Shown here: one piece after another, positions 1-64,000 of the stretch
Layout: each line of letters opens with the position of its first letter
Position numbering within the stretch: position 1 is the first letter of the stretch
NCBI GenBank assembly: GCA_019119875.1
Contig: DWWG01000012.1
Span: 25,214-89,213, forward strand
Direction: 5' to 3'
DNA: 64,000 nt
Origin: Candidatus Dietzia intestinigallinarum
Lineage (GTDB): Bacteria; Actinomycetota; Actinomycetes; Mycobacteriales; Mycobacteriaceae
Position numbers and translations under genes: made by a program
The notes under the pieces: generated by a model
What the model was told of the DNA's origin: nothing
What the model saw: only the letters and a program-made list of their open reading frames with translations
Database searches by the model: none

Positions 1-182
1 AGCGCCACCCGGCGACACCGGGGACTCGGTCGACGCCCGCGTGTGGCCGCGGTCGTCCCGGTACCCCGTCCAGTGTGGTCTACTCCACGTCCACGTGCGC
101 GAGAATGTCGGCCGTTCACCCCGTTCGAGCCTGATCCGTGCGCCCGGCACAGAACCCCGCCCGTCGGCGGCGCGGGCGTCTT

Positions 183-226
183 GACGTGGGCCGATGGGGG
201 TCAGGACGTGGACCGATGGGGGTCAG
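183..226. repeat. 22-bp tandem duplication (2 copies, 1 mismatch)
   Basis: GACGTGGGCCGATGGGGGTCAG (183-204) directly followed by GACGTGGACCGATGGGGGTCAG (205-226). Confidence 0.85.
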
Positions 227-279
227 GCGGGAGCGCGCCGGGACGCCGTGGGCCGTGAGGTGCCCGGTGGTCCCGGTCG

Positions 280-2085
280 TCACCTCCCGGCGGCACGACG
301 CCCGGCCGACCAGGCGGTCCAGAGCCGCCGGTAGATCCCGTCGCGGGTCAGGAGCTGGTCGTGGGTCCCGGACTCGACGATGCGCCCGGAGTCCATGACC
401 AGGATCCGATCGGCGCGGGAGGCCTGATCTAGTCGATGGGCCACCACCACGGCAGATCTGTCGCGGGTCACCTCGTCGGCGGCGTCCTCCAGGGCTCCGG
501 CGCCGGCGGATCCGGCCTCCGCGGTGGCCTCGTCCATCACCACGATCGCCGGGTCGAGGAGTAGCACGCGGGCCAGTGCGAGCTGCTGCGCGGCGACGGG
601 GTCGAGGTGGATGCCGCGCGCGCCGACCACGGTGTCCAGGCCGTCGGCGAGCCGGCCGAACCAGCCGCGGGCGTGCACGCGGTCGAGTGCGGTGAGGAGT
701 TGGTCGTCCGTGGCGTCGGGCCGGGCAAGTGTGAGGTCCTGGCGCAGGGTGCCCGAGAAGACGTGCACCTCCTGGCTGACCGTGGCCAGGCGCGCGATCC
801 GCTCGCGGTCCGAGAGCGAGGAGACGGGGTGGTCGTCGACCAGCACCTCCCCGCGATCGGGGACGAGCAGTCCGGCGAGCAGCGCGGCGACGGTGGTCTT
901 GCCGGCCCCGGACACGCCGACGATCGCGACGGTCTGGCCGGGCTCGACGGTGAAGTCGATGTCCCGTACGGCCCACCCGCCGCCGTAGCTGAAGCTCACT
1001 CCCCGCAATTCGACCCGCCCGAGCGGGGTGCCCGCGCCCACATCGGGGACGGGCACCGGAGGGTCCGCCACGACACCCACGATCCGGGCGAGCGAGGCGT
1101 ACCCGGACTGCACCACGTCGAGCACCCGCATGACCATGTTGAGCGGGCCCCGCAGGCGGATGACCATGAGCACGGCGCCCGTGACGGCACCGACGGTGAG
1201 CGTGCCGCCACCGACGAGGTGGTAGCCGATGATCAGCGTCAGCGCGAGCATGCCGAACTCGGCGATGAGCATCCAGACGTTGAGGATGAGCATCGTGGTG
1301 CGCGCACGGATGCCCTTGGTCACCACGTTCCACGAGGCGTTCGCGATCTCGTGGTGCATGCGGTCCTCCATCGAGAACGCACGCACCGTGGCCCGCCCGC
1401 GGATGGCCTCCAGGACGCGGTGCGCCCGCTCGGCCATCGCCGCCCGCTCCTCGGCGTAGCGACCCGGTGCGCGACGGAGGTAGAGCCGCGCGGCCAGGTA
1501 GTAGACGGGGGCCACGAGCAGCGGGACGAGCAGGAACTGCCAGTCCAGCGCGAACAGCGCGATCACGGTCGCGGCGAGGGTGAACACCGATCCGGTGAGG
1601 ATGGGAACGGTCTCGGTGACGGCGGTCGACAGTTCCGAGACGTCGTCGGTGGAGCGGCTGACGAGATCGCCGGAGCCGGCGTCCTCGACGCGGTGGGTGG
1701 GCAGCCCCAGTGCGGTTCCGACCATGTCCTGGCGCAGGTTGGCGATCACCCGTTCGGCCACCCGCGAGACCAGGTAGAAGCCGCCGGCGCTCAGGACCGC
1801 TCCGGTGACGGCCGCCCCGAACAGCGCGACCCCGAGCTGCCAGAACGGCTGGGACGAGGTGCCCGTCACGACGTCGACGATCCGGCCCATCAGCTGCGGG
1901 ACCGTCACCGTGGCCCAGGCCCCGAGGCTGAGGAGGAGGACGGCGGCGAGAAGCGCCGGTCTGCCGTGGCGGACTCGCCGGAGCTGGGTGGCCACCTCGT
2001 GGCGGACCTGCCCGAATGTGGCCAGCGGGAACCGGAGTGCGGTGTCGCCCTTGACCGGGGGAGCGGGGTCGACCGGCGCGCTCAT
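280..2085 (-). CDS. ABC exporter, fused TMD-NBD (heterodimer subunit B)
   Basis: Start re-picked at MSAPVDP (ATG 2085, ATGA overlap with upstream gene); TM helices; Walker A GVSGAGKTT, Walker B VVMDEAT, H-loop VAHRL; signature degenerate (HLDPVAAQQ). Confidence 0.9.
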   Translation of the reverse strand: MSAPVDPAPPVKGDTALRFPLATFGQVRHEVATQLRRVRHGRPALLAAVLLLSLGAWATVTVPQLMGRIVDVVTGTSSQPFWQLGVALFGAAVTGAVLSAGGFYLVSRVAERVIANLRQDMVGTALGLPTHRVEDAGSGDLVSRSTDDVSELSTAVTETVPILTGSVFTLAATVIALFALDWQFLLVPLLVAPVYYLAARLYLRRAPGRYAEERAAMAERAHRVLEAIRGRATVRAFSMEDRMHHEIANASWNVVTKGIRARTTMLILNVWMLIAEFGMLALTLIIGYHLVGGGTLTVGAVTGAVLMVIRLRGPLNMVMRVLDVVQSGYASLARIVGVVADPPVPVPDVGAGTPLGRVELRGVSFSYGGGWAVRDIDFTVEPGQTVAIVGVSGAGKTTVAALLAGLLVPDRGEVLVDDHPVSSLSDRERIARLATVSQEVHVFSGTLRQDLTLARPDATDDQLLTALDRVHARGWFGRLADGLDTVVGARGIHLDPVAAQQLALARVLLLDPAIVVMDEATAEAGSAGAGALEDAADEVTRDRSAVVVAHRLDQASRADRILVMDSGRIVESGTHDQLLTRDGIYRRLWTAWSAGRRAAGR

Positions 2086-3686
2086 CGGGCCGGTTCCGTG
2101 GTCTGGTCGCCGAGCAGCCCGCCGACGAGGTGGGTGAGGGAGTCGGTGGACAGGTGGGCGTCGGCGACCGAGCTCCAGGCCGGGGCCTGCGTGAACACCA
2201 GCGTGATCGATCCCGAACGGTGCCGGGCGACCCGGTCGGCGATCGTCTGCTCGGTCACGGAGTCGACCGCGGTGGTCGGGTCCTGCAGGATGAGCACCTC
2301 GGCGCCGGCGGCCAGCGCCCGTGCCAGGGCGACCCGTTGCCGCTGCCCGCCGGAGAGCATGCGGCCGTTCTCGCCGACGCGCTTGTCCGGCCCCTCGGGG
2401 ATGTCGTCGCAGGCGGCGATGTGCAGGGCCTCCTCGGCCCGGGCCCGGTCGGGGTGGACGTTGTCGGCCACGGTGCCGTCGAACAGGTCGGCCGCGTGAG
2501 GGGCGACGATCACGCGGGTGCGGGGCAGGCCCTCGAGGCGGTGCACCAGCTCCGGGTCCGAGCCGTGGACGGCGATGATCCCCGTGGGCAGCGCCTCGAT
2601 CACCCCGTCGGCGCACTCGCTGGCGAGCTCGGTGGGGCGCTCGAAATCCGCCCCGAGAACCTCGCGGATGCGCTGGCCGGACGCCTCGGCCGAGGCCCAG
2701 CGCGAGGCGAGGTTCCGGCCGAACATGGTCATGGGCACCACGAGGAACTGGGTCAGTCCCACCACGGTGATGAGCTCGCCCACGCTCACGTGCCCGGACA
2801 GCGCCAGGTAGCCGGCGGTGAGCCCGAGGGTGGAGACGAACAGGGCGCCGGCCGCATCCGTGGCCGCGTTGAGTCTGGCCTCGGCGGCGTTGGCGTGCAC
2901 GGTGCGCTCGTAGGCCGCGTCCGAGACCTCGTTGTAGCGGCCGCGGACGGTGACGATCGCGCCCAGCCCCTTGAGGATCCGCAGTCCCTGCACCACGTCG
3001 GTGGCGGTCGCGGCGGCCTCGGCGATCGCCTGTTGCCGGGCCACGGACCGTTTCTGGAGGGGGCGGGCGACACGCAGCGCCACCACCGCCAGCAGTGGCC
3101 CGCCGATGACGGTGCCCAGGCTGAGCCACGGGTTGATCGTGTACATCACGGCCGCGCCGTAGATGATCGCCGCGGCCTCGGCCACCGGCATGACGGTCAT
3201 CATCACGATGTCGCCGACCCGGGTGGTGTCCGAGGAGGCGATGGACAGCAGCCCGCCGGGGGTGCGGTCGCGGCCGGCGAACCCGCGTGGGTCCTGGATG
3301 CGGTCGGTCACCAGGGTGCGCAGGTCGTGGCTCACCAGCTGCTGGCTGCGCACGAGCATGAAGCGCGCGGTCCAGTTGGCGATGATCGACACCAGGAACA
3401 CGCACGCCAGCACCCCTATCCAGAGCACCAGGCGCCCCGCTGACGTGGTGCTCACGGCGTCGTCGACGGCGCGGCCCACCACGACCGGGGTCACACCGTT
3501 GCACACGAACGCCAGGGCCATCGCCCCGGAGGCGAGGAAGCTCCACGGCCGCTGGGACAGTGCGACCTTGAGAGTCCACCAGCGCGCGTCGACGGGCGGG
3601 ATGAGTGACCTTCGCCCGCCCGGGCCGGGGAGCGCCGCGTAGTCGACGGTGCTCGCGCGCCCGGTGTCTGAGAGGTTGTCGGGCAT
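2082..3686 (-). CDS. ABC exporter, fused TMD-NBD (heterodimer subunit A, truncated/degenerate NBD)
   Basis: 534 aa; ABC membrane domain, signature LSGGQRQR, Walker B-like LILQDPTT; no Walker A recognisable. Confidence 0.88.
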   Translation of the reverse strand: MPDNLSDTGRASTVDYAALPGPGGRRSLIPPVDARWWTLKVALSQRPWSFLASGAMALAFVCNGVTPVVVGRAVDDAVSTTSAGRLVLWIGVLACVFLVSIIANWTARFMLVRSQQLVSHDLRTLVTDRIQDPRGFAGRDRTPGGLLSIASSDTTRVGDIVMMTVMPVAEAAAIIYGAAVMYTINPWLSLGTVIGGPLLAVVALRVARPLQKRSVARQQAIAEAAATATDVVQGLRILKGLGAIVTVRGRYNEVSDAAYERTVHANAAEARLNAATDAAGALFVSTLGLTAGYLALSGHVSVGELITVVGLTQFLVVPMTMFGRNLASRWASAEASGQRIREVLGADFERPTELASECADGVIEALPTGIIAVHGSDPELVHRLEGLPRTRVIVAPHAADLFDGTVADNVHPDRARAEEALHIAACDDIPEGPDKRVGENGRMLSGGQRQRVALARALAAGAEVLILQDPTTAVDSVTEQTIADRVARHRSGSITLVFTQAPAWSSVADAHLSTDSLTHLVGGLLGDQTTEPAR

Positions 3687-3767
3687 GGGGGTCGATATTA
3701 CCGCCGCCCCGGCGTCGGCCCGCCGCGCGAGCGCCTGACCTGCCGGAATCGTCGGCCGCCCGGGGAG

Positions 3768-4208
3768 TCAGCTCGCCACGCCCCGTAGGCTGCCGTTGTG
3801 GGCCGCCCGCCCGCCGACGATCTCCACCCGGTCCAGATCGGCCACCCCGAACGCGAGGAGGGCCTGTCCCGAGGCGTCGAGGGTGTCCTCGATCGTGCGC
3901 AGCCAGCCCCGGACGAGCCTGTCGGGGAGGCGGCGCCGGGAGGAGACGGCCACGAGCAGACCCGGAGCCGGGATCTGGGGCAGGAAATCCATGACCTCGC
4001 GACGGGTGGTGGCGGGTTCGGCCCAGTCCGTCTCCGCCACCATGATCGGCGAGGGGATCCCCCGGTCGAGGTCATCGCACGGCAGAATCAGCAGCGAGTT
4101 GAGCAGGCGGTCCCGGTATCCCATCAGCAGGTCGATGACGCCGGCGGCGAGCGGGGCGTCGTCCAGGGGCAGGGTGGTCCAGTTCTCGGGCAGGTTCTCG
4201 AATCTCAT
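3768..4208 (-). CDS. hypothetical protein (146 aa)
   Basis: Globular-looking composition unlike the Arg/Pro/Gly-rich shadow frames; fills the gap between genes. Confidence 0.65.
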   Translation of the reverse strand: MRFENLPENWTTLPLDDAPLAAGVIDLLMGYRDRLLNSLLILPCDDLDRGIPSPIMVAETDWAEPATTRREVMDFLPQIPAPGLLVAVSSRRRLPDRLVRGWLRTIEDTLDASGQALLAFGVADLDRVEIVGGRAAHNGSLRGVAS

Positions 4209-4472
4209 GCCGTCGAGTCTCGGCCACGAGCTTCTGCCGGAACAGCCCGCGACGGTGATCTGTGGACAACCGGTCCCCGCTGTGGAGGACCGGGATCAAC
4301 GGGAACCGGGCCGCTGCCCGGGGCGTCTGTCAGGAGGGCCGGTCGAGAGGGCCGCGCCCGGGGCGTCAAGGGTGGGAGGGGACGACGTCGTCGTCGTCCC
4401 CCGCGAGGGTCTGTCGGTAACCGGTTAGGCTCGGCGACGCGCCGGCGTGACGACGACGACGAGGAGTTCCGG

Positions 4473-4945
4473 ATGCACCGACCGAGGATCATCTGCCATA
4501 TGCACACCCTGCTCGACGGCAAGGTGGACGGGATCGCGAACATCACCGAGGTCGGGATGCGCGCCCAACGCCGGTACTTCGATCTCATGCTGGGGCCGGA
4601 CCGGGCCTTCTCCGGGCACGGGGGGTGTCGTACCTGATCGTCGGTCACGAGCAGCTCGACATGGCCGAGGCCGTGCGCCGGATCGGCCGGACGTTCGGGG
4701 TCGACGAGATCATTCTGGGTGGCGGCCCGACCCTCAACTGGTCGATGATCAGGCAGGGTCTGGTGGACGAGATCAGTCTTGTGCTGATGCCCACCGCCGA
4801 CGCCGAGCCGCACACGTCCCCGCTGTTCCGCGCGACCGATGGCGCCCGGCCGATCCCCGTCGAGTTCGCGCTCCGCTCCGTCGAGGCACTGGACGACGGC
4901 AGCGTGTGGCTGCGCTACGACGTGGTGGGCGAGATCGCGGACTGA
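4473..4945 (+). pseudogene. RibD-C/dihydrofolate-reductase-family oxidoreductase, frameshifted and apparently internally deleted
   Basis: RBS GAGGAG then MHRPRIICHMHTLLDGKVDG (family-type N-terminus), stop at 4637; C-terminal half GVSYLIVG...LGGGPTLNWSMIRQGLVDEISLV in another frame; switch at G6 run 4620-4625. Confidence 0.75.
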
Positions 4946-4977
4946 CCGGGCCTCGTCCCGCCGGTGTGGGGCCGGGC

Positions 4978-5184
4978 TCAGGGCTCGTGCCGGAATCCCA
5001 CCTTGACGGTGACCTGCCAGTGGGCGACCGTGCCCTCGTCGAGCTTGCCCCGCACGGACTGGACCTCGAACCACTCGAGGTTGCGGAGCGTCCTGGAGGC
5101 CTCTGCGACCGCGTTGGCGACGGCCTGGTCGGAACTCTCGGGGGAGGATCCGACGATTTCGGTGATGTTGTAGATCCGGTTCAC
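4978..5184 (-). CDS. dodecin, flavin-binding protein (68 aa)
   Basis: GTG start with RBS GAGGAGG; YNITEIVGSSPESS..AVANAV..A..TLRNLEWFEV...WQVTVKVGF is the dodecin pattern. Confidence 0.9.
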   Translation of the reverse strand: MNRIYNITEIVGSSPESSDQAVANAVAEASRTLRNLEWFEVQSVRGKLDEGTVAHWQVTVKVGFRHEP

Positions 5185-5312
5185 GATGCCCTCCTCGGGT
5201 GTGATGAACATCACTCTACGCCTCTTCGGTGGGTGGCGAGGTCCCGCAGGGAGTGGACTCCGGTGCGGTCGCCCGGAGCGGGCGTCGTGGCGGCGACGGC
5301 CGCACGGTGCGC

Positions 5313-6785
5313 TCAGCGGGCGCGGGCGAGATCCTTCGGCCCGGCATCTCCTGCCGGCGGGGTCGGCGCCCCGGTGGCGGTGTGGTTCGGCCGGTGTCCG
5401 CTCCTGATCAGCAACACCACGAGGGCGCCGGCGACGGCGGCTCCGGCGCCGATGAGGAAGCACAGCCGGAACATCTCCTGGGTGGGGGCCTGGACGCCGC
5501 CGCCGATGTCGATCAAGCGGCTGGTGAGGACGATGGCCATCACCGAGCCGGCGATGGTCGTGCCCATGGAACGCATCAACGAGTTCAGGCCGACACCCGC
5601 CCCGGCCTCGGAGGCCGGGGAGTTCTCGAGGATCAGCGTGGGCATGGCGGCGTAGCCGATTCCGACACCGGCGGAGGCGATGCACGTGGAGACGAGCAGC
5701 TGCCACGGTGCGTGGGCGAAGAACGCGGCGACGAGGTATCCGACCGCGATCACCCCCGCGCCCAGGGCGAGCGTGGTGCGGCCGCCGAGCCGGGTGAGCA
5801 TCCGGCTGGAGATCGGGGTGAACGCGAGCATCATCAGGCCTCCGGGGGCCATCCACATCCCGGCCTCGAGCATCGACTGACCGAGTCCGTAGCCGGTGGA
5901 TTCGGGCAGCTGGAGGAGCTGGGGGACGACGATCGACTGCGCCATCATGCCGAACCCGACGAGGAGCGCGGCGATATTGGTGAGCAGGATGGGGCGGCGG
6001 GCGGTGGTCCGCAGGTCGACGAGCGGCTGGTCGTGCCGCGTCTCGTAGAGGCCCCACGCGAGCAGGACCGCGGCGCCGCCGATGACCGCGAACAGCGTGA
6101 CCGGTGAGGTCCACCCCCAGTCGCCGCCCTTGGAGATGCCGCCGAGGACCGCCACGACGCCGATCGCCAGGCCGATGGCGCCCACGGGGTCGAACCGGGC
6201 CCGGGCCACCGGCCGCCGGTGGGGCAACACGACCAGGGAGAGCACGGCCATGACGGCGGCGAGTGCGCTGGAGACCCAGAACAGGGTGTGCCAGTCGTGA
6301 TCCTGGGCGATCCAGGCGGAGAGGGGGAGCCCGAGCGCGCCTCCCACGCCGAGCGTGGCGCTGATACCGGCGACCGCGGAGTTCTGCATGGTGGGTGGGG
6401 CGATCTCCCGGACGAAGCTGATCGCCACGGGGACATAGCCCATCGCCAGGCCCTGGAGGGCGCGCCCGACCAGGACCGGGACGAGCGACGACGACACGGC
6501 GCAGATGAGTGAGCCCGCCAGCAGGATGAGTGCGGAGGCGACCAGAACCGGTTTACGGCCTCGGATGTCGGCCAGGCGCCCGGCCACCGGCATCGCCACG
6601 CCGCCCGCGAGGAGGGTCGCCGTGACCACCCACGCCGCGTTGTCCGGTGCGGTGTCGAGCAGTCGGGGCAGTTCGGGCTGGATCGGGATCACCAGCGACT
6701 GCATGAGCGAGGCGCACATGCTGGAGAAGCCGAGGACCAGGATGACGGCCAACGGGGCCGTCGCGCGGTCGCGGGGGTGGTTCAT
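5313..6785 (-). CDS. MFS transporter (DHA2-like, about 14 TM)
   Basis: ATG 6785 with RBS GAAAGGA; motif A GRLADIRGRKPVL; many hydrophobic helices. Confidence 0.9.
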   Translation of the reverse strand: MNHPRDRATAPLAVILVLGFSSMCASLMQSLVIPIQPELPRLLDTAPDNAAWVVTATLLAGGVAMPVAGRLADIRGRKPVLVASALILLAGSLICAVSSSLVPVLVGRALQGLAMGYVPVAISFVREIAPPTMQNSAVAGISATLGVGGALGLPLSAWIAQDHDWHTLFWVSSALAAVMAVLSLVVLPHRRPVARARFDPVGAIGLAIGVVAVLGGISKGGDWGWTSPVTLFAVIGGAAVLLAWGLYETRHDQPLVDLRTTARRPILLTNIAALLVGFGMMAQSIVVPQLLQLPESTGYGLGQSMLEAGMWMAPGGLMMLAFTPISSRMLTRLGGRTTLALGAGVIAVGYLVAAFFAHAPWQLLVSTCIASAGVGIGYAAMPTLILENSPASEAGAGVGLNSLMRSMGTTIAGSVMAIVLTSRLIDIGGGVQAPTQEMFRLCFLIGAGAAVAGALVVLLIRSGHRPNHTATGAPTPPAGDAGPKDLARAR

Positions 6786-6814
6786 CTGTTCCTTTCGGGC
6801 ACGTCGCCCGGCTC

Positions 6815-6855
6815 TGTGTATGTAACATACATATTGGATTTGTGTAGAGTACATA
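6815..6855. promoter_or_regulatory. putative MarR operator(s) in divergent MFS/marR promoter
   Basis: AT-rich inverted repeat TGTATGT-A-ACATACA (6817-6831) plus related copy TGTGTAGAGTACATA (6841-6855). Confidence 0.6.
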
Positions 6856-6937
6856 TCGCATCCGGGCCTGGCAATCCGGCAGCCGGCCGCCGGGCCGTGG
6901 GCTGGTGCGGGATGAGTCGCTGGAGGAGGAACGCAGG

Positions 6938-7402
6938 GTGACGGAGCCTCGCGAGGACTGGCTGGGGGCCGATATGCCCGCGGAACGTCGGCTCGCGGCG
7001 GTTCTCTTCCGACTCGACGATCAGCGCCGCGTCATGGAGAGCAGCATGCATCTCGGTACCGCGGATCTGCGGCTGCTGTGGCTCCTGGCGGACGGCCGGG
7101 CCCGCACCCTGAGGGAGATCGCTCACGAACTCCATCTGGAACAGTCCACGATCAACCGTCAGGTCAACGCGGCCCTCAACTCGGGGTACGTGGAGCGGCG
7201 GCGCCGGGTGGGTGGCAACGCCCACGAGTTCGTGCGAACGAACGAGGGGCGCCGGGTCTTCGAGGCGGACACCGCCCGCTCGCTCGGCGCGTACGCCGCC
7301 GCGCTGCGGAAGATGACGCCACAGGACTCCGAGTCCTTCCTGGCTCTGGCACAGGAGTTCCTCGACCACTATCGGCAAGAAGTCGCGGACGCCACCGACT
7401 GA
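6938..7402 (+). CDS. MarR-family transcriptional regulator
   Basis: wHTH pattern (LREIAHELHLEQSTINRQVNAALNSGYVER); GTG 6938 after GGAGGA; divergent from MFS. Confidence 0.88.
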   Translation: MTEPREDWLGADMPAERRLAAVLFRLDDQRRVMESSMHLGTADLRLLWLLADGRARTLREIAHELHLEQSTINRQVNAALNSGYVERRRRVGGNAHEFVRTNEGRRVFEADTARSLGAYAAALRKMTPQDSESFLALAQEFLDHYRQEVADATD

Positions 7403-7447
7403 TGTCGCCGCTTCGTCAGGCCGCTGCGCCCGGGTCGAGCACGGACC

Positions 7448-7474
7448 GCGAGCCGACGGCGGCCATCGGCTCGC
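7448..7474 (+). terminator. stem-loop after marR
   Basis: GCGAGCCGA-N9-TCGGCTCGC, perfect 9-bp stem. Confidence 0.5.
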
Positions 7475-7517
7475 GCCTTCGCCTGCACGTGGACTGATCC
7501 GGTGGGACAGTGGAGGA

Positions 7518-8042
7518 ATGGACGCTCCAGAACCGGGAATGCCCGACGACCGTGACTGGACCACCGTGCTGGAGGCCGGCTGTGGGGAATGCGGCTACCG
7601 GCCGCACGACCCGCCGGACACCGCCGCTCGACTCGCGTCAGCGGCCGAGCGTTGGAACGCGGTACTGGCCGGTCCCGACGTCGACCGGCGACCGGCACCG
7701 CGCGTGTGGTCGCCCCTGGAATACGCAGGCCACTGTCGCGATCTCATCGAGGTGCTGGGGGATCGGCTCCGGGCGATGCTGGCGGAGGAGGAGCCCACCT
7801 ACGCGGATTTCGACGGCGAGGCCGCGGTCCGCGAACGCGAGTACTGGCGCGCCGACCCCGGTGTGCTCGCCGAGCAGCTCGCCCGTGAGACCGAGCGGAC
7901 CCGCCGGGTGCTCGCGGGCGTCGCAGGCGCCGACTGGCAGCGCACCGGGCGTCGGGGCGACGGATTCGTCTTCACCATCGCCACGCTGAGTCAGTACATC
8001 GTCCACGACGTCGAACACCACCTGTACGACGTGGACGGGTGA
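7518..8042 (+). CDS. DinB-superfamily protein
   Basis: RBS GGAGGA; WSPLEYAGHCRD and HDVEHHLYDV metal-binding His pattern; N-terminal CGECG. Confidence 0.85.
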   Translation: MDAPEPGMPDDRDWTTVLEAGCGECGYRPHDPPDTAARLASAAERWNAVLAGPDVDRRPAPRVWSPLEYAGHCRDLIEVLGDRLRAMLAEEEPTYADFDGEAAVREREYWRADPGVLAEQLARETERTRRVLAGVAGADWQRTGRRGDGFVFTIATLSQYIVHDVEHHLYDVDG

Positions 8043-8051
8043 GACCACCCC

Positions 8052-8075
8052 GCAGCGGCCGGTAGGCGCCGCTGC
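8052..8075. terminator. hairpin between convergent dinB and antiporter genes
   Basis: GCAGCGGC-N8-GCCGCTGC. Confidence 0.5.
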
Positions 8076-8087
8076 GCCACCGGCCCG

Positions 8088-9374
8088 CTACCGGCTCGGT
8101 GGCGCGTCCGACCCCACGCGTTCGCCTCCGGTGTCGGGGGTGTGGAGCACCTCGGCGGCCAGTGGAAACAGCAGGACCGTCACCGCGCCGGCGGCCACCA
8201 GGACCGCAGCCTCCCCGGACCGCATCAGATCGCTCTTCACCGCCACATCGGTGACCGCCACGATGATCGGCAGACCCGTTGCCGCGTACAACCCGACCCG
8301 GGCCCGGTCGCGTGTCGTCGTCAGCCCCGGGCTCAACCGCAGCCACGTCTCGGACAGCCACACGCCACCGCCACGCAGTATCAGCATGCTCGCCACCCCG
8401 GCGACCAGCAGCCACGGCGCCGCCGCGACCGCGTGCACGCTGATCCCCATCCCCGACACCACGAAGAACACCGGGATGAACAGGGAATAACCGATGATGT
8501 CCAGTCGGCCTAGCAGTTCGTGGAGCAGGTCGCGCGGCGCGCCCCCGGAGCCGTCCGTCGTGGACGTCAGCCGCCTGCCGTAGGCCTCGACCAGGCTGCG
8601 CAGGATCATGCCCGCCGCGAACGCACCCAGCACCACATCCAGGCCGAACACGGACGCCACCGCCATCATCGCGGCCAGGAGAAGGAACACCATACGCACC
8701 ACGATCTGGCCCGTGGAGGTGTTGCCGCGGGCGAGCGCACGCCCCATCGCCGGAATGTAGAGCAGGCGCCGGGGAACGGCGAGAAGCAGCAGGGCCGCGA
8801 TGAGGAACAGGGCCACGGCCACTGCGGACGAGCCGATGTCGCGGGTACCGAGCAACAGCGCCATGGCCAGAACGGGACCGAGTTCGCCGACCGCACCGTG
8901 GGTGAGCACCGCGCCGCCGACCGGGGTGGTGTCGTGCCCGCCGCCCTTGAGGATCGGCAACAGCGTGCCGATCGCGGTGGAGGTGAGCAGCAGACCGACC
9001 GCCACCGCGGTCTCCCAGCGGTCCGTGACCAGATACCCGACACCGGTCGCGAGAACCAGGCTCACCAGCCAGGTCGCCGTGGCGCCCGCACCGCGGCGAC
9101 CGGTCAGTGTGTCCGGCTTCAACTCCAGGCCCGCGAGCAGGAACAGCATCCCGAGGCCGATCTCCGACAACATCGCCACCCCGCCGGACTCCACCGCGAG
9201 GCCCAACCCGTCGGGGCCGATCAGCATCCCCCCGGCCAGCAGCAGCACGACAGCCGGGATGAACGATCGCGTCATCAGGGACAGCACGGGTGCCAGGCAG
9301 ATGACCAGGACGATCCAGAACAGGGACAGCAGTTCCGCCGAGGAGGTCGCCGCAGCCAGGAGGGTGGTGGTCAC
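8088..9374 (-). CDS. cation:proton antiporter (CPA2/Kef-type, membrane domain only)
   Basis: 428 aa, about 12 TM; LFLLAGLEL, TSTAIGTLLPIL, GAFAAG motifs. Confidence 0.88.
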   Translation of the reverse strand: MTTTLLAAATSSAELLSLFWIVLVICLAPVLSLMTRSFIPAVVLLLAGGMLIGPDGLGLAVESGGVAMLSEIGLGMLFLLAGLELKPDTLTGRRGAGATATWLVSLVLATGVGYLVTDRWETAVAVGLLLTSTAIGTLLPILKGGGHDTTPVGGAVLTHGAVGELGPVLAMALLLGTRDIGSSAVAVALFLIAALLLLAVPRRLLYIPAMGRALARGNTSTGQIVVRMVFLLLAAMMAVASVFGLDVVLGAFAAGMILRSLVEAYGRRLTSTTDGSGGAPRDLLHELLGRLDIIGYSLFIPVFFVVSGMGISVHAVAAAPWLLVAGVASMLILRGGGVWLSETWLRLSPGLTTTRDRARVGLYAATGLPIIVAVTDVAVKSDLMRSGEAAVLVAAGAVTVLLFPLAAEVLHTPDTGGERVGSDAPPSR

Positions 9375-9520
9375 GTCCGGCCTTCCAGTCGAGGGGTGAA
9401 ACGTGAGCCTAGTGCAGGGGTGCCGGGCCCGCGCTGCACCAGAGCGGAACCGGCGGCAGGCCCCCGAACGGGTCTGGTTCCCCGCACGGTTCCACCCCGG
9501 CGACGTGCCAGGGTGGGCAC

Positions 9521-10594
9521 ATGACGTCCTCGCTGTGCACCCGCTCCGACGGTGACCCCCGCCGGCTACCCGGCTTCCGCCGCACCTATGCGCCCGGGCG
9601 CCTCACGCTCGGACTCGGCTTCCCTCTGCGCACCCGGGGCGACGCAGCGGCCGCCGATGAACTGGACGCGCAGGTGGCGGCGGCCCGCGCCGCCGAGGAC
9701 GCGGATTTCGCCGCCCTCTACGCCCGTGACATCCCCCTGCGCGTGCCGTCCTTCGGCGACGTCGGTCAGGTCTTCGACCCGTGGACCCACCTGAGCTACA
9801 TGGCGGCGCACACCTCGCGCATCGCCCTGGGGACGGCCGGCATCGTGCTACCGGTGCGGCATCCACTACACGTGGCCAAGGCCGCCGCCGGCCTCGACAG
9901 GATCACGGGTGGACGTCTCCTGCTGGGCCTGGCGTCCGGCGACCGCCCTGAGGAGTTCCGGGCGTTCGGTCTCGAACAGGGCGAACGCGGCGAGAGGTTC
10001 CGCGAGAACCTTCACGTCATGCGGCACGCCCTGACCACCGAGATGCGCGGCGTCCGTTGGTCCGGCGGCTGGATGCACAGCGCCGACGTGGTGCCCAAGC
10101 CCCTCGCCTCGTCGGTGCCGATCCTGATGGTGGGGTCGTGCCAGCAGAGCATCTCCTACCTCGCCGAGCACGGGGACGGGTGGATGACCTACCCGCGTGA
10201 CTTCGACGCGCAACGCCGCACCGTTGCCCGGTGGAGGGAGCTGACGGCGGCATTCGCGCCGTTCGCCCAATCGTTGCAGATCGACCTGTCCGAGAACCCG
10301 GGGGAGACCGCGTCCCCGATCAGCTTCGGATTCCGCATCGGACGCAACGCGTTGATCGAGCACCTGGGCGACCTGCAGGGAATCGGGGTCAACCACGTGC
10401 TCCTGGGCATCGGCGCGAGCACCCGTCCGGTCCGCGAGGTGATCGACGAGCTGGCCGAGCACGTCGTGCCCCATTTCCGCGCACTGGACGGCGAGGGGCG
10501 CCACCCCGTGCGGGGGTTGGAGCCACCGGGGCGGCACGCGAGTGAGCAGGGCCAGATGGCCGACTGGCGACGTGGAGACACCCGCAGTCCCTAG
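9521..10594 (+). CDS. LLM-class (luciferase-like) oxidoreductase, BA3436-type
   Basis: LYARDIPL...[48 protein letters not shown]. Confidence 0.85.
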
Positions 10595-10604
10595 GGTGGG
10601 ACGT

Positions 10605-12341
10605 ATGAGCCCCGGAACCGACAGCCCCCGACCTGACGACGCCACGACGCCCGACGTGGACATCAAGCCCCGCAGCCGCGACGTGACCGACGGCCTGGAG
10701 AAGACCGCGGCCCGCGGGATGTTGCGCGCGGTGGGGATGGGAGACGACGACTGGGCCAAGCCCCAGATCGGTGTGGCCTCGTCGTGGAACGAGATCACGC
10801 CCTGCAACCTCCCGCTCGACCGGCTGGCCAAGCGTGTCAAGGAGGGCACCCACGCCGCCGGTGGTTACCCGCTGGAGTTCGGGACCATCTCGGTCTCCGA
10901 CGGGATCTCGATGGGCCACGAGGGGATGCACTTCTCGCTCGTGTCCCGCGAGGTGATCGCGGACAGCGTGGAGACGGTCATGAGCGCGGAGCGCCTGGAC
11001 GGGTCGGTGTTGCTCGCCGGATGCGACAAGTCGCTGCCGGGCATGCTCATGGCCGCCGCCCGTCTCGACCTGGCCAGTGTCTTCCTCTACGCCGGTTCGA
11101 TCATGCCGGGCTTCGCCCGGATGGCGGACGGGTCCGAGCGTCAGGTCACCATCATCGACGCGTTCGAGGCCGTCGGGGCCTGCTCGCGGGGATTGATGAG
11201 CCGCGAGGACGTGGACAGCATCGAGCGGGCCATCTGTCCCGGTGAGGGTGCCTGTGGTGGGATGTACACCGCCAACACGATGGCCAGCGCGGCCGAGGCC
11301 ATGGGGATGTCCCTGCCCGGCAGTGCCGCGCCGCCGGCGCCCGACCGCCGACGCGACGGCTTCGCCAAGGCCAGTGGCGAAGCCGTGGTCGAGATGCTGC
11401 GGCGCGGGATCACCGCCCGGGACATCATGACCAAGGAGGCGTTCGAGAACGCCATCGCCGTGGTCATGGCCTTCGGCGGCTCGACCAACGCCGTTCTCCA
11501 TCTGCTGGCGATCGCCAACGAGGCCGAGGTCGCCCTCGGTCTCGACGATTTCGCGCGTATCGGCGCCAAGGTCCCGCACCTGGCCGACGTGAAACCGTTC
11601 GGCGCACACGTGATGAACGACGTCGACAGGATCGGTGGAGTGCCCGTGGTGATGAAGGCTCTGCTCGATGCCGGGCTCCTCCACGGTGACTGTCTGACCG
11701 TCACGGGCAGGACCGTCGCGGAGAACCTGGCGGACATCGCACCTCCGGACCCGGACGGACTGGTGCTGCGTGCGATGACCGAGCCCATCCACCCGACCGG
11801 TGGCATCACCATTCTGCACGGCTCGCTCGCCCCCGAGGGGGCCGTGGTCAAATCCGCGGGCTTCGACTCGGATGTCTTCGAGGGCACAGCGCGCGTCTTC
11901 GAGCGGGAGCGCGCCGCGATGGACGCGCTCGAGGACGGGACGATCACCTCCGGCGACGTGGTGGTCATCCGGTACGAGGGGCCCAAGGGCGGCCCCGGGA
12001 TGCGCGAGATGCTCGCCATCACCGGAGCGATCAAGGGGGCGGGGCTGGGCAAGGACGTCCTGCTCATGACCGACGGGCGCTTCTCCGGAGGGACGACCGG
12101 ACTGTGCGTCGGTCACATCGCGCCGGAGGCTGTCGACGGCGGCCCGATCGCGTTCGTGCGTGACGGCGACCGGATCCGGCTGGACGTCTCGAACGGCACA
12201 CTGGAGCTCCTGGTGGACGAGGCGGAGCTCGCCGATCGTCAGCGGGGATGGGAGCCGCTTCCCCCGCGCTACACCCGCGGCGTGCTGGCCAAGTACTCGA
12301 AGCTGGTGCAGTCGGCCTCCGAGGGCGCCATCTGTCGCTGA
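10605..12341 (+). CDS. ilvD: dihydroxy-acid dehydratase
   Basis: [50 protein letters not shown] motifs. Confidence 0.97.
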
Positions 12342-12381
12342 CGGGGGTTCGACGGAGACCGGCGGATGCGCTGGTCGGCCG

Positions 12382-13236
12382 TCAGCGGCCCCGGGCCATG
12401 GCCACGAGACCGGCGAGAGTGAGTCCGGCCCGGGTGCCGCCGTCGCACAGGATGTCCGTTCCCGTGAGGTATCCGGGTCTGGTGCTCGCGCAGAACGCGA
12501 GCACCTCGGCGATCTCCTCCGGTTGCCCGAACCGCTCGAGCGCGGCGAACCGGAGCATCTCCTCGGACCCGGTCTTCTTCTCCAGCCGGCCCATGTCGGT
12601 GTCGAAGCTGCCGGGGGAGACGGACAGGATGCGCGCGCCCCGGGCGCCGAACGCGGCCGCCATCCGGGCGGAATACCAGATCACGAACGCCTTGCTCAGC
12701 GAATAGGCGGTACCGCTCGCACCGCGTCCGGTCAGTTCCGCGATCCGGGTCAGGCGTGAGGCCATCCGGTGGGAGTCGGTCAGCGCGGTTCGGAAGACCG
12801 GAGTCGGAAGAAGAGCTCGGGGCATCATGTGGCCGGCCACCGAGGCCACGTTGACCAGCGCCGACCCGGGACGTGCAGAGGCGAGGGCGGCCTCGGTGAC
12901 GTTCACGGTTCCGAGCGCGTTGATCCGGACGATCGCCTCCGCGTCGCCCATGGAGGGGCTCACCCCGGCGGCGTGGACCACCGCCCGGGGAGTCCCGAGC
13001 GTGTGCGCACCGGCGAAGACCGTGTCCACCGCGGCCCGGTCGGTGATGTCGCACACCATGCCTGTCGCGTCGACGTGGAGTTCCGCCAGGTGTTCGACTG
13101 CCCGGTCGAGGACCGCCCTGTCCAGGTCGACCAGCACGACGTGGTGGTCCCGACCCAGGATCGCGGCCGTGGCAAGCCCCATGCCCCGGCCGCCCCCGGT
13201 GATGATCGCGGTGGGAGCGGTGTCGCCTGTGGTCAT
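12382..13236 (-). CDS. short-chain dehydrogenase/reductase
   Basis: TGGGRGMG Rossmann motif, HAAGVS, YSLSK catalytic YxxxK. Confidence 0.9.
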   Translation of the reverse strand: MTTGDTAPTAIITGGGRGMGLATAAILGRDHHVVLVDLDRAVLDRAVEHLAELHVDATGMVCDITDRAAVDTVFAGAHTLGTPRAVVHAAGVSPSMGDAEAIVRINALGTVNVTEAALASARPGSALVNVASVAGHMMPRALLPTPVFRTALTDSHRMASRLTRIAELTGRGASGTAYSLSKAFVIWYSARMAAAFGARGARILSVSPGSFDTDMGRLEKKTGSEEMLRFAALERFGQPEEIAEVLAFCASTRPGYLTGTDILCDGGTRAGLTLAGLVAMARGR

Positions 13237-13266
13237 GTTCCTGTCCGTTCCGGCCCCGGTAGGGGC

Positions 13267-13953
13267 TCAGTCGAGGACTGTACCGTCGTCGAGGTGGGAC
13301 AGTGAGCCGTTGTCGGGCAACTCGCCGGTGGCGAGGTACACCAGCCGGTTGGCGATGCTCACCGTGTGGTCGGCGAAACGCTCGTAGTACCGGGCGAGCA
13401 GGGCGAGGTCGACGGCGGCCACGGAGCCGTACGGCCAGTCCTCGTCGGAGACCTGCTGCATCAGGTTGGAGTGGAGTCCGTCCACGGCGTCATCCTGGGC
13501 GTCGAGCATGAGCGCCTTCTCCACGTCGCGCTCGGCGAACAGGTCGGTCAGCTGTCGAGCCATGGCCCCGTCCCGTTCGGCGAGCTCGCGGATGAGGGGG
13601 ACGACGGCCTCGGGGACCACAGGATTGGGGTAGCGGCGGCGCGCGACCCGGGCGATGTGACCGGCGAGCGCGGCCATGCGGGTGAAGTGCTCGACGATGT
13701 AGATCCCCGACACCACCTGGCGCAGGTCGCGCGCGACGGGCGCCTCGAGGAGGAGCAGCTCGAACGCGTGCTGCTCGCTGACCTCGCGCAGTTCCTCCAA
13801 CTCGGCGGCCCCGTCGATCACCTCTGTCGCCGCGGTCTCGTCGCGTTCGAGTAGGGCTACGGTCGCACGATCGAGCAGTCGGGTGTTCGTCTCGCAGAAG
13901 CGAACGAGCTGATCAGAGAATTCGTCGAGTTTGGAACGGAAGACGGTACGCAT
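13267..13953 (-). CDS. phoU: phosphate signalling protein PhoU
   Basis: MRTVFRSKL..., EAPVARDLR, DDAVDGLH, RYYERFADH. Confidence 0.93.
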   Translation of the reverse strand: MRTVFRSKLDEFSDQLVRFCETNTRLLDRATVALLERDETAATEVIDGAAELEELREVSEQHAFELLLLEAPVARDLRQVVSGIYIVEHFTRMAALAGHIARVARRRYPNPVVPEAVVPLIRELAERDGAMARQLTDLFAERDVEKALMLDAQDDAVDGLHSNLMQQVSDEDWPYGSVAAVDLALLARYYERFADHTVSIANRLVYLATGELPDNGSLSHLDDGTVLD

Positions 13954-14059
13954 GCCACAACTGTAGTGAAACGAGTGTTGACCGGCGGCGTCGTTCTCCC
14001 AGTGTTCACCGGCAGACCACCTGGCGGGGGCACCCGGAGCGGCCTGCGGAGCGGCAGGA

Positions 14060-14089
14060 TAGACAGAACGGTCTGTTCGTGGCTACGGT
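14060..14089 (+). promoter_or_regulatory. sigma70-type promoter (-35 TAGACA, 18 nt, -10 TACGGT) overlapped by McbR-like operator TAGAC-N6-GTCTG
   Basis: TAGACAGAACGGTCTG at 14060-14075, 9/10 match to C. glutamicum McbR consensus TAGAC-N6-GTCTA. Confidence 0.6.
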
Positions 14090-14121
14090 TGGGCACCGAG
14101 CCGTCAATGAAAGGACATGAG

Positions 14122-14664
14122 ATGACCCTCTTCCTGTACGAGACGATCCCCTCTCAGGAGCAGCAGGCCGATCCTTCTGCGCTCATCGACGCCATCGGCG
14201 CCGCGCTGACGGGTGCGGGTGCCGAGGTCATCGAGACCCAGATCACCAAGGGCGCCGCCCGGATCTTCACCATCGTCGAACTGGCCGACGGCCCGGACGG
14301 CGCCTGCGCCACCGAGGCACCGGCCCTGGACGCCGCAGAGCTGGGCGCAGCTGAGGTCACCGAGCCCGCGCAGGTCCGCCTGGTGGGAACCGACCTCGAG
14401 ACCATCAAGGCCGCCCGCCCCGAGGCCGGCTACCTGGTGGAGTGGGATATCCCGGCCGAGATCGACATGGACACCTACCTCACGCGCAAGAAGGAGAAGT
14501 CCCCGAAGTACGCCGAGATCCCCGAGGTCTCGTTCCTGCGCACCTATGTCCGCGAGGACACGGACAAGTGCCTGTGCTTCTACAACGCTCCCGACACCGA
14601 CGCGGTGGTCCGGGCGCGTGAGATCGTGTCCACTCCCATCTCGCGTCTGCACGAGCTGGCATGA
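14122..14664 (+). CDS. DUF4242-domain protein (about 180 aa, N-terminal extra domain)
   Basis: RBS AAAGGA; C-terminal YLVEWDIP...VSFLRTYVREDTDKCLCFYNAPDTDAVVRAR is a DUF4242/SCO4226-like pattern. Confidence 0.8.
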   Translation: MTLFLYETIPSQEQQADPSALIDAIGAALTGAGAEVIETQITKGAARIFTIVELADGPDGACATEAPALDAAELGAAEVTEPAQVRLVGTDLETIKAARPEAGYLVEWDIPAEIDMDTYLTRKKEKSPKYAEIPEVSFLRTYVREDTDKCLCFYNAPDTDAVVRAREIVSTPISRLHELA

Positions 14665-15797
14665 GCGCGCCCACGGCCAGCACTCTCACCCCGGATCTCG
14701 GCGCCCCGCGGGCGCGTCTTATCGCCGGCGATCTCGGTTCCGTCGACGCGGCGGAGCTTCGCGCGGTGATCGACTCGATCGCCGCGCGGGCCTCCGCCCT
14801 GGACCGCGCCGACGCGGACCTGCGGGAGGACATCTCCGCACTCGCCGGTCTCGGTCTCTTCGACGTGGACCGTACGCCGGTCCCCGTCGCCGCGACGATC
14901 ATCGAAGCCGTGGCGACGGAGAGTCTGGCCGTGGCGTTCGGCGCCTGGGCGCAGCGGATGACCGCGGCCTACCTGCGGCACGCCGCCGACCGGTCCGAGG
15001 CAGCCCAGCGGAGCTACCGGGCGGTCGCCGACGGCACCCGACCGGGCGTGACCGGCATGGCCGCCGCGCAGCGGCAGGTCGTCGGACTCGGGAACGTACC
15101 CATCACGGCCACCCCGGTCGAGCGCGGCTACCAGATCGACGGGCCGATCGCGTGGGCGTCCAACGTGTACCCGGACAGCACCATCGTGCTGGCGGCCAAC
15201 ACCGCGGACGGCCGCAGCCTCGTCCTGACCTTCGAGGCCTCGACCCCCGGCGTCGAGATCCGTTCCGCTCCGGACCTTCTGGCGCTCAACGCGACCGCCT
15301 CCACGATGATCGGACTCGACGGCGTCGTGGTTCCTCACGAGCAGGTGCTGGGGGAGGATCTGGGGGACTTCCTGTCCGGCGTGCGACCGCAGTTCCTCGT
15401 CCTGCAGGCCGCCTTCTGCTCCGGCGTGGGTGCACGCTCGCTCACCGAGGCCGCCGGACGACTCGAGGGGCTCGGTGCCTTCTACTCGGACGAGCACGCC
15501 GCGCTGTCCGAACGGCATGACCACATGCACTCCGAGCTCCATCGACTCGCCGCGGCGCCGGCGGAGACGGATGCGGAGACGGAGGCTATGCTGACCGACT
15601 TGCTCCTCCTGCGCCTCGACGGCGCGGAGATCGCCCCCGCCGCGACACGGCTCGAGGCGGTCCTGTGCGGCGGCATGGGGTACGCGCAGGGGGCACCCGC
15701 CAACCGCCGTATGCGCGAGGCGGCCTTTCTCCCGGTGCAGTCCCCGTCGCAGTCGCAGCTGCGCTGGGAGCTGGACCGACTCGGGGTGGAGGCGTGA
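14661..15797 (+). CDS. acyl-CoA dehydrogenase-fold flavoprotein (non-canonical)
   Basis: ATGA overlap; GYQIDGPIAWASN, ALNATAS, GGMGY, RRMREA ACAD-fold motifs. Confidence 0.82.
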   Translation: MSAPTASTLTPDLGAPRARLIAGDLGSVDAAELRAVIDSIAARASALDRADADLREDISALAGLGLFDVDRTPVPVAATIIEAVATESLAVAFGAWAQRMTAAYLRHAADRSEAAQRSYRAVADGTRPGVTGMAAAQRQVVGLGNVPITATPVERGYQIDGPIAWASNVYPDSTIVLAANTADGRSLVLTFEASTPGVEIRSAPDLLALNATASTMIGLDGVVVPHEQVLGEDLGDFLSGVRPQFLVLQAAFCSGVGARSLTEAAGRLEGLGAFYSDEHAALSERHDHMHSELHRLAAAPAETDAETEAMLTDLLLLRLDGAEIAPAATRLEAVLCGGMGYAQGAPANRRMREAAFLPVQSPSQSQLRWELDRLGVEA

Positions 15798-16543
15798 GCT
15801 CGGCGGTCCTCGAGCGTCCGGTTGCCGTCAGTGTCACCGGTCTGCAGCACCGCCTCCCCGGGGGACGGACACTGTTCGACGATCTCGAGCTGCGGGTCCG
15901 GGAGGGGGAGTCGCTCGTGCTCCTGGGCCCGTCGGGAGTGGGTAAGTCGACGCTGTTGCGACTGCTGGCGGGACTCGAGCACCCCGCCGGTGGAGAGCTG
16001 CGGATGGGCTCACGTCCCACGGGCGGAGGCGGTGGGCACTCGTACGCGGTCGTGTTCCAGAAGCCCCTGCTCTACCCGTGGCTGTCGGTGCGCGAGAACG
16101 TCGCCCTGGGCGGCCGGTTCCGCGCACTTCGCGGCCGGGTGGACTCCTCGTACGTCGACGAGTTGCTCACCCATTTCGGGATCTCGGACCTGGCCGACGC
16201 CCGGTCCGACCAGATCTCGGGTGGCCAGGCCCAGCGGGTCGCGGTGGTCCGCGCAGCGGCGACGCGTCCGGAGATCCTTCTCCTCGACGAGCCCTTCAGT
16301 GCACTGGACCCGGTGACGCGCGCGGACTCACAGCGATGGTTGGTCGGCGTGACCGCCGATCTCGGCGTCACGACGATAATGGTGACCCACGACGTCGACG
16401 AGGCTCTGGTGGTGGGCTCCCGCATCGCGTTGCTCGGTTCGTCCGGCCGCGTTCAGCAGGAGTGGGCCAACCCCTCCCACGGCACCGGCGATTCGGATCC
16501 GGTCCTCCGAGAGGACATCCTGGCCGCTTACCGAACGGCCTGA
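15794..16543 (+). CDS. NitT/TauT-family ABC transporter ATP-binding protein
   Basis: GTGA overlap; GPSGVGKST, VFQKPLLYPWLSVRENV, ISGGQAQR, LLLDEPFSALD, VTHD. Confidence 0.93.
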   Translation: MSSAVLERPVAVSVTGLQHRLPGGRTLFDDLELRVREGESLVLLGPSGVGKSTLLRLLAGLEHPAGGELRMGSRPTGGGGGHSYAVVFQKPLLYPWLSVRENVALGGRFRALRGRVDSSYVDELLTHFGISDLADARSDQISGGQAQRVAVVRAAATRPEILLLDEPFSALDPVTRADSQRWLVGVTADLGVTTIMVTHDVDEALVVGSRIALLGSSGRVQQEWANPSHGTGDSDPVLREDILAAYRTA

Positions 16544-16551
16544 GCGCGGCT

Positions 16552-17739
16552 GTGAAGAAGGATCCGGGGGCGCGCGGCCCCGTACTCGACCGACGCTCGC
16601 TACTGCGTACCGGCGGCGCACTCGCGGTGGGGGCCGGAGCCCTCGGCGGCGCGGCGACGCTGGGCAACCTCGTCTCCGCGGCGACCGCCCCGCGTGGGAC
16701 CGCGACGGAGGAACTGCGGATCGGCTACCTGCCGATCACCGACGCCGCGCCGCTTCTCGTCGCACACGGCGACGGCTACTTCGAGCAGCAGAAGCTCATC
16801 GTCGGACGACCGGTGCTCTTCCGCTCCTGGTCGTCACTCATGGAGGCCTTCCTCACCGAGCAGGTGGACCTCATCCACCTGCTGATGCCGTCGGCAGTGC
16901 AGCTGCGTTACGTCCTCGGCGCGGACGTGAAGGTGGTGAGCTGGAACCACACCGGCGGCGGCGCGATCACCGTCGCTCCGCACATCAACGAGGTCTCTGA
17001 GCTCGCCGGCACGCAGGTCGCGATCCCGGGCTGGTGGTCGATCCACAACATGCTCCTGCAGCGGGTGCTGCGTTCGAACGGACTCACGCCGGTCGCCCGG
17101 AGGTCCCCGAGCCGATCCGAGGGCACCGTCGAACTGGTCGTCATGGGCCCGGCGGACATGATCCCGGCGTTGGCCACCGGGTCGATCTCCGCGTTCACCG
17201 TCGCCGACCCCTTCAACGCCGGAGCCGTCGCCCGGGGCGTCGGTTCCCTGCACATGCTCCTGGACGAGGTGTGGCGCGACCACGCCTGTTGCGTGACGGT
17301 CGTGCAGGAGCGTCTCGTCGACGAACGCCCGGACACGGTCCAGGCGTTGGTCGACTCGGCGGTCGCCGCGCAGTTGGGGATCCGGGCCGATCGCTCGGCT
17401 GCCGCCGCGATCCTGTCCGGTCACGGCTACCTCCCGCAGCCCCCGGCGGCCGTGGAGGTCGCCATGGCCGGGACGGTCGCCGATCCCGCGGGAGGCCCCG
17501 ACCGGCCCCGGATCGACTTTCACCCGTACCCGTTCCCGAGCTTCACCGAGGAACTGGTCCGCCAGATGCGCCAGACGGTCGTCGACGGTGAGACCCGATT
17601 CCTGGACGGTCTCGACCCGGCGACGGTTCACCGCGAACTCGTCGACGACCGGTTCGTCCGGGCCTCGATCGAACGACACGGCGGTCCGGCCGCCCTCGGA
17701 CTCCCCACCTCGCTCACCCGACACGAACGGCTGATCTAG
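16552..17739 (+). CDS. NitT/TauT (NrtA/CmpA-like) ABC substrate-binding protein with twin-arginine signal
   Basis: DRRSLLR Tat motif plus hydrophobic stretch; LRIGYLPITDAAPL, WRDHACCV; start codon uncertain (GTG 16552). Confidence 0.88.
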   Translation: MKKDPGARGPVLDRRSLLRTGGALAVGAGALGGAATLGNLVSAATAPRGTATEELRIGYLPITDAAPLLVAHGDGYFEQQKLIVGRPVLFRSWSSLMEAFLTEQVDLIHLLMPSAVQLRYVLGADVKVVSWNHTGGGAITVAPHINEVSELAGTQVAIPGWWSIHNMLLQRVLRSNGLTPVARRSPSRSEGTVELVVMGPADMIPALATGSISAFTVADPFNAGAVARGVGSLHMLLDEVWRDHACCVTVVQERLVDERPDTVQALVDSAVAAQLGIRADRSAAAAILSGHGYLPQPPAAVEVAMAGTVADPAGGPDRPRIDFHPYPFPSFTEELVRQMRQTVVDGETRFLDGLDPATVHRELVDDRFVRASIERHGGPAALGLPTSLTRHERLI

Positions 17740-18636
17740 ATGACTGGTACGCACGCGCACTCCCCCTCGGGGGACGGTCCCGGCACGGCTGAGCTCTCCA
17801 CGCCCGCCCCCGTGTCGTCGGTCACCGGCCCGGCGTCGCCCTCCCGCGGTGTGCGGTTCCGGAACCGCGGCGCCGTTTCCGGATCGAGCCCGGTGGCCCG
17901 ATGGGGTGCAGGTCTACTCGGTCTGCTGCTCGGGCTCGGGGTGTGGGCTGTGCTGACGTCCGGACTGGTGACCGACGACCCGGTCATCACCGGGATGTCG
18001 CCCGTGAAGACCTGGTCGGGGTTCGCTGATCTCCTCGACCGCGGGGTCCTGCTCTCGGATGCGGCGGTGAGTCTCTACCGACTGGTGTCCGGGCTCGCGG
18101 TCGCCTCGCTGCTCGGGATCCCGCTCGGTCTCTGGCTCGGACTGCGCAGGCGCGCCGAGGCGGTGGCGGGCCCCCTCGTTCAGTTTCTGCGGATGGTCTC
18201 CCCGCTGTCGTGGGCCCCCGTGGCGATCGCGGTGTTCGGTATCGGCAGCGAGCCGGTGATCTTCCTCGTGGCGGCAGCCGCGGTCTGGCCGATCATGCTC
18301 TCGACCTCGTCCGGCGTGCACGCGGTGGATCCGGGCTTTCTCGACGTGGCCCGGACCATGGGGGCGAACGGCTGGGAGCGACTGACCCGGGCCGTGATCC
18401 CCGCGGTGCGGCCCTCGATCCTCGGCGGCATCCGGCTGGCGCTCGGCACCGCCTGGATCGTGCTGGTGCCCGCCGAGATGCTCGGCGTGCGGTCGGGACT
18501 CGGATATCAGATCCTCAACGCCCGCGACCAGCTCGCATACGACCAGGTGATGGCGGTGATCCTCGTGATCGGCGTGCTCGGGTTCGCGCTCGATTCACTG
18601 TCCCGACTGCTGCTTCGCGGCGGCGCCGCGCGGTGA
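17740..18636 (+). CDS. NitT/TauT-family ABC permease
   Basis: SPLSWAPVAI, EAA-type loop ARTMGA, WIVLVPAEMLG. Confidence 0.92.
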   Translation: MTGTHAHSPSGDGPGTAELSTPAPVSSVTGPASPSRGVRFRNRGAVSGSSPVARWGAGLLGLLLGLGVWAVLTSGLVTDDPVITGMSPVKTWSGFADLLDRGVLLSDAAVSLYRLVSGLAVASLLGIPLGLWLGLRRRAEAVAGPLVQFLRMVSPLSWAPVAIAVFGIGSEPVIFLVAAAAVWPIMLSTSSGVHAVDPGFLDVARTMGANGWERLTRAVIPAVRPSILGGIRLALGTAWIVLVPAEMLGVRSGLGYQILNARDQLAYDQVMAVILVIGVLGFALDSLSRLLLRGGAAR

Positions 18637-18707
18637 GTGCGCCACGCGGCCGCGACCGTCGAGGGTCGTCTCCGCGGGGCCCCTCCCTCGCACGTCCCTC
18701 TACGTGC

Positions 18708-18983
18708 TCAGTGGTCGCGCAGGGCCTTGATCAACTCGTCCTTGTTCATCGAGGAGCGGCCCTCGATATCCAACTCGCGGGCGCGCTCGTGCAGCTCGTC
18801 CACGGTCCAGTCCTCGTAGGACCCGGCCTTGCCGCCGCGGTGGCCGACCTCGGACCGGGACTCGTTGGCCGAGGCGTTGGCGATGCGTGCGGCCTTCTCC
18901 TTGCTCGCGCCGTCATCACGCAGCGCCTCGTAGACCTCCTCGTCCTTCACACTCGATGACTGCTGGTCGGACTCCTCGGGCAT
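18708..18983 (-). CDS. small protein with C-terminal Rho-termination-factor N-terminal-like domain
   Basis: RBS AAGGAGG; YEALRDDGASKEKAARIANA and WTVDELHERARELDIEGRSSMNKDELIKAL. Confidence 0.82.
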   Translation of the reverse strand: MPEESDQQSSSVKDEEVYEALRDDGASKEKAARIANASANESRSEVGHRGGKAGSYEDWTVDELHERARELDIEGRSSMNKDELIKALRDH

Positions 18984-19098
18984 GGCGTCCTCCTTCTCGT
19001 CGCGCCGTGCTGGTGGACATCCTCGGGTCTATCAGGACTGCCGCGGCCGGGCCACCGGTCGTACGCGGGCGGCCGGAGAGCCGACCCGGATCGAGGTC

Positions 19099-19581
19099 TC
19101 AGGTCCGCCGCAGCACCGAACGCAGGTGGTGGGTCATGAGTTGGCCGACCGCGGCCATGGCGAACGTGGTGGTGACCGCGTCGCCGGTGAACTCATAGCG
19201 CCGGTGCGTGGAGCTGACCTGCTTGGCGGTGGCGCTGTTGAGCAGACTGGCGTGGAACTCGAGCACCACCGTGTCGCCGTCGGCGTGCACGGTGCCCTCG
19301 CACAGTTCGGTCTGACCGGTGGGCTGGGCCAGCACGAACTCGGCGGTCCCGTCTCCGGGGATGCGCAGGTACCCGGTCTCGGTGTGCATGGGTGCCCCCG
19401 ACGGACCGCGGGTCTTCTGGACGTAGTGCAGGAACGGCTTGCCGACGTCGGTGAAGGTGATCTCCTCGCTGTAGGAGAAGTCGTCGATCGTCGGGTAGGA
19501 GCCCGCGCCCTCGCCCCTCCAGGTGCCGAGAAGCGACGCCACGGGGGCTAGATTGGGGGCGAGATCGGCAGGGGTGTCCAT
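19099..19581 (-). CDS. nitrobindin / FABP-like (DUF1794) heme beta-barrel protein
   Basis: LLGTWRGEGAGSYPTI, PMHTETGYLR, HLRSVL with heme-ligand His. Confidence 0.88.
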   Translation of the reverse strand: MDTPADLAPNLAPVASLLGTWRGEGAGSYPTIDDFSYSEEITFTDVGKPFLHYVQKTRGPSGAPMHTETGYLRIPGDGTAEFVLAQPTGQTELCEGTVHADGDTVVLEFHASLLNSATAKQVSSTHRRYEFTGDAVTTTFAMAAVGQLMTHHLRSVLRRT

Positions 19582-19630
19582 GTCCTCGACAGTAGGCGAC
19601 CCTCCTCCCGCTCACAGTCGGACCGTGGAC

Positions 19631-20158
19631 TCACCCGTCCCAGACGGGTTCACCGGCGTCGTCGAGGCGCAGTCCCTCGCTCGGAGTGTGCGCGGTGATC
19701 CGCCCCGAGTGCATGAGGTGTCCCACGGGCAGGTCGTGGACCGTCGCCACGACGTCCGCGACGATCCGGCGGTGGCAGCGCCACCACACCGACTCCGAGC
19801 ACATCACCGCCGTGCGGCGTCGCCGCGCGTCGGTGACGACACGCCCGAGAGCGGCCCGGAACGCCGGGTCGCGGGTCCACGCGCTGTACGCGCGGAACGC
19901 CTCGACCCGCCACCACGTGTCGGGGGAGGCGCGGCGCCCGGCGGCGTCGAGGGTTCGCCGGCCGCCGAGGTCCTCCTCCCACCGGTAGTCGATCCCGGCG
20001 CCACGGGTGAGCTCGGGTACGGCGCCGCGGGAAGCGGCGGCGTTGGTGCTGCTGCCCGGGAAGCGCCGGATGTCCACCAGGAGTTCGACCCCGGCCCCGG
20101 TGAGCAGCGTGGCCAGCTGTTCGCGGTCCAGGCGCCCGTGTCCGACGGTGAGCAACAT
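19631..20158 (-). CDS. DUF488-family protein
   Basis: LTVGHG, LVDIRRFPGS, LGGRR, MCSESVWWRCHRRIVAD; TGATG coupling with upstream gene. Confidence 0.9.
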   Translation of the reverse strand: MLLTVGHGRLDREQLATLLTGAGVELLVDIRRFPGSSTNAAASRGAVPELTRGAGIDYRWEEDLGGRRTLDAAGRRASPDTWWRVEAFRAYSAWTRDPAFRAALGRVVTDARRRRTAVMCSESVWWRCHRRIVADVVATVHDLPVGHLMHSGRITAHTPSEGLRLDDAGEPVWDG

Positions 20159-21117
20159 CAGAGCGTGGCACCGTTCCGGCCGTGGGCGTCCTCGCGGCGG
20201 TCGCGGCCCGGGAGGAGACGGGTGGCGGCGACGATCACCCCGCCCACGATCAGGCCGGAGAGCGCCGCGCACACGGTGCTGACGAGCCACCCCAGGATCG
20301 CGCCGACACCGGGGACGCCGGCGGCGGGGTCGGCCAGAAGGTGGACCAGGTGGTACGGGGCGGTGATCCCGAGCTCGTCGAGACCCACCAGGAGGATGTG
20401 TCCGCCGACCCAGAGCATGGCGAGCATCCCGACGAACCCGATCACCTCCAGAACGGTGGGCATGGACCTGACGAGTCGGTGGCCGAACCCGGCGACGCCG
20501 GGGGACTCCCGTCCGGCGAGGTGGAGTCCGACATCGTCCATCTTCACGATCACGGCCACCACGCCGTAGACGAGCGCGGTGATCCCCAGGCCGACCGCCA
20601 CGAGAATGATCGCCCGCGACCAGAACGACTCACCGGCGACCTCGTTGAGCGCGATCACCATGATCTCGGCGCTGAGGATGAAGTCGGTCGTGACGGCGCT
20701 GCGGACCAGCTTCGTCTCGGCCTCTGGCCCCTCGTCGAGAACCGGGGTGTGGGCCTCGTGCGTCCCGGTGCCCCGCTCCCAGACCTTCTCCGCGCCCTCG
20801 TAGGCCAGGTACAGGCCACCGCACATGAGGATCGGGGTGAGAAGCCACGGCACGAACTGGCTGAGCAGGAGGGCGAAGACGATGATGATCGCCTTGTTGC
20901 CGAGTGAGCCGGTCGCGATCCGGCGGATGATCGGCAGTTCCCGGGAGGGCTCGACTCCCCGGACGTACTGCGGCGTCACCGCGGCGTCGTCCACCACCAC
21001 ACCCGCGGCCTTGATCGACGCACGCCCGGCGGCGGCCCCCACGTCGTCGACACCTGCCGCGGCCATCCGTGCGAGTACCGCCACATCGTCGAGCAGCGCT
21101 GCCAGTCCTCCGGCCAT
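20158..21117 (-). CDS. DUF808 (YedI-like) inner membrane protein
   Basis: MAGGLAALLDDVA, KAAGVVVDDAAVTP, TDFILSAEIMVIAL. Confidence 0.92.
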   Translation of the reverse strand: MAGGLAALLDDVAVLARMAAAGVDDVGAAAGRASIKAAGVVVDDAAVTPQYVRGVEPSRELPIIRRIATGSLGNKAIIIVFALLLSQFVPWLLTPILMCGGLYLAYEGAEKVWERGTGTHEAHTPVLDEGPEAETKLVRSAVTTDFILSAEIMVIALNEVAGESFWSRAIILVAVGLGITALVYGVVAVIVKMDDVGLHLAGRESPGVAGFGHRLVRSMPTVLEVIGFVGMLAMLWVGGHILLVGLDELGITAPYHLVHLLADPAAGVPGVGAILGWLVSTVCAALSGLIVGGVIVAATRLLPGRDRREDAHGRNGATL

Positions 21118-21296
21118 CGTGTCCTCACGTGGTGTGGGCGGGGTTCACCCGCGATGGTGTGCCCGGCCGGGTAGCGGTCGGACCGTCACAGGGTAACGCC
21201 GCGCAGCGACATGCGTCGCCGCCCACCTCGCGAAATGGGGTCGTGTGGGTCACCATGTCCCCGGCATCGCGGCCGGGCGCGGTATCGTCGCGCTCG

Positions 21297-22034
21297 ATGA
21301 CTACGCCTTATCCGGTCTCGTTCCGCCGCCACCGCCTCCGGGGGGTGGTCGGGGTCGCCGGGGTCCTCGGGGCGCTGGTGGCGATCAACCTCACCGCCAA
21401 CCTCGCCGATCTCACCCACCGCGAGTGGGTCATCCCGATCTCGGTCCTCGCCCTCGTGGCCGTGGTCAAGGCGCGGGGTATGCACTGGTCGGAGCTCGGA
21501 TTGTCGCTGCGACACATGCCGCGCGGCCTGGCGTACGGTGTGGTCGCCACGGTCGGTGTGGCCGCAGTGGTCACCGCCGGCTGCCTGATCCCGGCCACGA
21601 GTCCGTTCTTCCTGTCCGAGCGCTACTCCGATCTGCGGATGGCGGTGTTCTCCGCTCTCGTGTTGATCCCGCTCATGACCGTCCTGCCGGAGGAGTTCGC
21701 GTTCCGCGGGGTGCTGCAGGGTGCACTCGAGCGGGCCTTCGGTACGACCGGCGTCTTCGTGGTGGGGTCACTGGCGTTCGGGCTGTGGCACGTCACCACG
21801 TCACTGGGGCTGACCGCGGGCAACGCCGGGCTGTCGGAGCTGCTGGGCACCGGTCTGATCGGTCAGCTGGCCGGGATCGGCCTCGCGGTGGTCGCGACGT
21901 CGGCGGCCGGCGCCGGCTTCATCTGGTTCCGCCGTCGAAGCCGGAGCCTGCTGGCGCCGATCGGCCTGCACTGGGCGTTCAACGCCGTGGGTGCGCTGGC
22001 GGCGGCGCTCACGTGGCGCGCAGTGGCAGGCTGA
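21297..22034 (+). CDS. CPBP-family (Abi/CAAX) intramembrane metalloprotease
   Basis: EEFAFRG, FGLWH and H..FN motifs; start uncertain (21255 or 21297). Confidence 0.88.
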   Translation: MTTPYPVSFRRHRLRGVVGVAGVLGALVAINLTANLADLTHREWVIPISVLALVAVVKARGMHWSELGLSLRHMPRGLAYGVVATVGVAAVVTAGCLIPATSPFFLSERYSDLRMAVFSALVLIPLMTVLPEEFAFRGVLQGALERAFGTTGVFVVGSLAFGLWHVTTSLGLTAGNAGLSELLGTGLIGQLAGIGLAVVATSAAGAGFIWFRRRSRSLLAPIGLHWAFNAVGALAAALTWRAVAG

Positions 22035-23274
22035 ACACCCCTCGCACCGCGCCCAGCACGATCGCGGCGCACGTGCCCATCACCAGCAGCATCGGGATCG
22101 CCGAGTGCGGGCCGGCCAGGCCGGTCAGCGGCGAGACCACGGCGGCCAGGCCGAACTGGGCGGCGCCGAGCAGTGCCGATCCGGATCCGGAGCGGCCCCG
22201 GGTGGCCTGCATGGACAGTGCCGCGGCGTTGGGCATGGCCAGTCCGACGGAGAGGGTGAGAAGGACGAACCCCACGGTGACGGGGGCCAGTGCCAGCGTC
22301 CCGGCGGGGGACAGGGCGACGACGACGAGGTAGACGATCGCGGACACCATTCCCGTCATCCCGGTCAGCAGGAGTTTCTCGGGCGCGAACCTGCCGACCA
22401 GCCGCGCACCCGCCAGTGACGACGCCAGGATGCCGAGGGCGTTGACGGTGAACGCCACCGCGTAGGCGCTCGGGGACAGTCCCACCATGTCCTGATAGAC
22501 GAACGGACTGGCCGAGATATAGGAGAAGAGCACGCCGAACGTGAAGACGAAGGCGGTCACCCGGGCCGCGAACGGTCCGTAGGAGGCCACCGCGCGCATG
22601 TCGGCCAGCGTCGACCGCAGGCCCCCGCCCCGGCGGTCGCCGATCGGCAGCGACTCCGGCACGGCGGCGATCACACCCACGAGGGTGACCGCGGACAGGG
22701 CGGCGAGCAGCCAGAACACACCACGCCAGCCGCCGAACGGCACCACCGCACCACCGAACAACGGGGCGATCACCGGGGCGACCGACTGGATGGCCATCAG
22801 GGTGGCGAACGCCTTGGCCACGCCGGGGCCCCGGCCAACGTCCACCACGATGGCCTTGCCGAGCACGATCCCGGCGGCGCCGAAGAACCCCTGGGCGACC
22901 CGGGCGAGGACCAGCACCCAGATCGACGGGGCCAGCGCGCACGCCACCGCCGCGGCCATGGTGCCGACCGATCCCGCGATGAGCAGACCGCGCCGCCCCA
23001 GGCGGTCCGAGAGCGGACCGATCACCAGCTGCCCCACGGCGAGGGCCACCATGAAGGCGGTGAGCGTGAGCTGCGCGGTCGAGGCCGAGACCTCGAACTC
23101 GTCGACGATCAGCGGCAGCGCGGGAAGATAGGTGTCGGTGGCGAACGGGCCGATCGCGCCGCTCAGCGCCAGGGCGACCAGCATCGTGCCGGGCACCGTG
23201 CGGGAGGCGGCCGGGTCGAGGGGCGGTTCGGAAGCGGGAGCCGGTCTAGAGCCGGGGGAGGGGGTCGAGGTCAC
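22009..23274 (-). CDS. Bcr/CflA-family multidrug efflux MFS transporter
   Basis: PFATDTYLPALP, GPLSDRLGRR; 12 TM; start approximate. Confidence 0.9.
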   Translation of the reverse strand: MTSTPSPGSRPAPASEPPLDPAASRTVPGTMLVALALSGAIGPFATDTYLPALPLIVDEFEVSASTAQLTLTAFMVALAVGQLVIGPLSDRLGRRGLLIAGSVGTMAAAVACALAPSIWVLVLARVAQGFFGAAGIVLGKAIVVDVGRGPGVAKAFATLMAIQSVAPVIAPLFGGAVVPFGGWRGVFWLLAALSAVTLVGVIAAVPESLPIGDRRGGGLRSTLADMRAVASYGPFAARVTAFVFTFGVLFSYISASPFVYQDMVGLSPSAYAVAFTVNALGILASSLAGARLVGRFAPEKLLLTGMTGMVSAIVYLVVVALSPAGTLALAPVTVGFVLLTLSVGLAMPNAAALSMQATRGRSGSGSALLGAAQFGLAAVVSPLTGLAGPHSAIPMLLVMGTCAAIVLGAVRGVFSLPLRAT

Positions 23275-23377
23275 GAGGGGGCACGTTACCGCCGCCGCGC
23301 CTGCTCGAGGACGCGGCACCAACCCGAAGTCACCCCCGTCGCCGCGGTCTCGCCCCTGCGGACCGCCCGGCCGGGGA

Positions 23378-23881
23378 TCAGTTCAGCTCCACCTCGGCCA
23401 CGCCGTCGAGGTAAGTGATCACGCCACCGTCGAACGTCGAGATCCAGCCGCCGTCCGTGCTGGCCTCGTCGGCGGTGGGAAAGCCGAGATCTCCGGCAGG
23501 GCCCCCGGCGTCGAGATAGGCCGTCAATATCTCGCCCTGTACGACGAAGACCCGGCCGGCCGGCGTGAGGACGAGCGCGCCCCGTTCGAACTGCGTGATC
23601 GAGCCACCGTCGACGTCCTCCGCCGGGCCGGTCGCCGCCCCCAGATCCCCTTCCAGGCCGCCGAGCTGGTGCCAGCGTTCGGCGATGGCCGAGGCGAGAT
23701 CGAACTCGGAGTCCGCCGGGCCGGGGACGGCGACCGAGGTCGTCGTCGTCATCTCCTCCACCGTCGTGGGCGCGGCGGTGTCGCCGGAGGTCCCGTCCCC
23801 ACCGGAGGCGCACGCGGCCATCCCCACACCGGTGAGGGCCGTGACGGCGACAGTGGCGAGGGTGCGCGTGATCCTGGACAT
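23378..23881 (-). CDS. lipoprotein with LGFP repeats (paralog 2)
   Basis: Lipobox MAAC, Thr-rich linker, repeats LGAATG and LGFPTADE. Confidence 0.85.
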   Translation of the reverse strand: MSRITRTLATVAVTALTGVGMAACASGGDGTSGDTAAPTTVEEMTTTTSVAVPGPADSEFDLASAIAERWHQLGGLEGDLGAATGPAEDVDGGSITQFERGALVLTPAGRVFVVQGEILTAYLDAGGPAGDLGFPTADEASTDGGWISTFDGGVITYLDGVAEVELN

Positions 23882-24027
23882 GGCGAGTCCTTCCCTTCGA
23901 CTGGCCCGGTGGCCTCTCGCGTCGAGGATAGTACGTTCAGCGACAGGCGTCGGCCGGGCAGGCGCGTGGAGCTGCGGGCTCGCGGACGGCCTGCCCGGCC
24001 GGACGGTCATGTCGTCGGGGTGAGGCG

Positions 24028-24633
24028 TCAGCCCTGCTCGACGGTGGCCTCCTCGGTGGCGAGGTCGAAGGTGATCTCGCCGGAATCGAACGTCGAGATG
24101 AAGCCGTTCGCGGTCGGCGTCTCGTCAGTGGTCGGGAATCCGAGCTCTCCGGTGGGCCCACCGCCGGCGAGGTACTCCTGCAGGATCACGCCCTGGACGA
24201 GGTAGGCCTCGCCGTCCGGGTTCTGGATGAGCGTGCCACCCTCGAACTCGAGCATCTGACCGCCGCCGACCTCCTGGGTCTCACCGACCGGCGCGCCGAG
24301 GTGGCCGCTCGTGGCCTGGATCTCCTCGTACTTCTCGGCGATGCCGGCCGGGGCCGGGACCTCGGAGCCGTCCGAGAGAGCGATGGCGGTGGTCTCGCTG
24401 CCGTTCTGACCGGCCTCTGCCCCGTCGGCGTTCTCACCATCTCCGGCACCCGCCTCGGAACCGGACCCGGCGGTGTCGCCGGAGCCCGCGTCCCCGGCAC
24501 CCTCGGTCAGTCGGTCGACCTCGGTCGCGACGGCGTCGGTGGCGCTGTCCACGTCGACCCCGCCGTCCTCGGCGCCACAGGCCGACAGTGCCAGAAGCGT
24601 CGCCGCGGAGGCGGCGATGATGGTCTTGCGCAT
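24028..24633 (-). CDS. lipoprotein with LGFP repeats (paralog 1)
   Basis: RBS AAAGGA, lipobox LSAC, acidic Gly-rich linker, repeats LGAPVG and LGFPTTDE. Confidence 0.87.
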   Translation of the reverse strand: MRKTIIAASAATLLALSACGAEDGGVDVDSATDAVATEVDRLTEGAGDAGSGDTAGSGSEAGAGDGENADGAEAGQNGSETTAIALSDGSEVPAPAGIAEKYEEIQATSGHLGAPVGETQEVGGGQMLEFEGGTLIQNPDGEAYLVQGVILQEYLAGGGPTGELGFPTTDETPTANGFISTFDSGEITFDLATEEATVEQG

Positions 24634-24753
24634 CAGAATCCTTTCCGTTGCTCACGTCAGATGCTTACCGCAGCAACGGTATTCGCTGATGAGTAACAGA
24701 TGGGATCCTTGTGTATCACCATTTGATAAACGCGGTCTGACCTGGCTGTCCGA

Positions 24754-26451
24754 TCAGAGGCCGGGGCGCTTGCCGATCGTCAGCGTGACCTCACCGGTGT
24801 GGGCGAAGAAATCCTCGCCCTTGTCGTCCACCACGATGAACGCCGGGAAGTCCTCCACGTCGATCTTCCACACCGCCTCCATGCCGAGCTCCTCGTACTC
24901 GATGACCTCGACGTGCTTGATGCAGTCCTGGGCCAGGCGCGCGGCCGGCCCACCGATCGACCCCAGGTAGAAGCCGCCGTACCTGGCACAGGCGTCGGTC
25001 ACCTGCTTGGAGCGGTTGCCCTTGGCCAGCATCACCATCGATCCGCCGGCGGCCTGGAACTGTTCGACGTACGAATCCATACGGCCGGCGGTGGTGGGGC
25101 CGAACGAGCCCGACGGCATCCCCTCGGGGGTCTTGGCCGGCCCTGCGTAGTACACAGGGTGATCCCTGAGGTACTGCGGCATCTCCTCGCCGGCGTCGAG
25201 GCGCTCCTTGATCTTGGAGTGCGCGATGTCGCGGGCGACGACCAGCGGGCCGGTCAGCGACAGCCGGGTCTTGACCGGATGCTTGCTCAGTTCCGCCAGG
25301 ATCTCCGGCATCGGCTTGTTCAGGTCAATCTTCACCGCGGCGCCCTTGCCGGTGCCGGAGACACCGTCGGTGGCGGCGTCCAGCTCGGCGTCGGTGGTGG
25401 CGGGCAGGTACTGACCGGGGTTGAACTCGAGCTGCTCGAGGAACACGCCCTCCGGGGTGATCTTGGCCTTGGCCTGGCGGTCGGCGGAGCAGGAGACGGC
25501 GATCGCGACCGGCAGCGAGGCGCCGTGGCGGGGCAGCCGGATCACACGCACGTCGTGGCAGAAGTACTTGCCTCCGAACTGGGCACCGATGCCGATCTTC
25601 TGGGTGAGCTCGAAGACCTTCTCCTCGAGCTCCACGTCGCGGAAGCCGCGACCCGACATGGCGCCGGTGGTGGGCAGCTCGTCGAGATAGTGCGCGGAGG
25701 CGAGCTTGGCGGTCTTGACCGTGTACTCGGCGGAGGTGCCGCCCACGACGATCGCCAGGTGGTAGGGCGGGCATGCCGCGGTGCCGATCGAGCGGATCTT
25801 CTCCTCGATGAACTGCATCATCCGCTCGGGGTTCAGGATCGCCTTGGTCTCCTGGTACAGGAAGGACTTGTTGGCGGACCCGCCGCCCTTGGCCATGAAC
25901 AGGAATTTGTAGGAGTTCTCGTTGCCGGGTGTGGTGTCGGCACCGATCTCGATCTGTGCCGGGAGATTCGACCCGGTGTTCTTCTCGTCCCACATCGTCA
26001 GCGGGGCGTTCTGCGAGTACCGCAGGTTCAGGCGCGTGAACGCGTCGTAGACGCCGCGCGAGATGGTCTCCTCGTCCGGGCCCCGGGTCAGCACGTGCTG
26101 GCCGCGCTCGCCCTTGACGATCGCCGTGCCGGTGTCCTGGCACATCGGCAGGACGCCCCCGGCGGCGATGTTGGCGTTCTTGAGAAGATCCAGGGCGACG
26201 AACTTGTCGTTGTCACTGGCCTCGGGGTCCTCGAGGATGCGTGCGACCTGCTGCAGGTGGTCACTACGGAGGTAGTGGGAGATGTCGTGCATCGCGGTCT
26301 CGGTCAGCAGGCGGATCGCCTCGGGCTCCACACGCAGGAACGTCGTCCCGTCCGGGCCCTCCACCGTGGAGACGCCCTCGGTGGTCAGGAGGCGGTACTC
26401 CGTGGTGTCCTCCCCGACCGGGAGGAGGTCCTCATAGACGAACTCGGCCAT
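24754..26451 (-). CDS. fumA: class I (Fe-S) fumarate hydratase
   Basis: [39 protein letters not shown]. Confidence 0.95.
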
Positions 26452-26514
26452 TGACGCTCCTGGTTCTGTGAACGGATGAAACCGTCCTTCAGGATAAGCG
26501 CCGGAACGTGCAGG

Positions 26515-27090
26515 TCAGAATCGGGTGTGGACCAGGGGCACGAAGGAGTAGCCGCCGTGATCGGTGATCTCGGTCTCCGCACCGGTCCTGCGCACCCGGT
26601 GCATGGTGTCGGCCCAGGGTGCCACCAGGATCCCGCCGTCGCCGAGTTGGTCGATCAACGAGGTGGGTGGCCCTTCCGCCATCGCCGAGACGAGGATGCG
26701 GTCGAACGGCGCCTGGTCGGGGAGTCCGAGCACGTCGGGCACGGCCTGATGCACGCTGACCCAGGGTTGGTCTATCGCCTCGCGGGAGCGCTGGACCAGC
26801 TCCGGGATGCGCTCCACCGCGAAGATCCGCGAATCCGGCCCGCCGAGCTCCCCGAGGATGGCTGACGTCCACCCGCTGCCGGACCCCACGTCCAGGGCCC
26901 GCATCCCGGGGAAGGGCTCGAGGAGTTCGATCATCGCGGACACGGTCGAGGGCTGCGAGTTAGTCTGTCCGTACCCGATGGGCAGGGGTCGGTCGCGATC
27001 GTGGTCGTCCACGACCTCGGCGGGAAGGAAACGCCGACGGTCCTGTAACCGCATGGCCTCGGCGATCTCCCGCCGCCTCGTGCCTCGCAT
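26515..27090 (-). CDS. pcm: protein-L-isoaspartate O-methyltransferase family
   Basis: PLPIGYGQTNSQP, LDVGSGSGW, APFDRILVSA. Confidence 0.88.
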   Translation of the reverse strand: MRGTRRREIAEAMRLQDRRRFLPAEVVDDHDRDRPLPIGYGQTNSQPSTVSAMIELLEPFPGMRALDVGSGSGWTSAILGELGGPDSRIFAVERIPELVQRSREAIDQPWVSVHQAVPDVLGLPDQAPFDRILVSAMAEGPPTSLIDQLGDGGILVAPWADTMHRVRRTGAETEITDHGGYSFVPLVHTRF

Positions 27091-27127
27091 CGCCGACCTC
27101 CGTTCCGGGGATGGATTCGCCCCGAGC

Positions 27128-27457
27128 CTAGTCCTCTCCGAGGACGCGGGTCTCGCCCTCCGGATCGAGCTCGTCGATCGCATCGCGGCGCTCATCTGCC
27201 GAGCCCGGTTGATCCCCACCCGGCCCGGCCGACTGTTCGCCCACGTCAGGGCGCTCGGCGGACAGTTTGTCGTCGAGATCCCGGTGCTCCTCTGCGGGGA
27301 TCCACGTCTCGGGAGCCTCCGCGGGCAGGTCCTCCCCGTCGGTGGTCAGCGTGTCGGCGTCAAGGCCCTCGCTGCCGTCGAGCGTGGTCTCGTCATGGTC
27401 GCCGACGGTGTCCTGGTCGTAGTCGCGTTCGCGGTCGTCCTCGTGCTGGGTGTCCAT
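27128..27457 (-). CDS. small, very acidic hypothetical protein (109 aa)
   Basis: Asp/Glu-rich ORF filling the gap between the iron ABC operon and pcm. Confidence 0.6.
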   Translation of the reverse strand: MDTQHEDDRERDYDQDTVGDHDETTLDGSEGLDADTLTTDGEDLPAEAPETWIPAEEHRDLDDKLSAERPDVGEQSAGPGGDQPGSADERRDAIDELDPEGETRVLGED

Positions 27458-27507
27458 GTCAGGGAGTCTGCGACAGACGCGGGCCGCTCGCATCCGGTGG
27501 ACGTCGA

Positions 27508-28263
27508 TCAGTAGTAGCAGGCGAGCGCGCCGTCCGGTCCGTCGATCACGGTGACAGGGGTGTCGAACACCCGGCTGAGCACCTCGTCGGTCATGATCTC
27601 GTCCGGGGTGCCGAACTCCACCACCTTGCCGTTCTTCACGGCGCAGATGTAGTCCGCGTAGTGGGAGGCGAAGTTGATGTCGTGGAGCACCACGACGAAG
27701 GTTCGTCCCAGTTCCTCGGCGGCGTGACGAAGGTGCTTCATCATCTGCACCGAGTGCCGCATGTCGAGGTTGTTCAGCGGCTCGTCGAGCAGCACATAGT
27801 CCGTCTGCTGGGAGAGCACCATCGCGACATAGGCGCGCTGGCGCTGACCGCCCGAGAGCTGGTCGAGATACCGGTTCTCCAGTGCTGTCAGGTCCAGGAA
27901 GTCGATGGCGCGCGAGATGATCTTCTCGTCTTCCACGGTCAGACGCCCCTTCGAGTAGGGGAATCTGCCGAACCCGACGAGCTGCCGGACGGTCAGCCGG
28001 GTGATGAAGTGGTTCTCCTGCCGGAGGATCGAGACGATTTTGGCGAGGTCCTTGGACTTCGTCGAGGCGACGTCGTATCCGGCGATCTCGATCGAGCCCT
28101 CGTCGAGTCCCATGAGGCGACCGATCATGGTGAGCAGGGTGGATTTGCCCGCGCCGTTGGGCCCCACGAGCGCGGTGATGCCTCCGCGGGGGATCTGGAG
28201 GTCCACGGGTCCGATGGTGACTTCGTCGCTGTAATTTCGTGCGACCTTGTCCAGCGAGATCAC
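27508..28263 (-). CDS. iron-siderophore ABC transporter ATP-binding protein
   Basis: GPNGAGKST, LSGGQRQR, LLDEPLNNLD, VLHDINFA; GTGA overlap. Confidence 0.93.
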   Translation of the reverse strand: MISLDKVARNYSDEVTIGPVDLQIPRGGITALVGPNGAGKSTLLTMIGRLMGLDEGSIEIAGYDVASTKSKDLAKIVSILRQENHFITRLTVRQLVGFGRFPYSKGRLTVEDEKIISRAIDFLDLTALENRYLDQLSGGQRQRAYVAMVLSQQTDYVLLDEPLNNLDMRHSVQMMKHLRHAAEELGRTFVVVLHDINFASHYADYICAVKNGKVVEFGTPDEIMTDEVLSRVFDTPVTVIDGPDGALACYY

Positions 28264-29312
28264 AGGCGGCCCTTTCTGAGGATGACGTAGAGGAAGACGG
28301 ACCCGCCGACGAGCTCGATGATGATCGAGACCACGCCCTGGGCGTAGAAGACGTGCTTCATGATGAAGTACGCACCGGAGAGCACGACGAATCCGAGCAG
28401 TGCCGATATCGGGAAGATGTAACGGTGGTCGTAGCTGTCGGCGAACTGGTACGCCAGCGTTGCGACGAGGAATCCCAGGAAGGTCATCGGGCCGACCAGG
28501 GCGGTGGAGACCGCCATGAGGATCGAGACGAAGAAGAGGGTGCGCATGACCTCGGCGCGGTGATCCAGGCCCAGGTTCTGGGTGATGTCCTTGCCCAGCG
28601 AGATCACGTTGAGCCGCTTGGCGCTGAGGATGAGCATGGTGGCGGCCACGATGCACAGTGGGATCGCGACCGGCAGGTAGGAGACCTCCGCGTTGGCCAT
28701 CGATCCGAACAGGCGGGCGGTGAGGATGTCGAACTCGCTCGGGGTGAGCAGGCGCTGCATGAAGGCGGAGATCGAGCCGAGCCCGCCGCCGATCACGATG
28801 CCGATGAGCAGCATCACCTGGATGTTGGCGTACCTGCCGGACAGGAGCCAGCCGTACAGGGCCACGGACAGGGCCACCATGAGCGCGACCTGGAGGATGA
28901 ACTGGGGGAGACCGGTCAGTGCCATCAGCCCGGCGGCGCCGAGGAAGTAGATCGCCGAGGTCTGGACCGCGACGTAGAGCGCCTCGAACCCCATGATCGA
29001 CGGGGTGACGATCCGGTTGTTGGCGACGGTCTGGAAGCTCACGGTGGCGATCGCCTGGCAGATCGCCACGACGACCATGACGACGACCGTCGTGGCGCGG
29101 AGTTCGGCGACCCGCCAGAATCCACCGGAGCCGAAGGGCATGGGGTTGTCCCAGGCCAGGATGCCGACGGCGAAGCCGGCGGCCAGAACGATGAGGACCG
29201 ACAGGACGATCCAGTATCGGCGTCTCGCGACCGGGGACGGCAGCGGTCCGGACTCGCGTCGCGAGGGTTCGTGGCTGTCAGAGGCCCCCAGGGCCGTATC
29301 GGGGCTAGCCAT
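28260..29312 (-). CDS. iron-siderophore ABC permease (FecCD family)
   Basis: FQTVANNRIVTPSIMG, VGPMTFLG. Confidence 0.92.
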   Translation of the reverse strand: MASPDTALGASDSHEPSRRESGPLPSPVARRRYWIVLSVLIVLAAGFAVGILAWDNPMPFGSGGFWRVAELRATTVVVMVVVAICQAIATVSFQTVANNRIVTPSIMGFEALYVAVQTSAIYFLGAAGLMALTGLPQFILQVALMVALSVALYGWLLSGRYANIQVMLLIGIVIGGGLGSISAFMQRLLTPSEFDILTARLFGSMANAEVSYLPVAIPLCIVAATMLILSAKRLNVISLGKDITQNLGLDHRAEVMRTLFFVSILMAVSTALVGPMTFLGFLVATLAYQFADSYDHRYIFPISALLGFVVLSGAYFIMKHVFYAQGVVSIIIELVGGSVFLYVILRKGRL

Positions 29313-30312
29313 TGGCGCGCTGCCTCAGGAGCAGGGCCACGAACACGATCGAACCGACGATCCCGAGAATGAGCGAGACCGGAACCTCGAAGGGCATGAT
29401 CACGGTCCGGGCCACGAGGTCGCAGACGGTGACGATGCCGATGCCGAGGAGGCACACCCACGGGAGGTTGCTGCGCAGGTCGTCACCACGGATGAGGGAG
29501 ACGATGTTCGGCACGATGAGGCCTAGGAACGGGAGGTTGCCCACGACCACCGTGACGACCCCGGTGGCGACGGAGATGAGCGCGGTACCGATCAGCATGA
29601 TCCGGTTGTAGTTCAGGCCGACGTTCGTGGAGATCTCCTCGCCGAGGCCGGCGACGGTGAACCTGTCGGCGACCAGGAACACCGCGAGGCCGACGAGGGC
29701 CACGATCCACAGCACCTCGTACTGCCCGCGAAGGATTGAGGTGAAGCTGCCGGCGAACCAGATCCCCAGGCTCTGGAGCAAGTCGGTCTGGAGCGCGATG
29801 AAGGTCGAGACCGACCCCACCACGGCACCGAGCATGATGCCGACGATGGGAACGATGAGTGAGGAGCGGAGGGAGACCCTGCGCAGGAAGAGGAAGAACA
29901 CCATCGTTCCGATGAAGGCGGCGATGACCGCTCCGACCATCCGGGTGAGGATGTCGGCGCCGGGGAAGAAGATCAGAACCGCGAGGAGCCCCAGGCCCGC
30001 CCACTCGGTGGTGCCGGTCGTGGTCGGTTCGACGAACCGGTTCTGGGTGAGCAGCTGCATGACGAGTCCGGACATCGACATCGCGGCTCCGGCGAGGACC
30101 AGTGCGATGGTGCGGGGGACCCGGGTGATGCCGAACATCTCTGAGCCGTCGTCGGCGCCGAAGATGTCATAGACGCCGGTCAGCAGGGACAGCGCCAACA
30201 GGGCTGCCACGACGAGGACGCCGATGAGTAGTTTCCAGTCGAAGAGTCTGCCCTTGGTCCGCGCAGGGGGGTCGTCCAGTGCGGCGGTGGAGCGTGTGGA
30301 GGAGGTCGTCAC
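29305..30312 (-). CDS. iron-siderophore ABC permease (FecCD family)
   Basis: RVPRTIAL, QNRFVEPTTTG, GNLPFLGLIVPN. Confidence 0.92.
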   Translation of the reverse strand: MTTSSTRSTAALDDPPARTKGRLFDWKLLIGVLVVAALLALSLLTGVYDIFGADDGSEMFGITRVPRTIALVLAGAAMSMSGLVMQLLTQNRFVEPTTTGTTEWAGLGLLAVLIFFPGADILTRMVGAVIAAFIGTMVFFLFLRRVSLRSSLIVPIVGIMLGAVVGSVSTFIALQTDLLQSLGIWFAGSFTSILRGQYEVLWIVALVGLAVFLVADRFTVAGLGEEISTNVGLNYNRIMLIGTALISVATGVVTVVVGNLPFLGLIVPNIVSLIRGDDLRSNLPWVCLLGIGIVTVCDLVARTVIMPFEVPVSLILGIVGSIVFVALLLRQRANG

Positions 30313-30385
30313 GTCTGGCCGTCAATCGGTTTCGTCAGGTACGGGGAAGAGGGTGGCCCGGCGGGCGGGCAGCTGGTGGGACGAC

Positions 30386-30427
30386 GTCGAGGGTGGGGCC
30401 ACCGGATTCGGCGGTCCCACCCTCGAC
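30386..30427 (-). terminator. strong intra-operonic stem-loop after the binding-protein gene
   Basis: GTCGAGGGTGGG ... CCCACCCTCGAC, perfect 12-bp stem. Confidence 0.65.
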
Positions 30428-30444
30428 CGAGGTCTCGTCGGTGG

Positions 30445-31437
30445 TCAGTTCTGCGCCTCGAGCTGGTCGGCGAGGGCGTTGAAGAACTCCGTGTAGGTCT
30501 GGATGCTCTCGTTGGTGTAGGTGTCGGCGGGCATGTAGACGATGTTGTCCTCCTGCACCGCGGTCACACGCTGGAGCGCCTCGGAGTCGGCGATGATCTG
30601 CGTGGCCGGGCGGTACGACGGATCCTCGGTGGCTGTGGCCAGGGCGCCGTCACGGTCCATGACCAGGATGATGTCCGGGTTGGAGTCGGCGATCGCCTCG
30701 ACGGAGATGTCGTCACCCTGGTGGTTGTCGGAGCCGTCCTCGACCTCAAGCGACGGGGTGAAGTCGAAGATCTCGAACATCGGGCCCATGGTCCGGCCGG
30801 TGCCCGGCGTGACGTAGCCGATGTCACCACCGGAGGTGATGAGGGCCATGACCGTGTCGCCCGGCTGGTAGGCGGCCCTGACCCGCTCGATCGACGCGTC
30901 GAAGTCGGCGTTGAGCTGCTCCGCCTCGGCCTCCTTGCCGAAGATCTCGCCCAGAACGGTGGTCTGGCGCTTGAGCTCCTCGTCGAACGGCTGGTCGTCG
31001 CGCGGGTCCAGGGAGAGGACTGTGGCCTCGGGGACCAGCTGGACGAAATCGTCCTGGTACTGGGTGAAGCGCTGACCGTTGATGATCAGATCCGGTTCGG
31101 CGGCCACCACGGCCTCGAGATCCGGCTCGCGGTGGCTCCCGAGATCGATGATTGAATCGTCGTCCTTGTAGGCGATGGTGGTGGGCATCAGCGAGACCGC
31201 GCCGGCGGTCAGCGGGACTCCCCAGTCGGACAGGGTCTCGAAGGTCCGGTTGTCTGTGGCGACGACCGAGCGGGGCGGAACGGTCACTGTCTGGGTGCCG
31301 TTGTTGTCCTCGACCTCGATGGTCGTGGTCTCGACATCGGCTGCGGCCGAGGTATCCGAGTCGGAGGTTCCGCAGGCCGTGAGACCGAGGGCGAGAGCGC
31401 TGAGGACCGCGCCGATACGAAGTCGTGTCGAAGTCAT
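30445..31437 (-). CDS. siderophore ABC substrate-binding lipoprotein (FatB/YclQ-like)
   Basis: Lipobox LTAC, GSHREPDLEAV, PDIILVMDRD. Confidence 0.92.
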   Translation of the reverse strand: MTSTRLRIGAVLSALALGLTACGTSDSDTSAAADVETTTIEVEDNNGTQTVTVPPRSVVATDNRTFETLSDWGVPLTAGAVSLMPTTIAYKDDDSIIDLGSHREPDLEAVVAAEPDLIINGQRFTQYQDDFVQLVPEATVLSLDPRDDQPFDEELKRQTTVLGEIFGKEAEAEQLNADFDASIERVRAAYQPGDTVMALITSGGDIGYVTPGTGRTMGPMFEIFDFTPSLEVEDGSDNHQGDDISVEAIADSNPDIILVMDRDGALATATEDPSYRPATQIIADSEALQRVTAVQEDNIVYMPADTYTNESIQTYTEFFNALADQLEAQN

Positions 31438-31495
31438 GATTTCCTTGCTTTTCTTGAGACCGGGAGTGCGTCGCCCCACGTGACGCCGGGCACGC

Positions 31496-31514
31496 TTAGC
31501 CAAACCTAACCTAA
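31496..31514 (-). promoter_or_regulatory. IdeR/DtxR iron box
   Basis: Minus strand TTAGGTTAGGTTTGGCTAA, 15/19 match to TTAGGTTAGGCTAACCTAA, about 60 bp upstream of the iron operon. Confidence 0.85.
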
Positions 31515-31698
31515 GCGACTCGTGGGGTGCAAAGCAGGGTGGGCGGTCAGGCGGGAGGGCGGTGCCCGGAGATGGTGCGGGCCGCTCCGCGGGCCCCGGT
31601 TCTCAGAAGGGTCAGGACGGTTGCAGGATCGTCGCCGGCCCTCGTCCCACCAGGACCGTCCGGGGCGGCGACACCGGTTCGGGGATAGGCTCCCGGAC

Positions 31699-32682
31699 AT
31701 GCGATTCGGTCTCTTCCTCCCTCAGGGGTGGCGTCTCGACCTGGTGGATATCCCGACTGTCGACCACTGGTCGACCATCTCTGGTCTCGCGACCCGGGCC
31801 GACACCGGCTCGTGGGAGTCGGTGTGGGTCTATGACCACATGCACACCGCGCCGCTGACCGACACCGAGGCCACGCACGAGGCGTGGAGCCTCATGTCGG
31901 CGCTCGGGGCGGTCACCTCCCGCGTCCGCCTGGGGCAGATGTGCACATGTATCGGCTACCGGAGCCCGGCGATGCTCGCCAAGATCGCCGCCACCGTCGA
32001 CGCGATCTCCGGAGGGCGGGTCGAGATGGGAATCGGCGCCGGATGGTACGAGCACGAATGGCGCGCCTACGGATTCGGCTTCCCCTCCGGGGGCCAGCGG
32101 CTGGCCATGCTGGACGAGGGCGTCCAGATCATGCTCGAGGCATGGTCGGACGGCGTCGTCGCGTTCGAGGGTGAGCACTACAGGGTCGACGGCGCGATCG
32201 TGCGACCCCGGCCGCTTCAGGACACGATCCCGATGTGGATCGCCGGTGGCGGTGAGCGCAAGACGCTGCGCATCGCCGCCCGCCACGCGGACTACACGAA
32301 TTTCGACGGCACGCCGGCGGGATTCGTCCGCAAGTCCGAGGTCCTGCACCGGCACTGCGCCGACATCGGACGTGATCCGGCGGAGATCACCCGGACGGCC
32401 AATTACAACGTCGCGATCGCGGAGACCGAGCGCGAGGTGGCCGATCGACTGGCGTTCCTGCACGACCGGATGACCCGTCACGCGGGCGTGGAGGAGGCCG
32501 ACCGGCAGCTCGGGGCCTACCAGGGGATGCCGGCGGTCGGCACTCCCGAGCAGATCATCGAGAAGCTCACCGAGCTGAAGGCGCTGGGTATGGAGTACGG
32601 AATCTTCTACTTCCCGGAGATCGCCGCGGACACCTCCGGGCTCGAGCTCTTCGAGCGTGAGGTGATCCCGGCGCTCGCATGA
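31699..32682 (+). CDS. LLM-class, probably F420-dependent oxidoreductase (Rv1855c-like)
   Basis: MRFGLFLPQGWRLD, SVWVYDHMH, YRSPAMLAK, GGGERKTLRIAA. Confidence 0.88.
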   Translation: MRFGLFLPQGWRLDLVDIPTVDHWSTISGLATRADTGSWESVWVYDHMHTAPLTDTEATHEAWSLMSALGAVTSRVRLGQMCTCIGYRSPAMLAKIAATVDAISGGRVEMGIGAGWYEHEWRAYGFGFPSGGQRLAMLDEGVQIMLEAWSDGVVAFEGEHYRVDGAIVRPRPLQDTIPMWIAGGGERKTLRIAARHADYTNFDGTPAGFVRKSEVLHRHCADIGRDPAEITRTANYNVAIAETEREVADRLAFLHDRMTRHAGVEEADRQLGAYQGMPAVGTPEQIIEKLTELKALGMEYGIFYFPEIAADTSGLELFEREVIPALA

Positions 32683-32691
32683 CCCGTCAGG

Positions 32692-33453
32692 TCAGGCCGC
32701 AGCGGAGGTTCGCGGCTTCCCGCCGAACAGCGGACCGTACAGGGCGCCCGCGATGAGCGCACCGACGATCGGGGCCACCCAGAACAGCCACAGTTGCCCG
32801 GGGGCACCATCACCGTTGAAGAACGCCACCGCCGTGGATCGGGCGGGGTTCACCGATGTGTTGGTTATCGGGATCGAGATGAGGTGGATCAGTGTCAGGG
32901 TCAGGCCGATCGCGGCAGGCGCGAACCCGATCGGCGCACGGTGGTCCGTGGCGCCGAGGATGACCCACACGAAGACGGCGGTGAGCACGATCTCGATGAT
33001 CAGCGCGGACACCAGGCTGTAACCGTCGGGGGAGTGCTCCGCGAAACCGTTGGCCGCCATCTGGCCGGTGGCCTCGAAGCCGTCTTTCCCACCTGCCACG
33101 ATGTAGATCAGCGCGCCGGCGATCAGGCCGCCGATGACCTGGCTGATGATGTAGAGCGGAACCTTCGCCCAGGGCAGCCGGCCGGAAACGGCGGCGCCGA
33201 CCGTCACGGCGGGGTTGAAGTGGGCCCCGGAAATGTGGCCGACGGCGTAGGCGCCGGTGAGGACGGTCAGGCCGAAGGCGATCGCGACACCGAGGTAGCC
33301 GACGCCCACCGCGATGTCGAGATCGTTGGCCTGGGTCATCTGGATCGCGGCGAATACCGCCGTGCCACAGCCGCCCAGGACAAGCCAGAACGTGCCGATC
33401 AGTTCAGCGGCCACGGTAGAGGTAGTGGACGGTGATGAAGATTCATCCGACAT
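32692..33453 (-). CDS. aqpZ: aquaporin Z
   Basis: Two NPA motifs ([14 protein letters not shown]). Confidence 0.95.
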
Positions 33454-33618
33454 GCGTCTTTCCCTTCTTCCCTGTTCCCGGAGCCCCGGGCCGGCGGCGT
33501 CACGGCGATACCGTCGGGACAGTGACGCTAGCGCCCAGGAGTCTTCGGCGGTTCAAGAACGCCGGTTTCGCCGCCGCGGCGGGCGGAGAAAGGCGCAGAC
33601 GCGGAGGGGGAGAACCGC

Positions 33619-34389
33619 TCAGGGGGCGAGGAGCCCCGGCAACACCTGGCCCGCCGGCGCCCGGAGATGGACCGACACCTCGCGTCCGAGGCCCGACGCG
33701 CCCGGATTGACCTCCACCACGGGGATCCCCGCATCGGCGGCGACGCCGGGGAGCGAGGCCGCCGGTTGGACCAGACCGGAGGTCCCCACCACGAGCACGG
33801 CGGCGGCCGAGGAGACCGCCGAGACCGCCGCCTCCCAGGGGGCGGAGGGGAGCATCTCGCCGAACCAGACCACACCGGGCCTGGCCCTCCCGTCACACCT
33901 CGTGCAGGTGGGAGGGGTGAGACTGTCCGCCGGCTCCGGCGGCGGGGGACCCGCGTCCATCGGGGTGCCGCACGTGTCGCAGCGGTGCGCGAACAGGCTG
34001 CCGTGCACGTGGTGGACGAGTGTCGAACCGGCGCGCTCGTGGAGGTCGTCGACGTTCTGGGTCACCACCACGACGTCCCGGTGGTCCTGTGCCCGTGCCA
34101 CGGCCAGATGCCCGGGGTTCGGCCGGGCGCCGGAGATCAGGTGCTCGCGCCAGCGGTACCACGCCCAGACCATGTCCCGGTCGCGGCGCCAGGCCTCCGG
34201 TGTGGCGAGGTCGGTGGGGTCGTAGCGCTCCCACAGTCCGGTCTGTGCGTCCCGGAACGTGGGCACGCCGCTCTCGGCGCTCATCCCGGCACCGCTGAGC
34301 ACGACGAGAGGCCCGTGGCCGGAGAGGGCCTGACGGGCCTTGCTCATCTGTTCACGGAAACCGGGGGTCTCCGCTTCACCGGAGGTCAT
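33619..34389 (-). CDS. cobB: NAD-dependent protein deacylase (sirtuin, class III)
   Basis: GAGMSAESGVPTFR, TQNVDDLHERAG, HGS, two CxxC, GTS, NP. Confidence 0.93.
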   Translation of the reverse strand: MTSGEAETPGFREQMSKARQALSGHGPLVVLSGAGMSAESGVPTFRDAQTGLWERYDPTDLATPEAWRRDRDMVWAWYRWREHLISGARPNPGHLAVARAQDHRDVVVVTQNVDDLHERAGSTLVHHVHGSLFAHRCDTCGTPMDAGPPPPEPADSLTPPTCTRCDGRARPGVVWFGEMLPSAPWEAAVSAVSSAAAVLVVGTSGLVQPAASLPGVAADAGIPVVEVNPGASGLGREVSVHLRAPAGQVLPGLLAP

Positions 34390-34401
34390 GCTCAGCGCTC
34401 G

Positions 34402-35094
34402 TCAGCCGACGAAGGCGGACCCCACGGTCGGGAAGGGCACGCAGTTGGCGGTCCCGCCGTTCTCGAGCTCGGTGGTCACGCCACCCTGGAGCACCATGAG
34501 CACGTGCCCGGGACCGGTGTCGGCGACGCCGTTCAGGGTGGCGGGGCCGCCCTCGTTGATGCCGTTGTAGGTCAGGACGGTCGAACCGTGGCGGCCGTTG
34601 TGGATGTTGACCCAGTCCACGGTCATGGGTTGCACCTGGTGCTCGGCGACACCCTCGGTGCCCAGCGCGGTGAAGACGAATCCCAGCTGGCCTGCGGGGA
34701 TGCCGGGCAGCGGGAGGTCGGCCGGTCCGGGGACGGCGGTGGCGGCGCCCACGGCGGTCTGCTCGCCGCCGATGCAGTTCTGCATGAGGGTCGGGTACGC
34801 GAACTGCGCGATGACCGGGCCGTTCTCGGGAAGCGGTGTGCCCGGCTCGCCGGTACCGCGGAAGAAGCCGACGAGACGCAGGATCGTGCCGCGGGTGTCC
34901 TCGGGGAGCCACTGCTGGTCCGCCAGGTTCTCGATGGCCTGGAGAACGGGCTCGGTCGGGCGTCCCAGTTCGTCGAGCGACTGTGCGCTGGCGGTGGCGG
35001 GCGCGGCGAGGCCCACGGCCATGGCGGCGACGGCACCGATGCCGAGGGTCCGGAACGAGGTCCTGAGCGAGTGGCGGATCACTGGCGAGTCCAT
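34402..35094 (-). CDS. secreted Rv1157c-family protein
   Basis: Signal peptide ending ATASA; FAYPTLMQNCIGG; position between cobB and typA as in mycobacteria. Confidence 0.75.
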   Translation of the reverse strand: MDSPVIRHSLRTSFRTLGIGAVAAMAVGLAAPATASAQSLDELGRPTEPVLQAIENLADQQWLPEDTRGTILRLVGFFRGTGEPGTPLPENGPVIAQFAYPTLMQNCIGGEQTAVGAATAVPGPADLPLPGIPAGQLGFVFTALGTEGVAEHQVQPMTVDWVNIHNGRHGSTVLTYNGINEGGPATLNGVADTGPGHVLMVLQGGVTTELENGGTANCVPFPTVGSAFVG

Positions 35095-35488
35095 TCTTCG
35101 GATGAGGCGGGCGGATCGGGCGGCGACGGGCCGTCCGGTCGACCGCTAGATAATCTCACAATGTCCCGAGGCGCGGACACCTGGGATTCGTTGGCAGGTG
35201 CGATCTGGGGCCAGTGTTACAGATGGTGCGCGTGATGTAAATAACACGTGGTCGGATCGGCGTGGTCACCGGGCGCCGCTGATGCGCGGGGACGGGGCGG
35301 CGCGCTCGCGGTGCGGCACTCCGTCGGATAGGGAGGAGACCCCGGGAGCGGGTAATGTGGATCCGCACGCGCGGTCCGGCTTTCGACACGCGCCTGTGGA
35401 TCTTGTGGAACACCTCCGCCGATTCCCGTCATGCGCCCGGCGGTCAGAGCCGCCCGGCGCCGAACTTCTCCGAGGGAGAACCCAGCGT

Positions 35489-37399
35489 ATGGCCCTGACC
35501 GAGTTCCGTAACGTCGCCATCGTGGCGCACGTCGACCACGGTAAGACGACCCTCGTCGACGCCCTGCTGCGTCAGTCGGGGGCGTTCGACGAACGGGCGG
35601 AGCTGGTGGACCGCGTCATGGACTCCGGCGACCTGGAGCGCGAGAAGGGCATCACGATTCTCGCCAAGAACACCGCGGTCCGTCGGCAGGGCGCCGGAGC
35701 GGGCGGCGCGGACCTCGTGCTCAACATCATCGACACCCCCGGGCACGCCGACTTCGGTGGCGAGGTCGAGCGTGGGTTGTCGATGGTCGACGGCGTGGTG
35801 CTGCTCATCGACTCCTCCGAGGGGCCGCTGCCGCAGACCCGCTTCGTCCTCCGTAAGGCGCTGGGCGCCTCGCTTCCCGTGATCATCGTGGTGAACAAGA
35901 CCGACCGTCCCGACGCGCGGATCGACGAGGTCGTCGAGGAGGCACAGGATCTGCTCCTCGACCTCGCCGCGGACCTCGAGGACCCCGCCGCCCAGGCCGC
36001 CGCCGAGCGCGCGCTCGAGCTGCCCGTCGTGTTCGCCTCCGGCCGCGCGGGCAAGGCCTCCACCACCCAGCCGGCCAACGGCCGGGAGCCGGACGGCGAG
36101 AACCTCGACGGACTCTTCACGCTGCTCTATGACGTGATCCCGGCCCCGAAGGGCGACGTCGAGGCCCCGCTGCAGGCCCATGTCACCAACCTGGACGCCT
36201 CGAACTTCCTCGGTCGTATCGGTCTGGTGCGCATCCACAACGGCCGCCTGCGCAAGGGCCAGCAGGTCGCGTGGATCCACAACACGCCGGACGGCGAGCA
36301 GGTGACCAAGTCCGTCAAGATCTCCGAGCTGCTCAAGACCGAGGGGGTCAAGCGGGTCCCGACCGACGAGGCCGTGGCCGGTGACATCGTGGCGGTGGCC
36401 GGGATAGGCGACATCATGATCGGGGACACCCTCGCCGATCCCGAGAACCCGGTGCCGCTGCCCGCCATCACCGTCGACGAGCCGGCGATCTCCATGACCG
36501 TCGGCGTCAACACCTCGCCGATGGCCGGCCGCAACGGGGGCACCAAGCTCACCGCACGGATGGTCAAGGCCCGGCTCGACCAGGAGCTGGTCGGCAACGT
36601 CTCGCTGAAGGTGCTCGACACCGAGCGGCCGGACGACTGGGAGGTGCAGGGCCGCGGCGAGATGGCGCTGTCCGTCCTCGTCGAGACCATGCGTCGGGAG
36701 GGTTTCGAACTGACCGTCGGCAAGCCACAGGTCGTCACCAAGACGATCGACGGCAAGCTCCACGAACCGTTCGAGCACATGACCATCGACGTCCCCGAGG
36801 AGCACCTCGGGGCCGTCACGCAGCTCATGGCCGCCCGTAAGGGCCGCATGGAGCAGATGAGCAACCACGGCAGTGGGTGGGTGCGGATGGAGTTCATCGT
36901 CCCGGCACGTGGTCTCATCGGCTTCCGCACCACCTTCATGACCGAGACCCGCGGCTCGGGTATCGCCAACTCCGTCTCCGCCGGTTACGAGCCCTGGGCC
37001 GGAGAGATCCGCGCCCGCCACACCGGCTCGCTGGTCGCCGACCGGGCGGGGAAGGCCACCACGTTCGCACTGCTGGGGCTGGCCGATCGCGGCGACTTCT
37101 TCATCGAGCCCGGCGCCGAGGTGTACGAGGGCGTCGTGGTGGGGGAGAACCCCCGCTCCGAGGACATGGACGTCAACATCACCAAGGAGAAGAAGCTCAC
37201 CAATATGCGCGCGGCGAGCTCCGACGCCACCGAGACCCTGTCCAAGCACAAGAGCCTGTCCCTCGAGGAGGCCATGGAATTCTGTGCCGTCGACGAGTGT
37301 GTCGAGGTGGCCCCCGAGGCGATCCGGGTCCGTAAGGTGCTGCTCACGGCCTCAGAGAGGGCCAAGGCGCGGAGCCGCTCCAAGGCACGCGACAAGTAG
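35489..37399 (+). CDS. typA: translational GTPase TypA/BipA
   Basis: AHVDHGKTT, EREKGITI, DTPGHADFGGEVER, NKTD, GRGE. Confidence 0.97.
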   Translation: MALTEFRNVAIVAHVDHGKTTLVDALLRQSGAFDERAELVDRVMDSGDLEREKGITILAKNTAVRRQGAGAGGADLVLNIIDTPGHADFGGEVERGLSMVDGVVLLIDSSEGPLPQTRFVLRKALGASLPVIIVVNKTDRPDARIDEVVEEAQDLLLDLAADLEDPAAQAAAERALELPVVFASGRAGKASTTQPANGREPDGENLDGLFTLLYDVIPAPKGDVEAPLQAHVTNLDASNFLGRIGLVRIHNGRLRKGQQVAWIHNTPDGEQVTKSVKISELLKTEGVKRVPTDEAVAGDIVAVAGIGDIMIGDTLADPENPVPLPAITVDEPAISMTVGVNTSPMAGRNGGTKLTARMVKARLDQELVGNVSLKVLDTERPDDWEVQGRGEMALSVLVETMRREGFELTVGKPQVVTKTIDGKLHEPFEHMTIDVPEEHLGAVTQLMAARKGRMEQMSNHGSGWVRMEFIVPARGLIGFRTTFMTETRGSGIANSVSAGYEPWAGEIRARHTGSLVADRAGKATTFALLGLADRGDFFIEPGAEVYEGVVVGENPRSEDMDVNITKEKKLTNMRAASSDATETLSKHKSLSLEEAMEFCAVDECVEVAPEAIRVRKVLLTASERAKARSRSKARDK

Positions 37400-37422
37400 A
37401 CGGCGGACCCGGGGGGACACAC

Positions 37423-39294
37423 ATGGCGACGAAGGGGGCGTCGGTGCGCCGCCGGGCCGGGGCGCTGCTGGTGGCGGCCGGAACCGTCCTCGTCGTCGTC
37501 ACGGGCTGCGTCGCCGACCCGCCACCCCCCACCGTGGTCGGCGGCGAGGACAACACCGCCGACGGGGCGGACGTCGACCTGGCCGCCGGTGGTCTGCTGC
37601 TCAGCCTCGACCGGGTCGACGAGGGCTTCAACCCGCACCTGCTCACTGACCAGGGCGTCGACACCGACCTGGTGGCCTCGCTCCTCCTGCCCAGCGCGTT
37701 CGTCCCCGGTCCGGCAGGTGAGCCGGTGCTCAACCACGACCTTTTGGTCTCCGCTGCGCCCCTGCCCGACGCGCCGGCGACCATCCGGTACACGATCGAC
37801 CCCCAGGCACAGTGGTCGGACGGTGTGCCGGTGGCCGCCGAGGACTTCGAATACCTGTGGCGCCAGATGACCACCCAGCCCGGGGTCGTCGACCCGGCGG
37901 GCTACGAGCAGATCGTCGCGGTGCGCTCCGGGGCGGGCGGCAAGGTCGTCGACGTGGTCTTCGACACCGAGCCGACACACTGGCGCACGCTCTTTTCCAA
38001 CCTGCTGCCCGCCCACATCCTCAAGGACGCCCCCGACGGATTCGAGGGCGCGATGTCCGGACTGCCGGTCATGAGCGCGGGCCCGTACATGATCCGGGCC
38101 GCCGACCTGGGGCGCGGGGAGATCGAGTTCGTCCCCAACGACCGCTACTGGGCCAGCGCCCCCGAGATCGGCCAGATCGTGGCCCGGCGCGCGACGGGAC
38201 CCGGACAGCTGGGGGCGGCCCTGCGCGACGGACCAGGTGTGGTGGCCCTCGTCGCGGACACCCCGGTCGCCGCCGACGTGTCGAACTCGGTCCCCGGCAT
38301 CAGCGCCACCACCGTCGAGGCGACCATCCAGCTGGAGCTCGGCTTCAACACCGTCGCCCCGGCGGTGTCGGACCCCCGGGTCCGGCGGGCCCTGGCCGCC
38401 GCGATGAAGCCACAGGCCGTGGGCCGGATCGTGACCGGTGAGGCCACCCCCGGCGTCACCTCCTACCCGTTCCCGGCGGAGGTCGGCACCACCCCGACCG
38501 ACGATGCCGAGCTCACCCGCTCCGAGCTCACCGCCGCCGGCTACACCCGCGTGCAGGGCGAGTGGCGGCTCGGGGACGAACCGCTGGCCGTCACCCTCGG
38601 CGTGGAGGCCGCCGATGAGCGGGCGCGGACCGCCGCATACACCGTGGCGGACCAGCTCCGCGGCGCCGGGATCGGAGCACACGTGTGGGAGATGGACCCC
38701 ACAGCGCTCTACGCGGACGCCCTACCGCACGGGCTGGTGGACGCGGTCGTGGGCTGGCAGGCCGTGCAGGGGCAGCCCGAATTATCCGCCGTGTCGCGGT
38801 TCGCCTGCGCCGTGGATCCGACGGGCCCCGCGTCCACGACCTCCGAGCCCATCCGTCCGCGGACAACGGTCACCAGTCTGACCCCACCCGAGCCGAGCAG
38901 GCCCGTTTCGACCCCGTCGCCCACCGGGCGGACCACGGTCGACGAGCCGACCCCGTCAGCGGATGCCGACCCCACCACCGTGCCCACCACCCCGCCGCGC
39001 ACACTCGGCACCGCCGCACCGGCGCGGGCGGCCGACGTCGCGGGGATCTGCGACCCGCGGATCGACGCCGCTCTCGGACTCGGCGCGGACGCCGGACCCG
39101 TGGACCTCGAGATCGCCGGCGGTCTCGTCGTCGAGCAGGCCCTCCGCGTCCCACTCGTGCGGCCGACCCTCCTGCTCGCCGACGACGGGGTCGACCTGAC
39201 AGGCGACTTCGCCGGGGACGACGCCGACGCGGCGTCCCCGCGTACCGTGACCGAGCTCTTCGACACCGCACCCACCTGGAGGAGGCCCGGATGA
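37423..39294 (+). CDS. lpqW: LpqW-like solute-binding-protein-family-5 lipoprotein
   Basis: Lipobox VTGC, FNPHL, WSDGVPV, Pro/Thr-rich insert; between typA and mshB. Confidence 0.85.
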   Translation: MATKGASVRRRAGALLVAAGTVLVVVTGCVADPPPPTVVGGEDNTADGADVDLAAGGLLLSLDRVDEGFNPHLLTDQGVDTDLVASLLLPSAFVPGPAGEPVLNHDLLVSAAPLPDAPATIRYTIDPQAQWSDGVPVAAEDFEYLWRQMTTQPGVVDPAGYEQIVAVRSGAGGKVVDVVFDTEPTHWRTLFSNLLPAHILKDAPDGFEGAMSGLPVMSAGPYMIRAADLGRGEIEFVPNDRYWASAPEIGQIVARRATGPGQLGAALRDGPGVVALVADTPVAADVSNSVPGISATTVEATIQLELGFNTVAPAVSDPRVRRALAAAMKPQAVGRIVTGEATPGVTSYPFPAEVGTTPTDDAELTRSELTAAGYTRVQGEWRLGDEPLAVTLGVEAADERARTAAYTVADQLRGAGIGAHVWEMDPTALYADALPHGLVDAVVGWQAVQGQPELSAVSRFACAVDPTGPASTTSEPIRPRTTVTSLTPPEPSRPVSTPSPTGRTTVDEPTPSADADPTTVPTTPPRTLGTAAPARAADVAGICDPRIDAALGLGADAGPVDLEIAGGLVVEQALRVPLVRPTLLLADDGVDLTGDFAGDDADAASPRTVTELFDTAPTWRRPG

Positions 39295-40184
39295 CCCCGA
39301 CACCCGTCACCCCACCCGCGCACGGCATGCGAGCCCTGTTCGTCCACGCCCACCCCGACGACGAGGCGATCACCACCGGAGGGACGATCGCCGCCCTGGT
39401 CGCGGCCGGCGCGGACGTGCGGGTGGTCACGTGCACTCTCGGGGAGGAGGGGGAGGTCCTCGGAGAGCAGTTCGCAGGACTCGTCGTCGGCCAGGCGGAC
39501 CAGCTCGGCGGGTACCGGATCTCGGAGCTCGCCACGGCGCTGCGCGCGCTCGGTGTGGGCCGTCCCCGCTTCCTCGGCGGCGCGGGACGCTGGCGCGACT
39601 CGGGCATGGCGGGCACGCCGTCCGCCGGGCACCCGCGAGCATTCGTGCACTCCGGAAGCGAGGCGGTGGACGAGTTGACCACCGTGCTGGAGGAGTTCCG
39701 CCCCCACCTCGTCGTCACGTACGACCCGGGCGGCGGCTACGGGCACCCCGACCACATCCGGGCCCACCAGATCGTCCACGCGGCGGTCGAGGAGGGGACG
39801 CACAGACCCGACAGGCTGGCGTGGACGGTCACGGCGCGATCCGAGCTCTCCCGCACCCACCCGGCACCGCCGTCGCACCTGCGCCACGCCGAAGCGGATG
39901 AGCTGCCCTCGGTCCCGGACAGCAGGCTCACCCACCGGGTGCCGCTGGACGACGCCGACTACGCGGCCAAGCTGGAGGCGCTCACCGGGCACGCCACCCA
40001 GCTCGAGCTCGTCCGGGGGGCGGAGGGCGAGCCCTGGTTCCTGGCCCTGACCAACGGCGTGCTGCAGCCGGTCGCGCAGGTCGAGTGGTTCATCTGTCAC
40101 GACCTCGACGAGCAGGACGGGAGCTACGTGCGCTGCGGTCCGGGCACCGCGCACCTTCTCGCCGGGCTGGGAGATCACCCGTGA
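39291..40184 (+). CDS. mshB: GlcNAc-Ins deacetylase (mycothiol biosynthesis)
   Basis: FVHAHPDDE, TCTLGEEGE, WRDSGM, GGYGHPDHIRAH. Confidence 0.95.
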   Translation: MTPTPVTPPAHGMRALFVHAHPDDEAITTGGTIAALVAAGADVRVVTCTLGEEGEVLGEQFAGLVVGQADQLGGYRISELATALRALGVGRPRFLGGAGRWRDSGMAGTPSAGHPRAFVHSGSEAVDELTTVLEEFRPHLVVTYDPGGGYGHPDHIRAHQIVHAAVEEGTHRPDRLAWTVTARSELSRTHPAPPSHLRHAEADELPSVPDSRLTHRVPLDDADYAAKLEALTGHATQLELVRGAEGEPWFLALTNGVLQPVAQVEWFICHDLDEQDGSYVRCGPGTAHLLAGLGDHP

Positions 40185-40612
40185 GCGCGGCAGCGGTGAA
40201 CAGCCCAACCGACACGGGTGGCGGTTCCGGCGCGACCTCGGCGTCCACGGTGGAACTGACCGTCGCCCTCCTCCTGCTGGCGGTGGGTGCCGCCACCGGC
40301 TGTGTCCTGGCCGCGGCCTGGCTGACGATGTGGGTGGGGCCGGTCCCGTTCCCGATCACGGTCCTGGTGGCCGGCGCGTGGTCGCTGCTGTTGGTCCGTG
40401 TCGCCGTGATGTGGTCGGACCGGAGGATGGTGGCGGCTTTCCCGCCGCTGGTGTTCATCCTCACGCTGATCGCGCTCGATCTCGGCCCCGGCGGCGACAT
40501 GCCGGTGCCGATCGGCCTCCGTGGCCTCGCGTTGCTGGTGTTCGGCGGCCTCATCCCGCTGTGGGTGGCCGCCTACGGTCGCTCATTGACGCCGGACGCC
40601 CATCGAGGGTGA
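40181..40612 (+). CDS. small membrane protein (Rv1171-like)
   Basis: GTGA overlap with mshB; 4 TM; GPGGD motif; synteny. Confidence 0.75.
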   Translation: MSAAAVNSPTDTGGGSGATSASTVELTVALLLLAVGAATGCVLAAAWLTMWVGPVPFPITVLVAGAWSLLLVRVAVMWSDRRMVAAFPPLVFILTLIALDLGPGGDMPVPIGLRGLALLVFGGLIPLWVAAYGRSLTPDAHRG

Positions 40613-42304
40613 GACCCGACCGACCGTGTCGGCATCACCCTCGAACTGCCACACGTCCGTGATCCCCGGGGTCAGCGCCTCGGCCAGTGCCCAGGCCTCG
40701 TCCGCGTCCATGTCCATCACCGAGTAACCGCCGGCGCCGGCCGGGGTCGCGGCGGTGACGGTGGCGACCCCGGCCGAGCGCTGGAACACCGACTGGCTGA
40801 CGGTCCAGGCGATGATCCCGTCGGCCTCCAGGACGGTGCGCTTGTTGCTCCACGACCCGTGCGAGGTGACCAGCATCCCCGGGAGCAGCGCGTGCCCGAG
40901 CATGCGGATCCGGTCGATCGACAGCAGGAGGAACACCACCAGCGCGGCGGGGATGCCCCAGTGGACCCACACGTCCGCCGAGGGGCCGGAGTCGATACGC
41001 ACCAGGACGATGAGCCCCGCCACGATCCAGAACGGAAGGAGCCCACGGGTGATCCGACGGCGGGCCGCCTTCCACGGGTGTCGGCGCAGCGGCACCGTCA
41101 CCGGGGTCTCGTCACCGAGGATCCGCACCGCCACCCGGCGGACGTCGCGGGTCGGGGCCTGCGGCAGGAGCGTCGACGCGGTGGCGCCCTTCTTGGTGCC
41201 GGTCATGACGGGCTCGAGCCGACCACCGCCGACCATCCGGAGATAGACGGGGGCCCAGATCTCCACGCCACGCAGCCTGGCCTTGTCGAGGGCCTGGTGC
41301 TTGCGGCGCAGGATGCCGTTCTGCACGTACAGCACCGACCCGCGCTCGGTCAGCGCGTACTTGCCGTAGCGGATGGCGTAGGTGATGGTCCCCAGCACGC
41401 CGGCGACCAGCCAGATGCCGATGCCCTTGCCCACGGTCGCGAAGGGCTCGCCGAGGGAGTCCAACCAGGCGATGGTGCCCTCGACGAGCGCCAGATCCAT
41501 GATCCGCGAGTGCATGTCGCCCATCTGCCAGGTGATGAGCCACAGCGACAGCAGGACACCGAACCCGATGAAGGAGAACGGCGCGAACCGCGACCAGGTG
41601 ACACGCCAGCGCGCGATGTCCTCGCCGTACCTGGAGCCCCACTGCTCCTCGTCGGCGACGCTGAGCGAGGGGTCGATCGCCCGCCGGTGCTTGAGCAGCT
41701 CGTCACGCAGCGGCTCGACGAGTTTCGTGTCGATCGCGTTGAGCCGGAACCGCTCGGCACCGGACTTGCCGGAGTCGGCGCGGCCCGTGCCCACCTCCAC
41801 GATGGACACACGCATGACCCGGTGGAACAGATCCGACTCGGTGTCGACACTGCGGATCCGGTTGCGGGCGACCGTGACGACCTGGCGGCTGAAGAAGCCC
41901 TTTCTGAGGATGATGTGGGTCCGGCCGATCTGGTAGCTCGTCGACAGCCAGCGCAGCACCCCCACCAGCACCACCAGGGAGATGACGATGATCTCGAACC
42001 AGTAGTTGCTGCGGTTGGAGCCGAGCCACAGGGAGATGAGGAACAGCGGTGCCAGGCGTGTGAGCGACCCCAGCGGGTCGACCAGCAGCATGCGCCACGA
42101 CAGTCGCTCCCACGGGGCCTCCGGATCCGCCGCGGCCGCCACGGTCCCGGTGGCCCCGGCCGCCTCGGAGGCCTCGTCGGTGGGGGCGCTCGTGGGCGAC
42201 AGCGGGGTGCCGGCCTCGTCGTCGTCGACCCCGACGTCCGTCACCACGCCGGGAGTACTCGCGGGCGCGGACCCCGTGCCGGGCCCGCCCGCCCCGGTCG
42301 TCAC
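40583..42304 (-). CDS. YdbT-like membrane protein with bacterial PH domains
   Basis: GTGA overlap; repeated TM plus bPH_2-like segments (YQIG...KGFFSR...RIRSVD; QSVFQRSAGVATV). Confidence 0.82.
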   Translation of the reverse strand: MTTGAGGPGTGSAPASTPGVVTDVGVDDDEAGTPLSPTSAPTDEASEAAGATGTVAAAADPEAPWERLSWRMLLVDPLGSLTRLAPLFLISLWLGSNRSNYWFEIIVISLVVLVGVLRWLSTSYQIGRTHIILRKGFFSRQVVTVARNRIRSVDTESDLFHRVMRVSIVEVGTGRADSGKSGAERFRLNAIDTKLVEPLRDELLKHRRAIDPSLSVADEEQWGSRYGEDIARWRVTWSRFAPFSFIGFGVLLSLWLITWQMGDMHSRIMDLALVEGTIAWLDSLGEPFATVGKGIGIWLVAGVLGTITYAIRYGKYALTERGSVLYVQNGILRRKHQALDKARLRGVEIWAPVYLRMVGGGRLEPVMTGTKKGATASTLLPQAPTRDVRRVAVRILGDETPVTVPLRRHPWKAARRRITRGLLPFWIVAGLIVLVRIDSGPSADVWVHWGIPAALVVFLLLSIDRIRMLGHALLPGMLVTSHGSWSNKRTVLEADGIIAWTVSQSVFQRSAGVATVTAATPAGAGGYSVMDMDADEAWALAEALTPGITDVWQFEGDADTVGRVSPSMGVRRQ

Positions 42305-42945
42305 GTCCCGTCCTCCGCGTCCAGGTTGGCGATCGCGATGAGATGTTGCGCGAGCGCCTCCGCATCGGCCAGGTTGAGCCCCCGGATCTCCACCGTGCCC
42401 TGCGCGGAGGCGGTCGAGGCGTTGACGGTGGCCAGCCCGAACCACCGCTCGAACAGCGTCCTGGTGGTGTAGACCGTCTGCAGCCTGGCCAGGGGAGCGA
42501 TGCGGAACTGGGTGGTCCACCAGCCCTTACGTGAACACACGGCGGTGTCGGAGACGTCCCAGCGGGCCACGATGTAGCGCCACCACGGCGCCACGACGAT
42601 GGCCATGAACGCGAACGGGATGGTGGCCGCCAGCGCCACCCAGTTCCAGAACGCCATCACGTTGTCGCCCCAGAAGTACCAGGCCACCTGCAGTCCGGCG
42701 AGGATCGCCCACGACCAGATCCCCTCGATGATGAACAGGAACGGCGTGCGTTTCTCGATCCGGTGCCGGGGCGCGGTGATGAGGATCCGGTTGTTGGTCA
42801 GCAGCTCGTCGCCGGTGTCGGGGACCTCGGGGGCTGCGGTTCGCCGCGCCGGTTCGCGCAGGGCGTGCGCACCTGTCGGGGCGGAGGGCGGGCTGGAGAC
42901 CAGAGGGTCACCGTTGGTGCGGAGGACCGCGGCGGGATCGGACAT
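42301..42945 (-). CDS. YdbS-like membrane protein with one bacterial PH domain
   Basis: 2 TM, then RKGWW...APLARLQTV...LFERWFGLATV. Confidence 0.83.
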   Translation of the reverse strand: MSDPAAVLRTNGDPLVSSPPSAPTGAHALREPARRTAAPEVPDTGDELLTNNRILITAPRHRIEKRTPFLFIIEGIWSWAILAGLQVAWYFWGDNVMAFWNWVALAATIPFAFMAIVVAPWWRYIVARWDVSDTAVCSRKGWWTTQFRIAPLARLQTVYTTRTLFERWFGLATVNASTASAQGTVEIRGLNLADAEALAQHLIAIANLDAEDGT

Positions 42946-43007
42946 GAGGTCCACAGTAGTGGGGTGGCCCGCGCGCGCCGGGGCGATGGTGGGGCATCAT
43001 CGCGGAT

Positions 43008-45608
43008 ATGGTTTCCGCCCCGACACCCGCTGATCCCGAGCCCACGTCGTCGGCCATGAGGCGCGCGCTGCGCCGGGCCGCCGACGGACTGACGCTGGAC
43101 GCCACGGAGGCGGCCGTTCTGCTCGCCGCCCGCGGCGACGATCTGGACCGGCTCACCCGACTGGCCGCCGCACGCCGCGATTCGCGCCTGGTCGACGAGG
43201 GGCGGTCCGGGGTTGTCACGTATTCGCGCAAGGTGTTCGTCCCGCTGACCCGCCTGTGTCGGGATCGGTGCCACTACTGCACGTTCGTCACCGTGCCGGG
43301 CAAGTTGCGTGCTGCGGGTGAGGGGATGTACCTCGAGCCGGACGAGGTGGTGGAGCTGTGCCGCCGGGGCGCCGAGGCCGGCTGCAAGGAGGCGCTGTTC
43401 ACCCTGGGGGACCGGCCTGAGGAGCGGTGGCCGGAGGCGCGCGAGTGGTTGGACGCGCGCGGCTACTCCACGACCCTCGACTACGTCCGGGCCGTGGCGA
43501 TCCGCGTCCTGGAGGAGACCGGCCTGCTCCCGCACCTCAACCCCGGCGTCATGAGCTGGGCGGAGCTGTCCAGGCTGAAGCCGGTCGCCCCGTCGATGGG
43601 CATGATGCTCGAGACCACCGCGACCCGCCTGTTCACCACCCCCGGCGAGGCCCACTACGGAAGCCCCGACAAGGACCCCGAGGTGCGGCTGCGCACCCTC
43701 ACCGACGCCGGACGGCTGGCCGTGCCGTTCACCACGGGGATCCTGGTGGGGATCGGCGAGAACCGGACCGAGCGCGCCGAGAGCCTGCTGGCGCTCGCCG
43801 CGCTCGACCGGGAGTTCGGGCACCTACAGGAGGTGATCGTCCAGAACTTCCGCGCCAAGCCGGACACCGCGATGCGCTCGGTGGACGACGCCGACCGGGA
43901 TGAGTTCCTCGCCGCCATCGCGGTGGCCCGCCTGGTCCTGGGGCCTCGCGTGGCGGTGCAGGCGCCGCCGAACCTGGTCGACAGGGCGGACGTGCTGTCG
44001 CTGGTCGGCGCCGGTGTCGACGACCTGGGCGGCATCTCGCCGCTGACCCCGGACCACGTCAACCCCGAGCGTCCCTGGCCGCACCTGGACGAGCTCGCCG
44101 CGGACCTCGCCGAGAGCGGGTGGACCCTGCGTGAGCGACTGACCGTACATCCGCGCCACGTCGCCGGGGGAGACGCGTGGATAGACCCGCGGGTGGCGGG
44201 CCATGTGCGGGCCCTGGCCGATCCCGCCAGCGGCCTGGCGGCAGTGGGGACGGCCGACCACAACGACGACAACGACAACGACATCGTCCGGCCCACCGGA
44301 TTGCCGTGGCAGGAACCCGACGACGACTGGGACTCGTCCGGACGGACCGATCTGCACACCGCGATCGACTCCGAGGGGCGCAACACGGACACCCGTTCGG
44401 ACATCGGCGAGGCGTTCGGCAACTGGGACGTCATCCGGGCCCGGGCCGCAGAGGTCGGGGCGGCCGCGCTGACGCCGGAACGCGCGGACTCGGAGGTGCT
44501 CGCGGCGCTGCGGGCGGCGGAGGCCGACCCGGCCGGATTGACCGATGACCAGTATCTGGCGCTGGCCACGGCCGGCGGTGACGGCCTGGCGGCGGTGGCC
44601 GGGCTGGCCGACCGGATCCGGGCCGACGTGGTGGGCGAGACGGTGACCTACGTGGTCAACCGGAACATCAACTTCACCAACATCTGCTACACCGGCTGCC
44701 GCTTCTGTGCGTTCGCGCAGCGCAAGGGCGATGCGGATGCCTTCTCGCTGTCCGCGGCCCAGGTGGCGGACCGGGCGTTCGAGGCCTACGTCTCCGGCGC
44801 CTCCGAGGTGTGCATGCAGGGCGGTATCGACCCGGACCTGCCGGTGTCGGGCTACGCCGACCTCGTCCGGGCGGTCAAGGAGCGCGTGCCGTCGATGCAC
44901 GTGCACGCGTTCAGTCCGATGGAGATCTCCAACGGTGCCTCGCGTTCCGGGTCCGGGGTCCGTGAGTGGCTGACGGAGCTGCGGGCCGCCGGCCTCGACT
45001 CCATCCCCGGCACCGCCGCGGAGATCCTCGACGACGAGGTCCGCTGGGTCCTCACCAAGGGCAAGCTCCCGGCCGCGGAGTGGATCGACATCGTCACCAC
45101 CGCCCACGAGGTGGGACTGCGGTCGAGCGCGACCATGATGTACGGGCACGTCGATACGCCGGCCCACTGGGTGGCGCATCTGCGGACCCTGCGCGCGATC
45201 CAGGAGAGCACCGGTGGTTTCACCGAGTTCGTGCCGCTGCCGTTCGTGCACCGCAGTGCGCCGCTCTATCTGGCCGGCGCCTCCAGGCCCGGCCCGACCC
45301 GTGAGGAGAACGTCGCCGTCCACGCGTTGGCGCGGATCATGCTGCACGGTGCGATCGACCACGTGCAGACCAGCTGGGTCAAGCTCGGCGTGGCGGGCAC
45401 ACGCACGATGCTGCGGTCCGGCGCCGACGATCTCGGCGGTACGCTGATGGAGGAGACCATCTCGCGGATGGCGGGGGCGGACAACGGCTCGGCCAAGACC
45501 CCGGAGGAGATCGAGCAGATCGCCACGGGGATCGGTCGGCCGGTGAGTCGTCGCAGCACGCTGTACGGGCCGGCCCCGCAACCCGTCGGCGTGACCGTCG
45601 TCACTTAG
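43008..45608 (+). CDS. fbiC: bifunctional FO synthase (CofG-CofH fusion), F420 biosynthesis
   Basis: Two radical-SAM motifs CRDRCHYC and CYTGCRFC; [20 protein letters not shown]. Confidence 0.96.
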
Positions 45609-45694
45609 CGCCTTCCCAGGTGGGTCGGCTTCGCGTGGCCAACCCGAAGTGGCCTACGATACAAGACGATATCGCTACGAGGAAGGTGGCTGAC

Positions 45695-46018
45695 GTGACT
45701 TACACGATCGCAGAGCCGTGCGTCGACGTGATGGACAAGTCCTGCGTCGAGGAGTGCCCGGTCGACTGCATCTACGAGGGTGGCCGGATGCTGTACATCC
45801 ACCCCGACGAGTGTGTCGACTGTGGAGCCTGTGAGCCGGTCTGTCCCGTCGAGGCCATCTTCTACGAGGATGACGTCCCGGACGAGTGGACCGAGTACAA
45901 CGCGGCCAACGCTGACTTCTTCGTGGAGCTGGGGTCGCCCGGCGGGGCCGCCAAGGTGGGCAAGGTCGATTATGACGCGCCGTTGGTCAAGGCGCTGCCT
46001 CCCATGAACGAGGAGTGA
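45695..46018 (+). CDS. fdxA: 7Fe ferredoxin
   Basis: MTYTIAEPCVDVMDKSCVEECPVDCIYEG...CVDCGACEPVCP. Confidence 0.95.
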   Translation: MTYTIAEPCVDVMDKSCVEECPVDCIYEGGRMLYIHPDECVDCGACEPVCPVEAIFYEDDVPDEWTEYNAANADFFVELGSPGGAAKVGKVDYDAPLVKALPPMNEE

Positions 46019-47136
46019 TACCGGTGCTCTCACGCCCGGAGCGCACCCCGCCCGGGCATGTACTACCGGTGTTCCCCTGGGACACCCTCACCGAGACGCG
46101 GGCGCGGGCCTGCGCACACCCCGACGGGCTGGTCGATCTCACGGTCGGCACGCCCGTCGACCCCGTGGCACCGGTCATCCGTGAGGCCCTCGCCGCGGAC
46201 TCGGCGCAGCCCGGCTACCCCGCCACCGCGGGCACCCCGCCGCTGCGCCGCGCGATCGTCGACGCACTGGCCAGACGTTACGGGGTCACCGGTCTGACGC
46301 CGGACGCCGTCCTGCCGGCGATCGGCACCAAGGAGCTCATCGCCGGGCTGCCCGCCCAGCTCGGGCTGGGGCCGGGCCACACGGTCGTGGTCCCCGAGGT
46401 GGCGTACCCGACCTACGAGGTGGGCGCGCTGCTGGCGGGCTGCACGGTGATCCGCGCGGACTCCCTCATGCAACTCGGCCCCTCGTCGCCGACCCTGCTC
46501 TACCTGAACTCGCCGTCCAATCCGACCGGCAAGATCCTCGGGACCCCGCACCTGCGGAAGGTCGTGGGCTGGGCTCGCGAACGCGGTGTCATCGTGGCCG
46601 CGGACGAGTGCTATCTCGGGCTGGCCTGGGAGGGCGAGGCGCCGTCGATCCTGGATCCCCGGGTCTCGGAGGGGGATCACACCGGTCTCCTGGCCCTGCA
46701 TTCGCTGTCCAAGACATCGAATCTCGCCTCGTACCGGGCCGGGTTCGTGGCCGGTGACCCGGCGCTCGTGGCCGAACTGCTCGAGGTGCGCAAGCACTCC
46801 GGGCTGATGATGCCGCTGCCCGTGCAGTCGGCCATGACCGCGGCCCTGACCGACGATGCCCACGAGGTCGAGCAGCGGGAGCGGTACCGGGTGCGACGCG
46901 AACAGCTGCGGCCGGCGGTCGCCGCCGCCGGTTTCCGGATCGACAACTCGGAAGCCGGCCTGTACCTGTGGGCCACCCGCGGCGAGCCCTGCCGGGACAC
47001 CGCGGAGTGGTTCGCCGAGCGCGGCGTGCTCGTGGCGCCCGGGGAGTTCTACGGGCCGGCAGGGGCACGGCATGTGCGGATCGCGCTCACGGCGAGCGAC
47101 GCCACCATCGAGGAGGCGGTCCGCCGGCTGTCCTGA
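46015..47136 (+). CDS. dapC: succinyldiaminopimelate transaminase
   Basis: DLTVGTPVDP, NSPSNPTG, DECY, SLSK PLP-lysine; follows fdx. Confidence 0.92.
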   Translation: MIPVLSRPERTPPGHVLPVFPWDTLTETRARACAHPDGLVDLTVGTPVDPVAPVIREALAADSAQPGYPATAGTPPLRRAIVDALARRYGVTGLTPDAVLPAIGTKELIAGLPAQLGLGPGHTVVVPEVAYPTYEVGALLAGCTVIRADSLMQLGPSSPTLLYLNSPSNPTGKILGTPHLRKVVGWARERGVIVAADECYLGLAWEGEAPSILDPRVSEGDHTGLLALHSLSKTSNLASYRAGFVAGDPALVAELLEVRKHSGLMMPLPVQSAMTAALTDDAHEVEQRERYRVRREQLRPAVAAAGFRIDNSEAGLYLWATRGEPCRDTAEWFAERGVLVAPGEFYGPAGARHVRIALTASDATIEEAVRRLS

Positions 47137-47144
47137 TGGCCGCC

Positions 47145-48113
47145 TCAGCCGTTGGCGTGCAGGTCCGGGTTGAGCGCGACGCCCTCGCGCTTCCACGGCA
47201 CCGCCTCGACCGCACCGGTGATCGAGTTGCGACGGAAGAGCAGATTGTCCCGACCGGACAGCTGACCGGCCTTGACCGGCTCGTTGTCCGCCCAGGCTCC
47301 GGCACGGATCTCGATCTTCGTCCCGGCGGTGACGTACAGTCCCGCCTCCACCACGCAGTCGTCTCCCAGCGAGATGCCGACACCGGAGTTTGCGCCGAGA
47401 AGGCAACGCTCGCCGATCGCGATGGCCTCCGTGCCGCCACCTGACAGGGTTCCCATGATCGAGGCACCGCCGCCGACGTCCGAGTTCGCGCCCACGACGA
47501 CGCCGGCGGAGATACGCCCCTCGACCATCGAGGCGCCGAGCGTGCCGGCGTTGAAGTTGACGAACCCCTCGTGCATGACGGTCGTGCCCTCGGCCAGATG
47601 CGCCCCGAGCCGGACACGGTCCGCATCGGCGATGCGGACGCCCGACGGCACCACGTAGTCCACCATCCGGGGGAACTTGTCGACCCCGTACACGGTGACC
47701 GGGCCCCGGGCGCGGAGCCTGGCCCGCACGAGCTCGAACCCCGGGACGGCGCACGGTCCGAAGTTGGTCCACACGACGTTGGTGAGGGTGCCGAAGAGCC
47801 CGTCCATATTGGCGAAATGCGGCTTGATCAGACGATGGCTGATCAGGTGCAGCCGCAGGTACGAGTCATACGCATCGGCAGGGGGTTCGGTGAGGTCGGC
47901 GATCTCGACCCGCACCGCCACACGTTCGACCCCACGGTCGGCATCGGGGCCGGTCAGCGGGAGCAGCTCCGCCGGGATCTCCTCACCGGAGAGGACGCGG
48001 TGGCCGCCGGATGAGGCGGCTCCGAGCGCGGGCTCGGGATACCACACGTCCAGGACGGCGTGCTCGGACGTCAGGGTGGCGATTCCGATGGCCGTTGCTC
48101 CTTGTGCACTCAT
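47145..48113 (-). CDS. dapD: tetrahydrodipicolinate N-succinyltransferase
   Basis: [39 protein letters not shown]. Confidence 0.96.
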
Positions 48114-48173
48114 GCCTCGATGCTAGTACTCGCCCCCGACACGCACCGAGCACCGGCATCTAAGGTGGAGGCC

Positions 48174-49343
48174 GTGACCGCCGCCCTCGACCTGAACGCC
48201 GACCCGGTCGACCTGACCCGCGCCCTGGTCGACATCCCCAGCCCGTCCCGGGCCGAGGACCAGATCGCCGGCATCGTCCACGCCTCACTGCTGGCCGCGA
48301 CGGCCCGGTTCACCGGCCCGGCGGCGGGCCGGACGGAGGTGCTCCGGGACGGCAACAGGGTCCTGGCGCGCACCCGCCGCGGACTGCCGGGTCGGGTGGT
48401 GTTGGCCGGGCACCTCGACACGGTCCCGATCGCGGACAACGTGCCGTGCAGGGTGACCGGAACGGGGGCGGACCGGGTTCTGCACGGGTGCGGCACGGTG
48501 GACATGAAATCGGGCGCCGCGGTCTTTTTGCACCTGTTCGCCACTCTCGCCGACGCCGCACAGCTGTCCCACGACCTGACCCTGGTGTTGTACGACTGCG
48601 AGGAGATCGAGGCCACCGCCAACGGACTCGGTCACCTCGAACGGACCCGCTCGGACTGGCTGACCGGTGACGTGGCGATCCTGGGTGAACCGACCGCCGG
48701 ACTCATCGAGGCCGGCTGCCAGGGCACCCTGCGCATCCGCGTTCACGCGCGGGGCGTGCGCGCGCACTCCGCCCGCAGCTGGTTGGGAGACAACGCCGCG
48801 CACCGCCTGGCTCCGGTGCTCGCCGCGTTGCAGCGGTACGCCCCGCGGTCGGTCGACATCGACGGCTGCGTGTACCGGGAGGGGTTGCAGGCGGTACGCC
48901 TGTCGGCCGGCATCGCCGGGAACACCGTCCCCGACGAGGCGTGGCTGGACGTGAACCACCGCTTCGCCCCCGACCGGGATCCGGGCTCCGCACTCGCCCA
49001 CACCCTCGACGCGCTCGGTCTGACCGGGGCGCCGCAGGCGGCCGAGGGACAGAGCCCGCCGGACACGCCGGGGCTGTACTGGGAGCTGACCGACCTGTCA
49101 CCGGGGGCTCTCCCGGGGCTGTCGGTCCCGGCCGCCGCGGACCTCGTCCGTGCCGCGGGGGGACGGGTGCGTGCCAAGTACGGGTGGACGGACGTGTCCC
49201 GGTTCGCCGCACTGGGCGTTCCCGCGGTCAATCTCGGTCCCGGAGACCCCGGGCTCGCCCACACCCGGGACGAGCACTGTCCCGCCGGGCAGATCACCGA
49301 GGTGTGCGCCACGCTGCGCTCCTATCTCACCGCGACCGCCTGA
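48174..49343 (+). CDS. dapE: succinyl-diaminopimelate desuccinylase
   Basis: [42 protein letters not shown]. Confidence 0.94.
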
Positions 49344-49399
49344 TCCGGCACCGCCGCCGCGCCCACCACGACCCGAGTTCGACAAGGAGAAACCGGCCC

Positions 49400-50200
49400 A
49401 TGGCCCCTACCGACCCCGTGCACATGCGCGGCCCCGTGCTCGTCCGCCGTCAGAAGGACGTCGAGCGCACGACCACCGACCAGCGACTGCTGGACAAGAA
49501 CCAGGACACCGACTGGCTGCACACCGACCCGTGGCGGGTGCTGCGCATCCAGAGTGAGTTCGTCAACGGGTTCGGGGCACTGGCGGAGTTGGCCGATGCG
49601 GTCAGCGTGTTCGGTTCGGCGCGTACGCGCCCGGGTGACCCCGTCTACGAGCAGGCGGTCGAGCTGGGCAGGGCGCTCACGGATGCCGGGTACGCCGTCG
49701 TGACGGGCGGTGGCCCGGGACAGATGGAGGCCGCCAACAAGGGCGCCTGGGAGGCCAACGGCCGCTCCGTGGGGCTGGGCATCGAGCTCCCGATGGAGCA
49801 GGGCCTCAACCGGTGGGTGGACCTGGGCCTGCACTTCCGGTACTTCTTCATCCGCAAGACGATGTTCGTCAAGTACACGCAGGCGTTCGTCTGCACCCCG
49901 GGTGGATTCGGCACTCTCGACGAGTTCTTCGAGGCCATCACACTGGTCCAGACCGACAAGATCACCCGCTTCCCGATCGTGCTGCTGGGTGCGGACTTCT
50001 GGGCGCCGCTGGCCGACTGGATCCGCGGCACGCTGGTCGAGGAGGGCATGATCTCGGCCGCGGACACGGACCTGTTCCTGGTGACCGACTCGGTCACCGA
50101 GACCGTCGAGCACATCCGCGAGGCGCACCAGCGTGCCGCGACCAGCGCGGAGCAGCGAGAGGATCTGTACGGCGAGGAGCACCGGGGGGTCGAGCGTTGA
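49400..50200 (+). CDS. LOG-family protein, long type (TIGR00730-like)
   Basis: RBS AAGGAG; SVFGSAR, TGGGPG.MEAANKGA, FFIRK, PGGFGTLDE. Confidence 0.92.
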   Translation: MAPTDPVHMRGPVLVRRQKDVERTTTDQRLLDKNQDTDWLHTDPWRVLRIQSEFVNGFGALAELADAVSVFGSARTRPGDPVYEQAVELGRALTDAGYAVVTGGGPGQMEAANKGAWEANGRSVGLGIELPMEQGLNRWVDLGLHFRYFFIRKTMFVKYTQAFVCTPGGFGTLDEFFEAITLVQTDKITRFPIVLLGADFWAPLADWIRGTLVEEGMISAADTDLFLVTDSVTETVEHIREAHQRAATSAEQREDLYGEEHRGVER

Positions 50201-50754
50201 TGTCACCCGTCCCGGGGCGGAGGGTCTGCGTCTACTGCGCCTCGTCCTCCTACGATCCGACGCTGCTGCAGATCGCCACCGACGTGGGCACCGCGATCGC
50301 CCGCCGTGGCTGGTCGCTGGTCTCCGGCGGGGGCAACGTCTCGATGATGGGGGCGCTGGCCGAAGCGGCCCGCTCCGGGGGCGCCCGCACGGTCGGTGTG
50401 ATCCCCGAGGGTCTGCGGGTCCGCGAGGTGGCCGATGTCTCGGCGGACGAACTCGTCGTCGTCACCTCCATGCGGGAACGCAAGCGCGAGATGGAGGAAC
50501 GCTCCGACGCGTTCCTCACCCTGCCGGGCGGGATCGGCACCATGGAGGAGATGTTCGAGATGTGGACCTCGGCCTCTCTCGGATTCCACTACAAGCCGGT
50601 GGTCCTCTACGACCCGATCGGCTTCTACACACCCCTGTTGGACTGGGTGCGGACCCTCGCGGATCAGGGACTGGTGCACGAGGAGGCGCTCGACTGCCTG
50701 GTGGTCCGCGACGACCTGGACGCCGCTCTCGACGCCTGCGGAGGCCGCCGGTGA
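50200..50754 (+). CDS. LOG-family phosphoribohydrolase, short type (Rv1205-like)
   Basis: TGATG coupling; VCVYCASS, GGGNVSMMG, MRERK, PGGIGTMEE. Confidence 0.92.
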   Translation: MSPVPGRRVCVYCASSSYDPTLLQIATDVGTAIARRGWSLVSGGGNVSMMGALAEAARSGGARTVGVIPEGLRVREVADVSADELVVVTSMRERKREMEERSDAFLTLPGGIGTMEEMFEMWTSASLGFHYKPVVLYDPIGFYTPLLDWVRTLADQGLVHEEALDCLVVRDDLDAALDACGGRR

Positions 50755-51635
50755 CCCCTGCCGTTCCGACGCCGCTGCCGACCCTGTGCGGTCGCGCGGT
50801 GCCGGTGGGACGCCCGCTGGTGATGGCGATCGTCAACCGTACGCCGGACTCGTTCTACGACCGCGGCGCCACCTTCACCGACACCGCCGCGATGCGCAGG
50901 GTCGACGAGGTGGTCGACGCCGGGGCCGACATCCTGGACATCGGCGGGGTCAAGGCCGGACCGGGGGACAGGGTCGACGCCGCCGAGGAGACCCGCCGGG
51001 TGGTGCCGTTCGTGGAGGAGGTCCGCCGGCGGCATCCCGACGTGCTCATCTCGGTGGACACCTGGCGCGGCGACGTCGCCCGCCGCGCGGTCACCGCCGG
51101 CGCCGACCTCGTCAACGACACCTGGGCCGGCCACGATCCCGGCGTGCTCGTCGCCGCCGGAGAGGCGGGCGCCGGGTTCGTCTGCTCCCACACCGGCGGA
51201 GCGGTGCCGCGGACACGACCGTTCCGGGTGGGGTACGAGGACGTGGTGGCCGACGTCGTGCGGGAGCTCACCGCGGCCGCCGGGCGCGCGCTGGCGGCCG
51301 GGGTGCCCGCGGACGGCGTGCTCATCGACCCGACCCACGACTTCGGCAAGAACACCTTCCACGGACTGGAACTGCTGCGGCGCCTCGACGAGATCGTGGC
51401 GGTCGGCCACCCGGTCCTGATGGCGCTGAGCAACAAGGACTTCATCGGTGAGACCCTCGATGCGGACATCGACGGCCGCGCCGAGGGCACGCTCGCCGCC
51501 ACGGCCGTCGCCGCGATGGCCGGCGCCCGGGTGTTCCGCACCCACGACGTGCCGGGCACGCTGCGGACGCTGGAGATGGTGGCCTCGATCGTCGGCACCC
51601 GGCCGCCGGCGCGGACGGTGCGAGGCCTGGCCTGA
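50751..51635 (+). CDS. folP2: dihydropteroate synthase-like protein (FolP2 type)
   Basis: MAIVNRTPDSFYD, DIGGVKAGPG, DPTHDFGKNT, SNKDF, RTHDV. Confidence 0.9.
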   Translation: MTPAVPTPLPTLCGRAVPVGRPLVMAIVNRTPDSFYDRGATFTDTAAMRRVDEVVDAGADILDIGGVKAGPGDRVDAAEETRRVVPFVEEVRRRHPDVLISVDTWRGDVARRAVTAGADLVNDTWAGHDPGVLVAAGEAGAGFVCSHTGGAVPRTRPFRVGYEDVVADVVRELTAAAGRALAAGVPADGVLIDPTHDFGKNTFHGLELLRRLDEIVAVGHPVLMALSNKDFIGETLDADIDGRAEGTLAATAVAAMAGARVFRTHDVPGTLRTLEMVASIVGTRPPARTVRGLA

Positions 51636-51722
51636 ACCGACCCCCGGTCACCCCCGGTGCAGGCGCGGCGTATGCCAGACTCGACAGATCAGGTCGCCAC
51701 CAGCGGAGGGGAACGGGAATAC

Positions 51723-52058
51723 ATGCTCACCGTCGTCGTCTACGTCGTGGTCACCTTCATCGTCGCGGCCGCGTTGTTCGCACTGTCGGTCGTCGTGTTC
51801 GGCCGGTCGGAGCTGCTACCGCCGGTGCGGAAGGACCACACGATCACCTACCTGCCGGCCGGTCCGATCGACGGCGAGGACCTGAGATCGGTCCGCTTCT
51901 CGATGGGTTTGCGGGGCTACCGGATGGCGGAGGTCGACTGGGCCCTCGAGCAGGCCGCGCGCGAGATCGATGTCCTGCGGGCACGTCTCGGAGAAGGCGA
52001 TCTGGCGGTCGATCCGTCGCCGCGGTCGGACAGTCGACCCAGTACGGCGTCAGGGTAA
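51723..52058 (+). CDS. DivIVA-domain membrane protein (Rv1209-like)
   Basis: N-terminal TM, then VRFSMGLRGYRMAEVD DivIVA motif. Confidence 0.85.
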   Translation: MLTVVVYVVVTFIVAAALFALSVVVFGRSELLPPVRKDHTITYLPAGPIDGEDLRSVRFSMGLRGYRMAEVDWALEQAAREIDVLRARLGEGDLAVDPSPRSDSRPSTASG

Positions 52059-52166
52059 CGCCGGACACGCTAGAATCGTCGATATCCACTCAGTAGTACC
52101 GATCGTGGGTCCGTCGCTTTTTCACACGGCGTCGCCCCGCGGACAAGGACGAAGGGAATCTACCTG

Positions 52167-52334
52167 ATGGCGGCTATGAAGCCCAGGACGGGTGACGGAC
52201 CGATCGAGGCGGCCAAGGAGGGCCGTGGGATCGTCATGCGCGTCCCGCTCGAGGGCGGCGGACGGCTGGTCGTCGAGCTGACCCCCGATGAGGCGAAGTC
52301 GCTGGGCGTGGAGTTGACCAAGGCCACCTCGTAA
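52167..52334 (+). CDS. DUF3117 small protein (Rv1211-like, 55 aa; below ORF-track cut-off)
   Basis: MAAMKPRTGDGPIEAAKEGRGIVMRVPLEGGGRLVVELTPDEAKSLGVELTKATS; RBS GAAGGGA. Confidence 0.92.
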   Translation: MAAMKPRTGDGPIEAAKEGRGIVMRVPLEGGGRLVVELTPDEAKSLGVELTKATS

Positions 52335-52409
52335 ACGCACACCCACCGATGCCGGCGCATCCGACCCTCGTGGCGGATGCGCCGACTCATGTGTCCGGAA
52401 GGTCTTTCT

Positions 52410-53960
52410 ATGCCCGCTGAAACCGGCCGTCCCGTGCCCGGTCGTCCCCTGCCCGTCGTGCGTGTCGTCTCCGCCGCCGACTCCGTCCCCGACGCCGCGA
52501 CGCCGCTGGTGACACGCGCCCCCGAGCCCGGCCGCGCCCCACGCGGGGCGGCGGAGGAGGCCCGCGTGACGGTGCGGGACGGCCACACCGTGCTCGAGGT
52601 GGAGCTCGACACCGCCGCGCCCCGCGCCGGTTGGGCCGGGGCCGTCGACCACGGCCTCGGCCACCGGCGGGCCGGCGCGGCCGCCGCCCGGCAGCTGCGG
52701 GATGCCCGCTCCACCGCTCCGGTCGTCGTGGACGTGCCCACCGTCCTGTCCGCCGACCGCCTGGGTGACCTGCTCCTGGGCTACCTGCTCGGCGCGCGGG
52801 GCCAGGACGTGTTCGCCGCCGAGCCGGTCCCGGTGGCGCCGGAGCTGGTCGTGCGGGTGGGATCGGCCTCGCGAGGCCGTGACGGTGCGGGGGCCGGTGT
52901 CGCCGGCGACGGTGGCCCCGGGGGCGACGACGACGGGGACCTCCGGGACTGTGTCCACGGTATCGTCGCGGCGGCCGGGGAGGCGGCTCGAGCGACGGCG
53001 CTGGCCCGGGATCTCGCGGGTGCGCCCTCGGTGCTGAAGACGCCGCAGTGGCTCGTGGCCAGGATGGCCGAGACGCTGGGGGCGGCGGGGATGAACACCG
53101 ATATCCTCAGCGGGGAGAGGCTCGAAGCCGGCGGTTTCGGGGGCGTGCTGGCGGTCGGCGGTGGTTCGGAGGCGCCGCCCGCGGTCTTGGTCGCCCGCCG
53201 GCCGGGAGACGGACCCCGCGTGCTGTTGGTGGGCAAGGGCGTCACGTTCGACACCGGAGGCATCTCGGTCAAGCCGGCCGAGGGGATGCACCTGATGCGC
53301 ACGGACATGGCCGGCTCGGCGGCCGTGGTCGCGGCGGCGGCCGCGTTCTGCGCGGACGACCGGCACCCACACGCCGACCTGGACCTGACGGTGGTGGTGC
53401 CGTCGGCCGAGAACATGCTCTCGGGCTCGGCCTACCGGCCCGGCGACGTGGTGACGCATGTCGACGGCACCACCACGGAGGTCTCCAACACCGACGCGGA
53501 GGGACGCATGGTGCTCGCCGACGGCCTCGCCCACGGGATCGCCGAGGCCGACCCGGACGTGGTGGTGGACGTCGCCACCCTGACCGGCGCGATGAAGGTC
53601 GCGCTCGGGATGCGGACCGGCGCGGTCATGTCCTCGGACGACGACCTGGCCGAGCGGGTCTCGGGCGCCGGCGCCGCGGCGGGGGAGCGGTGGTGGCGTC
53701 TGCCGCTGCCCGACGACCTTCGTTCCGCGGTCCGCTCGGATATCGCCGACCTCAAGCAGGCCCCCAAGGGGCCGGGTGCGATCACCGCGGCGCTGTTCCT
53801 CGAGGGGTTCGTCGACGGAACGCCCTGGGCGCACCTGGACATCGCGGGTCCGGCACGGTCTCCGGAGGAGATCGACGAGGTGGGTCCGGTGGCGACCGGG
53901 TTCGCGACGCGGACCCTGCTCGGACTGCTTCGGGATCTCGCGCTCCGGCCGCGGGCGTGA
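52410..53960 (+). CDS. M17 leucyl aminopeptidase
   Basis: VGKGVTFDTGG, MRTDMAG, NTDAEGR, DVATLTG, WAHLDIAG. Confidence 0.93.
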   Translation: MPAETGRPVPGRPLPVVRVVSAADSVPDAATPLVTRAPEPGRAPRGAAEEARVTVRDGHTVLEVELDTAAPRAGWAGAVDHGLGHRRAGAAAARQLRDARSTAPVVVDVPTVLSADRLGDLLLGYLLGARGQDVFAAEPVPVAPELVVRVGSASRGRDGAGAGVAGDGGPGGDDDGDLRDCVHGIVAAAGEAARATALARDLAGAPSVLKTPQWLVARMAETLGAAGMNTDILSGERLEAGGFGGVLAVGGGSEAPPAVLVARRPGDGPRVLLVGKGVTFDTGGISVKPAEGMHLMRTDMAGSAAVVAAAAAFCADDRHPHADLDLTVVVPSAENMLSGSAYRPGDVVTHVDGTTTEVSNTDAEGRMVLADGLAHGIAEADPDVVVDVATLTGAMKVALGMRTGAVMSSDDDLAERVSGAGAAAGERWWRLPLPDDLRSAVRSDIADLKQAPKGPGAITAALFLEGFVDGTPWAHLDIAGPARSPEEIDEVGPVATGFATRTLLGLLRDLALRPRA

Positions 53961-54952
53961 CCGGGGACCCGGGGGCGTTGACGCGCGCGGTCCCGCTGCT
54001 GCGGTGCCCGCAGTGCTCGGGGCCTGTCGAAGCACACACCGCCGCGTCGGCCGCTGTCGGCGCGGCCGGTCCCGGCACCCGGCTCCGCGGCTCGGGCGTC
54101 ACCGGGATCCGCTGCGGTGCCGGACACTCCTTCGACAGGGCCCGGCACGGCTATCTCACGCTCTTCGGCCCCCGTGGCCGGCGGTTTCCCGGCGACACCA
54201 CCGACCAGATTCTCGCGCGGGAGCGGGTGCTGGGCTCCGGGGTGTTCGACACCGTGGCCGGGGTGCTCACCGGGATCGCCCGCGAGCAGATCGTCGGGGG
54301 CGTCAGCCCGGTGGGCGGTGTGGCCGGCGGGAGGGCCCGGGGCGGCGGCCCGGTGGTCCTGGACGTCGGCGCCGGGACCGGCTTCTACCTCGGTCGCGTT
54401 CTCGACGGGGTCCGCGCGGCGGGCGGACCGGGTCGGGCACGGGGCACACAGGCCCCGCTCGGCATCGGCACGGAGCTCTCCGTCGCCGCCGCCAGGCGCC
54501 TGGCCAGGGCGGATCCCGACGCGGTGGCCCTCGTAGCGGACACGTGGGACGGACTGCCGCTGGCCGAGGAATCGGTGGATCTGGTCCAGGTGGTGTTCGC
54601 GCCGCGGAACGCCTCGGAGTTCGCCCGGGTCCTGCGTCCCGACGGGATCCTCGTCGTGGCGGCGCCCGGGCCGGGACACCTGGAACCCCTACGCTCGGAT
54701 GCCGGGATGCTCACCCCTGAACCGGACAAGGCCGACCGGCTCGAATCAGGGCTCGCCCGGTTCTTCTCGCCCGGCCGGGTCCACGTGGTGGACGAGATCG
54801 TGCGGGTGTCCGGCGCGGTGGCCGCCGACCTCGCGCTCATGGGGCCCAGCGGCGTCCACCTGGACCGGGGCGACCTCGAACGGTCCCTCGGCGCGTCCGA
54901 TCGCGAGGTGCGCCTGCACGTGGAGGTGCGCACGTTCCGCCCGGCCCGGTAG
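53957..54952 (+). CDS. RlmA/RrmA-like SAM-dependent rRNA methyltransferase
   Basis: GTGA overlap; Zn-finger CPQC...C..GHSFD.ARHGYL; LDVGAGTGFY; FAPRN. Confidence 0.85.
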   Translation: MTGDPGALTRAVPLLRCPQCSGPVEAHTAASAAVGAAGPGTRLRGSGVTGIRCGAGHSFDRARHGYLTLFGPRGRRFPGDTTDQILARERVLGSGVFDTVAGVLTGIAREQIVGGVSPVGGVAGGRARGGGPVVLDVGAGTGFYLGRVLDGVRAAGGPGRARGTQAPLGIGTELSVAAARRLARADPDAVALVADTWDGLPLAEESVDLVQVVFAPRNASEFARVLRPDGILVVAAPGPGHLEPLRSDAGMLTPEPDKADRLESGLARFFSPGRVHVVDEIVRVSGAVAADLALMGPSGVHLDRGDLERSLGASDREVRLHVEVRTFRPAR

Positions 54953-54988
54953 CGCACGCCCGGACGGCGCGGCCCGCCGCCGCGCCGG

Positions 54989-56158
54989 TCAGCGCAGCAG
55001 CGAGGCGTAGAGCCGGTGGGTCTGCTCGGCTATCACGTGCCACGAGAACCGGGTGCGGGCCCGCTCCTGCCCCGCCCGCCCGTACCGGGTCGCCCTGCCC
55101 GCATCGGAGATCAACTCGTTGACCGCCGAGGCGATACCCGCCTCGAACGCCCCGGGATCGTGCGCGTCGTAGTGGACGAGTGTTCCGGTCTCGCCGTCCA
55201 CGACGACCTCCGGTATCCCGCCCACGTCGGAGGCGACCACCGCGGTCTCGCATGCCATGGCCTCGAGATTGACGATGCCCAGTGGCTCGTACACGGACGG
55301 ACACGCGAACACCGACGCAGCGGAGAGGATCTCGATCACCTCGTGTCGCGGCAGCATGTCGCGCAACCAGAACACCCCCCGGCGGACCGCGCGCAGTTCG
55401 CCGACGAGTGATTCCATCTCGGCCGCGATCTCAGGGGTGTCCGGGGCCCCGGCGCACAGTACGAGCTGGGCGTCCGGGTGGAAATCACGGGCGGCTCGCA
55501 CCAGGTGAGGTACCCCCTTCTGCCTGGTGATGCGGCCGACGAACGCCACGATCGGCCGGTCCGGGTCCACGCCGTGACGACGCAGCACCGAGTCCTCGTG
55601 CGTGTGCGGATCGACGGGAGACCACACCGAGGTGTCGATCCCGTTGAGGATCACGTGGATACGGGCCGGGTCGATCTCGGGGTAGACGTGGAGGATCTCG
55701 TTCCGCATCCGGTCGCTCACGGCCACCACCGCGTCGGCGTTCGCGAACGCATTTCGTTCGGACCACGACGACACCCGGTAGCCGCCGCCCAGCTGCTCGG
55801 CCTTCCACGGGCGGCTCGGTTCCAGCGAGTGCGCCGACACGACGTGGGGGATCCCGTACAGCTCACCGGCGAGGTGCCCGGCCAGGCCCGTGTACCAGGT
55901 GTGGGAGTGGACGATGTCGGCGCGCTCGGCCCCGATGCACATCCGCAGGCCCGCAGACAGGGTCTGGATCGCCGGGTTGGCACCCGCCCCGAGCCCCGGG
56001 TCGGGCCGGAACGCCCGGGCGGTGTCCCTGTCCGCACCCATACACAGCACGTCGACGTCGCAGAGCGGCCGTAGCGTCGCCACCAGTTCGGTGACGTGGA
56101 CGCCCGCCCCGCCGTAGACCTCAGGCGGGTACTCCCTCGTCATCATCGCTACTCGCAC
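54989..56158 (-). CDS. glgA: glycogen synthase / maltose-1-phosphate synthase (GlgM type)
   Basis: MRVAMMTREYPPEVYGGAG, HSHTWY, FVGRITRQKG, EPLGIVNLEAM. Confidence 0.94.
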   Translation of the reverse strand: MRVAMMTREYPPEVYGGAGVHVTELVATLRPLCDVDVLCMGADRDTARAFRPDPGLGAGANPAIQTLSAGLRMCIGAERADIVHSHTWYTGLAGHLAGELYGIPHVVSAHSLEPSRPWKAEQLGGGYRVSSWSERNAFANADAVVAVSDRMRNEILHVYPEIDPARIHVILNGIDTSVWSPVDPHTHEDSVLRRHGVDPDRPIVAFVGRITRQKGVPHLVRAARDFHPDAQLVLCAGAPDTPEIAAEMESLVGELRAVRRGVFWLRDMLPRHEVIEILSAASVFACPSVYEPLGIVNLEAMACETAVVASDVGGIPEVVVDGETGTLVHYDAHDPGAFEAGIASAVNELISDAGRATRYGRAGQERARTRFSWHVIAEQTHRLYASLLR

Positions 56159-56300
56159 AGTCGTCAACCTAGCCGCTCCACGGCGTTCCCGGAGCGGCCC
56201 CGGTGAACACCGCGCGTCCGCCGGATGGCGAGTCGGTGCGGGGCGGGGGCAATGCTCACGTTGCCCGGTGCGGAGGTCGTGATGTGGTTACGGTGGGGGC

Positions 56301-57527
56301 GTGAGGAGCCAGCCACACGTCCTAGCACTCGTCCTCGCCGGGGGCGAGGGCAAGCGTCTCTTCCCGCTGACCGCGGACCGGGCGAAGCCGGCCGTGCCGT
56401 TCGGGGGGTCCTACCGGCTCATCGATTTCGTGTTGAGCAACCTGGTCAACGCCGGTTTCATGCGGATCTGCGTTCTCACCCAGTACAAGTCGCACTCACT
56501 GGACCGTCACATCTCCCAGGTCTGGCACATGAGCGGGATGGGCGGGGAGTACATCACCCCGGTGCCCGCACAGCAGCGGCTCGGCCCGCGCTGGTACACG
56601 GGTTCGGCGGACGCCATCCTGCAGTCGTTGAACCTGGTGTACGACGAGCGACCGGACCACATCATGGTGTTCGGTGCCGATCACGTGTACCGCATGGATC
56701 CCCGGCAGATGCTCGACCATCACGTCGCCACCGGTGCCGCGGTGACCGTGGCCGGGATCCGGGTGCCGCGCAGCGAGGCGTTCGCGTTCGGCTGCATCGA
56801 TGCCGGGGAGGACGACCTCATCCGCGGCTGGGTGGAAAAGCCCGCCGAGCCCCCTGGGACCCCGGATGATCCGGACGCGACGTTCGCCTCGATGGGTAAC
56901 TACATCTTCACCACCGACGCGCTCATCGAGGGGCTGAAGGCCGACGCGGAGAAGCCCGATTCCTCACATGACATGGGCGGGGACATCATCCCGGCGCTCG
57001 TGGAGCAGGAGCGGGCGTACGTGTACGACTTCGCGCGCAACGTCGTGCCGGGCGAGACCGACCGGGACCGCGGCTACTGGCGTGACGTGGGCACGATCGA
57101 CGCTTTCTACGACGCCCACCGGGATCTGGTGTCCGTGCACCCGGTCTTCAACCTCTACAACTCCCTGTGGCCGATCCGGACGCAGCAGGACAACCTCCCG
57201 CCGGCGAAGTTCGTCAAGGGCGGGATGGCGCAGGAATCGATGGTCGGGGCCGGCAGCATCATCTCGGCGGGGACGGTGCGCAATTCCGTGGTGGCCAACA
57301 ACGTTCTCGTCGAGGACGGCGCGGTGGTCGAGGGCAGTGTCCTCCTACCCGGCGTACGGATCGGGCGCGGTGCCGTCGTGCGCAAGGCGATCGTCGACAA
57401 GAACAGTCACATCGGCGACGGTGACCTCATCGGGGTGGACCACGAGCGCGACAGTCGTCGTTTCCCGATCAGCGCGGGTGGCGTGGTGAGCGTGGCCAAG
57501 AACTCCGTGACCTCGCTGCCCAACTAG
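56301..57527 (+). CDS. glgC: glucose-1-phosphate adenylyltransferase
   Basis: [40 protein letters not shown]. Confidence 0.97.
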
Positions 57528-57613
57528 GTGGCCCTGTGCGTGCTGCTCGCCCGGCTCGCGGTCCCCGCCCGGGGCCGGCTCGCGCGGGCGGCGGCGAGTC
57601 GTCCGGGGCGAGG

Positions 57614-58222
57614 TCAGAGGGTGACGACAGTGAGTCCGGAGCCCACCGGCAGCACCGTGACGTGGGCGTGCTCGGGTAGCTCCGCGTCCTCGGGGAGGGG
57701 CGCGTGCTCGCCGATCAGGACCAGTGCTCCGCCCGGGCGCAGCAACTGGTGGGAGCGGGAGACGACCCGGGACACGGAGTGGGTCGGAACATCGGCCACC
57801 ACGAGGTCGTAGGCCCCGTCGGCCAGCTTGTCCGCGACCTCGAGCGGGCGGGCCGCGATGTACCTGGCCGACGAGGACGGGTGGCCCGCCGCCCGGACCG
57901 CAGACCGCGCGGCGTCGAGGTGGTGGGGGTCGTCGGTGATGCAGGTGACCACCGCGCCGGCACCCGGGCCGGCGGCGGCGAGGATCGCGAGTGCGGGTAC
58001 GCCGGGGGCGGGGGAGATGCACACCGCGGCGCGGGCGCCGGTGAGTCGGGCCACCAGCCGGATCGCCTCCGCTGTCAACGCGTCGGGGGACGCGGCGCCC
58101 AGTTCGGCCGCCTCGGCGCGGGCGGGGGCGTAGAGGGCGTCGTCGACGAGCTCGGCGCTCCGGCGCGCGATGCCGTCGAGCCCGGAACGGTCGGTGGCGG
58201 GGGTATCAGAGGAATCGGACAC
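57614..58222 (-). CDS. putative O-methyltransferase (Rv1220c-like)
   Basis: Divergent from sigE; YDLVVAD, LRPGG; SAM motif degenerate. Confidence 0.82.
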   Translation of the reverse strand: MSDSSDTPATDRSGLDGIARRSAELVDDALYAPARAEAAELGAASPDALTAEAIRLVARLTGARAAVCISPAPGVPALAILAAAGPGAGAVVTCITDDPHHLDAARSAVRAAGHPSSSARYIAARPLEVADKLADGAYDLVVADVPTHSVSRVVSRSHQLLRPGGALVLIGEHAPLPEDAELPEHAHVTVLPVGSGLTVVTL

Positions 58223-58290
58223 CTGATCAGCGTATCCGGCGAGCGGCACCGGACGGTGTCCAACGCGCGGTGATCTGATCGGTACAAGAC

Positions 58291-58307
58291 TCTCAGACAC
58301 ATCTCAG
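58291..58307 (+). promoter_or_regulatory. MprA binding site
   Basis: Perfect TCTCAG-N5-TCTCAG (TCTCAGACACATCTCAG) upstream of sigE. Confidence 0.85.
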
Positions 58308-58416
58308 TACGGGTATACCGTGAGGACAGATCGATGAGGGAGGGTGGTAACCGTCGCACCACGCGGGTGCGTTGAACACCGCGCGGACCACCGGGCCGCG
58401 CCGGAGGAGCAGCGGC

Positions 58417-59040
58417 ATGTATTCACGGACCGTGCACGGAACGATGATCGACTCGGAGGCGGATCGCGAGGCGGTCGTGGGTACCGCCCGGTTCGATGCC
58501 ACAGGCGTGTCCGCGGACATGCCCTCCTGGTCGGAGCTGGTGGCCCAGCACGGTGACCGCGTCTACCGTCTTGCCTTCCGACTCTGCGGGAACGCGCACG
58601 ACGCGGAGGACATCACCCAGGAGGCGTTCATCCGGGTGTTCCGGTCCCTGGACAGGTACAAGCCGGGAACGTTCGAGGGCTGGATGCACCGGATCGTCAC
58701 CAACCTGTTCCTCGACATGGCCCGCCGCCGCGCGCGTATCCGCTTCGAGTCGCTTCCCGAGGATGCCGAGCGGGTTCCCGGTCGTGCCCGCAGCCCGGAG
58801 CAGGTCCTCTCCGAGGAGAGCTTCGACCCGATCCTGCAGACGGCGCTGGCCAATCTCTCGCCGGAGTTCCGCGCAGCGGTGGTGCTCAGCGATATCGAGG
58901 ACCTCAGTTACGAGGAGGTGGGTCGGATTCTGGGCGTCAAGATGGGGACCGTTCGTAGCCGCATCCACCGTGGTCGCGCTGCGCTGCGGGCCGAGTTGGA
59001 GGCCGCCGGGGTCACCGGGGTACACAGCCGCGTCGACTGA
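58417..59040 (+). CDS. sigE: ECF sigma factor SigE
   Basis: RBS GGAGGAG; [36 protein letters not shown]. Confidence 0.95.
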
Positions 59041-59056
59041 CAGGGCCCGAGCAGTC

Positions 59057-59084
59057 GGGAACCAGGGCGGGCCCCCGGACGTTG
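59057..59084 (+). promoter_or_regulatory. SigE/SigH-type promoter upstream of rseA-htrA-tatB
   Basis: GGGAAC-N17-CGTTG. Confidence 0.75.
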
Positions 59085-59140
59085 TTCCTGCCGACGAGGT
59101 TCTGGCGGCCCACGGATGCCAGCGGACAGGAGAGCGTGCG

Positions 59141-59596
59141 GTGGAACGACGACAGCCGGGAGGCGAACCCGCCCCCGAGTTCCGACTCTCCCGGGACGCC
59201 GCCCGTCGCGTGACCGATCAGACCGGCCCGCCACGCCCGCGTCGGACGTTCCTGTCGACAGACCACCTGTCGACCGAGGCCGCCGCCGCGTATGTGGACG
59301 GCCGGCTTCCGCAGGGGGGCCGGCTCCGGGCCGACGCCCATCTCGAACTCTGCGACCAGTGTCGACGGGAGGTCGACGATCAGCGCGAGGCCCGGCGCGC
59401 GCTCCGTGGTTCCGGCCCCATCCGCATGCCCAGCGACCTGCGGGACCGACTTCGCGACCTCGAGGGGCTCGGTCGGATCGCGCCGGACCCTGAACCCGAC
59501 GATGGGCGGCAGCGGCCCGAGGAGGACACCGGCGACGTCGGCCGGGGCGGCCCGTGGTCGAGGCTGCTGCGACGACTCCGCGGTCCCGGCCACTAG
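59141..59596 (+). CDS. rseA: anti-sigma-E factor
   Basis: STDHLSTEAAAAYVDG and ZAS motif HLELCDQC. Confidence 0.9.
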   Translation: MERRQPGGEPAPEFRLSRDAARRVTDQTGPPRPRRTFLSTDHLSTEAAAAYVDGRLPQGGRLRADAHLELCDQCRREVDDQREARRALRGSGPIRMPSDLRDRLRDLEGLGRIAPDPEPDDGRQRPEEDTGDVGRGGPWSRLLRRLRGPGH

Positions 59597-59606
59597 GGTG
59601 GGCCGG

Positions 59607-61124
59607 GTGGAGGACCAGACAGGTGTGCCCGGCCGCGCGGGAGGGGACGACGGCCCCGACCGCCCGCTGCGTGAGCCCGCGCCCATCGACCGCCCGGGGG
59701 TCGACGACGACGTCGCCGCGCGCTTCTCCCGTCCCGCCGGCGTCACCGGCGGATTCGACCCCCGTCATACCGCCACCGACACCCCCGTCGAGCCCGGAGG
59801 ACCGCCCGAGGCGGACCCGGCGTTGGCCCGTGCCTTCGGCCCGCCGCCGGGCGCGGAGCGCGGTATCGAACGCCATCCGGACTGGCAGGACGAGGTCGCC
59901 GCACCCCAGCCCCCGCAGCCGGACCCGTGGCGCGATCCGCACGCCCCGGTGGGTTTCGGAGCGCCGGCCGTGGAGGCTGCCGACGTTCCCGGACCCGTCG
60001 ACCTGACCGGGGCAGCGGAGCCGCCGGCGCCCCGGCTCTCACTGTCCGAGGCGCTGTTCGAACGCCGACTGAGCAGGCAGGCGCTGGCGGGGGCGACCGC
60101 GGTCCTCGCCGTCGTCGCCCTCGCCGGCGGCGCCATCGGTGCCGTCGTCGCGGACAACGCCCGGGTCCTCACCACCTCGACCGTCCGGATCTCGGACGCC
60201 CCGGAGAACGTGCTGCGGCCCGAGAACACGGTCGGTGAGGTGGCCGGGAAGGTCCAACCGGCCGTGGTCAGCATCCAGGTGTCCACCGCGTCCGCGCGCG
60301 GTGAGGGATCCGGAATCGTGATCGACCCGCAGGGCTACATCGTCACCAACAACCACGTGGTGACCATGGACGGCGCGGCCGACCGTGCGGACATCGACGT
60401 GGTCTTCTCCGACGGCTCCCGGGCGCCGGCCGAGATGGTGGGTCGCGACCCCGCGACGGACCTGGCCGTCCTCAAGGTCGATGACGTGCAGAACCTCACC
60501 GTCGCCACCCTCGGCAATTCCGACGAGGTCGAGGTCGGCGAACAGGTCATCGCGATCGGCTCCCCGCTCGGGCTGGTCCGCACGGTGACCGGGGGGATCG
60601 TCTCCGCGATCCAGAGACCGATCGCGCTCGGCGAGTCCACCTCCGACGGAGATGTGGTGATCGACGCCATCCAGACCGACGCCGCCATCAACCCCGGCAA
60701 CTCCGGCGGGCCCCTCATCGACGGCTCGGGCGCGGTGATCGGGATCAACACGTCGATCTTCACCCAGACCGGGGGATCGATCGGACTGGGTTTCGCGATC
60801 CCCGTCAACGACGTCCGCACCGTTGTGACCGAGCTGATGACCGAGGGCTCCATCCAGCACGCCACCATCGGCGTCAACGCCCGCAAGGCCGACAACGGGT
60901 CGGTCGAGGGTGCCGAGATCGTCAACGTCCGGGAGGGTTCTCCCGCGCAGGAGGGGGGCCTCCGCGAGGGCGACGTGGTGACCCGGGTGGGTGATCGCGC
61001 CGTCCGCTCGTCCGATGAGCTCGTGGTGGCCGTGCGCCAGGCCGGCGCGGACGTCGACGTCCCGGTCGAGGTCATCCGGGGCGGCACCAGGGTCGAACTG
61101 ACGGTACGACCGGTCCTGGGGTAG
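59607..61124 (+). CDS. htrA: HtrA-family serine protease with PDZ domain
   Basis: TM, VTNNHVV, DLAVLK, TDAAINPGNSGGPL, C-terminal PDZ; start approximate. Confidence 0.93.
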   Translation: MEDQTGVPGRAGGDDGPDRPLREPAPIDRPGVDDDVAARFSRPAGVTGGFDPRHTATDTPVEPGGPPEADPALARAFGPPPGAERGIERHPDWQDEVAAPQPPQPDPWRDPHAPVGFGAPAVEAADVPGPVDLTGAAEPPAPRLSLSEALFERRLSRQALAGATAVLAVVALAGGAIGAVVADNARVLTTSTVRISDAPENVLRPENTVGEVAGKVQPAVVSIQVSTASARGEGSGIVIDPQGYIVTNNHVVTMDGAADRADIDVVFSDGSRAPAEMVGRDPATDLAVLKVDDVQNLTVATLGNSDEVEVGEQVIAIGSPLGLVRTVTGGIVSAIQRPIALGESTSDGDVVIDAIQTDAAINPGNSGGPLIDGSGAVIGINTSIFTQTGGSIGLGFAIPVNDVRTVVTELMTEGSIQHATIGVNARKADNGSVEGAEIVNVREGSPAQEGGLREGDVVTRVGDRAVRSSDELVVAVRQAGADVDVPVEVIRGGTRVELTVRPVLG

Positions 61125-61187
61125 ACGCGCCCCCCGCGGTGGCGTCCCGTTCCCGCCGCCGGCCCGGACGACGTATCCTCGACAGCG

Positions 61188-61649
61188 ATGTTCACGAACG
61201 TGGGGTGGTCCGAGCTCCTGGTGCTCGGGGTGGTTGCGCTGGTCGTCCTGGGGCCCGAGCGTCTCCCCGAGGCCGCCCGCTGGCTGGCCTCGATGATCCG
61301 CAAGGTCAAGGAGTTCGCGGGCAACGCCCAGCAGCAGCTCAAGGACGACTACGGGACCGACCTCGAGGAGTTCAGCGAGCCGCTCAAACAGCTCAACGAG
61401 CTGCGCGGCCTGAGTCCGCGTGCGATGGTCACCAAACATCTGCTGGACGGCGACGACTCGTTGTTCACCGGCAACTTCGACTCCGCCGCCCCCGCGGGCG
61501 GTGCCGCCGTGGCAGGTGCGCAGGGCGGCGAGCCCCGTCGGTCCACCGCGCCACAGTCGGAGCCGCCTGCCCGACCGGCCGCCGATCCGGCGCCTCCCGC
61601 CCAGTCGGCGCAGACCGACGGGCAGTTCTGGGACACCGACGCCACCTGA
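61188..61649 (+). CDS. tatB: Tat translocase subunit TatB
   Basis: MFTNVGWSELLVLGVVALVVLGPERLP. Confidence 0.95.
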   Translation: MFTNVGWSELLVLGVVALVVLGPERLPEAARWLASMIRKVKEFAGNAQQQLKDDYGTDLEEFSEPLKQLNELRGLSPRAMVTKHLLDGDDSLFTGNFDSAAPAGGAAVAGAQGGEPRRSTAPQSEPPARPAADPAPPAQSAQTDGQFWDTDAT

Positions 61650-61735
61650 CCGCGCACTGACCGGCGGGCGCTCCGACCGCGGCGGTGCGGGCCACCGCGC
61701 CGGCTCACATTCTCCAGAGCCTTCAGAGGTGACGG

Positions 61736-62875
61736 TCAGAGGTGTCGGGTGGTGTCGATCCCCAGGTTCATGCCGGCCAGACCCCGCGGACGCACCGCGA
61801 GTCCGTCGGCGATCTCCCGGAACGCCTTACCCGAGGGCGAATCCGGCTCGGCCAGGACGATGGGCGTGCCCTCGTCGCCGTGCTCGCGGACCGCCTGCTC
61901 CAGCGGGACCTGCCCCAGGAGCGCGACCGGCGCACCGACGGACCGGGACAGGTTGGCCGCGACCTCCTCGCCACCGCCGCTGCCGAAGACATCCATCCGC
62001 GTGCCGTCGGGCAGCTCCAACCACGACATGTTCTCGATGACGCCGGCGATCCGCTGACGGGTCTGCAGCGCGATCGAGCCCGCACGTTCGGCCACCTCGG
62101 CTGCGGCCTGTTGCGGAGTGGTCACCACGAGGATCTCCGCGGACGGGATCAGCTGGGCGATCGAGATGGCCACGTCGCCGGTGCCGGGCGGCAGGTCCAT
62201 CAGGAGGACGTCCAGGTCGCCCCAGTAGACGTCCGCCAGGAATTGCTGCAGTGCTCGGTGGAGCATGGGCCCACGCCACACGACCGGAGTGTTCCCCTTG
62301 GTGAACTGGGCGATGGAGATGACCTTCACCTCGTGGGAGACCGGCGGCAGGATCATCTGTTCGACCTGGGTGGGGCGTGCGTCGGTCCCCAGCATCCGCG
62401 GGATCGAGTGGCCGTAGATGTCTGCGTCGAGAACTCCCACCGACAAGCCGCGTTCGGCGAGTGCGGCCGCGAGGTTCACCGTGGCGGTGGACTTGCCGAC
62501 CCCGCCCTTACCGGAGGCCACCGCGTAGACGCGGGTGAGGTTGCCGGGCTGGGCGAACGGGATCACGGGCTCGGCGGTGTCGCCGCGCAACTGCTTGCGC
62601 AGCTCCGTGCGCTGCTCGTCGCTCATCACATCGAGGTCCACGTTGACCTCGCCGACACCGGGGACGTCGGACACGGCGTCCCGGACCCGGTCGGCGATGG
62701 TGTCCTTCATCGGGCAGCTGGCGACCGTCAGGTAGATGCCCACGTCGACCCTGCCGGTGGCGGGATCCACCTCGACGCCCTTGATCATGCCGAGCTCGGT
62801 GAGCGGCTTACGGATCTCCGGATCATCGACCTTGGCCAGCGCGGCACGGATCGATTCTTCGCTGGGTGCACTCAT
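61736..62875 (-). CDS. mrp: Mrp/ApbC Fe-S cluster carrier ATPase
   Basis: DPEI N-terminal domain, ASGKGGVGKS, DADIYG, WRGPM, DLPPGTGD. Confidence 0.95.
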   Translation of the reverse strand: MSAPSEESIRAALAKVDDPEIRKPLTELGMIKGVEVDPATGRVDVGIYLTVASCPMKDTIADRVRDAVSDVPGVGEVNVDLDVMSDEQRTELRKQLRGDTAEPVIPFAQPGNLTRVYAVASGKGGVGKSTATVNLAAALAERGLSVGVLDADIYGHSIPRMLGTDARPTQVEQMILPPVSHEVKVISIAQFTKGNTPVVWRGPMLHRALQQFLADVYWGDLDVLLMDLPPGTGDVAISIAQLIPSAEILVVTTPQQAAAEVAERAGSIALQTRQRIAGVIENMSWLELPDGTRMDVFGSGGGEEVAANLSRSVGAPVALLGQVPLEQAVREHGDEGTPIVLAEPDSPSGKAFREIADGLAVRPRGLAGMNLGIDTTRHL

Positions 62876-62914
62876 GATGCCCCGAGTCTAGGCGTCACGG
62901 CACGTGGTGACGAT

Positions 62915-64000
62915 TCAGGCCGGAGGCGGAACGCAGAACGGCGGGATGCAGGGCAGCTCGATCACCGGCAACCCCGGAGCCGCGGGTGGCGGCGGCGGGG
63001 CCGGGGCCACCTCGGTCTCCTCGGCCACCGGCGCGGGCGGGGTGGGTGCCGGCGGCTCCGGAGACGGGGGCTCGGACGGTGCAGGGGTCTCGGTGCAGCC
63101 CGGAACCGGGGGCTCGGGCTGGCCGGGCTCCGCAGGCTCAGGGGCGGCGGTCGGCGTCCCCGTCCACCCCTCGGGGCAGTGCTCCGGTGCCTCGGGCGGC
63201 TCGACCGTGGGCTTGGGCTGGTGGATCTCCGGAAGATCCGAGGGCAGCGGGAAGGCGTTCACCGCGTAACCGTGCGCCCAGGCGTTGACGTTGGCGACGT
63301 AGGCGAGGGAGTTGTTGTACGCGAGCACCGCGCGGGTCCGCGCCGAGGGGTCGGCCATCGAGCCACCCTGGTTGCACAGCAGGGTCGCGGCGGCGAGCGC
63401 ACCGTCGTAGATGTTGTTGGGGTCCGCCACACCGTCGCCGTTCCCGTCGCGTCCCAGACGCTTCCAGGTGGACGGGATGAACTGGACCGGGCCGACCGCG
63501 CGATCGAACTCGGGGTCTCCGTCGAACCGGCCGCCGTCGGTGTCGGTGATCACGGCGGTGCCGGGCAGCGAGCCGTCCAGGCGCGGCCCGAGGATACGGC
63601 CGATCGTGTTGCCCTGCGCGTCGAACCTGCCACCGCCCTGGTTGGACTCGACCTGCCCGATCCCCGCGAGCAGCGTCCAGTCCATCTCACACGCGGGCTG
63701 CTCGGCGTTCAGACGGTCGGCGGCCCGCTGGTAGGCGTCGAGAGCGATTCCCGGGATCCCCAGGGGGCCGTCCGGGATCGTGGCCGGCTGGATGTGCGCG
63801 GCCGCCGGGTCATCTGCGGGCGCGGGCTCCTCCTCGGGGGAACGTTCTGCCTCCTCCGTGCTCGTCGTGGTGGGACCCGCGGTGGCGGAGGAGGTGGTCC
63901 CGGGGGCGGATTCGGCGAGCGGGGTGATGTCCGGAGCATCGGGTGGACTGGTGTCCATGGACAGGCCGACGGTGGCCACCACCGCGATGGCGGTCGCGGT
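62915..64000 (-). CDS. lytic transglycosylase-domain protein (Rv1230c-like), 5' end outside window
   Basis: Frame open to the window edge; LLAGIGQVES, AVGPVQFIPSTW, YNNS; Pro-rich tail. Confidence 0.88.
   Translation of the reverse strand, partial: TATAIAVVATVGLSMDTSPPDAPDITPLAESAPGTTSSATAGPTTTSTEEAERSPEEEPAPADDPAAAHIQPATIPDGPLGIPGIALDAYQRAADRLNAEQPACEMDWTLLAGIGQVESNQGGGRFDAQGNTIGRILGPRLDGSLPGTAVITDTDGGRFDGDPEFDRAVGPVQFIPSTWKRLGRDGNGDGVADPNNIYDGALAAATLLCNQGGSMADPSARTRAVLAYNNSLAYVANVNAWAHGYAVNAFPLPSDLPEIHQPKPTVEPPEAPEHCPEGWTGTPTAAPEPAEPGQPEPPVPGCTETPAPSEPPSPEPPAPTPPAPVAEETEVAPAPPPPPAAPGLPVIELPCIPPFCVPPPA

Follow-up and report, generated by a model that had tools for sequence, protein, structure and literature searches.

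A predicted McbR-type operator at the promoter of a putative sulfur-scavenging operon in Dietzia

The operon and its promoter region

The window, i.e. the whole stretch of DNA that was analysed (64,000 nucleotides, G + C content of about 70%), carries at 14122-18636 five genes whose start and stop codons overlap or abut, and which were therefore considered as one transcription unit. A 168-nt intergenic region lies between this operon and a divergent phoU-like gene. The features of the locus are the following.

13267-13953, minus strand: divergent phoU-like gene (Pfam PhoU; TIGR02135), outside the system
14060-14075, no strand assigned: predicted operator, 16-bp inverted repeat TAGACAGAACGGTCTG, McbR-type TAGAC-N6-GTCTA with one mismatch
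14060-14065, plus strand: -35-like hexamer TAGACA, 5/6 to TTGACA, predicted from the sequence
14084-14089, plus strand: -10-like hexamer TACGGT of the TAnnnT type, 8 nt 3' of the box
14109-14115, plus strand: ribosome-binding site GAAAGGA, invariant across 12 Dietzia genomes
14122-14664, plus strand: gene 1, SCO4226-like (formerly DUF4242), 180 aa (Pfam PF14026, 3.1e-19)
14661-15797, plus strand: gene 2, putative divergent ACAD-fold flavoprotein, 378 aa; its start overlaps the gene 1 stop (ATGA)
15794-16543, plus strand: gene 3, ABC transporter ATPase (Pfam ABC_tran); its GTG overlaps the gene 2 stop (GTGA)
16552-17739, plus strand: gene 4, NMT1/SsuA-family substrate-binding protein with a Tat-like signal (NMT1_2, 2.4e-40; NCBIfam SsuA_fam, 4.6e-26)
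17740-18636, plus strand: gene 5, ABC permease of the SsuC/TauC/SaoP type (Pfam BPD_transp_1; NCBIfam), abutting gene 4

The SCO4226-like protein of the window is 96% identical to its D. aurantiaca counterpart, and exactly the same protein is present in metagenome assemblies, among them assemblies from chicken gut. Public runs containing the window consist of metagenomic DNA, plus a single RNA run that is available as assembled contigs only. The gene 2 protein has no Pfam match at 1e-3 and only faint similarity to SfnB, to short-chain ACADs and to the desulfurization enzyme TdsC. The protein seems to be a flavoprotein of the ACAD fold that has diverged very far, and its gene is kept with the operon in over 70 genomes.

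On the phoU side of the intergenic region, two 11-nt direct repeats (GTTCTCCCAGT and GTTCACCGGCA, 13993-14014) resemble PHO boxes of the Streptomyces type. They are located 5' of the phoU-like gene and rank second in conservation among the blocks of this region in the 12 Dietzia genomes. A -10-like TACAGT (13960-13965, minus strand) lies 6 nt before the phoU-like ATG, so the phoU mRNA is probably leaderless. These elements suggest a PhoP/RegX3-type control of phoU.

The initial annotation had placed the inverted repeat TAGACAGAACGGTCTG over a -35-like TAGACA located 18 nt from a -10-like TACGGT, and inspection of the sequence confirmed this arrangement. The palindrome is imperfect (TAGAC versus CAGAC) and ends 46 nt upstream of the ATG of the SCO4226-like/DUF4242 gene (14122). 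Its left half-site consists of the same bases as the TAGACA hexamer, and the 18-nt spacer covers 14066-14083. A scan of the window for E. coli-type promoters matched none at the box, because TACGGT agrees with TATAAT at only 3 of 6 positions. TAnnnT is an actinobacterial form of the -10 element, which TACGGT fits. The same geometry (box, 8 nt, TAnnnT) is common to the window, to the orthologous loci of Tomitella, Nocardia and an actinomycete MAG (L032), and to a Dietzia cysI-like promoter. In Tomitella, Nocardia and the MAG, a leaderless GTG is found 6-7 nt past the -10, which anchors the -10 assignment in these three cases. A search of the window for riboswitches and structured leaders yielded no Rfam match and no structure, and the predicted 5' UTR of the operon is short (about 25 nt) and unstructured.

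Conservation and chance level of the box

The consensus on which the initial annotation relied, TAGAC-N6-GTCTA for McbR of Corynebacterium glutamicum, was quoted correctly and is the one published (PMC2723105). Boxes were counted against this consensus in the window and in 100 shuffled windows. With at most one mismatch, 1 box was found for 0.25 expected, and at least one such box occurred in 23 of the shuffled windows; a lone box in 64 kb, judged by itself, is thus within chance and not significant. With 2 mismatches, 21 boxes were found for 7.7 expected; this excess was set aside as a source of operators, since it consists mostly of strings of the TCGAC...GTCGA type. A near-palindrome at 34233-34246 (ACAGTCCGGTCTGT) which resembles the inner part of the box was likewise considered as probably fortuitous, because it is inside long overlapping ORFs.

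The signal of the box stems from the comparison of genomes, not from statistics on a single site. Among 13 Dietzia-type genomes compared, all with the same phoU/operon junction, TAGAC-N6-GTCT[AG] is present at the same spot in 12, and two genomes (L004 and L005) have a perfect TAGAC-N6-GTCTA. In the alignment of 12 Dietzia genomes, no other 16-nt block of the intergenic region is as well conserved as the box, whose mean column identity is 0.90 (0.95 for the arms) versus 0.64 elsewhere in this region; the GTCT inside the promoter spacer is invariant, as are the A and the T of the -10. Two genomes with odd labels, a MAG named 'uncultured Microbacter sp.' (loci L007, L131 and L267) and 'Rhodococcus sp. 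IEGM 1408' (loci L009 and L253), have the Dietzia gene order and proteins 87-92% identical to those of Dietzia, and both labels look wrong.

A scan of the genome collection with TAGACAGANCGGTCTR gave at least 9 Dietzia loci among the 120 matches listed. As Dietzia accounts for roughly 0.02% of the species in the collection, the motif is hugely enriched in this genus among the matches listed. The conserved sequence could in principle be just a -35 and spacer read by RNA polymerase, with no repressor involved, or a chance palindrome: TAGACA is 5/6 of TTGACA, and one match per 64 kb is within chance. Yet both half-sites are conserved, including the spacer GTCT where promoters are unconstrained, and the palindrome is found again at promoters unrelated to this one and, beside a TetR gene, in other genera. 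Such an origin of the conservation is hardly credible.

The register of the palindrome was also considered. In the window sequence a second register, ACAGAAC|GGTCTGT (14063-14076, 6/7 paired), gives a slightly better palindrome. It was rejected as the true site since it is lost in L004, L005 and L007, where TAGAC-N6-GTCTA stays; judged by sequence conservation, the conserved register is thus the one first annotated. Many loci of Prescottella, Rhodococcus, Gordonia and Mycobacterium contain a 20-bp AGAC-periodic palindrome, TAGACAGAC-NN-GTCTGTCTA (e.g. L158 3910-3929, L205 3950-3969 and L195 3894-3913), which corresponds to two overlapping 16-bp boxes with a 4-nt offset. Both registers can be derived from it, which explains that two are seen; the 20-bp palindrome may accommodate two repressor dimers or alternative registers.

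Candidate repressors in Dietzia and in other genera

In Tomitella, several Nocardia and the actinomycete MAG, an extended box (TAGACAGAYCGGTCTA) is located 215-360 nt upstream of the orthologous gene, between this SCO4226-like gene and a divergent TetR gene. In Mycobacterium sp. RTGN4 no leader ORF intervenes, and the same box and divergent TetR gene are found immediately 5' of the SCO4226-like gene. An alignment of these TetR proteins, hereafter neighbour-type TetRs, was used to scan genomes and retrieved 131 relatives, the best 80 of which were used for counts. The best 80 loci belong to Tomitella, Nocardia, Rhodococcus, Mycobacterium, Gordonia, Saccharopolyspora and Streptomyces. The SCO4226-like/ACAD/ABC operon is divergent to the TetR gene in 72 of these best 80, and a box with at most one mismatch is found in 59, nearly always within the shared intergenic region. 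A divergent TetR neighbour, the box and the constant distance from box to TAnnnT together indicate that the box is a TetR operator. Neighbour-type TetRs are uncharacterised and sometimes automatically named AcuR or AcrR.

This local pair is absent in the window, where the divergent neighbour of the operon is phoU-like and not a TetR gene. A search for TetR genes of all kinds was negative for the window, for 22 other Dietzia loci and for 2 Corynebacterium loci; both genera are also absent from the best 80 of the 131 relatives and from the first protein search.

McbR is a TetR-family global repressor of sulfur metabolism in C. glutamicum, reportedly described by Rey and co-workers in 2003 and 2005. 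In that species, control of the sulfonate genes is largely exerted through SsuR, an activator itself controlled by McbR. According to PMC2580772 and PMC1266029, cysI, ssuR and cysR are under McbR control; in PMC2580772, McbR sites often lie between the -35 and the -10, and mcbR itself is included in the regulator table as controlled by McbR.

The profile of the neighbour-type TetRs was searched against 1.8 billion cluster representatives (50% identity), and the McbR cluster (P0127, 209 bits) was among the ten best clusters. Its relatives are Corynebacterium proteins, including P0308, which its source names 'global transcriptional repressor of sulfur metabolism, TetR-family [Corynebacterium glutamicum]' and which was on this basis considered as C. 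glutamicum McbR. This protein has 44-48% identity to neighbour-type TetRs over about 185 aa, and the recognition helices are near-identical (VAKASLYSLFGSKD in McbR, VARASLYSSYGSKD in the neighbour type). The closest relatives of McbR thus seem, from sequence comparison, to be dedicated neighbours of the SCO4226-like/ACAD/ABC operon across the Mycobacteriales.

Control by McbR, as first proposed for the window, implies a Dietzia ortholog, and one was found. Through the representative P0128, 200-aa Dietzia TetRs were retrieved (P0417 and P0419, both from D. aurantiaca, as well as P0411 and P0413), which share the recognition helix with McbR as well as an insertion, PxPxTDxE..I, that neighbour-type TetRs lack. 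Identity to McbR is 41%, and only about 40% in the effector domain. The gene order around the Dietzia gene (PseudoU_synth_2, Usp, Transgly_assoc, [TetR], DUF2020) corresponds to that of C. glutamicum (PseudoU_synth_2, LLM, Usp, Transgly_assoc, [mcbR], YidC, sortase, DUF2020, two-component system). The McbR-like gene is present in all 13 box-carrying genomes; within the main Dietzia group, 22 genomes encode it, with 78-99% identity to the protein of D. aurantiaca, and two more distant Dietzia MAGs carry a protein at 54-55% identity. Contigs spanning the whole gene were also found in three metagenome runs that hold the window, and this co-occurrence, together with its presence in relatives, leads us to infer that the window's own genome carries it. 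In a neighbour-joining tree, Dietzia grouped with Corynebacterium with 31% bootstrap; as this tree support is weak, the case for orthology with McbR is made by synteny and by the insertion common to both. No autoregulatory box (at most 2 mismatches) was found upstream of the Dietzia repressor gene, where the only trace is a conserved GTCTGT half-site overlapping the -10 of this gene; autoregulation is not strictly defining for McbR-type membership.

The box could alternatively be bound in Dietzia by a second TetR, of the neighbour type and encoded elsewhere in the genome, which would serve this operon locally as its dedicated repressor and respond to a ligand of its own. Such a protein is the divergent neighbour in 72 of the best 80 of 131 loci in other genomes, 59 of which have the same box, and a divergent Dietzia copy could fall outside these best 80. 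Against it, three protein searches retrieved no neighbour-type TetR in Dietzia, the only family members found there being the syntenic McbR-like proteins, and in Dietzia the box is present at several loci that are not linked, sulfur genes included, which fits a global and not a local regulator. A second repressor is therefore considered improbable, and the McbR-like protein is retained as the candidate.

A contig from Logan (L235, 71% G + C) encodes at 5357-6594 a TetR with the McbR-type insertion (P0122), divergent to a lone SCO4226-like gene and separated from it by a box, CAGACCGGTCGGTCTG. This arrangement may be intermediate between the local and the global ones.

Sulfur link, proposed mechanism and comparison with known systems

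The initial annotation had derived sulfur control from the McbR consensus, and the same box does occur at sulfur genes of Dietzia among the 120 matches listed. One is upstream of a NIR_SIR sulfite reductase gene (box, 8 nt, TACCCT, 7 nt, ATG), and in two Dietzia species another is between the genes of an SsuD-like luciferase-type monooxygenase and a ROK regulator (box, 10 nt, TACCGT or TACCCT, then ATG). These two groups mirror the McbR regulon of C. glutamicum, with its control of cysI, ssuR and cysR. Further boxes among the matches listed are located between korA and a TAP-like alpha/beta hydrolase gene in five Dietzia species (a perfect box in each: L070, 2920-2935; L097, L122, L131 and L133) and next to a LigB-type dioxygenase gene, i.e. 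at genes with no obvious sulfur role. The two Corynebacterium matches listed precede a Sulf_transp-TusA gene and a FAD oxidoreductase gene. Near the box of korA, which encodes a 2-oxoacid:ferredoxin oxidoreductase, a conserved CTGTAACAGGTT motif was observed, with no obvious -10 at the usual distance.

A second line of evidence comes from short ORFs that separate the box from the SCO4226-like gene in Tomitella (L014 5751-5843, ending in ...AACCRCRCCCCC) and Nocardia (L020 5823-5903, ending in ...AACRHQR). These leaderless ORFs match the NCBIfam model NF042934 ('putative leader peptide') above its cut-off, and that of Tomitella has a weak match to the Cys-rich leader Ms5788A. Leaders of the Ms5788A type are cysteine-responsive attenuators in M. 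smegmatis (bioRxiv 10.1101/834739). The Tomitella and Nocardia leaders look like attenuators of this kind stacked onto the TetR operator, and the presence of Cys leader peptides at orthologous operons independently supports the sulfur link of the operon. In the window, with no leader, no Rfam match and a short unstructured 5' UTR, control appears to take place at transcription initiation, by the operator alone.

The McbR ortholog of Dietzia might also answer a signal other than sulfur. Nickel is hinted at by the Pfam name of gene 1 ('nickel responsive protein SCO4226-like'), and phosphate by the phoU neighbour and the PHO-box-like repeat 46 nt upstream of the box; redox state is a third candidate, the effector domain and that of McbR share only about 40% identity, and boxes are also present at the korA/hydrolase and LigB genes. 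These hints are outweighed by the boxes at the sulfite reductase gene and the SsuD-like/ROK pair, the SsuA type of the transporter and the Cys leader peptides that precede orthologous operons, while the PHO-like repeat is placed for the phoU promoter and not for that of the operon. A non-sulfur signal is thus regarded as quite improbable.

Sequence 14060-14075 is, with good probability, an McbR-type operator predicted to block the promoter of a sulfur-scavenging operon. This reading combines a conserved box, a published consensus, the TetR partners of sister genera and, in Dietzia itself, an McbR-like gene in conserved synteny; boxes at Dietzia sulfur genes, Cys leaders in Nocardia and Tomitella and the lack of a riboswitch in the window point the same way. 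We infer the following course of regulation. The Dietzia McbR ortholog, a TetR-family repressor encoded elsewhere in the genome, would bind the palindrome, and the bound dimer would cover the -35 hexamer and the spacer, keeping RNA polymerase off the operon (14122-18636). Upon accumulation of a small-molecule effector, which is S-adenosylhomocysteine for McbR in C. glutamicum, the repressor would leave and the operon would be transcribed, its expression rising alongside that of the box-carrying sulfite reductase and sulfonate-type monooxygenase genes. Because the box is shared with these genes, the operon is most likely a system for the uptake and oxidation of an organosulfur compound under sulfur shortage.

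It is also possible, although we hold this more tentatively, that the SCO4226-like/ACAD/ABC operon was the ancestral core target of the McbR subfamily. Most Mycobacteriales, together with some Pseudonocardiales and Streptomycetales, would then have kept a dedicated divergent repressor. In the lineage of Dietzia and Corynebacterium, the repressor gene would have moved away, the box would have spread to further promoters, including those of cysI and of ROK regulators, and the global McbR sulfur regulon would have arisen in this way. Under this scenario, what McbR-type repressors first sensed should be explained by the ligand and substrate of the operon.

To our knowledge, the McbR sulfur regulon has so far been described in Corynebacterium only, and the present data would extend it to Dietzia. 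They also give a first regulatory context to an operon built on an SCO4226-like/DUF4242 protein and a very divergent ACAD-fold protein, and point to a role in organosulfur scavenging. A Rhodococcus strain was stated to have no McbR homolog (PMC8557817). Close relatives of McbR as predicted local regulators of the same operon in Nocardia, Rhodococcus, Mycobacterium and Gordonia offer a testable route to sulfur regulation in these genera, which is relevant to biodesulfurization strains.

Three known or related systems can be compared with the window. Mycobacterial Cys attenuators of the Ms5788A type control sulfur-related operons, and NF042934 members precede the operon in Nocardia and Tomitella; in contrast, the window has no room for a leader, the box being too close to the ATG (46 nt). 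The neighbour-type TetR pairs of Nocardia, Rhodococcus, Mycobacterium, Gordonia, Tomitella and Saccharopolyspora share with Dietzia the operon, the box and the 8-nt distance from box to -10. They differ by a TetR gene that is adjacent and apparently dedicated to the operon, whereas the Dietzia repressor gene is unlinked and the box present at several loci; by TetRs with a conserved RGC motif in place of the McbR-type insertion; and, in Nocardia and Tomitella, by the Cys leader peptide that Dietzia lacks. Compared with C. glutamicum McbR, the Dietzia system belongs to another genus and family (Dietziaceae), its repressor is 41% identical, no autoregulatory box was found, and the SCO4226-like/ACAD/ABC operon is absent among the McbR-regulon genes named in the accessible parts of PMC2580772 and PMC1266029. 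Both systems have in common the consensus and a repressor homolog with the same recognition helix and gene neighbourhood; the position of the operator in the core promoter, as predicted for Dietzia, is also that of McbR sites, and the target kinds overlap in sulfite reductase, a ROK regulator and sulfonate-type monooxygenases.

Follow-up and report, generated by a model that had tools for sequence, protein, structure and literature searches.

The genes g1 to g5 form a five-gene operon that is real and transcribed. We give about an even chance to the reading that it scavenges a small sulfur-containing solute under the control of a repressor, by means of an importer, a cytoplasmic flavoprotein and a thiol partner. 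The genes all lie on the + strand between 14122 and 18636 of the window (the whole 64,000-nt stretch of DNA analysed), and the features are collected in Table 1. Starting at the 5′ end, g1 and g2 overlap by ATGA and g2 and g3 by GTGA, followed by a gap of 8 nt between g3 and g4 and a gap of 0 between g4 and g5. Reading of the sequence thus bears out the preliminary description of five same-strand genes with ATGA/GTGA overlaps or gaps of 8 bp or less. All four junctions are bridged by RNA contigs from a public RNA run, with a depth that drops from 254 to 31 along the operon, against 0 for the promoter gap and 5–25 for the flanks. The neighbours of the Dietzia operon are phoU, ilvD, SDR, DUF7218 and peroxynitrite isomerase genes, and inspection of the neighbouring genes revealed no sulfur gene. 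There is no McbR-type or other sulfur regulator within the window, and no flavin reductase gene in the cluster. The Cys+Met content of the operon proteins is 1.2–2.8%, compared with 3.8% for the neighbouring genes.

Table 1. Positions of the operon genes and of the elements upstream of g1
Feature	Position	Strand	Description
Operator-like palindrome TAGACAGAACGGTCTGT	14060-14076	.	single copy in window; conserved upstream of g1
RBS of g1, GAAAGGA	14109-14115	+	6 nt 5′ of ATG at 14122
g1	14122-14664	+	180 aa; two-domain; C-terminal half DUF4242/SCO4226-like
g2	14661-15797	+	378 aa; divergent ACAD-fold protein
g3	15794-16543	+	249 aa; ABC transporter ATPase; PF00005 107 bits
g4	16552-17739	+	395 aa; NMT1_2 (NrtA/CmpA-like) binding protein; PF13379 139 bits
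g5	17740-18636	+	298 aa; ABC transporter permease; PF00528 86 bits

The order of the five genes is kept in 73 of 79 loci of related genomes (the best 79, all from Actinobacteria), and the arrangement is not due to chance. Together with the RNA contigs over every junction, this agrees with the earlier claim of a conserved unit. The same five protein families occur in Staphylococcus and the Bacillales (S. aureus, Neobacillus and Paenibacillus). The counterparts span three bacterial phyla, across which the linkage of g2 to the transporter is kept. In Burkholderia, Methylospira and Janthinobacterium the order is AraC, CMD/AhpD-like, ACAD-like, ATPase, NMT1_2 binding protein and permease; in these three Burkholderiales/Methylococcales genomes an AhpD-like CxxC protein takes the place of the DUF4242 protein, and the first gene is the sole difference. 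The loci of Burkholderia cenocepacia, Methylospira mobilis and Janthinobacterium fluminis, with the published signal peptide of PA2328, served as stand-ins for P. aeruginosa DNA, and the PA2331–PA2327 layout of the preliminary description is real in Proteobacteria. In Neobacillus the gene after the ACAD-like one is a genuine cysK (402 bits, cut-off 351), and the Burkholderia cluster adjoins ACAD-type-2 and luciferase-like monooxygenase genes. About 13 Rhodococcus loci have CbiM/PDGLE genes on the upstream side. In four Dietzia species g2 is retained, whereas g1 and g3–g5 have been lost.

The C-terminal half of g1 matches PF14026 (DUF4242/SCO4226-like) with 69 bits (cut-off 28.5, residues 104–178 only), spans positions 1–75 of the 76 in the family model, and includes K-C-L-C-F-Y as an invariant motif. 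No family matches the N-terminal half, and no similarity is detectable between the two halves. The nickel-binding SCO4226 of Streptomyces coelicolor has 82 residues; g1 differs in being twice as long and always paired with an ACAD-like gene, and phmmer gave no match between g1 and the SCO4226 chain in the PDB at E up to 10. Over its full length g1 is 42% identical (E 5e-39) to a 170-aa S. aureus protein, equated with SA0165 through gene order. A g1–g2 fusion protein exists (P0183). No similarity was found between g1 and the proteobacterial CMD/AhpD-like first protein, and both contain a conserved cysteine pair, CxC in g1 and CxxC in the other. The proposal of an interchangeable Cys-containing first protein accordingly holds for these two non-homologous proteins.

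Since g2 has no Pfam match, and hence none to the Pfam ACAD families, profile and structural comparison were needed to reveal its ACAD nature. The AlphaFold model (pLDDT 91.2) superimposes on ACADs in Foldseek with TM 0.74–0.79. The profile matches isovaleryl-CoA dehydrogenase (IVD) in the PDB with E 8e-26 and DszC with 5e-10, while the SfnB model scores g2 at 25 bits (cut-off 431). Both flavin motifs, W-A-S-N and G-G-x-G-Y, are kept, and g2 is probably a flavoprotein. Neither catalytic-base position holds an acidic residue: Ser361 aligns adjacent to the SCAD residue preceding its catalytic Glu, and the position of IVD Glu254 is aligned to Q/T/A/S. Judged from profiles, classical ACADs are closer relatives of g2 than DszC and SfnB are. 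The ACAD fold in the earlier likening of g2 to those two enzymes is upheld; the particular kinship is not.

The transporter comprises g3 (ABC_tran), g4 (NMT1_2) and g5 (BPD_transp_1), all three of which resemble NitT/TauT-type models. The NCBIfam matches of g3 all fall far under equivalog or subfamily cut-offs, and the nearest models to g5 (SaoP, NtrB, SsuC and TauC) are each under cut-off. The twin-arginine signal of g4, RRSLLRTGGALAVGAGALG, was read off the translation; PA2328 is a validated Tat substrate (PMC6085387). An invariant H-A-C-C motif is found in g4, and within the one alignment examined at residue level H-x-C-C is shared by its close homologues and 3un6. The best match of g4 in the PDB is 3un6, an S. 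aureus protein (3.5e-16), and its best characterised relatives there are NrtA, CmpA and the C-domain of NrtC (E 1e-9 to 1e-12).

The palindrome TAGACAGAACGGTCTGT is located 46 nt upstream of the g1 start codon. The window contains a single copy of it, where chance would give 0.03; it matches TAGAC-N6-GTCTA with one mismatch (chance expectation of this looser pattern, 0.25). Its position is kept in all Dietzia loci that retain g1, in Mycobacterium sensu lato and in one Gordonia locus; the gaaagga ribosome binding site is likewise kept in Dietzia loci. In other genera it forms the core of a 20-bp palindrome, TAGACAGACCGGTCTGTCTA, which in the mycobacteria and the Gordonia locus sits between g1 and a divergent TetR gene. 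Such a TetR regulator, with a conserved Cys within the motif FRGCLYANAATEF, adjoins the operon in 59 non-Dietzia loci. The McbR-like box of the preliminary description is therefore present and conserved, but as the core of a longer palindrome beside a dedicated TetR gene it need not be a site at which the global regulator McbR acts. For the local regulators in Proteobacteria and Bacillales the nearest models are the oxidant sensors RclR and RrpB, with matches far under the family cut-offs (99 bits versus 400; 74 versus 175).

The S. aureus operon SA0165–SA0169 (NWMN_0115–0119; SAOUHSC_00135–00139), described as ‘ssuABC-like’ and CymR-regulated, with its binding protein as PDB 3un6, comprises the same five families. 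Its DUF4242 protein shares the two-domain build and K-C-x-C of g1, its ACAD-like protein is 22% identical to g2 (E 3e-21) and likewise has no Pfam match, and its binding protein has motifs in common with g4, including the Cys-Cys pair. It differs in order (DUF4242, ATPase, binding protein, permease, ACAD-like), in its binding protein, a lipoprotein of 324 aa that lacks the C-terminal extension and Tat signal of g4, and in its control by CymR. Its label of putative sulfonate or taurine importer derives from annotation only. The PA2332 and PA2331–PA2327-type cluster is identical to that of Dietzia in gene order and tight spacing. The Burkholderia binding protein is 46% identical to g4 and also has a twin-arginine signal, similar to the published one of PA2328, while the ACAD-like protein is 32% identical to g2. 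This cluster differs in its unrelated AhpD/CMD-family first protein, in a Cupin_6-AraC regulator instead of TetR, and in P. aeruginosa in its additional control by quorum sensing and cyanide.

The sulfur link finds backing in the published regulation of these counterparts. SA0165–SA0169 are part of the CymR regulon, and sulfide represses them 11.5- to 34-fold (PMC5480029). Expression of the transporter genes in S. aureus rises when cells are starved of sulfur and when cymR is mutated, and in 2026 the transporter is still labelled a ‘putative sulfonate importer’ (bioRxiv 10.64898/2026.05.20.726469). In a PA2504 mutant PA2328–PA2330 fall along with the sulfur-assimilation regulon (PMC8466066). 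This evidence consists of transcript levels in other species, with no phenotype among it. The low Cys+Met content of the operon and the cysK and monooxygenase neighbours in Neobacillus and Burkholderia also count in favour. Against it count the lack of sulfur genes nearby, of a sulfur regulator in the window and of a flavin reductase in the cluster; the fact that g2 resembles classical dehydrogenases more closely than it does the known sulfur monooxygenases, DszC and SfnB; the cyanide and quorum-sensing induction in P. aeruginosa with the RclR/RrpB-like local regulators; and the retention of g2 alone from the operon in four Dietzia species. Like the operon, SsuEADCB, TauABCD, MsuEDC/SfnAB and DszABC combine a NitT/TauT-type importer with cytoplasmic flavin enzymes and are on when sulfur is short, and DszC, SfnB and MsuC have the ACAD fold. 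The operon differs in having no SsuD- or TauD-type enzyme, in a g2 family that has IVD and SCAD as closer relatives than DszC, and in an accessory Cys-pair protein that has no counterpart in those systems. We found no functional study in the literature to 2026, in line with the preliminary description, whose interpretation overall is partly supported.

The operon could instead serve pseudohalides, importing thiocyanate or cyanate or handling cyanide or hypothiocyanite. The compound would then be detoxified, or its sulfur or nitrogen freed, by the flavoprotein and thiol partner; we consider this unlikely. The nearest characterised structural relatives of g4 bind nitrate or bicarbonate, and thiocyanate and cyanate resemble the NrtA, CmpA and CynA substrates in being small, linear anions. 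The proteobacterial regulator is nearest to RclR, a sensor of reactive chlorine species. In P. aeruginosa RclR is reportedly also responsive to HOSCN and drives rclX, an AhpD-like peroxidase gene. Endogenous HCN induces only 12 genes in P. aeruginosa, PA2328–PA2331 among them (Frangipani 2014, as cited in PMC10687435). Cyanide uses up sulfane sulfur, so that this induction could be secondary sulfur starvation. Transposon mutants of PA2328, PA2330 and PA2331 grow with NaOCl not significantly differently from wild type, and cyanase, thiocyanate hydrolase and nitrilase genes are absent from every locus inspected. Thiocyanate is also a sulfur source, so this explanation overlaps with sulfur scavenging.

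A defence module against thiol-directed oxidants or electrophiles is decidedly unlikely. Here redox-sensing local regulators would induce a Cys-pair protein and a flavoprotein for repair or detoxification, and a protective or replacement compound would come in through the importer. The AhpD-type CxxC and the CxC of g1, the conserved Cys of the actinobacterial TetR and the proximity of other regulators to RclR and the redox factor RrpB would fit. Organosulfur uptake genes are reportedly induced in P. aeruginosa NaOCl transcriptomes. The regulator scores are nevertheless far under cut-off, the S. aureus operon responds to sulfur supply via CymR, and the Pseudomonas mutants showed no NaOCl phenotype.

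It is very unlikely that the system handles nickel, zinc or cobalt, or a complex thereof, through the Cys-Cys/His g4 and a nickel-binding DUF4242 protein. In its favour, SCO4226, the founding DUF4242 protein, binds four Ni per dimer (PMC4186839). One could also point to the H-x-C-C of g4, to 3un6, reportedly deposited with zinc bound, to one source that calls a Bacillales homologue ‘Metal ABC transporter’, and to the CbiM/PDGLE genes in Rhodococcus. Yet this cobalt/nickel neighbourhood is limited to one lineage, and no NitT/TauT-type importer is known to transport metal cations. Sulfide elicits a zinc-limitation response in S. aureus, yet the operon is repressed, not induced.

The idea that a common nitrate, nitrite, bicarbonate, taurine or alkanesulfonate importer simply stands next to a conventional fatty-acyl-CoA dehydrogenase, as the Pfam families, nearest NCBIfam names (nitrate, sulfonate and taurine transporters) and database label of g2 (‘acyl-CoA dehydrogenase family protein’) would have it, deserves hardly any weight: all transporter scores are far under cut-off (SsuA_fam 92/163.5; ntrB 125/209; ntrCD 167/292; TauA 19/490), g2 lacks a Pfam ACAD match and both catalytic-base acids, its linkage to the transporter persists across three phyla, and nitrate/nitrite reductase genes, ssuD and tauD are absent from the clusters. 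NrtABCD, CmpABCD and CynABD share a binding protein of about 400 aa of the NMT1_2 type, but similarity is low, the nitrate permease and ATPase models are under cut-off, and the operon has no fused NrtC-type regulatory domain and other genomic partners.

The sulfur-scavenging proposal builds upon the gene structure, conservation, junction-bridging RNA contigs and folds observed here, and on the published regulation of homologous operons elsewhere. From these we infer repressor binding, the sulfur nature of the Dietzia substrate and all of the chemistry. A TetR-type repressor, whose gene is adjacent in most genera and would be located elsewhere in Dietzia, would bind the palindrome immediately 5′ of the promoter region until released by a signal. 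Outside the cell the Tat-exported g4, with a fold like that of nitrate and bicarbonate binders and its invariant His-x-Cys-Cys, would capture a compound that is small and probably anionic, which the g5 permease and g3 ATPase would bring in. In the cytoplasm the ACAD-fold flavoprotein g2, for which standard acyl-CoA dehydrogenation would not be possible, may act alongside the small Cys-pair protein, g1 (CxC) in Dietzia and the AhpD-like CxxC protein in Proteobacteria. Together they would turn the compound into a product that can be used for making cysteine.

The five-gene operon is real, conserved, expressed and recurrent in the transcriptomes of pathogens. It lies on the forward strand at 14122-18636 as genes g1 to g5, which encode in order a DUF4242-containing protein, a protein resembling acyl-CoA dehydrogenases (ACADs), and the ATPase, binding protein and permease of an importer. 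The genes were called by reading window positions 13200-19600, and their order and coordinates agree with the preliminary description. The window has a G+C content of ~70%. Its proteins have their closest relatives in Dietzia, g2 being 92% identical to a gene of Dietzia aurantiaca. On the 3′ side the top NCBIfam match of the THAP4-like neighbour is a peroxynitrite isomerase model (194 bits versus a cut-off of 225); this gene and the DUF7218/Rho_N gene are syntenic even in Dietzia species without the transporter. A luciferase-like monooxygenase gene is located 3.5 kb 5′ of the operon, beyond phoU, an SDR gene and ilvD. An Rfam scan of the whole window revealed no riboswitch or other Rfam element, so the operon has no riboswitch leader. 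A consensus promoter scan found no sigma-70-like promoter, and a terminator scan gave two terminator-like matches, both on the wrong strand and intragenic.

Features of the operon and its surroundings (window coordinates)
Feature	Position	Strand	Remarks
Luciferase-like monooxygenase gene	9413-10594	+
phoU	13267-13953		divergent, 5′ of operon
Upstream box	14060-14076
g1	14122-14664	+	180 aa
g2	14661-15797	+	378 aa; ATGA overlap with g1
g3	15794-16543	+	249 aa; GTGA overlap with g2
g4	16552-17739	+	395 aa; 8-nt gap behind g3
g5	17740-18636	+	298 aa; gap to g4 of 0
Genes for DUF7218/Rho_N protein and THAP4-like haem-binding protein	18708-19581	-	convergent, 3′ of operon

A library of one genome per species, scanned with search patterns from actinobacterial proteins alone, yielded 471 confirmed places with relatives of g2. 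The best 79 of these 471 loci were fetched, and 73 of the 79 have homologues of g1, g3, g4 and g5 around g2 with order and strand preserved, bearing out the conserved neighbourhood that had been proposed. The 73 loci are from Dietzia, Rhodococcus, Nocardia, Gordonia, Tomitella, Mycobacterium sensu lato, Mycobacteroides, Mycolicibacter and Actinacidiphila. At E below 1e-30 the g2 family comprises 283 clusters at 50% identity, and it occurs in three phyla. The recurrent extra genes at the 62 non-Dietzia loci include no universal sixth enzyme; CbiM/PDGLE genes and alpha/beta hydrolases are found there through lineage-specific synteny only. The CbiM plus PDGLE gene (a cobalt/nickel ECF-type uptake component) lies 5′ of a TetR gene at locus L025 (4297-6642) and ~12 other Rhodococcus loci, a curious presence beside the nickel-binding reputation of DUF4242.

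Genes g3-g5 have been lost from Dietzia natronolimnaea and from Dietzia sp. 2505, sp. PP-33 and sp. SLG310A2-38A2 (loci L008 (7700-9150), L009, L014 and L016, syntenic with window 13968-18706), where phoU and the downstream genes are retained. Nearly all of g1 is also lost in L008, L009 and L014, the loci with the 5′ side present. The g2 reading frame is kept in all four species, cut by the contig end in L016. What is left of g1 at L008, ~44 codons, retains the ATGA overlap with g2, and the putative operator has a degraded left half. In these species g2 may have a role independent of the importer, or decay may be in progress.

One public RNA-seq run, the metatranscriptome X15, holds near-identical sequence in contigs that cover 14198-18763 and span all four gene junctions. 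The assembler depth declines along the operon (254 to 31) and is 0 in 13908-14134, while in the flanks it is 5-25 (25 in phoU, 5-13 in the downstream genes). One well-expressed polycistronic transcript would give this pattern, the depth being a crude measure with DNA carry-over possible. The depth of the operon is well above that of its flanks, which suggests that it was derepressed in the X15 sample.

Pfam gives no match for g2, so its fold is shown by profile comparison and predicted structure. An AlphaFold model using 21 homologues (pLDDT 91.2, pTM 0.90) matches many ACADs in Foldseek (probability 1.00, TM 0.74-0.79, 15-20% identity), and the profile of the three-phyla family compared with the PDB finds isovaleryl-CoA dehydrogenase (IVD) at 8e-26, short-chain ACADs at ~1e-24 and DszC at 5e-10. 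These agree with the ACAD fold originally assigned to g2, whose modelled structure has the three-domain (alpha, beta, alpha) arrangement. The accompanying comparison with DszC and SfnB is not upheld. NCBIfam matches are faint, with SfnB (TIGR04022) at 25 bits versus a cut-off of 431, and because the profile favours IVD and short-chain ACADs far above DszC the family is an offshoot of the classical ACADs rather than of monooxygenases such as DszC and SfnB. No flavin reductase gene is present in any cluster inspected.

The W-x-(S/T)-N and G-G-x-G-Y motifs of ACADs contact the flavin. In g2 W165-A-S-N168 aligns with F-W-I-T-N of IVD and G337-G-M-G-Y with G-G-N-G-Y, and N168, G337 and Y341 are invariant across the three phyla; both flavin-contact motifs are thus kept in the alignment, and flavin binding is predicted. 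The catalytic Glu of standard ACADs occupies either the MCAD/SCAD position (Y-E-G-T) or the IVD/LCAD position (Glu254). When g2 is aligned to rat SCAD the last pair is Q360 and Tyr367, putting Ser361 opposite the catalytic Glu of the Y-E-G motif; family members carry S, A or T here. Opposite IVD Glu254 stands the residue following the invariant R242-P243, and it varies among Q, T, A, S, I, R, Y and V. Since both catalytic Glu positions are non-acidic in these alignments, it is highly improbable that g2 is an ordinary acyl-CoA dehydrogenase. It belongs to a separate ACAD branch, missed in g2 itself by the Pfam ACAD models.

The importer contains every component of the NitT/TauT type to which it had been assigned. 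The ATPase g3 matches ABC_tran (PF00005, 107 bits), the binding protein g4 NMT1_2 (PF13379, 139 bits) and the permease g5 BPD_transp_1 (PF00528, 86 bits), all above gathering. Membership of NrtABCD, TauABC or SsuABC was judged by NCBIfam equivalog or subfamily cut-offs, and every score falls below its cut-off (ntrCD, 167 versus 292; ntrB, 125 versus 209; SsuA_fam, 92 versus 163.5; SsuC, 110 versus 347; TauC, 109 versus 342; TauA, 19 versus 490); g3-g5 are therefore rejected as a characterised nitrate, taurine or alkanesulfonate transporter. The translation of g4 begins with a twin-arginine signal (RRSLLRTGG...). Its residues 243-246, His-Ala-Cys-Cys, are invariant across 70 actinobacterial homologues, and are replaced by Ala-Tyr-Cys-Cys in its best PDB match, 3un6, which is identical to the Staphylococcus aureus binding protein P0387. 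To our knowledge adjacent free cysteines are unusual in exported binding proteins, and the Cys-Cys pair of g4 may mark the ligand site.

Related clusters occur in other phyla. The S. aureus locus encodes in order a 170-aa SCO4226-like protein, ATPase, binding protein, permease and a 344-aa protein without a Pfam match. Over its full length g1 shares 42% identity with the SCO4226-like protein, and g2 shares 22% with the 344-aa protein (E 3e-21). In Neobacillus and Paenibacillus the transporter is accompanied by an HxlR-type regulator, an SCO4226-like protein and an ACAD-like protein. Proteobacterial clusters were reached via distant g2 relatives from a representative search; those of Burkholderia cenocepacia, Methylospira and Janthinobacterium contain a Cupin_6-AraC regulator, a CMD/AhpD-like protein, an ACAD-like protein, ATPase, NMT1_2 protein and permease. 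This matches the layout of Pseudomonas aeruginosa PA2332 and PA2331-PA2327, the latter being the operon named in the preliminary description. PA2327-PA2329 are NitT/TauT components in KEGG, PA2330 is annotated as an acyl-CoA/acyl-ACP dehydrogenase (PMC8466066), and the published signal peptide of PA2328, a validated Tat substrate (PMC6085387), resembles that of the Burkholderia binding protein. Compared with the Burkholderia proteins g2 is 32% and g4 46% identical, and the latter figure, which spans Actinobacteria and Betaproteobacteria, speaks for a single conserved ligand. The B. cenocepacia cluster is flanked by two Acyl-CoA_dh_2 genes and a luciferase-like monooxygenase gene (L080-L082, 9981-13116), a make-up typical of organosulfur oxygenase clusters.

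The first gene differs in the proteobacterial clusters. Residues 104-178 of g1 match PF14026 (DUF4242, now 'SCO4226-like') over model positions 1-75 of 76, with 69.3 bits versus a gathering threshold of 28.5. No family matches the N-terminal 100 residues, and a single-sequence structure model is poor (pLDDT 62). The sequence gives no support to a tandem DUF4242 structure, hhalign finding no similarity between the two halves. The proteobacterial first-gene proteins carry PF02627 and the TIGR00778 core domain with H-G-C-x-F-C-x-x-G-H; a CMD domain with a C-x-x-C-x-x-x-H active site, the AhpD/CMD feature tested, is found only in these counterparts. No similarity was detected between g1 and the Burkholderia CMD protein, and g1 is not of the AhpD/CMD family. 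In Proteobacteria the first gene is thus displaced by a non-homologous protein, with a conserved cysteine pair as the common feature, much as an interchangeable Cys-containing first protein had been envisaged. In P0183 (532 aa, from the representative search) a two-domain DUF4242 protein is fused to an ACAD-like protein. In P0249 (614 aa) an ACAD-like protein is connected to the ATPase by a linker of scrambled sequence, which may reflect an artefactual frameshift.

The box upstream of g1, TAGACAGAACGGTCTGT, occurs once in the window compared with 0.03 times expected. Alignment of the upstream regions of all loci gives its full 20-bp palindromic form, TAGACAGACCGGTCTGTCTA, whose spacing to g1 is constant across all Dietzia loci that keep g1, the mycobacterial genera and a single Gordonia locus. 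A divergent TetR-family gene directly adjoins the operon in 59 non-Dietzia loci, and the palindrome adjoins this gene in the mycobacteria and the one Gordonia locus. No such TetR regulator was found within 8 kb in Dietzia, nor in the 64-kb window (E up to 10), and a PDB search with TetR returned generic TetR structures only. Because a conserved palindrome and a divergent TetR gene adjoin the operon, the box is best read as the predicted operator of a dedicated TetR repressor. The actinobacterial TetR may be McbR-like in its HTH and FRG..NAATE(F/Y)P motif, which we take as a lead only. The literature pairs McbR, the global sulfur repressor of Corynebacterium, with TAGAC-N6-GTCTA, which the box fits with one mismatch; chance alone would yield 0.25 occurrences of this looser pattern in each window. 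Of the original 'McbR-like box' the TAGAC-N6-GTCT(G/A) spacing stands, but the conserved element is a longer palindrome, beside a divergent TetR gene in the mycobacteria and one Gordonia locus. The local regulator differs by phylum, being TetR in Actinobacteria, Cupin_6-AraC in Proteobacteria and HxlR-type in Bacillales.

Published data link the counterparts to sulfur supply. The CymR regulon of S. aureus includes SA0165-SA0169, whose expression drops 11.5- to 34-fold in response to sulfide (PMC5480029), and a 2026 preprint reports that the transporter genes, still termed a putative sulfonate importer, are up with sulfur starvation and in a cymR mutant (bioRxiv 10.64898/2026.05.20.726469). SA0165 is labelled a DUF4242 protein and SAOUHSC_00139 an acyl-CoA dehydrogenase. 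In a P. aeruginosa PA2504 mutant PA2328-PA2330 fall along with the sulfur-assimilation regulon (PMC8466066); PA2330 and PA2331 are also core quorum-sensing-activated genes. The literature found assigns no substrate or enzymatic activity to the homologues, in keeping with the preliminary description, which knew of no functional characterisation.

The favoured model is a TetR-repressed sulfur-scavenging system, in which the importer would serve a cytoplasmic flavoprotein with a Cys-pair partner. Proteins made during sulfur starvation tend toward few sulfur amino acids. Supporting details are the scarcity of Cys+Met in the proteins of the operon (1.2-2.8% versus 3.8% in 12 neighbouring genes, a small sample), the sulfur-monooxygenase neighbours in Burkholderia, and cysK (cysteine synthase A, 402 bits versus 351) directly 3′ of the ACAD-like gene in Neobacillus niacini (L085, 9426-10349). 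The logic of the operon is like that of the ssu, tau, msu, sfn and dsz scavenging systems; however it is a member of none, as its transporter fails the ssu/tau equivalog tests and the Cys-pair partner has no counterpart in any of them.

Four other readings were considered. A pseudohalide system is unlikely, yet PA2328-PA2331 are listed among 12 genes induced by endogenous cyanide (Frangipani 2014, as cited in PMC10687435), and the binding protein is NrtA/CmpA-like. The local regulators speak both for this reading and for an oxidant-defence module, which we consider quite improbable: the Cupin_6-AraC protein (L081, 4380-5339) is nearest RclR, a sensor of reactive chlorine species, and the HxlR-type protein (L085, 6988-7437) is nearest the redox factor RrpB, both far below the family cut-off. 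Growth of P. aeruginosa PA2328, PA2330 and PA2331 mutants with NaOCl is not significantly different from wild type. A metal-related system has still slimmer prospects; it would draw on the nickel binding described for the DUF4242 protein SCO4226 (in PMC4186839), the His/Cys-Cys motif of g4 and the CbiM/PDGLE genes at Rhodococcus loci. That a plain nitrate, taurine or sulfonate transporter lies beside a plain fatty-acid enzyme is barely credible, being contradicted by the missed NCBIfam cut-offs, the absence of a catalytic acid in g2 and the linkage of g2 to the transporter across phyla.

A bolder reading, which we regard as a long shot, is that the operon encodes a new pathway by which a pseudohalide or an inorganic sulfur anion is utilised, thiocyanate being the most attractive candidate. 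The NrtA-like binding protein would capture the anion with its reactive Cys-Cys pair, the new ACAD-fold flavoenzyme branch would free the sulfur together with the interchangeable dithiol protein (DUF4242 or AhpD-like), and the released sulfur would go to cysteine synthesis. If true, this would account at once for the induction of the P. aeruginosa genes by cyanide and for the response to sulfur starvation in S. aureus, and would provide the first physiological role for DUF4242.

The module is widespread. It is present in two major pathogens, and there it turns up repeatedly among the transcriptome responses to sulfur starvation, sulfide, cyanide and quorum sensing, under the guessed label of 'sulfonate/nitrate transporter'. 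It is tractable, with transposon mutants available in both S. aureus and P. aeruginosa, the 3un6 crystal structure and a predicted operator-repressor pair. Solving the operon would fill a gap among nutrient or detoxification routes, would assign a function to both a DUF family and an unrecognised branch of the ACAD superfamily, and would explain why two unrelated Cys-pair proteins replace one another.

What the first reader, a model, noticed from the sequence alone, without database searches (positions are those of the whole stretch)
14661..15797. ACAD-fold protein lacks the canonical dehydrogenase motifs
Seen: where true ACADs have TEPxxGSD this protein reads TGMAAAQRQ, and where they have the catalytic-Glu segment IYEGT it reads PVQSPSQSQ (alignment by eye). 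Inference: not a fatty acyl-CoA dehydrogenase; more likely a flavin-dependent oxygenase or novel oxidoreductase. No flavin reductase gene is present in the operon.
Basis: partly seen in the sequence, partly recalled or inferred. Interest (0 to 1): 0.55.

Follow-up and report, generated by a model that had tools for sequence, protein, structure and literature searches.

The report
Sulfur-regulated ACAD-fold flavoprotein, not a dehydrogenase
This Dietzia gene encodes a protein with the acyl-CoA dehydrogenase fold but neither catalytic glutamate; it belongs to an unstudied enzyme family found in several phyla that always sits beside a small cysteine protein, nearly always beside an anion importer, and probably frees sulfur from an imported compound.

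Summary
ORF 14661-15797 (+, 378 aa) folds as an acyl-CoA dehydrogenase (AlphaFold pLDDT 91; Z about 37 to SCAD, IVD and MCAD). TGMAAAQRQ (aa 131-139) replaces TEPxxGSD and PVQSPSQSQ (aa 358-366) replaces the IYEGT segment.

- **Catalytic positions:** the MCAD-type Glu position is Ser361 and the IVD/LCAD-type position is Phe245.
- **Flavin-ring contacts:** these are kept (Thr131, Trp165-x-Ser167-Asn168).
- **Family models:** no Pfam ACAD model matches.
- **Phylogeny:** the protein falls in a 100/100-supported clade, apart from the genome's own ACADs and its HsaA/DszC-type enzymes.

It is gene 2 of a tightly overlapping five-gene operon: tandem DUF4242 protein with an invariant KCLC, this enzyme, then an ABC ATPase, a Tat-exported NrtA/SsuA-like binding protein and a permease. 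The operon lies behind a palindrome that elsewhere in this genome marks sulfite reductase, rhodaneses, TauE/CysQ and a ROK regulator followed by a flavin reductase.

The enzyme-plus-importer pairing recurs in Proteobacteria, Deinococcus and the sulfur region of Synechococcus plasmid pANL. There the small partner is swapped among DUF4242, AhpD-like and OsmC proteins, each with a conserved Cys.

Best reading: a sulfur-scavenging flavoenzyme, not an acyl-CoA dehydrogenase; substrate unknown. Thiocyanate is an attractive minority guess. Related modules were noted before in this scan on other genomes.

The parts
14060..14075 (.). Palindromic operator TAGACAGAACGGTCTG (McbR-type TAGAC-N6-GTCTA) upstream of the operon
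   Evidence: It is the only place in the window that fits the pattern, reported on both strands. The same motif lies upstream of the orthologous cassette in 53 of 73 loci, against 8.5% of random segments. In this genome the strong copies sit at sulfite reductase, two rhodaneses, TauE/CysQ-like, DUF4395 and ROK-regulator genes, and one at an IclR-family regulator with no evident sulfur link.
14122..14664 (+). Tandem DUF4242 (SCO4226-like) protein, 180 aa, with invariant K-C-L-C motif; the small Cys partner of the enzyme
   Evidence: Pfam PF14026 covers the C-terminal half. The start ATG at 14122 follows a GAAAGGA ribosome site. Conservation reaches the Synechococcus pANL homolog, with KCLC invariant. 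The model has pLDDT 88.6 and shows two ferredoxin-like halves. Weak fold matches (TM about 0.5) are to tandem alpha+beta-barrel proteins such as HemQ/Cld and HmoB.
14661..15797 (+). ACAD-fold flavoprotein-like enzyme (378 aa) lacking both catalytic Glu positions: the finding
15051..15077 (+). TGMAAAQRQ (aa 131-139), in place of ACAD T-E-P-x-x-G-S-D; Thr131 retained, Arg138 is K/R in most of the family
   Evidence: Alignments; conservation; coordinates.
15153..15167 (+). WASNV (aa 165-169), the retained W-x-(S/T)-N flavin-ring contact motif
   Evidence: Trp165 and Ser167 are invariant and Asn168 nearly so among the close homologs. Across the distant set Asn168 is invariant, while position 165 is Trp or Phe and position 167 is Ser or Thr. 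The motif aligns with F/W-I-T-N of the own-genome ACADs.
15384..15425 (+). Helix G segment RPQFLVLQAAFCSG (aa 242-255): Phe245 at the IVD/LCAD Glu position; Gln249 invariant in the family
15732..15758 (+). PVQSPSQSQ (aa 358-366), in place of the ACAD I-Y-E-G-T segment; Ser361 at the MCAD Glu376 position, Pro362 invariant
15794..16543 (+). ABC transporter ATP-binding subunit (GTG start overlapping the enzyme's TGA as GTGA)
   Evidence: Pfam ABC_tran; NitT/TauT-type NCBIfam hits; start read from the sequence.
16552..17739 (+). Substrate-binding protein with twin-arginine signal (DRRSLL), NMT1_2 / NrtA-CmpA-SsuA superfamily
   Evidence: Pfam PF13379 at 5.5e-40. TIGR01728 SsuA_fam matches below its cut-off. 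The nearest solved relatives are an uncharacterised binding protein (3un6), then NrtA/CmpA-type proteins and domains. It is 45-47% identical to the binding proteins of the cassettes in Roseomonas, Agrobacterium, Synechococcus pANL, Deinococcus and Variovorax. The start is read.
17740..18636 (+). ABC transporter permease
   Evidence: Pfam BPD_transp_1; NitT/TauT-type permease hits below cut-off.

Best explanation
The gene encodes a member of a distinct, so far uncharacterised clade of the acyl-CoA dehydrogenase superfamily that is not an acyl-CoA dehydrogenase.

It keeps the three-domain fold and the residues that hold the flavin ring. It has replaced both possible catalytic glutamates, part of the FAD-ADP contacts and the substrate-facing residues with its own conserved set: Phe93, Trp96, Gln249, Ser/Thr361-Pro362.

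In this Dietzia it is the enzyme of a five-gene, translationally coupled sulfur-starvation operon. A Tat-exported binding protein and an ABC importer bring in a small sulfur-containing anion. The flavoprotein performs redox chemistry on it, together with the reactive-cysteine partner encoded just upstream (tandem DUF4242, KCLC). The partner takes over or detoxifies a reactive sulfur or peroxide intermediate, and the sulfur enters assimilation.

Shown here: fold, motif replacements, clade, operon structure, operator and its regulon, and conservation of the enzyme-partner-importer module across phyla. Inferred: flavin binding, the redox role, the role of the partner and the nature of the substrate.
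For: Fold and active site:
- The ACAD fold is supported at Z about 37.
- Thr131 and Trp165/Ser167/Asn168 are retained, while Ser361 and Phe245 occupy the two Glu positions.
- Family-specific invariant residues persist down to 22-30% identity.
- The clade has 100/100 support against the genome's own ACADs and its HsaA/DszC-type proteins.

Operon:
- The ATGA and GTGA junctions indicate translational coupling.
- The five-gene order is conserved in about 70 of 79 genome loci across Dietzia, Rhodococcus, Nocardia, Gordonia, Mycobacterium, Mycobacteroides, Tomitella and Actinacidiphila.

Sulfur link:
- The palindrome lies upstream in 53 of 73 loci against 8.5% background.
- The same palindrome in this genome sits at sulfite reductase, two rhodaneses, TauE plus a CysQ-like gene, and a ROK regulator followed by a PF01613 flavin reductase.
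- A divergent TetR gene lies next to the cassette in other genera. It is 30-37% identical over most of its length to the TetR genes beside the Methylocystis and Rhodobacteraceae cassettes.
- The same five-gene cassette, DUF4242 included, lies on Synechococcus elongatus pANL next to cysK and other genes of its sulfur region. Papers describe this region as sulfur-regulated and largely captured by the CysR iModulon (PMC11420160, PMC8049743). No paper read here names the cassette genes themselves as sulfur-regulated.

Partner:
- In 14 of 14 annotated contexts examined, a small protein lies directly upstream: DUF4242, AhpD-like CMD with GCxFCVAGH, or OsmC with ALGxC. Each has a conserved Cys.
- Rhodanese follows the enzyme in two roseobacters.
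- Fused forms occur in metagenomes: DUF4242 plus enzyme, and enzyme plus ABC ATPase.
Against: - There is no biochemical datum for any member of the clade. I found no paper on it.
- Flavin binding is inferred from three or four residues only. The R-x-x-F-G and G-S-D FAD contacts are changed.
- The cassette proteins are not depleted in Cys and Met, apart from the ATPase.
- Three Dietzia species (loci L008, L009, L014) keep an intact enzyme gene although the transporter genes are gone. In two of them a ~45-codon DUF4242 remnant is readable. A fourth, truncated locus (L016) also lacks the transporter genes downstream.
- Neisseria has the enzyme and partner without a transporter.
- A sister subclade travels with cyanate uptake and cyanase genes, a nitrogen rather than sulfur theme.
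- One of the genome's palindrome copies sits at an IclR-family regulator with no evident sulfur link.
- The regulator of the palindrome in Dietzia is only assumed; the best TetR homolog, on contig C59, is 37-43% identical.
Confidence: 0.6

Rival explanations
1. It is the oxygenase half of a two-component, reduced-flavin- and O2-dependent monooxygenase of the DszC/SfnB/MsuC kind. It acts on an imported organosulfonate, sulfinate or sulfone. FMNH2 comes from a reductase encoded elsewhere, and the Cys partner merely mops up peroxide from uncoupled flavin hydroperoxide.
For: - The Ser/Thr that hydrogen-bonds flavin N5 is kept (Ser167), and the FAD-ADP contacts are weakened.
- A weak SfnB hit appears in 17 of 23 family members.
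- A PF01613 flavin reductase lies downstream of a gene that carries the same operator.
- OsmC and AhpD-like partners belong to peroxidase families.
- TIGR01728 SsuA_fam is the best NCBIfam hit of the binding protein.
- From my own knowledge, not checked here: thiol peroxidases are known sulfate-starvation proteins in Gram-negative bacteria.
Against: - The family profile is much closer to true ACADs than to DszC (4e-16 against 1e-6).
- Ordinary ACADs of this genome hit the SfnB model better than this protein does.
- PF08028 does not match it.
- In the tree the family is separate from the genome's two type-2 enzymes.
- Apart from one uncharacterised binding protein (3un6), the binding protein's solved relatives are NrtA/CmpA-type and none is SsuA or TauA.
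- The strict adjacency, translational coupling and occasional fusion of the partner argue for more than a generic antioxidant.
Confidence: 0.2
2. It still works on a CoA or carrier-protein thioester. It could be a non-redox desulfinase like 3-sulfinopropionyl-CoA desulfinase, or a dehydrogenase with a relocated base.
For: - The closest solved relatives by sequence and fold are CoA- or carrier-dependent ACADs, including ColB1 (Z 37.3) and the 3-sulfinopropionyl-CoA desulfinase 5ahs (Z 34.6).
- 12 of 23 family members give weak hits to NF042439.
- The desulfinase is a precedent for a sulfur-releasing ACAD-fold enzyme without the catalytic Glu (my own knowledge of that enzyme).
Against: - No CoA ligase, CoA transferase or carrier-protein gene lies in or beside the cassette in any of the roughly 90 contexts examined.
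- No acidic residue is conserved at either base position.
- The Pfam ACAD C-terminal and middle-domain models fail on this protein.
Confidence: 0.08
3. The enzyme and partner form a defence module against a thiol-reactive oxidant, such as an organic hydroperoxide or hypothiocyanite, rather than a nutrient-acquisition enzyme. The link to the transporter would then be secondary.
For: - The partners belong to the OsmC and AhpD peroxidase families.
- The pair occurs without a transporter in Neisseria gonorrhoeae and on plasmids of mucosa- or host-associated Moraxella, Roseomonas and Bartonella.
Against: - 13 of 14 contexts include a binding-protein-dependent importer, and importers serve uptake.
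- The binding protein is better conserved across phyla (45-47%) than the enzyme (about 30%).
- The operator is shared with sulfur-assimilation genes.
- The Synechococcus copy lies in the sulfur region of pANL.
Confidence: 0.07

Closest known systems
Short-chain, isovaleryl- and medium-chain acyl-CoA dehydrogenases (e.g. PDB 1jqi, 1ivh, 3mdd)
   Same: Same three-domain fold: Z 35-37, rmsd about 2.9 A over about 345 residues. These are the best sequence-profile matches among solved structures, at 4e-16. The Thr of TEP, the W-x-(S/T)-N motif, the G-G-x-G-Y motif and the R-x-x-R-(D/E)-A motif are conserved.
   Different: The catalytic Glu is absent at both known positions (Ser361, Phe245). G-S-D and R-x-x-F-G are replaced. 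No Pfam ACAD model matches. It forms a separate clade. Its context is an importer and a Cys protein, not beta-oxidation.
Group D flavin monooxygenases of sulfur scavenging: DszC, SfnB, MsuC (ACAD fold, FMNH2-dependent)
   Same: ACAD fold without a catalytic Glu. Expression is under sulfur-limitation control. The reductase is encoded elsewhere. A Ser/Thr sits at the flavin N5 position.
   Different: Sequence relation is only remote: DszC 1e-6, and SfnB 25 bits against a cut-off of 431. PF08028 is absent. It is not sister to the genome's type-2 enzymes. It has an obligatory Cys-protein neighbour, which those systems lack in the descriptions I know.
3-Sulfinopropionyl-CoA desulfinase of Advenella mimigardefordensis (PDB 5ahs)
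   Same: An ACAD-fold enzyme that has lost the catalytic Glu and releases inorganic sulfur (my own knowledge of the enzyme). The structural match is Z 34.6, and 12 of 23 family members give weak NF042439 hits.
   Different: That enzyme needs a CoA thioester made by a ligase or transferase, and none is linked here. Identity is only 13%. Its active-site Arg was not examined here.
Thiocyanate dehydrogenase (TcDH) of Thioalkalivibrio: a functional analogue only, under the novel reading
   Same: It would catalyse the same overall step, thiocyanate to cyanate plus sulfur. PMC5744179 names the cyanate pathway as one of only two recognised routes and reports it in only 10 Thioalkalivibrio strains.
   Different: By my own knowledge TcDH is an unrelated copper enzyme; the paper read here does not describe its cofactor. 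No sequence or fold relation is expected, and the activity of the present family is untested.
McbR regulon of Corynebacterium glutamicum (TetR-type sulfur repressor, operator TAGAC-N6-GTCTA): the regulatory context
   Same: The operator has the same half-sites. It sits at sulfur-assimilation genes genome-wide. A TetR-family gene lies beside the cassette in relatives.
   Different: Binding and the identity of the regulator in Dietzia are not shown. The consensus here is longer (TAGACAGAnCGGTCTG, up to a 20-base palindrome).

Membership tests
Acyl-CoA dehydrogenase (EC 1.3.8.-; Pfam PF02771/PF02770/PF00441) | Three-domain ACAD fold (N-terminal helical, middle beta, C-terminal helical) | tested here: met
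   Model pLDDT 91.2. Foldseek E 1e-13 and TM 0.73-0.79. VIA-align Z 35-37.
Acyl-CoA dehydrogenase (EC 1.3.8.-; Pfam PF02771/PF02770/PF00441) | Catalytic glutamate, either MCAD-type (Y-E-G-T loop) or IVD/LCAD-type (helix G) | tested here: not met
   Ser361 and Phe245 occupy these positions in HMMER and MAFFT alignments. Family-wide the first position is S/T and the second is nearly invariant F.
Acyl-CoA dehydrogenase (EC 1.3.8.-; Pfam PF02771/PF02770/PF00441) | Match to the Pfam ACAD domain models above gathering score | tested here: not met
   No ACAD model matches even at E <= 1. Genome scans with PF00441 and PF08028 do not report this locus. Some distant family members match PF02771 only.
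Acyl-CoA dehydrogenase (EC 1.3.8.-; Pfam PF02771/PF02770/PF00441) | Full set of FAD contacts (T-E-P...G-S-D, W-I-T-N, R-x-x-F-G, Q-x-x-G-G-x-G-Y, T/Q after the catalytic Glu) | tested here: inconclusive
   Thr131, Trp165/Ser167/Asn168 and G-G-x-G-Y are kept. G-S-D, R-x-x-F-G and the Y-E-G-T segment are replaced. No coordinates or ligand modelling were available.
Acyl-CoA dehydrogenase (EC 1.3.8.-; Pfam PF02771/PF02770/PF00441) | Acyl-CoA oxidation with ETF or ferricenium as acceptor | not testable with these tools
   Needs an enzyme assay.
Group D two-component flavin monooxygenases (DszC/SfnB/HsaA; PF08028, TIGR04022) | Match to the family models | tested here: not met
   PF08028 is absent. 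TIGR04022 scores 25 bits against a cut-off of 430.9, lower than ordinary ACADs of the same genome score on that model.
Group D two-component flavin monooxygenases (DszC/SfnB/HsaA; PF08028, TIGR04022) | Phylogenetic grouping with known type-2 enzymes | tested here: not met
   In the IQ-TREE tree the genome's two type-2 proteins fall on the ACAD side of the midpoint-rooted tree, separated from this family by a 100/100 branch. Long branches meet here, so the deep order is unsure.
Group D two-component flavin monooxygenases (DszC/SfnB/HsaA; PF08028, TIGR04022) | Dedicated NAD(P)H:flavin reductase partner | tested here: inconclusive
   None lies in the operon. One PF01613 gene lies 64 nt downstream of the ROK gene that carries the same operator. 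Sister-subclade operons carry an FAD/rubredoxin oxidoreductase.
3-Sulfinopropionyl-CoA desulfinase (NF042439) | Model match, and linkage to CoA activation of the substrate | tested here: not met
   P0001 gives no hit to NF042439 at E <= 1, and distant members give weak hits only. No CoA ligase or transferase lies in any examined context.
Uncharacterised 'S/T-P' ACAD-like clade with Cys partner and NitT/TauT importer (defined here) | Invariant Phe93, Trp96, Asn168, Gln249, Pro362 and the (Q/V/I/L)-(S/T)-P segment in place of Y-E-G | tested here: met
Uncharacterised 'S/T-P' ACAD-like clade with Cys partner and NitT/TauT importer (defined here) | Small Cys-bearing protein encoded immediately upstream, with an ABC importer adjacent | tested here: met
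   The window has DUF4242 with KCLC at 14122-14664 and the ABC genes at 15794-18636. The same architecture holds in about 70 of 79 actinobacterial loci and in 13 of 14 other contexts.

The most novel reading that the evidence does not exclude
The clade is the missing flavin-dependent enzyme by which ordinary heterotrophs and cyanobacteria split thiocyanate into cyanate and assimilable sulfur. The NrtA/CynA-like ABC system would import SCN-. The ACAD-fold flavoprotein would oxidise it. The sulfur atom would leave as a persulfide on the Cys partner (DUF4242, OsmC or AhpD-like), passing to rhodanese where one is present. Cyanate would go to cyanase where that gene is linked.

This single idea ties together several observations:
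- The operon belongs to a sulfur regulon here, and its copy lies in the sulfur region of pANL.
- The binding protein has mainly nitrate/bicarbonate-type solved relatives.
- Rhodanese lies directly downstream in roseobacters.
- The sister subclade sits in one array with a CmpA/NrtA-type ABC system and cynS in Acetobacter, Burkholderia and Moraxella.

Against it: this Dietzia genome, 98.65% complete, shows no cyanase. The cynS-linked enzymes are only 22-25% identical to this one. Nothing has been assayed. My recollection that CysR-dependent thiocyanate use was reported for Synechococcus PCC 7942 could not be checked, because the papers are not held.
Probability: 0.25. Interest if true: 0.85.

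Novelty: new variant of a known kind. Interest (0 to 1): 0.63.

Why it matters
The ACAD superfamily is a textbook case of one fold reused for other chemistry, as in DszC, SfnB, nitroalkane oxidase and the sulfinyl-CoA desulfinase. This would add a further branch of at least about 500 sequence clusters, found in Actinobacteria, Proteobacteria, Deinococcus and cyanobacteria.

The branch has its own active-site signature. It also has a feature I have not seen described for the other branches: an obligatory small cysteine protein that has been replaced at least twice by unrelated folds.

Genome annotation currently calls all of these 'acyl-CoA dehydrogenase family protein', which misleads metabolic models of lipid-degrading Mycobacteriales. 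Because the module sits in sulfur regulons with a dedicated importer, it marks a sulfur source that these bacteria can use and that is not yet assigned.

If that source is thiocyanate, the family would supply the unknown enzyme of the cyanate route of thiocyanate breakdown outside Thioalkalivibrio. Model organisms to test this already exist, notably the pANL plasmid of Synechococcus elongatus PCC 7942.

Tried and rejected
- **The look-up of encoding contigs:** Context came instead from the search for related loci and the plasmid collection.
- **Metagenome scan for distant relatives:** failed twice because no stretch of the alignment was conserved enough.
- **SfnB as the best NCBIfam hit:** rejected as evidence of kinship, because ordinary ACADs of this genome score far better on that model.
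- **PhoU, SDR, IlvD and LLM neighbours:** this is Dietzia-only synteny and not part of the module. My first clustering joined PhoU with the TetR genes of other genera through antisense ORFs. Pfam showed that they are different proteins.
- **Gordonia alkanivorans 135:** I asked whether its sulfur-induced 'acyl-CoA dehydrogenase' QGP89059 is this family. It is 407 aa, and its qPCR primer translates to K-Y-Y-S-T-G, which I recall as typical of DszC-type enzymes. I judged that it is not this family.
- **Sulfur-sparing composition:** Cys plus Met content is not depleted, except in the ATPase.
- **Literature:** searches for DUF4242, Sao genes, McbR with ACAD, pANL with ACAD, thiocyanate with ACAD/OsmC/cyanase, and thiocyanate with CysR gave nothing on this family.
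- **Papers not held:** the pANL sequence paper and the two 1991/1995 J Bacteriol papers.
- **Cyanase in the own genome:** none found with PF02560 or TIGR00673.
- **Fold of the DUF4242 partner:** it gives only generic tandem ferredoxin-like matches at TM about 0.5. I draw no function from it.
- **Residue-level structural superposition:** not possible, because the tools return no coordinates. The catalytic positions therefore rest on sequence and profile alignments.
Full report
**1. The observation**

The window is 70.6% G+C. By its closest homologs it comes from a Dietzia; the protein is 92% identical to that of D. aurantiaca.

The ORF 14661-15797 (+) has the third-position G+C of real genes here, 0.88. 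Its ATG overlaps the stop of the upstream gene as ATGA. Its stop overlaps the GTG of the next gene as GTGA.

The 378-aa product matches no Pfam family, not even at E <= 1 for the ACAD domains. Its best NCBIfam hit is a 25-bit match to SfnB, whose cut-off is 431 bits.

Against solved structures it aligns weakly but over its whole length with ACADs: 2dvl at 5e-6 and rat SCAD at 8e-5. A profile of 34 homologs raises this to 4e-16 for SCAD, 1e-15 for a mycobacterial ACAD and about 7e-15 for IVD. DszC reaches only about 1e-6.

An AlphaFold2 model built on that alignment is confident, with pLDDT 91.2 and pTM 0.90. It superposes on ACADs with Foldseek E about 1e-13 and VIA-align Z 35-37, at rmsd 2.7-3.1 A over about 345 residues. 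The fold claim therefore holds.

**2. The motifs**

TGMAAAQRQ is residues 131-139 and PVQSPSQSQ is residues 358-366.

In the HMMER alignments to SCAD, the query stops at Gln360 opposite Tyr367 of the I-Y-E-G-T segment. The catalytic Glu368 of SCAD therefore falls on Ser361.

- Three of them (C198, C186, C134) carry the MCAD-type E-G-T. That Glu column is Ser361 in the query.
- Two (C98, C206a) have G-G-T instead and carry the helix-G Glu of the IVD/LCAD type (P-S-E-R, G-Q-E-R). That column is Phe245 in the query.

The T-E-P-G-x-G-S-D segment aligns with T-G-M-A-A-A-Q-R-Q. Its Thr is kept (Thr131, invariant among the close homologs). The F/W-I-T-N segment aligns with W-A-S-N: Trp165 and Ser167 are invariant and Asn168 nearly so among the close homologs, and Asn168 is invariant across the distant set. 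From established knowledge of MCAD, these are the residues around the isoalloxazine ring (Thr136, Trp166, Thr168).

The G-S-D and R-x-x-F-G segments, which in ACADs hold the phosphate and ADP part of FAD, are replaced. G-G-x-G-Y is kept.

The replacements are conserved, not eroded. Among 34 homologs the segments G-V-T-A-M-A-A-A, G-P-I-x-W-A-S-N-V, R-P-T-F-L-L-L-Q-x-A-F-C-S-G and F-L-P-V-Q-S-P-S-E-G-Q-L-R-W-E-L are nearly fixed.

Among 23 sequences reaching down to 21% identity, the invariant residues are Asp48, Phe93, Trp96, Gly161, Asn168, Gln249, Gly255, Arg318, Gly337, Arg349, Glu353, Phe356, Pro362 and Leu367. The Glu position is always Ser or Thr.

The exhaustive search finds 531 representative clusters, 104 of them below 1e-30.

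**3. A clade of its own**

Scans of the whole genome with PF00441 and PF08028 find 33 and 24 places but not this gene.

The SfnB model hits ordinary ACADs of the genome at up to 1e-27, and this gene at only 1e-5. The SfnB hit therefore says nothing specific.

In a maximum-likelihood tree of 37 proteins, the 29 family members form a clade with 100/100 support. A long branch separates it from the six canonical ACADs and the two HsaA/DszC-type proteins of this genome. The program warns that long branches meet there, so I draw no conclusion about which group is the sister.

**4. The operon**

The upstream gene (14122-14664) encodes a 180-aa protein. Its C-terminal half matches PF14026, the SCO4226-like family also called DUF4242. 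Its N-terminal half has the same beta-alpha-beta-beta-alpha-beta layout in the model, which has pLDDT 88.6.

Downstream follow three transporter genes:
- an ABC ATPase (15794-16543);
- a binding protein (16552-17739) with a twin-arginine signal and a PF13379 domain;
- a permease (17740-18636).

In 79 genome loci holding a relative of the enzyme, the order DUF4242, enzyme, ATPase, binding protein, permease is kept in about 70. These span Dietzia, Rhodococcus, Prescottella, Nocardia, Gordonia, Tomitella, Mycobacterium, Mycolicibacterium, Mycolicibacter, Mycobacteroides and Actinacidiphila.

The other window neighbours (Na/H exchanger, LLM oxidoreductase, IlvD, SDR, PhoU) travel with it only inside Dietzia.

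**5. Regulation points to sulfur**

I tested this myself.

TAGACAGAACGGTCTG at 14060-14075 is the only place in the window that fits TAGAC-N6-GTCTR, reported on both strands. A motif within two mismatches of TAGAC-N6-GTCTA lies upstream of the cassette in 53 of 73 loci, against 8.5% of random 380-nt segments. It usually reads TAGACAGAyCGGTCTG, and in some genera it forms a perfect 20-base palindrome.

In the genera other than Dietzia, a divergent TetR-family gene lies on the other side of the motif.

In the Dietzia genome itself, the strong copies of the motif lie directly upstream of:
- a sulfite/nitrite reductase;
- two rhodanese genes;
- a TauE/SafE gene paired with a CysQ-like phosphatase;
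- a DUF4395 gene;
- a ROK-family regulator;
- an IclR-family regulator, which has no evident sulfur link.

The gene after the ROK regulator is one of only four PF01613 flavin reductases in the genome. The operon therefore belongs to a sulfur-assimilation regulon. A flavin reductase is probably co-regulated with it, although none lies in the operon.

**6. The module outside Actinobacteria**

Distant relatives (22-32% identical) on annotated plasmids and chromids show the same pairing.

| Organism | Partner upstream | Other linked genes |
|---|---|---|
| Roseomonas, Deinococcus, Agrobacterium, Bartonella, Variovorax | carboxymuconolactone-decarboxylase (AhpD-like) | ATPase, binding protein, permease |
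| Methylocystis, two roseobacters, a Corynebacterium occultum plasmid | OsmC | ABC genes alongside |
| Synechococcus elongatus PCC 7942, plasmid pANL | 175-aa DUF4242 | the same five-gene cassette, downstream of catalase-like srpA, a chromate transporter, cysK and a gamma-glutamyltransferase |

Published work describes the pANL region as the plasmid's sulfur-regulated region and places many of its genes in the CysR iModulon (PMC8049743, PMC11420160). No paper I could read names the cassette genes themselves as sulfur-regulated.

The pANL DUF4242 protein aligns end to end with the actinobacterial ones and shares the K-C-L-C motif.

The binding proteins of these cassettes are 45-47% identical to the Dietzia one. 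That is better conserved than the enzymes, at about 30%, and suggests one ligand.

The TetR genes beside the Methylocystis and Rhodobacteraceae cassettes are 30-37% identical, over most of their length, to the actinobacterial ones.

Every partner has a conserved cysteine:
- G-C-x-F-C-V-A-G-H in the AhpD-like partners;
- A-L-G-x-C in the OsmC partners, some of which have no other Cys;
- K-C-L-C in DUF4242.

The partner also changes within Actinobacteria. The C. occultum enzyme, 40% identical to the query, has an OsmC partner.

Metagenomic proteins exist in which DUF4242 is fused to the enzyme, and the enzyme to the ABC ATPase. Given the overlapping stop and start codons, these could also be reading-frame artefacts.

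**7. What it most likely does**

Shown here:
- an ACAD fold that keeps the flavin-ring contacts;
- no base for alpha-proton abstraction;
- a new conserved pocket;
- strict coupling to a reactive-Cys protein and, nearly always, to a binding-protein-dependent importer;
- control by a sulfur operator here, and location in a sulfur region in Synechococcus.

Inferred: the protein binds a flavin and performs redox chemistry on the imported small sulfur compound. The Cys partner receives or quenches a reactive sulfur or peroxide species. I put 0.6 on this general reading.

Within it, two mechanisms compete.
- **Two-component monooxygenase.** This is the classical type, using free FMNH2. It is supported by the co-regulated reductase and the peroxidase-type partners. 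It is weakened by the greater closeness to true ACADs than to DszC, and by the NrtA/CmpA-like rather than SsuA/TauA-like solved relatives of the binding protein.
- **Dehydrogenase-type reaction with sulfur transfer to the partner Cys.** This fits the strict coupling, the fusions and the rhodanese that follows the enzyme in roseobacters.

**8. The thiocyanate idea**

In Acetobacter, Burkholderia sp. PAMC 26561 and Moraxella, a sister subclade lies in one same-strand array. The order is OsmC or AhpD-like protein, enzyme, FAD/rubredoxin oxidoreductase, CmpA/NrtA-type ABC system, then cyanase cynS.

Cyanase, a nitrate/cyanate-type importer, rhodanese and sulfur control have one obvious common denominator: thiocyanate split into cyanate and sulfur. 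PMC5744179 states that only two routes of primary thiocyanate degradation are recognised. It also reports the cyanate route in only 10 strains of Thioalkalivibrio.

Two follow-up notes of this scan on other genomes reached the same idea (e1-5225251, e1-5272101). I had formed it before reading them. They are AI notes and do not count as independent evidence. The paper they cite (PMC6627978) says nothing about such an enzyme.

Against the idea:
- This Dietzia genome (98.65% complete) has no detectable cyanase.
- The cynS-linked enzymes are only 22-25% identical to this one, and their binding proteins only 28-33%.
- My memory of CysR-dependent thiocyanate use in Synechococcus could not be verified.

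I give it 0.25.

**9. Comparison with known families**

The protein works in a setting like DszC, SfnB and MsuC, that is, sulfur scavenging by an ACAD-fold protein without the Glu. It fails their membership tests. It resembles SCAD and IVD most in sequence and fold, but fails the defining catalytic feature of ACADs.

It recalls the 3-sulfinopropionyl-CoA desulfinase in having lost the base in a sulfur context. It lacks any link to CoA activation.

I therefore file it as a new variant within the ACAD superfamily, not as a member of any characterised family. I found no publication on it.

**10. Verdict**

The finding is more interesting than a single odd paralog, because the family is large, spans several phyla, has a replaceable Cys partner and marks an unassigned sulfur source. 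Its mechanism and substrate remain inferred.

Noticed in passing
window 14060-14075; genome contigs C18:9739, C34:4854, C86:16209, C131:12958, C138:9032, C138:15033, C158:2180, C197:9527: About nine copies of the palindrome TAGACAGAnCnGTCTR occur in the genome. They lie at sulfite reductase, two rhodaneses, TauE plus a CysQ-like gene, DUF4395, an IclR regulator and a ROK regulator followed by a flavin reductase. This looks like a compact McbR-like sulfur regulon in Dietzia.
   Followed up: partly
L008:7650-9116, L009:7650-9116, L014:7650-9116 (Dietzia natronolimnaea, Dietzia sp. 2505, Dietzia sp. PP-33): In these Dietzia the ABC genes are gone. In L008 and L009 the DUF4242 gene is reduced to a ~45-codon remnant that joins its first and last parts without the KCLC motif. 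The operator is degenerate in L008 and undetectable in L009 and L014. The ACAD-like ORF is still intact at 372 aa. Either the module is decaying or the enzyme can work alone.
   Followed up: partly
window 15564-15587 (aa 302-309): This strain's protein carries a six-residue insertion, within the repeat-like stretch E-T-D-A-E-T-E-A. The other Dietzia homologs lack it and are 372 aa rather than 378. It lies in a loop between C-terminal helices.
   Followed up: no
window 16552-16680: The binding protein starts at a GTG and has a twin-arginine signal (D-R-R-S-L-L-R-T-G-G-A-L-A-V-G-A). It would therefore be exported folded by Tat, which is unusual for ABC binding proteins in general.
   Followed up: no
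proteins P0219 (532 aa) and P0236 (614 aa) from the representative search: These look like fusions: DUF4242 with the ACAD-like enzyme, and the ACAD-like enzyme with the ABC ATPase. They could be real fusions or read-through artefacts at the 4-nt gene overlaps.
   Followed up: partly
L117:5300-7068 (Neisseria gonorrhoeae chromosome filed as a plasmid record): An AhpD-like CxxC protein and a family member lie next to the D-lactate dehydrogenase gene, with no ABC transporter. This is the only context seen without an importer.
   Followed up: no
L120:6074-7426, L121:6083-7426, L122:6083-7489: In the cynS-linked subclade the enzyme gene overlaps, by 4 nt, a ~450-aa FAD-dependent oxidoreductase gene. 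One record annotates it as rubredoxin. It is a candidate electron partner, absent from the Dietzia operon.
   Followed up: no
window 9521-10594: This is a TIGR03571-family luciferase-like oxidoreductase, above its cut-off at 389 bits. It lies 4 kb upstream, is syntenic only within Dietzia, and is not part of the conserved module.
   Followed up: partly
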